A DNA stretch of 32,977 nt, from the NCBI RefSeq assembly GCF_001194135.2, contig NC_068989.1, positions 42,875,255-42,908,231 of the forward strand, written 5' to 3'. Positions 1-32,977 of this stretch are shown here, piece by piece (within the stretch, counting starts at the first letter, position 1; every line of letters begins with the position of its first letter). The position numbers were made by a program, and so were the translations under genes. The notes beneath the pieces are model-generated. The model saw only the letters and a list, made by a program, of their open reading frames with translations, did no database searches and was not told where the DNA came from. The DNA comes from Octopus bimaculoides. Its lineage: Eukaryota.

Positions 1-310
1 GTATGTATGTATATATGTATGTATATATGTATATATCTGCATTGATATTGATATATATATATATGCATAAGTAAATATGCACACACATCACACAGGTGCG
101 CACACATATAGACACACGCACAGAAACAAACAACTTTTCTCAATAACATGTAATTGAATTAACAATTCTCTGGCTAAGTTTAATTTTTCTTAATAAGTTT
201 TCATATAACCTTATCAGTCGCTTTTGTTTTGCATAAAATAATAACCTTCATAATTCATCAACGTTTCCTCATTCTCTCATATTTACAATATCATTGCAGC
301 GGAAGACTGT

Positions 311-354
<44 letters not shown>

Positions 355-502
355 TTCTTGATGTGATGTCGTGTTTTTAAACAGATATTGTTGTATTTGG
401 AGATGGTTATGTTGCCAGTTTAGCCAATAAAAAACACACGCACTATGTACTTGGTGTTAAATTGCTTCAGCTTTATTTTATTTTTTACATTAATTGTATT
501 TT

Positions 503-547
503 GGCAAGAGTTTTTTCGTTACGCCTCTGTGACCTCATCAGTGGTCC
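503..547 (-). ncRNA. Second hammerhead-like core copy in the inverted PLE arm
   Basis: Minus strand reads GGACCA-CTGATGA-GGTCACAGAGGCGTAAC-GAAA-AAACTC-TTGCC; more decayed than the plus copy. Confidence 0.45.
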
Positions 548-910
548 TTTGCTTTTTTACTTTCTTATTCGTGTGTCTTTCTTTACTAACGATCATCCAT
601 TTTGTATTTTGTATTCCTATTGTATGTCTTTATTTGCGCATGCGTATACCCCACCGTGTGTCTATGTTTAGTAAGTACATGTATGTGTGGGGGGAGTGCC
701 TGTATTATCTGTATCCCCTGTTTATACACGTTGGTTTAATTTGTTTTTATTTACTTTGTTCATGTGTTTATACCTACTTATTTTTTTTATTCTTTCTTTA
801 TTTGTGTATTTAGTTTAATTTAATTTTGTCATCGTATATAGTATATTTAATTCTATTTGTTTATCTGTGTATTGTATTATATCGGTTTATGGGGATCTTA
901 TTCTGTCATA

Positions 911-1015
911 TGTTTTAGTGGCATTGTCAGTAATAGCTGAGTTCCAGTGGATCAGGTATTTGGAGGCCATAGGTTTGGCAAAGTGTGAATGAAGGATTCG
1001 GGTTTTATTATTCTC
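911..1015 (-). pseudogene. PLE reverse-transcriptase thumb-region fragment
   Basis: Minus-strand translation ENNKTRILHSHFAKPMASKYLIHWNSAITDNATKT resembles the PLE RT KP(M/T)....(L/I)H..SA motif. Confidence 0.6.
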
Positions 1016-1019
1016 CTAC

Positions 1020-1439
1020 CCTTTTAGTAGAACCCCCTGTACTGATAGGAACTATACTGTATGTAGATTTAGCCCACAAACAGACTGTAAAGCCAGAAAT
1101 GTAGTCTATAGTATAAGATGTACAGAGGGACGATGCAGTAACAAGACAACGACGTAAGTAGGGGAAATGGCACACAGCATAGGAGAGCAGGTAAATAACC
1201 ATTGGAGGGAACTTAGGGAAGAGAAGAGCTCATCGGTTCTGTATCAGCACGCCGACCAGGAACACGGGGGCTCACTCAACAACATAGAAGTTAAAATCTT
1301 CACCACACATAGAACAGACGCAACGCTTAGACATATTACAGAAGCTACACACATAATAGAAGATAAACCTAGCCTGAATAGGAAACTGGAATGGAACACT
1401 AGCACACACCCCAACACACCACAACATATGACAGAATAA
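1020..1439 (+). pseudogene. PLE GIY-YIG endonuclease, inactivated by an in-frame TAA (1155-1157) at the Tyr of the YIG-equivalent motif (YVGE)
   Basis: NVVYSIRC...C...(Y)VGE, His residues of the CCHH motif (NNHW, YQHA), catalytic-type R..TEA and terminal N.K.EW. Confidence 0.85.
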
Positions 1440-1824
1440 GATTCCCATAAACTGATAACAAAATATAATGAACAAAATATATGAACAAAATATAATACAA
1501 TACACAGATAAACAAATAGAATTAAATAACTATATACGTTAACAAAATTAAATTAAATTAAATCCAAAAAGAGAGAATTGAAAAAATAACAAGTAGGTAT
1601 AAACACATGAACAAAATAAATAAAAACAAATTAAACGAACGTGTATTAACAGGGAATACATATAATACAGGCACTCCCCCACATACATACACGCACTTAC
1701 TAAACATAGACACACGTAGGGGTATACGCATGCGCAAATAAAGACACATGCAATAGGAATACAAAATACAAAATGGCTGATCGTTAGTAAGGAAAGACAC
1801 ATGAATAAGAAAGAAGAAAGCAAA

Positions 1825-1864
1825 GGACCACTGATGAGGTCACAGAAGGTGGACGAAAGAACTC
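1825..1864 (+). ncRNA. Hammerhead-ribozyme-like core in the PLE 3' arm (degenerate or disrupted)
   Basis: CTGATGA (1831-1837), stem II GGTCAC-AGAAG-GTGGAC, GAAA (1855-1858), then GAACTC. Stem I cannot be fully rebuilt. Confidence 0.55.
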
Positions 1865-2026
1865 ACACACGCACACGCACACATATATTTATGCATACAT
1901 ATTCAAATATGTGTGTCTGTCGGTCCGTCTGTGCCTGTGTCTGTGTGCACGTCAGATCACAAATCGATGCCACTAGTTACATGTAATCCAGTATAACCTG
2001 TATCATGGTCAGGCCATCGTGACGAA
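1861..2026 (+). repeat. 166-bp dispersed direct repeat, copy 1 (interrupts the PLE arm)
   Basis: Identical to 7430-7595 except for 4 substitutions. Confidence 0.95.
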
Positions 2027-2425
2027 ATACGATTAACGTAAAAAATAAAATAAAGCTGAAGCAAATTAACACCATATATACAGTGCGTGTGTTTTTATTG
2101 GCTAAACTGGCAACATGACCATCCCCAAATACAACAATATATATACATATATATATATATTTTTTTATATATATAGCCATAGAAATTTACTCAAGTGGTA
2201 AGACATTTTTGCATCCAACGGGTGTCATTTAGACAAGACAGAATCATTGGGTAAAAACGTGTTGCAAATCATAAGGAGGCAAACTCTGTTACTAAAGTAT
2301 GTGACTATGCCATAGAATACCGCAATCGCTTCATTGAAGAACGTATGTATTCTTTGTTTTTTTATCTGCGTTCTTACATATATATATATACACACACACT
2401 TACACATATATTCATGTATTTATAG

Positions 2426-2426
<1 letters not shown>

Positions 2427-2457
<31 letters not shown>

Positions 2458-2532
2458 TCCTATGAAGTCGTCACCCGCAAGAATATATACATACATATGT
2501 TTGTGTAGATAGATAGATAGAAAGATAGATAC

Positions 2533-2585
<53 letters not shown>

Positions 2586-2596
2586 GAGATAGATAG
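2427..2596 (+). repeat. (GT)n and (GATA)n microsatellites
   Basis: Read directly from the sequence. Confidence 0.95.
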
Positions 2597-2658
2597 AAAG
2601 ATGTGTGTTTGTGTATATGAATGTGTGTGTATATGTATGTACAAACAAACTCACACAC

Positions 2659-3060
2659 GGCGAGCTGGCAGAAACGTTAGCACGCCGGGCGAAATGCTTA
2701 GCGGTATTTCGTCTGCCGTTACGTTCTGAGTTCAAATTCCGCCGAAGTCGACTTTGCCTTTCATCCTTTCGGGGTCGATAAATTAAGTACCAGTTACGCA
2801 CTGGGGTCGATGTAATCGACTTAATCCGTTTGTTTGTCCCCTCTATGTTTAGCCTCTTGTGGGCAATACAGAAATAGGTATTTCGTCTACCGCTACGTTC
2901 TGAGTTCAAATTCCGCCGAGGTCGACTCTGCCTTTCATCCTTTCGGGGTCGATTAAATAAGTACCAGTTACGCACTGGGGTCGGTATAATCGACTTAATC
3001 CATTTGTCTGTCCTTGTGTGTCCCCTCTGTGTGTAGCCCCTTGTGGGCAGTAAAGAAATA
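2659..3060 (+). mobile_element. tRNA-derived SINE family A: full monomer followed by a second monomer lacking the A-box
   Basis: A-box-like TGGCAGAAACG, B-box GTTCAAATTCC, core GCCTTTCATCCTTTCGGGGTCGATAAATTAAGTACCAG; 2877-3060 repeats 2703-2876. Confidence 0.9.
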
Positions 3061-3340
3061 ACACACGTATACATACATACACACTGACCCATATTCACAT
3101 ATAAAATAATACTCGTGCTTTGCATACTAATGAGATGGATAATCTTTTACTAGTGCATTGAAAGAGAAGTTATCTCTCGCTGATTCATTGAGCTGTCAAT
3201 GTGTTAAAAACGCTAAGTCACATTACGACCAGTTTTTGAGAGGAATGTTTCTATTACCAGTCGTCATAGTAATATAAGTGAAGAGATGTTGATTCTTACA
3301 AAGATTATTTCAAATCTTTCAAGAATCGCTCGGGTGTTCT

Positions 3341-3759
3341 TATTCTTTTATTTGCTTCAATCATTTGGTTGCGGCCATGCTCGAGCACCACCTCGAAAGG
3401 TTTTAGTCGAACAAATCGATGTCAGGACTTTTAAGCCTAACACTTTTCTTATCGGATTTCTTTTGCCGAACTACTAGGTTACGGGGACCTAACACACCAA
3501 CACCGGTTGTCAAACGGTGACGGGGAGGGAGGAGAAAGACAGACACAAAGACAAACACACACGCGCAAGCATACACACACACACACACACATATTTATAC
3601 GTGCGACGAGTTTCTTTCAGTTTCCCTCTACCAAATCCACTCACAAGGCTTTGGTCGACCCGAGGCTATACTAGAAGAAACTAACCCACAGTGCCACGCA
3701 ATGAGACCGAACCCGGAACCATGTGGTTGGGAAGTAAGCTTCTTACCACGCAGCTACGA
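3341..3759 (-). mobile_element. tRNA-derived SINE family B
   Basis: Minus strand GTAGCTGCGTGGTAAGAAGCTT...GGTTCCGGGTTCGGTCTC...GCCTTGTGAGTGGATTTGGTAG...CATGGCCGCAACC; also at 17620, 22665, 8521 and 32397. Confidence 0.9.
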
Positions 3760-3892
3760 CTGGATTTTGATGCATTATCAGGCTGTCTCAGAAAATGCTG
3801 CAATTAAGAATGCTCTAATCAGTTTTGTGACCTTGTGAAGAAGGGTAATTCTCTTCACAACAGGCTAATAATTGTGCTGACATCAGCTTTAG

Positions 3893-3972
3893 TTGTGTGT
3901 GTAAGCGTGTGTGTGTAAGCGTGTGTGTGTAAGCGTGTGTGTGTAAGCGTGTGTGTGTAAGCGTGTGTGTGT
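3893..3972 (+). repeat. 14-bp tandem repeat (GTGTGTGTGTAAGC), about 5 copies
   Basis: Read directly from the sequence. Confidence 0.95.
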
Positions 3973-5615
3973 AGTATCATTTATGAGGGCCTGTATTAAT
4001 CAAGAGAAGATGAAATTTTCAGGACATTAACCGGTGAACAGTGATAGGCTGACTTTAGTTTTCTGTGCCCGTGGCGAAAGGGATTTGATTGTGAAACACC
4101 TAGGGTATTAGAGAAGTTCAGGACCTCTAACAAGATCAAGAATAGGTATGATGTTCAGTGACCTCTATGTTGAAGGCTTTGGTTACAGAAACTTATTGCG
4201 TGATTTTTTGATGTGTTTGCAACCGTCGTACCTCAAAGAAATGTCCCTTTGACGGGTCTTGTTCTTGAAAAGGCTCCGAAATATCCGTCTAACCATATAT
4301 GCAAATGCTACAAGAGTTCTATTTTGTGATATTCCATTTCCCGCCATCCAGTATCACTCCTCTACTGCAGCTATGGGCCAACAGTTGGATGTAAATTAAT
4401 AAAGAAGTTTCAAAGTTTTGTTTTAAATCGATTTCCAGTGTTGTAACTTAAAAAGAACTTCAAAGAAACCCCTTCCTTCAACAGTGTAAGATGGCGTTTG
4501 TTTAATGGTAAACTCATGAAGTGATTTTCTAAGTGCTTCAACTCTTCGTGACGGGTATTGTTGTTTTATGATGTTTCTTCAAGAAGACTTATAAATGTTT
4601 GGAATTAAAGAATTTTTTTGTTACAGGATTTGTTATTGAAGAAATTGCTTGTTTGGACAATTCCATGAGTTTGGAGTAAACGAAGAGACTGTGAGTGACT
4701 TGGTCACAAAATGTCGACGACCTAAAGAAGTTTCATCGAGAAATCATTAAATCCATGGAATAAACTGATCTCTGGAGAAGAGAACAATAAATAAATAAAA
4801 ATGAGAGCAGCTAAAGAAGGACATCTTTTTCTGACCTGACCTCGCAAACTTTGTGTGAACCTGTCAGAATTCCATTGGGAATATTTAATCAGATGTCAAC
4901 TATTTTTCTGGTAATGTGTGACAATACCGATAGACTATTTAGAAGAGTAGGATGCGGTACTCCGTTTTGGATACTTTCTGTATGAAAGTGACACAACATC
5001 CTTCTACACATTTAACGTTCCCGTACGAACAGAAGCCGGTTATAATAATCCTGTAGAAGATAGTTCTCTTAAAAGGCTGAGACAAGATTACTGCTCTTCT
5101 CTTTCTCAGTAACTTCTTCTTCCACCTCTCTCCTGCTGTCATTCATTTCCCCATACAGCTTGTCAAGCTCGAATGAGAAATTCAGTTTTAAATTAATTAA
5201 TAATATTTTACTATTTAAATTTTTAATTTGCATTTTTTTTCCTAACTTTAATTAATCTTTGATTCCTTTTACAGATTATTTATGTTATTTATCATAACAA
5301 TTTTAATGTTAGATCTTAATGTCTGTTCGCTCTTATATCTCGTTGGCAGGAGAGCTTTTAAATGATATTTCTATACATTCATTACTATTTTGTTTTGTTT
5401 TTTTCTTGTCTTTAAACCTGTTCATTAATATTTTATTCTATGTTTATTACAGTAATTTTGTAATATGCATTTACTATTTATCAAATATTTACGACCTGTT
5501 AATATCTTAAAAGGGTGAGTTGGGTATAGAATATCGGTTTATGTTGGAATAAATTAGATACGAATCTAGAGGATCGGGGAAAAAGGTGCTTCGTGCTATC
5601 TATCTCCGCCCCACC

Positions 5616-5649
<34 letters not shown>

Positions 5650-5662
5650 CCACAAATATATA

Positions 5663-5872
5663 TTAGTTTCTAATTTTGGCACAGGACTAGCAATTTCGGA
5701 GGAATGAGTAAGTTGATTTCATCTACCCCGGAGCTCAACGGATCTTATTTTATCGGCACCGAAAGGATGGGATGCCACGTTGTCCTCGGCAAAATTTGAA
5801 CTCTCAACGTAAAGACGAACGAAAAGCCGCTGAGTATTTTGCCCGGCCTGATAACGATTCTGCCGGCTCGAC
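5663..5872 (-). mobile_element. SINE family A, diverged, alternative tail type
   Basis: Reverse complement of the head (GAGCCGGCAGAATCGTTATC), B-box region and core; tail TGTGCCAAAATTAGAAAC. Confidence 0.8.
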
Positions 5873-5873
5873 T

Positions 5874-5942
<69 letters not shown>

Positions 5943-6211
5943 NNNNNNNNNNNNNNNNNNNNNNNNNNNNNNNNNNNNNNNNNNNNNNNNNNNNNNNNNN
6001 NNNNNNNNNNNNNNNNNNNNNNNNNNNNNNNNNNNNNNNNNNNNNNNNNNNNNNNNNNNNNNNNNNNNNNNNNNNNNNNNNNNNNNNNNNNNNNNNNNNN
6101 NNNNNNNNNNNNNNNNNNNNNNNNNNNNNNNNNNNNNNNNNNNNNNNNNNNNNNNNNNNNNNNNNNNNNNNNNNNNNNNNNNNNNNNNNNNNNNNNNNNN
6201 NNNNNNNNNNN
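5943..6211. other. Assembly gap (others at 21482-21616, 26143-26627, 27641-27650, 28639-29024, 31082-31175)
   Basis: N runs, mostly abutting microsatellites. Confidence 0.99.
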
Positions 6212-6779
6212 ATATAAATATATATATATAAAATATATATACATTGCTAGTTTCACCTATTTGGTGTTACGTTACTTGGTTCTTTCTATAATATTTTGTC
6301 CATTGAATTACATATATATATATATATATATATAATTCTACATTTTTCCTTCTTTGCCCAGCCTATCAAGCCTGCCGTTTGACTACTCCATCAACATAAC
6401 TTCATTTCCTACAGGAAAATTTATTGACAGGCAAAATTGCCAAAAAAAAAAAAAGGAATTGGTCGTCCACCAAATCTCATGGTAAATATAGTTTCGTTAT
6501 TTGCATCCATGTATATATAAAAATATTCTCTTAGGATATAGAATTTAAAAGAATTATTCCTTCAACCAAATTTAGAATTGGGAACGAGTGACATATATTA
6601 TTGATAGTATCTACATATATTCTATGGAATGTTTGCGAAGGGGAATTGTTTAAGTTTCCCGAGAGCCATATATTTCCACACGGCTTTGATTATCTGATTG
6701 AAGCAGACTTAAAGTAAGCTTGACTGCTTCTTCAAGTATGTCGAGCGACCACATAAAGGGTCCCGCCATGGCTTCCTTT

Positions 6780-7085
6780 GTAACTATAAAATGATCAACA
6801 ACTGTAGCAGTTAAGATAGGTTAACGGTGCAGACCTGAGAATACTTCGTGAAGTTCTGAATTTGTCTTAGCAGCAACATCCTACATAGCAGAAACTATAT
6901 GGCAGCCTTCCTACCATCAACTCGGTGATCAGAGAAAGAACGTGATATGTAGAACGCTGCTAGAGAAGCAAAGATGAAATATCCAGCGATCTCCTTTTCT
7001 GGAAACCTACGAACATGGCGTGGAAGAGGCGCATTTGTACGAGCAAGTCACTCAACCAGGTTGACACCAGTATTCGATTTCTTAT
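6780..7085 (+). mobile_element. RTE-clade LINE, C-terminal remnant
   Basis: From 6838: RILREVLNLS*QQHPT*QKLYGSLPTINSVIRERT*YVERC*RSKDEISSDLLFWKPT, the typical RTE post-RT region with several stops. Confidence 0.8.
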
Positions 7086-7429
7086 GTAGGTGAATAGCCC
7101 CAAATGTGTAATGAGATATAAATGATTACATCATTCTCACTACACAATTTGTACTTATTTTTCCGACTACCGAAAGACGACAGTCGAAGACAACCAGTAC
7201 GGGCTTTGAGCATTAAAATATACCGTTAAAACTTGCACGAGGTTTTGTCCGTTATTCTACCAACTCTACCAACGCATCTACTAAATAGTTATATAGTGGG
7301 TGTAGTGCATATCAATGTCTCTAATGTCTCTAACAGAGAGTAGTAAATGATAGATTCATATATATAATATGGGTATAGTTTACTACTGTGCATTATATTA
7401 GAAGTATTCATACACACACATGCACCCAC

Positions 7430-7595
7430 ACTCACACACGCACACGCACACATATATTTATGCATACATATTCAAATATGTGTGTCTGTCGGTCAGTCTG
7501 TGCTTGCGCCTGTGTGCACGTCAGATCACAAATCGATGCCACTAGTTACATGTAATCCAGTATAACCTGTATCATGGTCAGGCCATCGTGACGAA
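7430..7595 (+). repeat. 166-bp dispersed direct repeat, copy 2
   Basis: Matches 1861-2026 (ACTCACACACG...GGCCATCGTGACGAA). Confidence 0.95.
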
Positions 7596-7730
7596 GATAA
7601 CGTTGTCTCTAGCCTAGCCTAGTGAGGTGGCTTGCTATACAGCTAGCAGGAGGAAAGGCACACAGCTAGCAGGGTGTGTGTTAAAAAGTGAATGGAACGA
7701 GTATAGGGATAACGACTACGTAGTAACAAT

Positions 7731-7896
7731 TGTTTTAAATTTTGGCACAAGGCCAGCAAATTCAGGGATGTGGGTAAGTCGAAAGAATGAAAGGCAAAGT
7801 CGACCTGGGCAGAATTTGAACACAGAATGTAAGGACGGACAAAATGCCGCTAAGCATTTTGCTGCGTGTGCTAACTATTCCACCATCTCGCCGCCT
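7731..7896 (-). mobile_element. SINE family A, internally deleted
   Basis: Plus strand GAAAGGCAAAGTCGACCTGGGCAGAATTTGAAC...GCCGCTAAGCATTTT...CTCGCCGCC. Confidence 0.8.
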
Positions 7897-8520
7897 ACAA
7901 CGTAGTAACATTGCGCAGGGGACGTAGCAATACACGAGATAGCAATTGGAATGCTGTCGGACCACTTGAGAGTGATGAGCCCCTATGATTTAGTCAGAAT
8001 ATAAATCTAAGAACGTGAAAAAGCTAGTGTTTTAGTAGGATGCTTTAGTCGTCTAAAACTTGAAGGATACTTTAATATAAAACGTCTGGTTGGTGCTTCT
8101 GCGGGTAATTACGATTTTACCTTCTCATTAAGCTGTGGTATCTTATTGTTAGATAGCGGTACTATTTCTGTTGTACAAGTGTCTATCATTTTAATTTTAA
8201 CGTTGTACATGTACTTTCAAATTTGAAAATTATAAAGTATCTGATGATGAGATCAATATAAAAGTATTATTATCCATCTCCATTTGGCACAGTCTTTTGA
8301 GGATGTTGGGAGTATACAGTTACAAAGCAGCATATTAAGCAACAGGAGATTCATCTTAACATCGTTTTCTTCAATCTTGTCGGTTAAAGGAATTGGGTGA
8401 AATCACGCATGTTGGAGCAACCTGATTCAGGGACAGCACTACTCAACTAAATTACCAGAAAGGAACGAGAAATGGTGTCCTTGGTATTCATTGTGCCGTA
8501 TGTGTGTGTGTGCGCGCGAG

Positions 8521-8634
8521 CGCGCGTTAAGAAGTTTGTTTCCCAACCACATGGTTCTGGGTTCAGTCCCACTGCGTGACAGCTTGCGTGCGTGTCTTCT
8601 ACTATAGGCTCAGGCTTTGTGAGTGAATTTGGTT
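8521..8634 (+). mobile_element. SINE family B head fragment
   Basis: AAGAAGTTTGTTTCCCAACCACATGGTTCTGGGTTCAGTCCCACTGCG...TTTGTGAGTGAATTTGG. Confidence 0.85.
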
Positions 8635-8685
8635 TTAAATTGTGACTAGCCACTTTAATAATTTATATCTATATATCTATATATA

Positions 8686-9587
8686 CAGGGTGCGTAAGAT
8701 ATTTGAGGACAGATTTATGTTTATAAAAAAAACATGTATAATAACAGATAATAACTTTATTTATCTAACAATGCTATGAGGATAACAATAAACCTTCTTT
8801 TCTATCATGTTATTCAATAAAGTCTCCTTTAGGTTCAATAACTGCTTCTATATGTGATCTAAATCATTTGTGCATGCTCGAATCATGTGGTCCTTGTTCA
8901 TTTTGGACATTACTATGACTATGGCAGGTTTAAAACAATCTTTGGGGTTATTGGGCATGTTCAGTGACCACTCTCTCAACAACTCTCCACATGTAATAGT
9001 CCAATGGATTGAGATCTGAGGAATTAGGAGGCCAAATATTAAGGGTTATGTGATCATGAAAATATTCAGCCACCCATTCCTGTGTTACTAGAGCCATGTG
9101 TGATACTGTAGTCTTACTGAAACACATATGGCCTTCCATTGCATACACTGTCGATCCAGGGCTTAACAATTGTTTCTAGGAACTCAATGTAGGTGGCAGA
9201 GTTAACTCTAAGGCCTTGTGGAAAGAAGTAAGGAGTCATCACATGTCCTTCATTGCTGACAACCCCTAAAACCATGACAGTTGCAGGATATTTTGTATGT
9301 ATAACACTTGGAACTTCCGAAGGGTCTGCACATAACCATCTGTCATTTCTTCTGTTAACTTTTTGGTCTTGATCGAAGTTTTTCTCGTTTGAGAAAAATG
9401 AAGTCAAAACTTCTGCTGGATTTTTCAGTTTGTTTAAGAGCTTTTAGATCTGATGTAGTGATTTTCTTTTGCTTTTTCTGACGTAAATTGACATTTCCTC
9501 GTCTTCAGTCTCTAACTCGCTACGAACTTTGTACATGAAAGATCTGGCAAATTTTAAAAATCAAGATATTTCTAAATTGCTATACTC
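8686..9587 (-). mobile_element. Tc1/mariner DD37D (maT-type) transposon remnant, 3' TIR only
   Basis: TA|CAGGGTG end at 8684-8692; FFSNEKNF, VMVLGVVS, frameshifted (Q)QD..SH, WPPNSSDLNPLDY with about 37 residues between the second and third Asp; HTH remnant up to 9587. Confidence 0.9.

Positions 9588-9589
<2 letters not shown>

Positions 9590-9659
<70 letters not shown>
9590..9659 (+). repeat. (GATA)n microsatellite
   Basis: Read directly from the sequence. Confidence 0.97.
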
Positions 9660-9753
9660 GGAGAAACAGAGAGGAGAAACAGAGATAAGAAACACATAGG
9701 GAATTTCTTATATTTGTCTTTGTCGCATTTAACCCTGGTTTTACAACACTATA

Positions 9754-10799
9754 CGAGGGTCGACTGAAAAGTTCATAGGCTGAGGAAAATACCTCCATGG
9801 AAGTTGACCAAATGTGGTTTATTTTTCCCCACACTTCTTCCATTGATGTTGCAGTGCTTGAATCCCCATTGCTGAAGAAGCTTTAATCCTCTTCGTCAAA
9901 AAAGTCACCAACAGCAGATATGAAAGCACACAGCAGCCATTGAGATCAAGGACTAGTGTACTGGAGCATTGTCCTGATGATACAGTTTTCCTGGTCTTCT
10001 TTCTTGGTATCCTTTCGTAACTGCCTGTGCAAGTTGGCATAATACACTTCATTGATTGTGTGGCCTTTTTAATAATAATAATCAATTAACACAATGTCTT
10101 TTGCATCCCAAAACATGGAGGCCATCACCTTCCCTGCAGATGAAACGACCTAAGCCTTCTTTGGAAAAGGTGACGAGAGGTGTCTCCACTGCATAGATTG
10201 TATATTTGTTTCTGGCTCAAAGTGATGAAGCCGATACTTATCCTGAATTAGAAAATGTTCGAGGAAACCAGTCAGTGTCAAATGTTGCACTTACCTAGTA
10301 GAAACATTCGTCGTACCAAGTTCATTGTGCAGAATATCCTTAACTCTCTCACGACATTTGCTAATAGCATTGGTTACTTGTTTTATAGGCAATCGCCTGT
10401 CATTTGTCACCATGTGGTGACCACGATCAATGATGTCTTCAGTGGTGGCAGTTGCAGAACGTTAGTCCTTGGATCATCTTCAAGATTCTCCCTTCCCCTC
10501 CTAAATTCAGCCGCCTACTTTTGCACTGTTGACAGAGCTGGACCGTCATCCTCTAATGCAGCAACTACATCAGCATGGATGTCCTTGGGGGGGCTAAACA
10601 CTTTTTCTGCAGATACTTGGTAAAACCCCAATACAAATTTTTTTGGTTATATTTAAAGTCTTCTTTAGACAGTCGCAAGTCAGTTCACCCGAAAAGAAAT
10701 TGCAGGCATTTATTAATAAGAAGAGATGAGACATGTGAAATTTCACGCACTAGCATTACTTCTTCATAGTCAACCTACGAACTTTTCATCCCACCTTCG
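9754..10799 (-). mobile_element. Mariner element with both TIRs and TA TSD, internally deleted
   Basis: TA|CGAGGGTCGACTGAAAAGTTCATAGGCTGA versus TCAACCTACGAACTTTTCATCCCACCTTCG|TA; motifs HHFEPET..QSMQW, AGKVMASMFWD, HQDNAPVH, GIQALQHQWKKC. Confidence 0.92.
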
Positions 10800-10994
10800 T
10801 ACGCACAAACTCATATTTATACGTTTAATGTGTGTGCGCACATGTATTATAGGATGTGTGTGTGTGTGGCGGGGGTGTTTTGAGTGTCTGTACGAGAAAG
10901 AGTAATTATGAGTGAACATAATACATATGTAGGTGTGTTAACGCGTGTGCGTACGTGCGTGGGTGTGGGTGCTTTAGGTGAGCTCGTCTGTGAC

Positions 10995-11028
<34 letters not shown>

Positions 11029-11274
11029 CATGTGTGTCTGCGTGTGTGTGAGTATAGTCCCAAGTTGTTTGCTCCAATTTACTATGGTTACCTATAAAGA
11101 GAGTTGTAGAATGTTGTTGGACGGACAATCATTTTTCACACATACATCTGGGAAATAAGTGATCAGAATTAATAACATGTCTTTCATCCAACGTTGCGAA
11201 GAGTAAAGGCAAGCACTTTCTTTCAAAGTAAACTACATCTGTTATGTTGAGAACCATTAGTTATTATCATATAA

Positions 11275-11402
11275 GCTACACACAGACAAACACACACAAA
11301 TATATATACACACACACACACACACGTACACACAAACATATACACATATGCATATACATGCATGCACATATGTAAATGTATATATATACATATATGTGTG
11401 TG

Positions 11403-11454
<52 letters not shown>

Positions 11455-11621
11455 TGCGTATATACATTTGTATGTATATGTATATGTATATACATGTACA
11501 TGTGTGTGTATGATAATATATGCATTTATATATACATATATATGTATATATATGCATATATATATACATATATATACATGCATATATATGCACACACATA
11601 CAGACATACACACACACATAG

Positions 11622-11658
<37 letters not shown>

Positions 11659-11664
11659 TATATA
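11275..11664 (+). repeat. Compound CA/TA/TG microsatellite tract
   Basis: Read directly; source of the spurious HT/CV/YI ORFs. Confidence 0.95.
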
Positions 11665-11892
11665 TATTCCTTTATTGCCCACAGTGGAGCTAAACATAGA
11701 GGGGACAAACAAGGACAGACAACGGGATTAATTTGATTACATCGACCCCAGTGAGTGACTGGTATTTATTTAATCGACCCCGGAAGGATGAAAAGCAAAG
11801 TCAACCCCGGCAGAATTTGAACTCAGAACGTAACGGCAGACGAAATACCAATTTCTTTATTACCCACAAGGGGCTAAACACAGATGGGACAA
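11665..11892 (-). mobile_element. SINE family A: partial tail plus A-box-less monomer (same junction as 2876/2877)
   Basis: Minus strand ...TTGTGGGTAATAAAGAAATT|GGTATTTCGTCTGCCGTTACGTTCTGAGTTCAAATT... Confidence 0.9.
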
Positions 11893-11992
11893 TACACACA
11901 TGCGGGGACAATTAACACATGATAGAATGGAACAATGAAATTAAACAATGATGATGGGACGGCCACCCCAGCCCCACCCCGGGGCGGCCGCG

Positions 11993-13625
11993 TTATTTCA
12001 ATTATTTCAACAGTTCTTAATAGTTCCTTTCACAGTCTTCGATAGTTCTTTTCAAAATTATCTCAATAATTTATCCAAAATAAAACTACTCACCATTTTA
12101 TATAATCTTTTATTTCCTCGTAGTTCACCACTGGAGCGCTGGATTCGAAATTCACCTCTGGGTATAGTTTTATCTATCAGGAGTTGATCCTTGGTGCCTC
12201 TGCACTTATGCTTCCAAAACTTCTGCTCATGTAACAGGACTCCATTTTTCTCCAGGTTCGTACATTGACTCTACGAGTATTCCAATCAATAACTTCTACA
12301 TAAGTAGCAAACAGGATATCTGTGTGTAATTGTCTGCTGTATTGCTTTTTCGATGTTTTTCAAGCATATCACTGTCCTACCCAATGTCAACCACTCTGGT
12401 GTTATTTGGTCGGCATTTAACAAGGTGTTGATTTGCGCACCTATTCGTGCATGACATTCACCAAACCTTTTGATCCAGTAGCCTTGAACTCCTGGTCCTG
12501 GGGGCCTTCGGTTGCCCATTTTTTTGCTGATTTCCTTTACTTCCCTAACTGAAATGACTAGTTCTGCCTGTTTTGGACAGACTAGTGTTTATTTCAGTTC
12601 TTGCAGCCATTCAACATCCTTTTTGTACTCCTTGTCTTTGCTTCAAATGTCACTCCAAAACCTTTGACGTTCAATGTTAACTGATATCATCTTTTCATCT
12701 GTACACTCTCTATTTATTTCTTTATAGAATCTCTTTCTGATCTACTCTGAATAACCTATTCTGGTGGTAACCCTTCATTCTTTGGTCGTATCTTACCATC
12801 TTTGCTTTCTTTGAAACGAGGCGCTGTTTCAGTTCCTCCATTACAAATTTCAGGCCCTTTCTTTCACCATTATACATCCTTTTCAGCGCCTTGTATTTTC
12901 GTTAGCTTTTAAGCTCTTCTTTCTCTTTTCGGTCTAACACAGAGATTTCCTTCGCGAGCATATCTAACCGTGCCTAGATTCTTCTTTTGCACCATACATC
13001 TTTTCTTTTGTCACTCCCATTATGTTTCTTTTTCTTGACATCAACACCCACGTTTTCTCCTACAACAATAGTTGCTGCTTTGATCAAATTATTTGTTTCT
13101 GTGATGTTGTTTGTTCTGATTTATTTCAGAATTTCATTGACATTTTTCGTTATTTTGTTTCAATTTCCATCGATCAACCTTTTTAAGGTTGCAAATAATG
13201 TCGCTATTGTTCTCCTGTAATCTTACCTTTATTCTGTTGTACATTTTATTTTTTTCATCTGTTATGTCGCTATTAGTTTTATTGTCTTCTTTTAGATCAT
13301 CTATATGTCTCACATCAAGTAAGCTACCACTGCTCCTTTCCTGTACCATGAGATTACTCTTATTAGTAAGAACTGCATTTTCGTTCTTATCTCTTCTGTT
13401 ATTGTCCATGACCCGTCTTTTGATAGCTTCGAGCTCTACTTCTGTGAACCAACAATTTTTTCTTATTTCTCTAGCTTGATCACATAGTCTCTGTTCCGTG
13501 AGTTGAAACATTCCCTTTGCTCTCCAATGATCATAATACGTTGTCGGTAACCCCTAATTTTAGCACCATTTTCATCTAGCGGGTTGCTCAGGTAGTAACA
13601 CGAAGAAATGTACAGTTCAATGTTC
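11993..13625 (-). mobile_element. R4/Dong-clade non-LTR retrotransposon, 5' half (ORF N-terminus to early RT), degenerate
   Basis: CYYLSNP...RGYRQRI; EQRLCDQAREIRKN; PGPGVQGYWIK; WLTLGRTVICLK; KCRGTKDQLLIDKT. Confidence 0.9.
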
Positions 13626-14655
13626 GTATAATATAAATGTGTGTGTGTACACATATATATACTTAGATATACATACAGACGTCTGTGCGTATAGTGAAAC
13701 AAACAAACGCGGATCAGGAACACGTCACATCAAGTACGTAGTCTTTATACTGTTTATTAAAGAAATAAACTACGAGATTACCGTAGTTTTTATATAGTGT
13801 TGTACTTTTCCAACGGTGGAAAGGTACTACAATGGACCTTGAAAAGATGCTACAATATATTGCCTTTAAAATTGTGCGTGTATGCAAGCGCGCGCGCGTG
13901 TGTGTGCAAGCCCATGTGTGTAGGAAAGTTGGAGTGGAAGAGGAATGAATGTGTACACCTCTGCCTATCTAGCTTTTATCTGTCTGTAACAGTCTTTGTT
14001 TTCTATGAGATTGTTGGTGTCAGTAAAAACAGTTAGCCAGTGTAAAGCTGTCTTCCATGCTACAAACATCTCTCCTTTTCTTCCAGCACACAAGTCACTG
14101 AACTTTTTAAAATGTGTAAATCGATTGTTTGATTTAACATTACAACTCAGAAGTTGTACCTTAGTGACGAGGTGACTGAGCAAACTTTTACTGCCACTAA
14201 ACTGCTTTTTATCTTTGTTTCTCTGTGACTGCTGCTTTTATTTTTTCTATTATATTATATTACTTTTGTTTTTTTTGTTTTTAATTTTATTTGCATTTTA
14301 TTTTCTCTTAAAAGATTTCGTTTATCTCGAGGTCAACAACATTTTTTTTTTGTCATTGAGTTAAATCTATAAGTATTTTTTTTTTAAAGATATAAATATT
14401 ATTTCATGCTTCACCTGCGCATTCAGTATATTTTACATTTATTAACACGCTGAGACATTTGACAGGTCTCACTTGGCGCATAAAATGAAGACTCTTTGTT
14501 TTTACAGTCCAACCACCGATAAAAGGAAGGCCAGGAATGAGATTTAACCGACGTTATAGCTTGGAATTTAGTAAACACAAATTTTATAGATTTAGTTTTC
14601 GGTGACGCGACAATATAAAAATTGATAACATTAAATACTACTGTTAGCATGAAGA

Positions 14656-14854
14656 GATCTTTTTAAATTTCTTCCAGCCACTTGAAGTATTTCAAATTTT
14701 CCCCGAATTATTTTTAAAAAATGTAGTTTTGATGTTGTCTTGTATGCCAAAGTCCATCAATGTAGAAAATTTGAAAACAGTCAAGTGAAAATTTGCAGTA
14801 CTTCGCAATAAAATTTGCAATAAAAAAAGTAGTTTGAAGAAATTTAAAAAGATC
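14656..14854. repeat. 19-bp perfect inverted repeat with a 161-bp spacer (possible decayed MITE)
   Basis: GATCTTTTTAAATTTCTTC (14656-14674) and GAAGAAATTTAAAAAGATC (14836-14854). Confidence 0.7.
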
Positions 14855-15351
14855 CGCATGAAGCCGCAAATTTGCTTAGAGCTAATGGTGGCACTTCGTC
14901 AGGGCAAACCTGAATATCATGGCCCAGGCTTCCAGTAGGTTTTCCCAGGATCACAAAAATTAATATTAATACTACACCATACTTTATATACTCCACTCCT
15001 TCGATGTTCATCATTTTACTTCCGCATATGTTTTTCTCGAACTAATTTCCTGGCAGACTTCACTTTATTGTCACTTTAGTGTGTTTGTCTGAATCAACGG
15101 ATAACTACGATATATAATACCTCCCATACTTTTGTATTACGTTGCCTATATTATTTTGAGTGAATACTATTAAGTTTTACAGCATTTCTGCGTCCCATCA
15201 TTTTGCTTATATACTGAAGAAAATCAATCAGTTTTCAATGGTTTAGCAATCATGGTACATTAATTTTGCCGCGATTTGGCGATTACTTCGGATTAGCACC
15301 ATCTGTAAATTCATTTCTTTTACGTTATCTTTATGAATGTGTGTGTCCATG

Positions 15352-15395
<44 letters not shown>

Positions 15396-15830
15396 ATGTT
15401 GTGTGTGTGTTTGTGTGTGCGTACATGCATATATTTCTATTAGTGGAGCAAAGTTACATCTTGACAGAACTATTGTAGAACCAAAAAGTAAGAACAATTA
15501 ATAACGAATACTTAAGACAGGAAAATTACAATGGAAACCGTGAAATGAATAGAATACAGCAGCGTGAGCTACAAATATGATACATGTATTATATATAGGA
15601 ACGTTAGTAACAAACAGGGTAATGATAAATCAAGCAATAACAGGACAAGGAAAACTTATAAGAATAGATGAAAGACTAGTGTAAATAACGATCCAAATAG
15701 AATTATATTGTGCAGAAGTTTCAGGATCGCATGATAGGAAGAGTAAAATATGTCTTAAAGTCAATAGAAATTCCACGGTATATAAATATAGATGCTATAG
15801 TGCCGCAATGATCACTCTAATGATTTTTCG

Positions 15831-15995
15831 GGTAAAAGGAAAATATTATGGTATAATCTGGCATTTGAACTCCACGTATTATCCAAGATTGTTCAGACAT
15901 ATTACCATGCGTTGAATGAACATTTCCCAAAATACAATAAATACCATAAGATCTTTAACAGACACACGGTGAAACTATCTTACGTAACATCTTAA
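15831..15995 (+). mobile_element. PLE fragment of a second lineage (RT-endonuclease linker)
   Basis: GKRKILWYNLAFELHVLSKIVQTYYHALNEHFPKYNKYHKIFNRHTVKLSY matches the PLE linker pattern I.W(F/Y)NPP...HFP...HKIFNR.T.K.SY. Confidence 0.75.
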
Positions 15996-16381
15996 AATTT
16001 AGAATTCAGTATTTTTAAATTGAATAATATGAAACTTGATAATATGAAATAACATGAGCAATAATTCTGATTGTAGTAATAATATAGAAATAGTCCAACC
16101 GAGAGTGGACGAGTTGAGTAATAACGGTGAGATAGATAGTGGTAAGGATCTAATAAATGATGAAAAAATAACGATCCCGATTGTATCTAGTGTGGATATA
16201 GTGATCATAGAAATATTACGGGAAATAGTAATGATTATGATAGAATCGTAATAATGATAAAAATACTGCTAGTCATAGTATTAAGACTAATAATGATATT
16301 GATAATATTAGGAACAAGAACAAATGCAACAATATTGGTGATATGAAGGTTAATAACAACATTAATCCCATCGTTATTTAC

Positions 16382-16417
16382 AAGAAGAAGAAGAAGAAGA
16401 AGAAGAAGAAGAAGAAG

Positions 16418-16459
<42 letters not shown>
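16382..16459 (+). repeat. (AAG)12(AAC)14 compound trinucleotide repeat
   Basis: Read directly from the sequence. Confidence 0.97.
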
Positions 16460-16461
<2 letters not shown>

Positions 16462-16610
16462 GATTCCTGTAGTAATTGGTGCACATGGCACAGCATCCAA
16501 AATGCTACCTAAAAGACTGATGACCTTCAGAAAAATAACATCCTATGTTCTGTAAGAATCCTTGGGAAGATTTTTGAGATCTGAGGAAATTTGTTGTCAC
16601 CAAACCTTTC
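16458..16610 (+). mobile_element. R4/Dong-like 3'-terminal fragment next to an (AAG)(AAC) array
   Basis: KIPVVIGAHGTASKMLPKRL resembles the R4/Dong C-terminal P.V(I/V)GALG motif. Confidence 0.65.
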
Positions 16611-17256
16611 TTTTCAGAAGATCTACAAACGAACTTCTATATCAGTATCTATCATGTGATTAGAAGTAATTAACCTGGACTAATACGAACTTTTAAGTTT
16701 TTGTATCACTAATAAACTTATCTGCTCAGGTTCCTTCATATCTAAATTCATTTATGTATAACAGAATATCCTATGGATTTGAAAATATCATCAAGTCGAT
16801 CAGAATGAAAGTGAGAATGGAGAATTTAAATATTTTTCATTTATGTGTGTAATGACACCAGAGTTATCATTTAAGACTGTGTGTATAGAAATTCCTTTTC
16901 TCTATTCTTTTTCTACATAGTAAGTAAGATATTCCATATAAGACATTGATAATATCTATGAACATGTATCCTTTATTCCTGTCTGTGCGTGTGTCAGCAT
17001 ATGTGTGCGTGTGAACACAGAATTCTGTAGTAACTGACACCTGATTCCTGTACTGAGAGGATCTGGAGGACTGCTATAATTTGGCAGATATTTCGAAGTG
17101 ATATATCTACAGACATATGTCAGCAATTTTTTTTATCGAAATTGCTGATGGAATAGATATGTCACAAAAACAATAAAAACATTATCGAAAAACAGTTATA
17201 AAATCATTTTGTCGCGATAGAAACTCTTAACAAGTCAATAATTTATTATATTAGAG

Positions 17257-17470
17257 CTGCGAGCTGGCAGAATCGTTAGCACACCGGGCAAAATGCTTAA
17301 CGACATCTCTTCCGTCTTTACGTTCTGAGTTCAAATTCTGCCAAGATTGACTTTGTCTTTCATCCCATTCGTGGTAGGTAAAGTAAGTACCTGTTAAACA
17401 ATGGGGCCGATGTAATCGACTTATCCCTCCTTCTAAATTGTTAGCCTTGTGCCAAAATTGGAAACAAATA
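17257..17470 (+). mobile_element. SINE family A, full length
   Basis: GCGAGCTGGCAGAATCGTTAGC...GAGTTCAAATTCTGCC...GATGTAATCGACTTA...CCTTGTGCCAAAATTGGAAAC. Confidence 0.9.
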
Positions 17471-17619
17471 GCCTGAAAAGAAAAGCACATTTTTTCATTC
17501 TCCTAATTTTTTCCATTCTATTCACCCTTCTTCTTGGCCGGTTTGTTTTGTTTTGTTTTGCTTGTAATATGCAATTGTAATCATGTAAATACGCCCAGTT
17601 CGGTATCTTTTATCTTTTA

Positions 17620-18035
17620 CAAGCTGGAGCACCGCCTTGAAGAATTTTTTGTCGAATGAATCCACTCCCGCACTGATTTTTAAGCCCGGGACTTATTCTA
17701 TCGTTCGCTTTGTCGAACTGCTAAGTTGCGGGACGTAACCACTTCAACATCGGTCATCAAGTGGTGGTGGGAACAAACTGACACAATGACACACACACAT
17801 ATCTATCTGTTTATCTATCTATCTGTCTATCTACCTATCAATCAATCAGTCAATCAATATATATATGTACATATATATGACGGGCTTCTTTCAGTTTTCG
17901 TCTTCCAAATCCACTCACAAGGCTTTGTTTAACCCGAGGCTATAGTAGAAGACATGTGTCCAAGGTGACACGCAGTGGGATTGAACCTGAAACCATGCAG
18001 TTGAGAAGCAAACCTTCTTACCACACAGCTACGCC
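17620..18035 (-). mobile_element. SINE family B
   Basis: Colinear with 3341-3759 and 22665-23055. Confidence 0.9.
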
Positions 18036-18423
18036 TGCATTGCAAGTTATAAATTATTGATAGTGCAAGTTTCTACAGCAAATGACTTTATACTTAATAC
18101 TGTTGTATCTGATCAGGTATGTGTCATTACAATGATACCTCAAGAATCAATAATTGTTCTAGTATCTTGTTGTCATGTCGTTAACAAGACGAGAGAAATC
18201 AAATTTAATCAATTCAAAATGTTTGAACAAAATATATTTTGCCTTAAAAGAACGAAAAAATATAAACAACAAACAATTAATAAATGCATTAACTTTCTAT
18301 TGGTATTCATATAAAATCAGCAACTTTCCACATTTGAAACATACATAATACTCCCAATTTGCTGAACCAAAAATAAACATGGCTGACTAGGATAAAAACA
18401 AATTGATTAATTTACAATAAAAA

Positions 18424-18590
18424 TTTCAAAATTTAGTACAAGTCCAGCAATTTTAATTCGAAGGCTTTTGTCAATTACATCGATACCAGCACTTAACTGG
18501 TACTTTAATTTATCGCCCCGAAAAGATGAAATTGACTTCGGCATTATTTGAACTCAGAACACAACGAGCCAGTATAAATACGGCAAACGC
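18424..18590 (-). mobile_element. SINE family A, degenerate
   Basis: TACATCGATACCAGCAC...CTGGTACTT...TTTATCGCCCCGAAAAGATG...TTTGAACTCAGAAC. Confidence 0.7.
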
Positions 18591-19053
18591 ATTTTAATTA
18601 ACATTTTATTCTCCCAGTTCACTGTTCCACATCACCTTTCACTGGGCTTTAAATAGTAATTACTAATTTATTTTCCCAATTTCTCATTCATTCAATCTAT
18701 AATGAATTCAAACGCCCCTTCGTCCATTCGTCCATTCGCCCATTCGCCCGTTAAATTGTTCATCTGTTCATTCAGTCTTACGTTTTATTATTTGTTCAGT
18801 CCATCATTCGATTATCTTATCCGTTCTATCGTTCATAACCCATTTCGTTCTCCTTTTATTTATTATAACATTTAATTTACTGTCTCTCTCTTTCAATCTT
18901 CATCTTCCATGCATTTTCATCTATTCGGCAGTTCGTTCAGCACAAGCCATCCATTCGTTGTTTTGGTTCGGGTTTAAGCTTCATTACAAATTATGCCTTT
19001 AGACTTACAAACAATTTGCAGCACCCGGGTACTATTGAGTTGATACGAGAACA

Positions 19054-19585
19054 TTTTCTAAATTAGGTAGGAAGCCCGCAATTTTGAGAAGATGAGAAAT
19101 AGTCGGCACCACCGACCCCCCGACCCCGGAGGGATGAAATACAATGTTGACCGCGGCGAAATTTGAAATCAGAACATAAAGCATGCCAGTCCACCTCTCT
19201 TTAAAAACGCCAACATAATTATTTCCGATATAGACACAAGGTCAGCAATTTTGAGGGGCGGGATTAGTTGATACCATCGACACCATTATTTGATTGGTAC
19301 TTTTTTATCGACCCTCCAGTGAGATTTGATCTTAGACCATAGAGCCGGAATAAATACTGCAAGGCATTTTTCCGACTGTCGAACGATTTTTTCTGCCTTG
19401 AATCGTTAACACCAATAGTTTCAAATTTTAGCACAACGCCAGCAATTTGATGGAAGAGTTTTCTAAATCTATTGCATCGACCCAAAACGATAAAAGCCAA
19501 AATTTGATCTGGAAAACGTAAATATGAACAAGATACCGCTGAATATTTTGTTTGATGCGCTACTGATTCGGTCACATTGCCGCCT
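19054..19585 (-). mobile_element. Three consecutive degenerate family A SINE copies (about 19054-19180, 19221-19405, 19416-19585)
   Basis: The reverse-complemented tail (GCACAA.GCCAGCAATTT), core (ATCGACCC) and head or B-box remnants recur three times. Confidence 0.65.
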
Positions 19586-19644
19586 GTCATTGGAGTACTT
19601 ATCCCGTCAGTAACGCTTTCAATCTATTTAGAAAGAAAAGTGTG

Positions 19645-19866
19645 ATAGAGAAAAGTGAGAGAGAGAAAAAGAGGGAGAGAGAAGCGTCCATGACCTGAGG
19701 TAGGAGGGACGTAATATTTATTACGGGGTTAAAAAAGTTAGTTGAAGGTAAAGAAGGAGAGAGGGGGAGAGAGAGATAGGGGGAGAGAGAGATAGGGGGA
19801 GAGAGAGGGAGAGAGGTGGTTGTGGTGGTGGTGGTGGTGGTAGTGGTGGTGGTAGAGGTGGTGGTA
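19645..19866 (+). repeat. GA-rich and (GGT)n simple repeats
   Basis: Read directly from the sequence. Confidence 0.9.
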
Positions 19867-20619
19867 GTAATTGGATAGTGAAAAGTATATGTTTTTTTAT
19901 AATTGAACTAAATTTTTTTATATCACCTATCACTTAACGCATGCGCATAAGTGCAATTCCGTGAAATATTCACGTTTATTTACGTGGCAGATATATGTGA
20001 CTTAACTAAAAGTTGTATCATATGCACGGGATTTTTTTTTTCTTTTTGCTTTTGGGAAAAATGGAAATATAAGGGTGAATATTTATTTTATGTGTGCGAT
20101 ATATTATGTCTATAAAATTGTACATAAAGTATATAAAATGTATATATAAAGTGCACTAAGTAATCATTGTATTCCAATTTCTTTCACTTGTCAATAAGTA
20201 GCAGCTAAGTGACTATCTTTCTATACAGACACAATTCAGGCTGCACTTTCAGGTTTTTTTGGATAACGTTTTCAGAAATAAACCAATAGATTTACCAATA
20301 ATTCCGTGAAATATTCACAGGTCCCGCTAGTTAACATAATTATGCTTGTGCTTTTCATTTGGGAATCAGCAACTTCATACAGTTGTAATATATCTTACCA
20401 GAAAATAACCCATCATAACTGTGTCCATATGATCTGAATATTATATTGCTGTCATTGATGCTACACTGAATTACTTTCTCCTCTTTTCTTCCCCGGAAAG
20501 GCATAGCTGTTATGGTTACAGTACCAAAAAGAGAACAGAAATTTCCTCTTTGATATTTCTTTAATGGCATTTTTGGTCTAAATGAAGTAAAATATCTACT
20601 CCTGAGATTAGAAACAGGA

Positions 20620-21070
20620 TCATGTAATCGGTTCATCGGAGGCCTATCACCTCGTCAGAAGCTTATCTGCTACATCCCACCTCAAGAGGAACACCTCTCA
20701 AAAGGCTCAGCTTGCGAAATGATGCATATATAGCCAGTACATGTCAAAGAGACGAGTGACAACACACTGACTGATCAAGCACGCGATATAGGAAATGGTT
20801 TGAAGATCTAAGAGGTGTCTGTTCACTTGAACTACTGTCATATCTCGTTGCACACTGCTGTGAACCATGCTCTGGAAACAGGACCGAATGCATCTGCTTT
20901 TAGGACTACTTCCACGAAGAAAGGGCTGTACCTATCGAAAGCTTTCAGTTGATCGAAATTTATCAGTGACCCAGCGAAGGTAGGTTTGTTCACGAGCTCC
21001 TCTAAGCTGCATCACTTGGGTGCAGTTTATCATGGAAAGACCTTTTAGGGATCGCGCATACATGCGATCT
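20620..21070 (-). mobile_element. L1/Tx1-clade LINE reverse-transcriptase remnant
   Basis: AGSLINFDQLKAFDRY...VLKADAFGPVSRAW (LDQ.KAFDR motif), followed by decayed downstream RT motifs. Confidence 0.75.
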
Positions 21071-21352
21071 CCTGTTAAAACCTCTTTGTTTCATTAAAAT
21101 CTTAAACTCATGTGCACTTTTTCCAGACATACCCAGTTTACTTTCTTTGGAAGGAAAATCTTGATACATTTTGTAGAAACTTGCACTATCAATAATTTAT
21201 AACTTACAAGTGGAAGACAATTTAGCAGTCATTAGTTTGATATTAAGATCAGTTCATATAACATACACACTAACACACACACACACACACGCACACACAA
21301 ACACTGAGAGATAGATACTTAGATACATTGCCATATACGCCTGCATAAGTAT

Positions 21353-21384
<32 letters not shown>

Positions 21385-21616
21385 CAGATAGATAGATAGA
21401 TAGATTGATACAGAGGATAACTATAATCCTGGCTATCACCTCATCCTCTCTTTTCCTCGTTTAAATTATCAATTTTACAAANNNNNNNNNNNNNNNNNNN
21501 NNNNNNNNNNNNNNNNNNNNNNNNNNNNNNNNNNNNNNNNNNNNNNNNNNNNNNNNNNNNNNNNNNNNNNNNNNNNNNNNNNNNNNNNNNNNNNNNNNNN
21601 NNNNNNNNNNNNNNNN

Positions 21617-21657
<41 letters not shown>

Positions 21658-21681
21658 CATGCATACAGGCATATATACATA

Positions 21682-22655
21682 CAGAGTGCCACAAAAATAT
21701 GTATACATACATTGAATGATTATAAAGTCAGTGTTTATTAAAATACACTTTATTTTCGAAATTTAAGAGAATCTACACACTGAGTTTAATTTTGTTATGA
21801 ACTGCTTTTTTCAAATCGATGAATGTTCTGCCCCGGCCACCACAGATAACTCGAAGCAATGGGATCGAAAATATCACGTACCATTTTTTAAAGTATTTGT
21901 GGGCATTCTCGTTCAATGGCTGTCCTCAATTCGTCGACTTTTGCCGTTTTATACGATAAATTTTATATTTTACGTATCTTTATTCAAATGTCTTGTAATG
22001 TGTGGTTCAATAAACATGTAATATATTCTTTTCTATTCTAGGCACAACGCCCGAAATTTTAGGGGAGGGAGCCAGTCGATTAGATCGACCTCAGTACGCA
22101 ACTGGAACTTAATTTATCGACCCCTAAAGGATGAAAGGCGAAGTCGACCTTGGTGGAACTTGAACTCAGAACGTAAAGACAGACAGACAGAATACCGCTA
22201 AGCATTTCGCTCGGCTTGCTAACGTTTCTGCCAGCTCACCGCCTTAAACATGGAATGTATTCTATTGAACCTATTCGTTCAATCCACTTGTTTAACAAAA
22301 TCTCATCAAGTTCTTTCAAGTCATTGGTATGACAGTTGCCGTAATTAGTGCAGGTAAACAGAGCCGGTCACAGTACTGTCAAAAAGAACTGACAATTTAT
22401 TCATTTTGATGATAAACTGCACCGTACTCTAACTACGAGTAAATGTTCCTCCATAATATGCGGCTTCTCAGGTCCTCCGTAGATGCAAGGTTAACGATTA
22501 ATTCATCCATTTAATTTAAATGTAATCTCATTACATCAAACAATCTTTGTTGGGAAGTGTTCAGCTTCATCACATCGTGTCAGTACTAGTCGCAGAGATC
22601 CATTCTTCGGTCCAGATCCTCTTCATTGAAAGCATGCAATAGCCTTGAAATTAAT
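21682..22655 (-). mobile_element. Tc1/mariner-superfamily remnant split by a SINE
   Basis: TA|CAGAGTGCCACAAAAATATGTATACA terminus; LLHAFNEEDLDRRMDLC, LDEILLNKWIERIGSIEY, DELRTAIEREC..MVRD; the frame continues across the SINE TSD. Confidence 0.8.
22031..22243 (-). mobile_element. SINE family A, full length, inserted in a Tc1-like element with a 19-bp target-site duplication
   Basis: Head, B-box and core intact; flanks TAAACATGTAATATATTCT (22011-22029) and TAAACATGGAATGTATTCT (22245-22263). Confidence 0.9.
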
Positions 22656-22664
22656 TAACTTGTG

Positions 22665-23055
22665 AGTATGGCTGTATGATGGCAAGAAGCTCGCTTCCCA
22701 ACGACACGGTTCCGGGTTCAGCCGCACTGTGTATCACCTTGGGGAAGTGTTTTCTACTATAGCCTTGCGTCTACCAAAGCCTTGTGAGTGGATTTGGTAG
22801 ACGGAAACTGAAGAAAGCCCGTCGTGCGTGTGTGTTTGTGTCTGTGTTTGTACCTCACCACCGCTTGACAACCGGTGTTGGTTGTTTATGTCTTCGTAAA
22901 TTAGCGTTTCGACAAGAGCAACCGATAGGATGAGTATCAGGCTTAAAAAAATAAGAAGTATTGGGGTAGATTCATTCGACTAAAAATTCCTCAAGGCGGT
23001 GCCCCAGCATGGCCCCAGTCTGATGACTGAAACAAGTAATAGAATAAAAGAATAA
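22665..23055 (+). mobile_element. SINE family B, full length
   Basis: TGGCTGTATGATGGCAAGAAGC...GGGTTCAGCCGC...GCCTTGTGAGTGGATTTGGTAGACGGAAACTG...GACTGAAACAAGTAA. Confidence 0.9.
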
Positions 23056-23293
23056 CAGCATTTCAAAATACAATGGACCCTGGATATTGACTTTACTGTC
23101 TCATAATACAGTAACGTATAGATTTTTCCGAACTCTGGCAATACGTTTCTAGTACATGGGTCTGTTCCAAAACATCTAGTATCACTTTAGGGCAAATTTC
23201 CTTTCTTCAAAGATTAGTTTGTTTCCCTTCATTATTTCTAATTGACTAAATGTAAAATGAGTTAAAAATTGAGTGGATTATCAGCTGTATATA

Positions 23294-24553
23294 CAGGCGT
23301 TGGACAAAATAATGGAAACACCTTAAAATTTCAAACAAATTTATTTTAATATGGGGTAAGACCGCCTTTGGCAGTAATTACAGCTTGAATTCTACGAGGC
23401 ATGGACTCGTACAAAGATTCTATCGTTTCCAAAGGAACTGTTTTCCATTCTTCAACTAAAACAGTTTCCAGTTCTTGTTGTGATGATGGTGGAGGATATC
23501 GACTCCTTACTTGTTTTTTCTAAAATGCACCATAAATGTTCAATAGTATTGAGATCTGGTGACTGTGGTAGCCAGATAAGATGTTCAATTTGACTAGAAT
23601 GTTCCTCGAGCCATTCAGTAACAACTTTAGCTGTGTGAATTGGTGCATTATCATCCTGAAAGATTGTGTTTCCCTCCGGAAACAGTTCCGCAACCATAGG
23701 ATGAATTTGAATCAGATAAAATGCTTAAATAGTCTTGACTATTAATTCTGCCATGAAGGGAAACCATTGGGCTGGCGGATTTCCAAGATATAGCCCCCAG
23801 ATCATCACAGTTCCTCTTCCATATTTAACAGCTGGAAGAAGGCAGCCTGGATCAAATGCTTGTTTTGCCTGTCTCCACAAGTATACTTGGTCGGTGCTCA
23901 GAAATAAGGTAAAGGATGACTCGTCTGAGAAAATAACATTCTTCCACTGCTCTAGGAACCAATTCTGTAGTTTTCACACTACTCTAACCACTTTGCGACG
24001 TTTGTTTTTGAAAGTAATGATTTTCTGATTGCAGCTCTCCCATAAAATCCGGCTTTGTGCAACTCCTGGTGAAGAGTTTTTATGGAAACTGGGTTCTCGA
24101 GGTGGTCATTAAGCTCTGCAGTAATTTTGGCAGCTGTACTTTTGTGATCCTTTCTAACAATTCGCGTAATAATACAATGGTCCCTATCTGAAAGGTTTGG
24201 ATTTTCTTCCAGAGTTTAGTTTCGACGAGGAGGGTTTTTTTCTTTCTCAAAGGCTGTCATTACATTCGAGACAGTTCTTCTTGATACACCAAACATTTCG
24301 GCTGTTACACTGACGCCTGCCCTACGATCACCAACAATTTGACCTCTTTGTAAGTCCGATAGATCTGTCATTCTAATGAATTTTAATTACCTTTTTCTGA
24401 TGATATATGAAAAGCAACTGCAATTTTAGCAAAGCATATTAAGCAACATTAAATCAAAAACATAAAAATAAACAGACTTTTGACGGTTCTATAGATATTT
24501 CAAAATTATGACGCTATGATGCCAGGTGTTTCCATTATTTTCTCCAACCTCTA
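23294..24553 (-). mobile_element. Tc1-family transposon, near full length, DD36E spacing
   Basis: 30-bp TIRs CAGGCGTTGGACAAAATAATGGAAACACCT and AGGTGTTTCCATTATTTTCTCCAACCTCTA; VIFSDES, FQDDNAPIH...WLPQSPDLNTIE with 36 residues between D and E; frameshifts and stops present. Confidence 0.93.
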
Positions 24554-24559
24554 TGTATA

Positions 24560-24583
24560 TATGTGTTGTGTGTGTGTAAGGGA

Positions 24584-24657
<74 letters not shown>

Positions 24658-24676
24658 AAGTTTATATGTATGTATG

Positions 24677-24707
<31 letters not shown>

Positions 24708-24910
24708 ATATGTATATGTATATACAGATTGAAACACAGACACTTAGAGATACATTTCATAAACAGACGCGCACACACACGCATATTTATATATATATAT
24801 ATAAATAATATAAATATATATACATATACATATACGTGCATATATACATACATATACATATACGTGCATATATACATACATATATGTACATATATACTTA
24901 TATATATAAA
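24560..24910 (+). repeat. Compound GT/GA/TA microsatellite tract
   Basis: Read directly from the sequence. Confidence 0.95.
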
Positions 24911-24912
24911 TA

Positions 24913-25279
24913 CAATGTACATTTAAGCACATAAGAGGTATCCATCATAGCATTCCTGGCACGCTAGAAGGAATAGCCAAAATCCAAACCACTATTCGAA
25001 GGGAATGAAAAATAAAAACATTTACCATCTATCTGCCGGACCATGGTTTCTGACTTTATATTATATCTAGGCGTACCTGTTGATGAAGACTTCGCTTAGC
25101 AAATTATTTTATTTGCTAATATAAAGTCAAAAGTCATGGTCCAGGAGATAAATGGTAAATGTCGTTATTTTTCATTCCCTTCGAAATTTATCCCTAATAG
25201 TGGTTTAGATTTTGGCTATTCCTTCTAGCGTGTCAGGTATCCTATGGTGGATACATCTTATGTGTTTAAATGTACACTG
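24913..25279. mobile_element. Foldback MITE with Tc1-like termini (TA|CA(A/G)TG...CACTG|TA)
   Basis: The two halves are reverse complements along their length (e.g. CACGCTAGAAGGAATAGCCAAAATC and GATTTTGGCTATTCCTTCTAGCGTG); 6-nt central loop at 25105-25110. Confidence 0.9.
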
Positions 25280-26627
25280 TATTTATATGGATTATATACA
25301 CTCTATTCACTAATTTTTCTACACGCTAGGCCACTGGTACGAAAAATTTCTAAAATGTTTCTTACCCTGATATTATTAATTATTCATAATACATACTTAT
25401 ATATGTATATAGATATGCATATATGGGTACAGAACGTCACAAAAAGTAAACAACATGAAATACGAAAATATATTTGGGTATGCAAACAACGAGAGAAACA
25501 AATGGAAAACAAGACAAGTAACATAAATTACGACCCTTCATCAGTTGTCGGCTGTCCTTCTACTCCTTATTTCGAGCATTGAACGACAATATAAGATTTG
25601 AAGGCAGTTGCTTCCGCGAACCAAAATAGAATTTGGGATTTACGGCGGGTCAAAGTTGGTAACAAAAATGGGACAGTGGAGACATACAAGGAAAACGAAC
25701 GAAATAAAACATGGAGGGTCGATAGACCAGAGAAGGTAAAGTAGTGAACGCTGGAGAAATATTGTCTTTCACAAGAGAAAAGATAGAAGAAGAGAGAGAT
25801 AAGAATACGCGCAGTCTGTACGACAGCACTGAAGGAGAAGAAAGATGATTACGTGAGGAAAAGAAAGACGCATGATGGTCACGTGTGAGCAACGAGAGAG
25901 AGAGAGAGAGAGTAAAGGAAGAAGAGGGAAAGAGAGACAGATAGAAAACGGTGAAGGGGAGAAAAAAGAATTAGAGAAGGGATGAGAGGGAAAACGAAAT
26001 GAAAAGAGAGAGAGAGGATGAGAGAGACAGAGAGAACAGTAAAGGGTAGAGTCGCATAAATATATTAAGATAAACTTACTTGGAAATGGATGCGTGACGT
26101 TTAATCAAATAATAATATAAATAATATATATATATATATATANNNNNNNNNNNNNNNNNNNNNNNNNNNNNNNNNNNNNNNNNNNNNNNNNNNNNNNNNN
26201 NNNNNNNNNNNNNNNNNNNNNNNNNNNNNNNNNNNNNNNNNNNNNNNNNNNNNNNNNNNNNNNNNNNNNNNNNNNNNNNNNNNNNNNNNNNNNNNNNNNN
26301 NNNNNNNNNNNNNNNNNNNNNNNNNNNNNNNNNNNNNNNNNNNNNNNNNNNNNNNNNNNNNNNNNNNNNNNNNNNNNNNNNNNNNNNNNNNNNNNNNNNN
26401 NNNNNNNNNNNNNNNNNNNNNNNNNNNNNNNNNNNNNNNNNNNNNNNNNNNNNNNNNNNNNNNNNNNNNNNNNNNNNNNNNNNNNNNNNNNNNNNNNNNN
26501 NNNNNNNNNNNNNNNNNNNNNNNNNNNNNNNNNNNNNNNNNNNNNNNNNNNNNNNNNNNNNNNNNNNNNNNNNNNNNNNNNNNNNNNNNNNNNNNNNNNN
26601 NNNNNNNNNNNNNNNNNNNNNNNNNNN

Positions 26628-26669
<42 letters not shown>

Positions 26670-27568
26670 ATATATACATGATGGTTACTGCTTATCTGAA
26701 GATAGCTGCGTGTGATATGCCGCGTTGAAAACATTTTAACTCCGATAGTGAAAGTGATGGGATTATATTTCCTCTGTTTTGCTCGCGGCAGGAAACGAAC
26801 CGATATTCTATCTATTTGATCCTCATACCTACACTCACACACACACATATATAAACGTACGCACATATAGTCACGAATCTAAACAAACCATTGAAAACAA
26901 ACTACTCTACATATAACATAAGTACATACACGCATAACTCACAAACCAACGCACGTAGAGCGAACGGTAAGATAGATATGGTGAGAAAAAGAGCAAGACA
27001 GAGAAAAAAGAGAAGCAGAAGGAAAGAGAAGGACAAAGAGAAAGAGAGAGTGGGAGAGAGTAAGAGTAAAAGTGAAAGAGAGAAAGAGAGAGAGCTATAG
27101 ATTACACTTGAGAAGTGAGATACATCCATCTTAGGAAATAATAGACGAACCGGTTAAACATTAAATGTCTCCGACTGATTTGAGAGACGTGACAGCGAAT
27201 GATGTTTACTTCATAATCAACTATTGTAGCATGTTTTGTGAGATGAAATGGCACTCCAGCACAGTCAGGATTACCATCTCATTATCAGCATGTCTCAGTC
27301 TCTGTATACATACGAATATGCGTTTGTGTTGCGCGCGCGCACTTTGTGTGTTGCGCGCGCGCGTGTCCAAATATATGTTTATACGTACCAGATGCACTAT
27401 AAGCGTTGGTGCATTTAACAATATGGTAATACTTAAATGCTGAGTGGCCTAATATATAAGTATAGCTGCATATGTATTCATGCATAATGCACACGCATAC
27501 CAACTCCTATGCACCTACGGCCCATATGTATGTGTCTATGTAATCTAAATATATATATATATATACAT

Positions 27569-27606
<38 letters not shown>

Positions 27607-27650
27607 CGTCACGGGACATATATATATATATATATATGTGNNNNNNNNNN

Positions 27651-27717
<67 letters not shown>

Positions 27718-28056
27718 TATATATATAATTATATATATACAAGCGTATAAATATTATCAACAATAATAATATTACTATACAGCAAGAAAAAGGCACCACA
27801 AAAAGTAGAATGATAAATACAAAGCGAATGTACACGAAGTACCATCATTGCTAGAAATAGCAGCCGGTAAGCTATCGATGTTATATAGAGTTTCACTGAA
27901 TGTTCACAGGCAGGGATGTTTGGGTGCGGTGAGTATAGGAAAATTTTGTCTTATTGCTACGAAGACAGTTACAGGAATGAAGGATAATTCAATACCGGCT
28001 GTTGTTTCTAGAAATGATCGTACTTCGTGTACATTCGCTTTGTATTTATAGATATA

Positions 28057-28359
28057 TACTAGCAGAAAGACCTACCTTCAGGCGGTTTTCTGATAGCCCC
28101 TTGATAATATTTTCACATTTGTTTCCCAATTCTAATAATTTTTATATTTTTACGTCTAATTATTTCCTTGTATAATACTGCTCACTTGCTTAGTAAATAT
28201 TGCTTTCATTATTTTATCAGTCATAAGCACTATCTATTAAACAAACATCACGGTAGTTCAACAACAGTGGGAGAAGCAATTTGTCAAGTTTTACCTTCCC
28301 CTCAAAGCAACATAGCGATTACAATTCAGCAGACCATCTGTAAGCTTTGCAGTGTGTGT

Positions 28360-28401
<42 letters not shown>

Positions 28402-30559
28402 GGGAGAGAGAACATTGCAAACAATGAATGAAATAAATATGAAATGAAAAAATCGTTTAAATAAAAGGTGTACACGCCCCAAATTTGTTGCCTCATAACA
28501 TCCAGAAAATGGATACTTTTTAGCAAAATGTTCTACAAATACCGCTTGTGGATTCAGAATATATAGGGATTTATGGGAAAAAATCTTTCCGAGGAGATGG
28601 AGAGAAAAGTTTTAGAAAATTCACACGACCTGACTTTTNNNNNNNNNNNNNNNNNNNNNNNNNNNNNNNNNNNNNNNNNNNNNNNNNNNNNNNNNNNNNN
28701 NNNNNNNNNNNNNNNNNNNNNNNNNNNNNNNNNNNNNNNNNNNNNNNNNNNNNNNNNNNNNNNNNNNNNNNNNNNNNNNNNNNNNNNNNNNNNNNNNNNN
28801 NNNNNNNNNNNNNNNNNNNNNNNNNNNNNNNNNNNNNNNNNNNNNNNNNNNNNNNNNNNNNNNNNNNNNNNNNNNNNNNNNNNNNNNNNNNNNNNNNNNN
28901 NNNNNNNNNNNNNNNNNNNNNNNNNNNNNNNNNNNNNNNNNNNNNNNNNNNNNNNNNNNNNNNNNNNNNNNNNNNNNNNNNNNNNNNNNNNNNNNNNNNN
29001 NNNNNNNNNNNNNNNNNNNNNNNNCTTCAAAATATCATGGGAACAGCATTTTCGGTAAATAATATAAAGAAAAGAGTGTTAATATTTTCAGAGGGAAAAG
29101 TGGGTGATTTAAAGGTGATCTGGATGTTGTTTCTTTATCACTCTCGCATGTATTGGTGTTTTTCAATACTTTCCCCCATAAATACATTTATATGCTATAA
29201 AAACGAAAATTTAAGAAATGAATTTTTTGCAACACCACTCCCTGTCCCCGACGATTTCTGTTTAGATGTAACAATATTGGAGAGCCTGAGAAGGTCATTG
29301 CTGGCATTTATCCACAGTGATTTTTAAAAATTACGTAGATGTACTTGCATAGCAAGTGACTTGATCTGAGATCATATGCTGAAACAAAAGCAATTACAGC
29401 ATGAGCTAGTTTCACTTCAACATTTAAATTTCATTTGTTTCAAAATATTTTCGTTGCTTTGAAACCACGATCTGTTGACTGATAAAACTTCACAAAAGTG
29501 ATGCGGCACGATTTATCGTCAGTGAACAAGTCGTGGTTTCAAAGCGACGAAAGTACTTTGACAGAAATGAAATTTAAATGTTGATGTGAAACTGTTTTTG
29601 TGTGTTCTTGAATGACTTACAAACATCTTTCACGCAGTAATTGTTGTTGATTTTAAAAAAGAGTTATGTAAAGGATAATTCATTTTAATAGCATACACTT
29701 CGGTTAGAAAATGTTTTTTTCTTACACACACACACACAGAGTTTGATTCAGGTAGGAGTAAAAATTTAGATTACAATTTATTTTGTTGTTTTTCTTCGAC
29801 CAATGGACCACGCGTGTTACTTCGGCATCATAATTCCATAAAATGTGTTTAATGGAGGAAAAATATTGAAAAAGATCAATACATGTGAGAGTGAAAAAAA
29901 GAGTGGGTGGTTTGGGTTGTATTAGAAACAACACCGAAATCTCCCTTGAATTGTTCACCTTTTCCTCTGGAAATATTTACAATTTGCTTTATCCTTATTT
30001 TTTGTTTTTTTACCGAAAAGGCTCCTCCATTGATTTTTAAGTTAATAATCAAAATGGCAAAAATCAGTCCGGATAGTAATTATTGCTAGGCTTTATTGCG
30101 TTCAGAACAGCCATAACAACAAAATCATTAAAAAAATTTTTAACAAAGATCATACGAGTATTTAAAAAAATTTTCATTCAATAAATAATGTTTTTACGCT
30201 ACGTATACATTAATAGAATAAACTGTCGATTTCCAAATAGGGAATTAAAACTTGAAATGAAAACAGTAAAAGAGAAAGTGAGAGACTTTGCAAATGACAA
30301 CAGAATACGCCGCAATGAATGCAATAAATATTTAAAATTGTGACAAATTAGACGCAGTCAATGCAATGGGTATTTAAATTTGCGAGAAAATGGAGTAAAA
30401 AATTCAATAAACTTAAGAAATCGAAATTATAAGAAATTTCTTAGAACGTGAATTAATAAAATATTTCCAGACGACCAACCCTTTAATGAATAACTTTCTT
30501 TTAGCACTTTTAATAATTGCTAAATACCCAATGAATAAGCAACATTTTCCATTATAGTA
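28057..30559 (+). mobile_element. Tandem unit 1 of a putative non-autonomous Helitron/Helentron-like composite element
   Basis: Starts (T)ACTAGCAGAAAGACC plus a short hairpin; internal (GA)n; colinear with 30560-32370. The duplication is certain; the family assignment is inferred. Confidence 0.6.
29407..29594. repeat. Foldback palindrome inside tandem unit 1 (counterpart at about 31445-31632)
   Basis: GTTTCACTTCAACATTTAAATTTCATTT...TTTGAAACCACGA and TCGTGGTTTCAAAG...AAATGAAATTTAAATGTTGATGTGAAAC. Confidence 0.9.
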
Positions 30560-30773
30560 TTCTAGCAGAAAGACCGCCCTCCGGATGGTTTTCTGCTCGT
30601 TGCTGTCATTAATTTATCACAGTCATAATCTCTCTTTTAAACAAACATCACGTAGTTCAATAATAGAGGTAGAAGCAATTTGTCAAATTTTACCTTCTCC
30701 GCAAAGCAACATAGAGATTACAATTCAGCAGCCCACTTGTAAGCTTTGCAGTGTGTGTGAGAGAGCGCGAGAA

Positions 30774-30861
<88 letters not shown>

Positions 30862-32370
30862 GCGGGGAGAGAACATTGCAAACAGTGAATGAAATAAACA
30901 TGAAATGAAAAAATCGTTTAAATAAAAGGGCATTACTACAAATGTATACACACCCGGCTTTGTTGCCTCATACCATCCAGAAAAATGGATACTATTTAAC
31001 AAAATTTTCTACAAATAACGCTTAGATTAGTTTCAGAGTATACAGGGATTTATGGGAAAGAATCTTTCCGACGGGGTGGAGNNNNNNNNNNNNNNNNNNN
31101 NNNNNNNNNNNNNNNNNNNNNNNNNNNNNNNNNNNNNNNNNNNNNNNNNNNNNNNNNNNNNNNNNNNNNNNNNNNCTTTATCACTCACGCATGTATTGAT
31201 ATTTTTCTATATTTTTCCGCATAAATACTTTTATATTCTATAAAAAAAAGAACATTTGAGAGATTATGAATTTTTTGCAACCCTTCTCCCTACCCCCGAT
31301 TGTTTCTGTTTAGAAATTAAATACTAGAGAGTCTGAGAAGATCATTGCTGAAATTTATCCACAGTGATTTTAAAAAATTACGGAGATGTACTTGCATAGC
31401 AAGTACTTGATCTGAGATCGTGTGCTGAAACAAAAACAATTGCAGCGTGGAAGATGTTTGTAAGCCATTCAAGAACACACAAAAACAGATAGTTTCACTT
31501 CAACAATTAAATTTCATTTGTGTCAAAATATTTTCGCCGCTTTGAAACCGGGACCTGTTCACTGACAAAACTTCATGATTGTGATGCAGTACGAATTATT
31601 GTCAGTGAACAGGTCGTGGTTTCAAAGCGACGGTGAGGGTAAAAATTTAGATCGCAATTTATTTTGCTGTTTTTCTTCGACCAATGGACCACGCATGTGT
31701 TACTTCGGCATCATCATTCTCTAAAATGTGTTTAATGGGAGAAAAATATAGAAAAACATCAATACATGTGAGGGTGAAAAGGGAGGGTGGTTTGGGTTAA
31801 GCTAGAAACAACAGCGAAACGTCCCTTGAATTGTTCACCATTTCTTCTGAAAATATTTACAATTTTTTTTTTTTTTTTTTTACCAAAAGGGTTCCTCCCA
31901 TGGTTTTTAGTTATAAATGGAAATGTCCAAAATCAGTCCGGATAGTTATTATTGTAATGCTTATAGCTTTCCAAACAGCCATAACAACAAAATCACTTTA
32001 AAATTGTTTTACAAAAATTATACGGGTATTTTAATAAATTTTCATTCAATAAATAATGCTTTTACATTACGTTTACATTAAAAGAATGAACTGTCGGTTT
32101 TCCAAATAGTGAATTAAAACTTAAAATGAACATTAAAAGAGAAAGTGGGACATTGCAAATAAAAATTGAATACTCTGCAGTGAATGCAATGCATATGTAA
32201 ATTTGTGAAGAATTGACGCAATGCATATTTAGATATGCGAGAAGTTGGAGTTAAAAGCATTCAACTGAAGTAATCGAAATTATAAGATATTTCTGAGAAC
32301 ATGAATTGCTTTCTTTTAGTAGTTTTAGTAATTGTCACATACCTAATTGATAAGCAGTTTTCTTCAATAT
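30560..32370 (+). mobile_element. Tandem unit 2, head-to-tail with unit 1
   Basis: TCTAGCAGAAAGACCGCCCTCCGGATGGT start and the same block order to about 32370. Confidence 0.6.
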
Positions 32371-32396
32371 ATATATATATATATATACATACATAC

Positions 32397-32551
32397 GCAG
32401 TCGTACCTGTGTGGTAAGAATCTTGCTCCCCAACCACATGATACCGGGTTAAGTCCCATTGTGCCAAGTGTTTTCTACTATAGCCTCGGGCCGATTAAAG
32501 CCTTTTGAGTGGATTTGGTAGACTGAAACTAAAAGAAGCACGTCGTATATA
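32397..32551 (+). mobile_element. SINE family B 5' part, interrupted at its TA stretch by a DD37D-type transposon
   Basis: TGTGTGGTAAGAATCTTGC...GAGTGGATTTGGTAGACTGAAAC...CGTCGTATATA then CATGGTG. Confidence 0.85.
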
Positions 32552-32977
32552 CATGGTGAAGTGAATATTTTGTCGTCCAAATTACATAAAACGAAAATAA
32601 GACTCATTTTAACGGATATATTTACCAAAATTACATAAAAATATCTCGAAATACTAAAAAGTAAATTTATTCAATAAAATCGCCATTGGTTTCAACTACG
32701 GAATTCAGAAGACTTCGGAATATCCTGCAACTTTTCCGGACGGTCTCGTTGTTTAAGTTGGTGAATGCTGCCATAATCCTTGCCTTCAGTACATCTTTGG
32801 TGTTACAAGGAGTTTCCTTAGTCTCTCACTCAGCTGTGCCCACCCCCCACACACATAATAATCAAGGGGTTTGCAGTCTGGGAAGTTAAGTGGTCAGATG
32901 TTAGGAGTGATGTAATCGCAGAAATTGTCTGACAGCCATGACTGGGTTCTCCTACTTGATTGGCATAGTGCAGATAC
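32552..32977 (-). mobile_element. Second DD37D/maT-type transposon, 3' part (continues past the window end)
   Basis: TA|CATGGTG terminus; TQSWLSDNFCDYITPNI*PLNFPDCKPLDYYV...NTKDVLKARIMAAFTNL...VVETNGDFIE*. Confidence 0.85.

What the first reader, a model, noticed from the sequence alone, without database searches (positions are those of the whole stretch)
2871..2884. Recurrent, self-complementary SINE tail-to-internal junction producing concatemers
Seen: at two loci (2876/2877 plus; 11849/11850 minus) the SINE 3' tail joins the same internal base between A-box and B-box, giving monomers of about 185 bp with a B-box but no A-box. The junction is a near palindrome (GAAATA-GG-TATTTC; GAAATT-GG-TATTTC), so the tail end is complementary to the head sequence it joins. 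Only the GTCCCCTC...TTGTGGG tail variant shows this. Inference: 3'-end pairing could promote RNA circularisation or RT template jumping and retrozyme-like concatemer insertion without a ribozyme. A single dimeric master SINE is the simpler alternative.
Basis: partly seen in the sequence, partly recalled or inferred. Interest (0 to 1): 0.7.

Follow-up and report, generated by a model that had tools for sequence, protein, structure and literature searches.

The report
Headless octopus SINEs stacked on tails
At two places in this octopus DNA a copy of a common short retroposon that has lost its first 44 bases is joined, at exactly the same base, to the 3' tail of another retroposon; this is best read as a hot spot within the ordinary habit of these elements of landing on each other's tails, not as a new circular-RNA way of copying.

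Summary
The sequence observation is real. At 2876/2877 (+) and 11850/11849 (-), an intact LINE-type 3' tail (...TTGTGGGCAATAAAGAAATA) is followed without spacer by a 184-185 bp SINE unit. Both units start at the same base, nt 45 (GGTATTTCG). The repeat is an octopus tRNA-related CORE-type SINE.

- **No single dimeric master.** The upstream partner is a full SINE of another subfamily at locus A. At locus D it is a 142-bp non-SINE fragment carrying the same tail, next to a decayed LINE reverse-transcriptase remnant. CpG decay shows the two loci differ in age.
- **No circular or rolling-circle RNA.** Units within a pair come from different templates. There is no permutation, no array longer than two, and no ribozyme.
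- **Stacking is general.** In 110 kb of octopus DNA, 8 of 33 SINE pieces sit head-to-tail on another element's tail (0.07 expected for the 7 in window plus L002). Both tail types, several 5' start points and clearly different ages are involved.
- **Why nt 45.** It is the first base of the 3' arm of the SINE's own 13-bp hairpin. It is also one of only 6 of 217 possible start points that can pair with the tail end.

Best reading: repeated LINE-mediated tail stacking with a structure-determined 5' end. A one-step template jump is not excluded. No genome-wide count was possible.

The parts
2659..2876 (+). A1: full-length SINE (tRNA-related head, CORE-like body, short version of the GTCCCC...TTGTGGGCAATACAGAAATA tail)
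   Evidence: All 12 consensus CpGs are retained and there are 5 substitutions in 174 nt against the 5-copy consensus.
2686..2715 (+). Native 13-bp hairpin of the SINE head (nt 28-40 paired with nt 45-57, loop UAGC)
   Evidence: -16 kcal/mol, z -3.15; paired in 86% of cells across 15 copies against 37-58% for slid controls, with no covariation beyond shuffles.
2871..2884 (+). Junction A: tail end GAAATA | GGTATTTC, the start of the 3' arm of the hairpin in the next unit
   Evidence: Weak fold: -4.4 kcal/mol, z -1.4.
2877..3060 (+). A2: 184-bp SINE unit lacking nt 1-44. Subfamily GATTAAATAAG with the long tail.
   Evidence: 11 of 12 CpGs retained.
2902..2914 (+). B-box-like GAGTTCAAATTCC retained in A2
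   Evidence: sequence read directly.
11850..11991 (-). D1: non-SINE fragment ending in the same LINE-type tail (...TTGTGGGTAATAAAGAAATT). Probably the 3' end of the partner LINE.
   Evidence: Only the last 42-75 bp match the SINE tail. A frame open since window ~12025 (minus strand), in the last part of the RT remnant, runs on through D1 to a stop in the tail.
11842..11855 (-). Junction D: GAAATT | GGTATTTC
   Evidence: Weak fold: -4.2 kcal/mol, z -0.8.
11665..11849 (-). D2: 185-bp SINE unit starting at the same base (nt 45). Same subfamily as A2 but older.
   Evidence: 7 of 12 CpGs retained and 15 substitutions in 184 nt.
12000..13550 (-). Decayed LINE remnant (N-terminal half of a reverse transcriptase, many frameshifts) directly upstream of D1
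   Evidence: Relatives found carry Pfam PF00078 (RVT_1).
22022..22243 (-). Context: full-length SINE of the major family with the other tail (...TTGTGCCTAGAATAGAAAAGAATATA). Further copies lie at 5659-5870(-), 7780-7895(-), 17256-17470(+) and 18470-18594(-).

Best explanation
These are ordinary LINE-driven retroposition products. The two events are independent. In each, a copy of an octopus CORE-type SINE missing its first 44 nt was placed directly onto the intact 3' tail of an element already in the genome. That element is a young SINE at locus A and a LINE 3'-end fragment at locus D.

Proposed steps:
1. The partner LINE's machinery prefers to nick and prime in sequence that resembles the 3' end of its own RNA. 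Tails of earlier copies are therefore preferred landing sites, and elements pile up head-to-tail.
2. Reverse transcription of the incoming SINE RNA runs from its tail through the 3' arm of the SINE's stable 13-bp hairpin.
3. It ends at the hairpin apex (nt 45), or the RNA is cut there.
4. The cDNA end is joined without microhomology to the old tail.

Shown: the anatomy, the recurrence, the different partners and ages, the general stacking, and the position of nt 45 at the loop/3'-arm boundary.

Inferred: tail-directed priming, termination at the apex, and that the two units of each pair arrived in separate events.
For: 1. Stacking is a general and highly non-random habit. Of 33 SINE pieces in window + L002 + L003, 8 lie within 15 bp downstream of another element's tail on the same strand. 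For window + L002 the count is 7 against 0.067 expected, and none of 5000 random placements reached 3.
2. One stack of three (L002 66630-65989) has units at 74%, 84% and 96% identity to the consensus, getting younger downstream. That stack must be sequential.
3. Start points vary, so nt 45 is one hot spot among several:
   - nt 1 (L002 66207 and 4218).
   - about nt 9 (L002 4431).
   - nt 17-18, with AGAA microhomology (L002 69654; proteins P0025, P0028, P0040).
   - nt 45 (A2, D2; possibly P0036 and P0037).
   - about nt 47-52 (P0027).
   - about nt 121, with ATAAAT microhomology (L003).
   Sources.
4. The partners at A and D differ in kind, and the loci differ in age: CpG retention is 12/12 and 11/12 at A against 7/12 in D2.
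5. nt 45 is the first base of the 3' arm of a hairpin at -16 kcal/mol, z -3.15.
6. Both tail types fold into the same stem-loop, with loop CUUGU and G/C-swapped arms. That fits a LINE RT recognition hairpin.
7. Target-site duplications flank monomers of both families. An example is ATAAGGCCTA at the L002 monomer.
Against: - A1 and A2 look equally young, which fits a single event at least as well as two.
- Both nt-45 junctions keep the upstream tail complete to its last base, with no spacer and no microhomology. The clearly microhomology-driven junctions cut into the tail.
- No nt-45 unit was found away from a tail, although a pure RT stop predicts such copies. Only 6 tail-variant elements could be examined.
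- An RT has no obvious reason to stop after it has already unwound the stem.
- Target-site duplications cannot separate the models, because a duplicated tail end looks like the tail itself.
- The hairpin shows no covariation beyond shuffles.
Confidence: 0.45

Rival explanations
1. One-step chimeric retrocopy. During a single target-primed reverse transcription, the LINE RT copies a SINE RNA up to the hairpin apex (nt 45). It then re-initiates on the tail of a second RNA that it recognises: a SINE RNA at locus A, a LINE RNA at locus D. The acceptor's terminal GAAAUA, which mimics the 5' arm of the hairpin, may pair with the donor's UAUUUC and hold the two RNAs together.
For: - The upstream tail is complete to its last base, with no spacer, at both loci.
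- A1 and A2 are equally young.
- Only 6 of 217 possible start points allow 5 nt or more of pairing with the tail end. A, D and probably P0027 fall among them.
- The partner is always an element with a tail the RT can recognise.
- Template-switch chimeras of LINE RTs are documented (PMC2104539, PMC4476161, PMC5729268).
Against: - No direct evidence was found. No unambiguous single target-site duplication spans a pair: ACACAC at A is low-complexity and none is visible at D.
- The pairing is weak.
- The pairing is confounded with the hairpin-apex position.
- At least one stack in the same genome is clearly sequential.
- The cDNA end at nt 45 has no complementarity to the acceptor's 3' end.
Confidence: 0.3
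2. Secondary loss of the head. A full-length SINE first stacked on the tail (tail|GGCGGCGAG...), as seen elsewhere. Nt 1-44 were then deleted by slippage between the GG at the SINE's 5' end and the GG at nt 45-46. Pairing of GAAATA with TATTTC at the base of the lost segment helped. This could happen at DNA replication or during reverse transcription of a read-through dimer RNA.
For: - Full-length units abutting tails exist (L002 66208/66207).
- The junction keeps exactly one GG between inverted repeats.
- This would explain the exact recurrence and the restriction to the tail that ends in GAAATA.
- A P0027-type junction (GAAATATTTC) fits slippage on TA.
Against: A 6-bp A/T stem closing a loop of about 48 nt is not stable, and a 2-nt direct repeat is minimal. 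No intermediate was seen, meaning a full-length unit on a variant tail at the DNA level.
Confidence: 0.1
3. A single dimeric or head-less master element copied as a unit.
For: A2 and D2 have the same start base and belong to the same subfamily.
Against: - The left partner is a SINE at A and a non-SINE LINE-like fragment at D.
- A2 and D2 share no private substitution.
- A full-length monomer of the same subfamily exists.
- The short unit lacks the A-box region needed for its own Pol III transcription.
Confidence: 0.07
4. Circular SINE RNA copied by rolling-circle reverse transcription (retrozyme-like concatemers).
For: Only the apparent self-complementarity of the junction.
Against: - Units of a pair derive from different templates.
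- A1 carries the head that a circle would lack.
- No permuted copy and no array longer than 2 units was seen.
- No Rfam family reaches its gathering score anywhere in the window.
- The junction fold is not significant.
Confidence: 0.03
5. Assembly artefact of a gapped short-read assembly.
For: The window has six N gaps. In L002 a 10-N gap falsely duplicates part of a SINE.
Against: - There is no gap at either junction.
- The two sides share no k-mer that could cause a false join.
- The units are 9-13% diverged from each other.
- The junction occurs at two loci.
- Similar tail-to-SINE joins appear in independent Logan contigs.
Confidence: 0.03

Closest known systems
Octopus tRNA-derived CORE-SINEs (OR1/OR2 of Ohshima and Okada 1994, as cited in PMC4824008 and PMC4758252)
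   Same: The host is an octopus; the best protein hits are from Octopus bimaculoides. The element has a tRNA-related head with box-like motifs, a central part that resembles the CORE domain, and a LINE-type tail.
   Different: Identity with OR1 or OR2 could not be tested because no reference sequence was available. The head is not recognised as a tRNA by ARAGORN or Rfam. The stacked head-less units are not described in the papers searched.
Chimeric retrocopies made by LINE RT template switching (U6/L1 and the Magnaporthe chimeras; PMC4476161, PMC2104539)
   Same: A 5' part that runs to the exact 3' end of one RNA is fused in the same orientation to a 5'-truncated copy of another retroposon.
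   Different: In those chimeras the switch point is usually variable and a single target-site duplication spans the chimera. Here the switch point recurs at one base, and a spanning duplication could not be shown.
Tail-directed insertion of non-LTR retroposons. Examples are Alu landing in A-rich tails of older Alus (own knowledge) and the dependence of priming on 3' microsatellite-like repeats in RTE-related SINEs (PMC6007223).
   Same: New copies land at or in the 3' ends of older copies, giving head-to-tail stacks of different ages.
   Different: The tail here is not poly(A). It is a stem-loop followed by AATAAAGAAATA, and one 5' end recurs at a hairpin apex.
Retrozymes (own knowledge)
   Same: Only the idea of multimeric copies of a small non-coding retroelement.
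   Different: There is no hammerhead ribozyme, no LTRs, no evidence of circular RNA, and the units are not copies of one template.
Dimeric SINE families such as Alu (PMC13023118 for a recent example)
   Same: Two SINE-like units lie in tandem.
   Different: There is no fixed left or right monomer. The left partner can be a LINE fragment.

Membership tests
tRNA-derived CORE-SINE (octopus OR-type) | tRNA-related head with Pol III A and B boxes | tested here: inconclusive
   A B-box-like GAGTTCAAATTCC and A-box-like TGGCAGAAACG / TAGCACGCCGG are read in the sequence. ARAGORN finds no tRNA and Rfam gives no tRNA match.
tRNA-derived CORE-SINE (octopus OR-type) | Conserved CORE central domain | not testable with these tools
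   The resemblance of TTTCATCCTTTCGGGGTCGATAAATTAAGTACC to the MIR/CORE consensus is recalled from memory. No Repbase, Dfam or SINEBase library was available. The papers only state that octopus OR1/OR2 are CORE-SINEs.
tRNA-derived CORE-SINE (octopus OR-type) | 3' tail shared with a partner LINE | tested here: inconclusive
   D1 is a non-SINE fragment with the same tail, next to a LINE RT remnant. No intact LINE with this tail was recovered.
tRNA-derived CORE-SINE (octopus OR-type) | Dispersed copies flanked by target-site duplications | tested here: met
   The L002 monomer has the duplication ATAAGGCCTA. About 30 copies were found in 110 kb.
Template-switch chimeric retrocopy | 5' partner complete to its 3' end, 3' partner 5'-truncated, same orientation | tested here: met
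Template-switch chimeric retrocopy | One target-site duplication flanking the whole chimera and none between the parts | tested here: inconclusive
   At locus A only ACACAC in a microsatellite context is seen. None is visible at D. A duplicated tail end cannot be told apart from the tail.
Retrozyme-like / circular-RNA concatemer | Self-cleaving ribozyme or other circularisation signal | tested here: not met
   No Rfam family reaches its gathering score anywhere in the window. Only weak chance matches appear at E up to 10 in 2640-3080.
Retrozyme-like / circular-RNA concatemer | Tandem units copied from one template, permuted ends, arrays longer than 2 | tested here: not met
   A1 and A2 differ at a site shared with other copies and by a 10-bp indel. 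D1 is not a SINE. No trimer was seen.
Dimeric SINE family | Fixed left and right monomers shared by all copies | tested here: not met
   The left partners at A and D differ in kind. A2 and D2 share no private site. The sample is only two loci.

The most novel reading that the evidence does not exclude
The terminal GAAAUA of the LINE-type tail mimics the 5' arm of the SINE's own hairpin. It pairs in trans with the 3' arm (UAUUUC) of a second SINE RNA. This steers the LINE reverse transcriptase to leave the first template at the hairpin apex and re-initiate on the paired tail. Head-less SINE units would then be inserted as ready-made concatemers in one event, a structure-guided and sequence-specific template jump.
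Probability: 0.15. Interest if true: 0.55.

Novelty: new member of a known kind. Interest (0 to 1): 0.25.

Why it matters
If the best reading holds, this is a small but tidy case of two known effects. RNA structure in a SINE can fix where 5' truncation happens. Tail-directed insertion builds tandem SINE stacks in a genome where SINEs make up more than a tenth of the DNA (PMC13282606).

It matters in practice for repeat annotation. Stacks and head-less units can be mistaken for dimeric families or for tandem repeats.

If the one-step, pairing-guided jump were true, it would provide a natural system for studying template switching by a stringent-type LINE reverse transcriptase.

Tried and rejected
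- **Exact-pattern scans** of metagenome, prokaryote-genome and viral collections with a 20-mer of the SINE gave one chance hit (L001) and nothing else.
- **Antisense dimer ORF as a protein probe.** The SINE's antisense frame is open. The search gave only 5 hits.
- **Representative search.** It gave 42 SINE-derived ORFs, all those checked being from unnamed Logan contigs. Their DNA cannot be fetched, so junction positions from them are approximate.
- **Locus look-ups.** P0005 is not on record. P0006 and P0009 are LINE relatives from non-octopus metagenomes with no SINE.
- **RNAalifold** on 15 decayed copies predicted a different, trivial helix, so the named hairpin was counted directly.
- **Other dead ends.** A fuzzy-regex scan timed out and was replaced by blastn-short. 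No held paper contains the SINE sequence or describes such dimers. The octopus genome paper is not held.
- **Microhomology at nt 45, considered and rejected.** The tail's GAAAT matches nt 33-37, which would give ...GAAAT|GCTTAGCGG. That is not what is seen.

Full report
**Observation**

On the plus strand, a complete 218-bp SINE (A1, 2659-2876) ends in ...TTGTGGGCAATACAGAAATA. It is followed without any spacer by a 184-bp unit (A2, 2877-3060) that begins GGTATTTCGTC, which is nt 45 of the SINE.

On the minus strand, a tail ending ...TTGTGGGTAATAAAGAAATT (to 11850) is followed by a 185-bp unit (D2, 11849-11665) that starts at the same base. Both short units keep the B-box-like GAGTTCAAATTCC and lack the A-box region.

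**What the repeat is**

- The window is AT-rich (36% GC), rich in microsatellites, and has six N gaps.
- It holds about ten copies of one SINE family.
- The best protein-level matches to the SINE's open antisense frame are predicted Octopus bimaculoides proteins. A 76-kb stretch of an O. bimaculoides chromosome (L002) carries about 20 more copies.
- The element has a tRNA-related head, although ARAGORN and Rfam do not recognise it as a tRNA.
- Its body resembles the CORE domain, as far as I recall that consensus. Papers list the octopus OR1/OR2 SINEs as CORE-SINEs.
- It carries one of two related tails. Both fold into the same small stem-loop with loop CUUGU and G/C-swapped arms: GCCC...GGGC against GGGC...GCCU. 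This is what one expects of an RT recognition hairpin inherited from two related partner LINEs.

**Anatomy of the junction**

In the intact SINE, nt 28-40 pair with nt 45-57 around the loop UAGC. This hairpin is 13 bp, -16 kcal/mol, z -3.15 against shuffles. Across 15 genomic copies, 86% of cells are paired, against 37-58% for slid controls. There is no covariation beyond shuffles, as expected for decaying copies.

The short units therefore start exactly at the first base of the 3' arm. The left half is the A-rich end of the tail, which happens to resemble the native 5' arm (CGAAATG). The junction itself is not a significantly stable fold: -4.4 and -4.2 kcal/mol, z -1.4 and -0.8.

Even so, of 217 possible truncation points only six (consensus 46-51) would let the tail end pair with 5 nt or more of the unit, and the junction is one of them. 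This is notable, but it is confounded with the hairpin-apex position.

**Not one dimeric master**

- D1 (11991-11850) matches the SINE only over its tail. The rest is unrelated sequence that follows a frameshifted LINE RT remnant at 12000-13550, and a frame open since ~12025 (minus strand), in the last part of that remnant, runs on through D1 to a stop in the tail.
- A1 reads GATAAATTAAG, as L003 does, where A2, D2 and the full-length L002 monomer read GATTAAATAAG. A1 also lacks 10 bp of the tail that all four others carry.
- A2 and D2 share no private substitution.
- CpG retention is 12/12 in A1, 11/12 in A2 and 7/12 in D2. The junction therefore arose at different times.

**Not circular RNA**

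- Rolling-circle copying predicts tandem units from one template with permuted ends.
- Here the units of a pair come from different templates.
- A1 has the head that a 185-nt circle would lack.
- No array exceeds two units.
- No Rfam family reaches its gathering score anywhere in the window.

**The wider pattern**

Head-to-tail stacking on tails is common in octopus DNA. Eight of 33 SINE pieces in window + L002 + L003 lie within 15 bp downstream of another element's tail. In window + L002 the count is 7 against 0.067 expected, and none of 5000 random placements reached 3.

- L002 66630-65989 is a stack of three units at 74%, 84% and 96% identity to the consensus, younger downstream. It can only be sequential insertion.
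- L002 4047-4580 is another stack of three.
- At L002 69653/69654, a major-type tail joins a unit at nt 17-18 within a shared AGAA.
- In L003, a contig from an unrelated metagenome that contains octopus DNA, a variant tail joins a major-type unit at about nt 121 within a shared ATAAAT.
- SINE-derived ORFs from Logan contigs add approximate cases:
  - P0025, P0028 and P0040 at about nt 12-18.
  - P0027 at about nt 47-52 (GAAATATTTC).
  - P0036 near nt 45.
  - P0037, ambiguous.
  - P0058, full length.
  - Sources.

So nt 45 is one of several preferred start points. The others show microhomology with the tail; nt 45 does not.

**Mechanism**

I commit to repeated LINE-mediated tail stacking with a structure-determined 5' end (0.45). 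Tails of older copies are preferred priming sites, consistent with the link between 3' repeats and priming reported for RTE-related SINEs (PMC6007223). The cDNA ends at the hairpin apex and is joined bluntly to the old tail.

The main rival (0.30) is a one-step template jump from the apex to the tail of a second RNA, as in known chimeric retrocopies (PMC2104539, PMC4476161). The equal youth of A1 and A2 and the intact, spacer-free upstream tails favour it. The proven sequential stack in the same genome and the lack of a spanning duplication do not.

Minor rivals are secondary deletion of the head from a stacked full-length unit (0.10), a dimeric master (0.07), circular RNA (0.03) and misassembly (0.03). 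Misassembly is unlikely because there is no gap and no shared k-mer at the junctions. L002 does, however, show a real gap artefact at 40785-40794.

**Limits**

Only six elements with this tail could be inspected at the DNA level.

**Verdict**

This is a real, recurrent junction, but the phenomenon is of a known kind. No held paper describes it for octopus. Interest is modest.

Noticed in passing
window 2843-2876 and 22022-22060(-); consensus tails: The two SINE tail types are homologous and fold alike. The loop CUUGU is the same, but the inner stem arms are swapped (GCCC/GGGC against GGGC/GCCU). This is four compensatory pairs between families and suggests an RT recognition hairpin of two related partner LINEs.
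   Followed up: partly
window 12000-13550 (-), running into 11991-11850: A decayed LINE (N-terminal RT half, many frameshifts) lies here. A frame open since ~12025 (minus strand), in the last part of the remnant, continues through the GC-rich start of D1 to a stop inside the tail (TAG of GTTTAGCC). The partner LINE may therefore have almost no 3' UTR. The relatives found were from non-octopus marine metagenomes.
   Followed up: partly
L002 40785-40794: A 10-N gap in the O. bimaculoides chromosome record falsely duplicates about 55 bp of a single SINE monomer. Gapped assemblies of this genome can mimic partial SINE duplications.
   Followed up: yes
L002 69677-69700: Four telomere-like TTAGGG repeats sit inside the hairpin-loop region (GCTTAGCGG) of a stacked, truncated SINE unit. 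This looks like an expansion seeded by the loop sequence.
   Followed up: no
L003 172-398(-); proteins P0002, P0042: A SINE subfamily carries a 4-nt loop deletion (GGGCGAAATAG(C/T)GG instead of GGGCGAAATGCTTAGCGG). Its internal sequence shares GAAATAG with the tail-plus-junction string.
   Followed up: partly
window 2460-3125 (-); proteins P0001, P0005, P0023: One antisense frame of the SINE is open. It forms part of a 221-codon ORF that runs across the dimer and its flanks, and it appears as exonised segments in predicted O. bimaculoides proteins (P0001, P0005). One further hit, P0023 (706 aa, source not determined), also carries it.
   Followed up: partly
window 2427-2640 and 11260-11664: Both stacked loci are embedded in long microsatellite tracts: (TG)n, (TAGA)24 and TG/TA-rich runs upstream of A, and (TA)n(TG)n directly after D2.
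   Followed up: no
window 5943-6211, 21482-21616, 26143-26627, 27641-27650, 28639-29024, 31082-31175: Six runs of N show that the window comes from a gapped scaffold assembly.
   Followed up: yes
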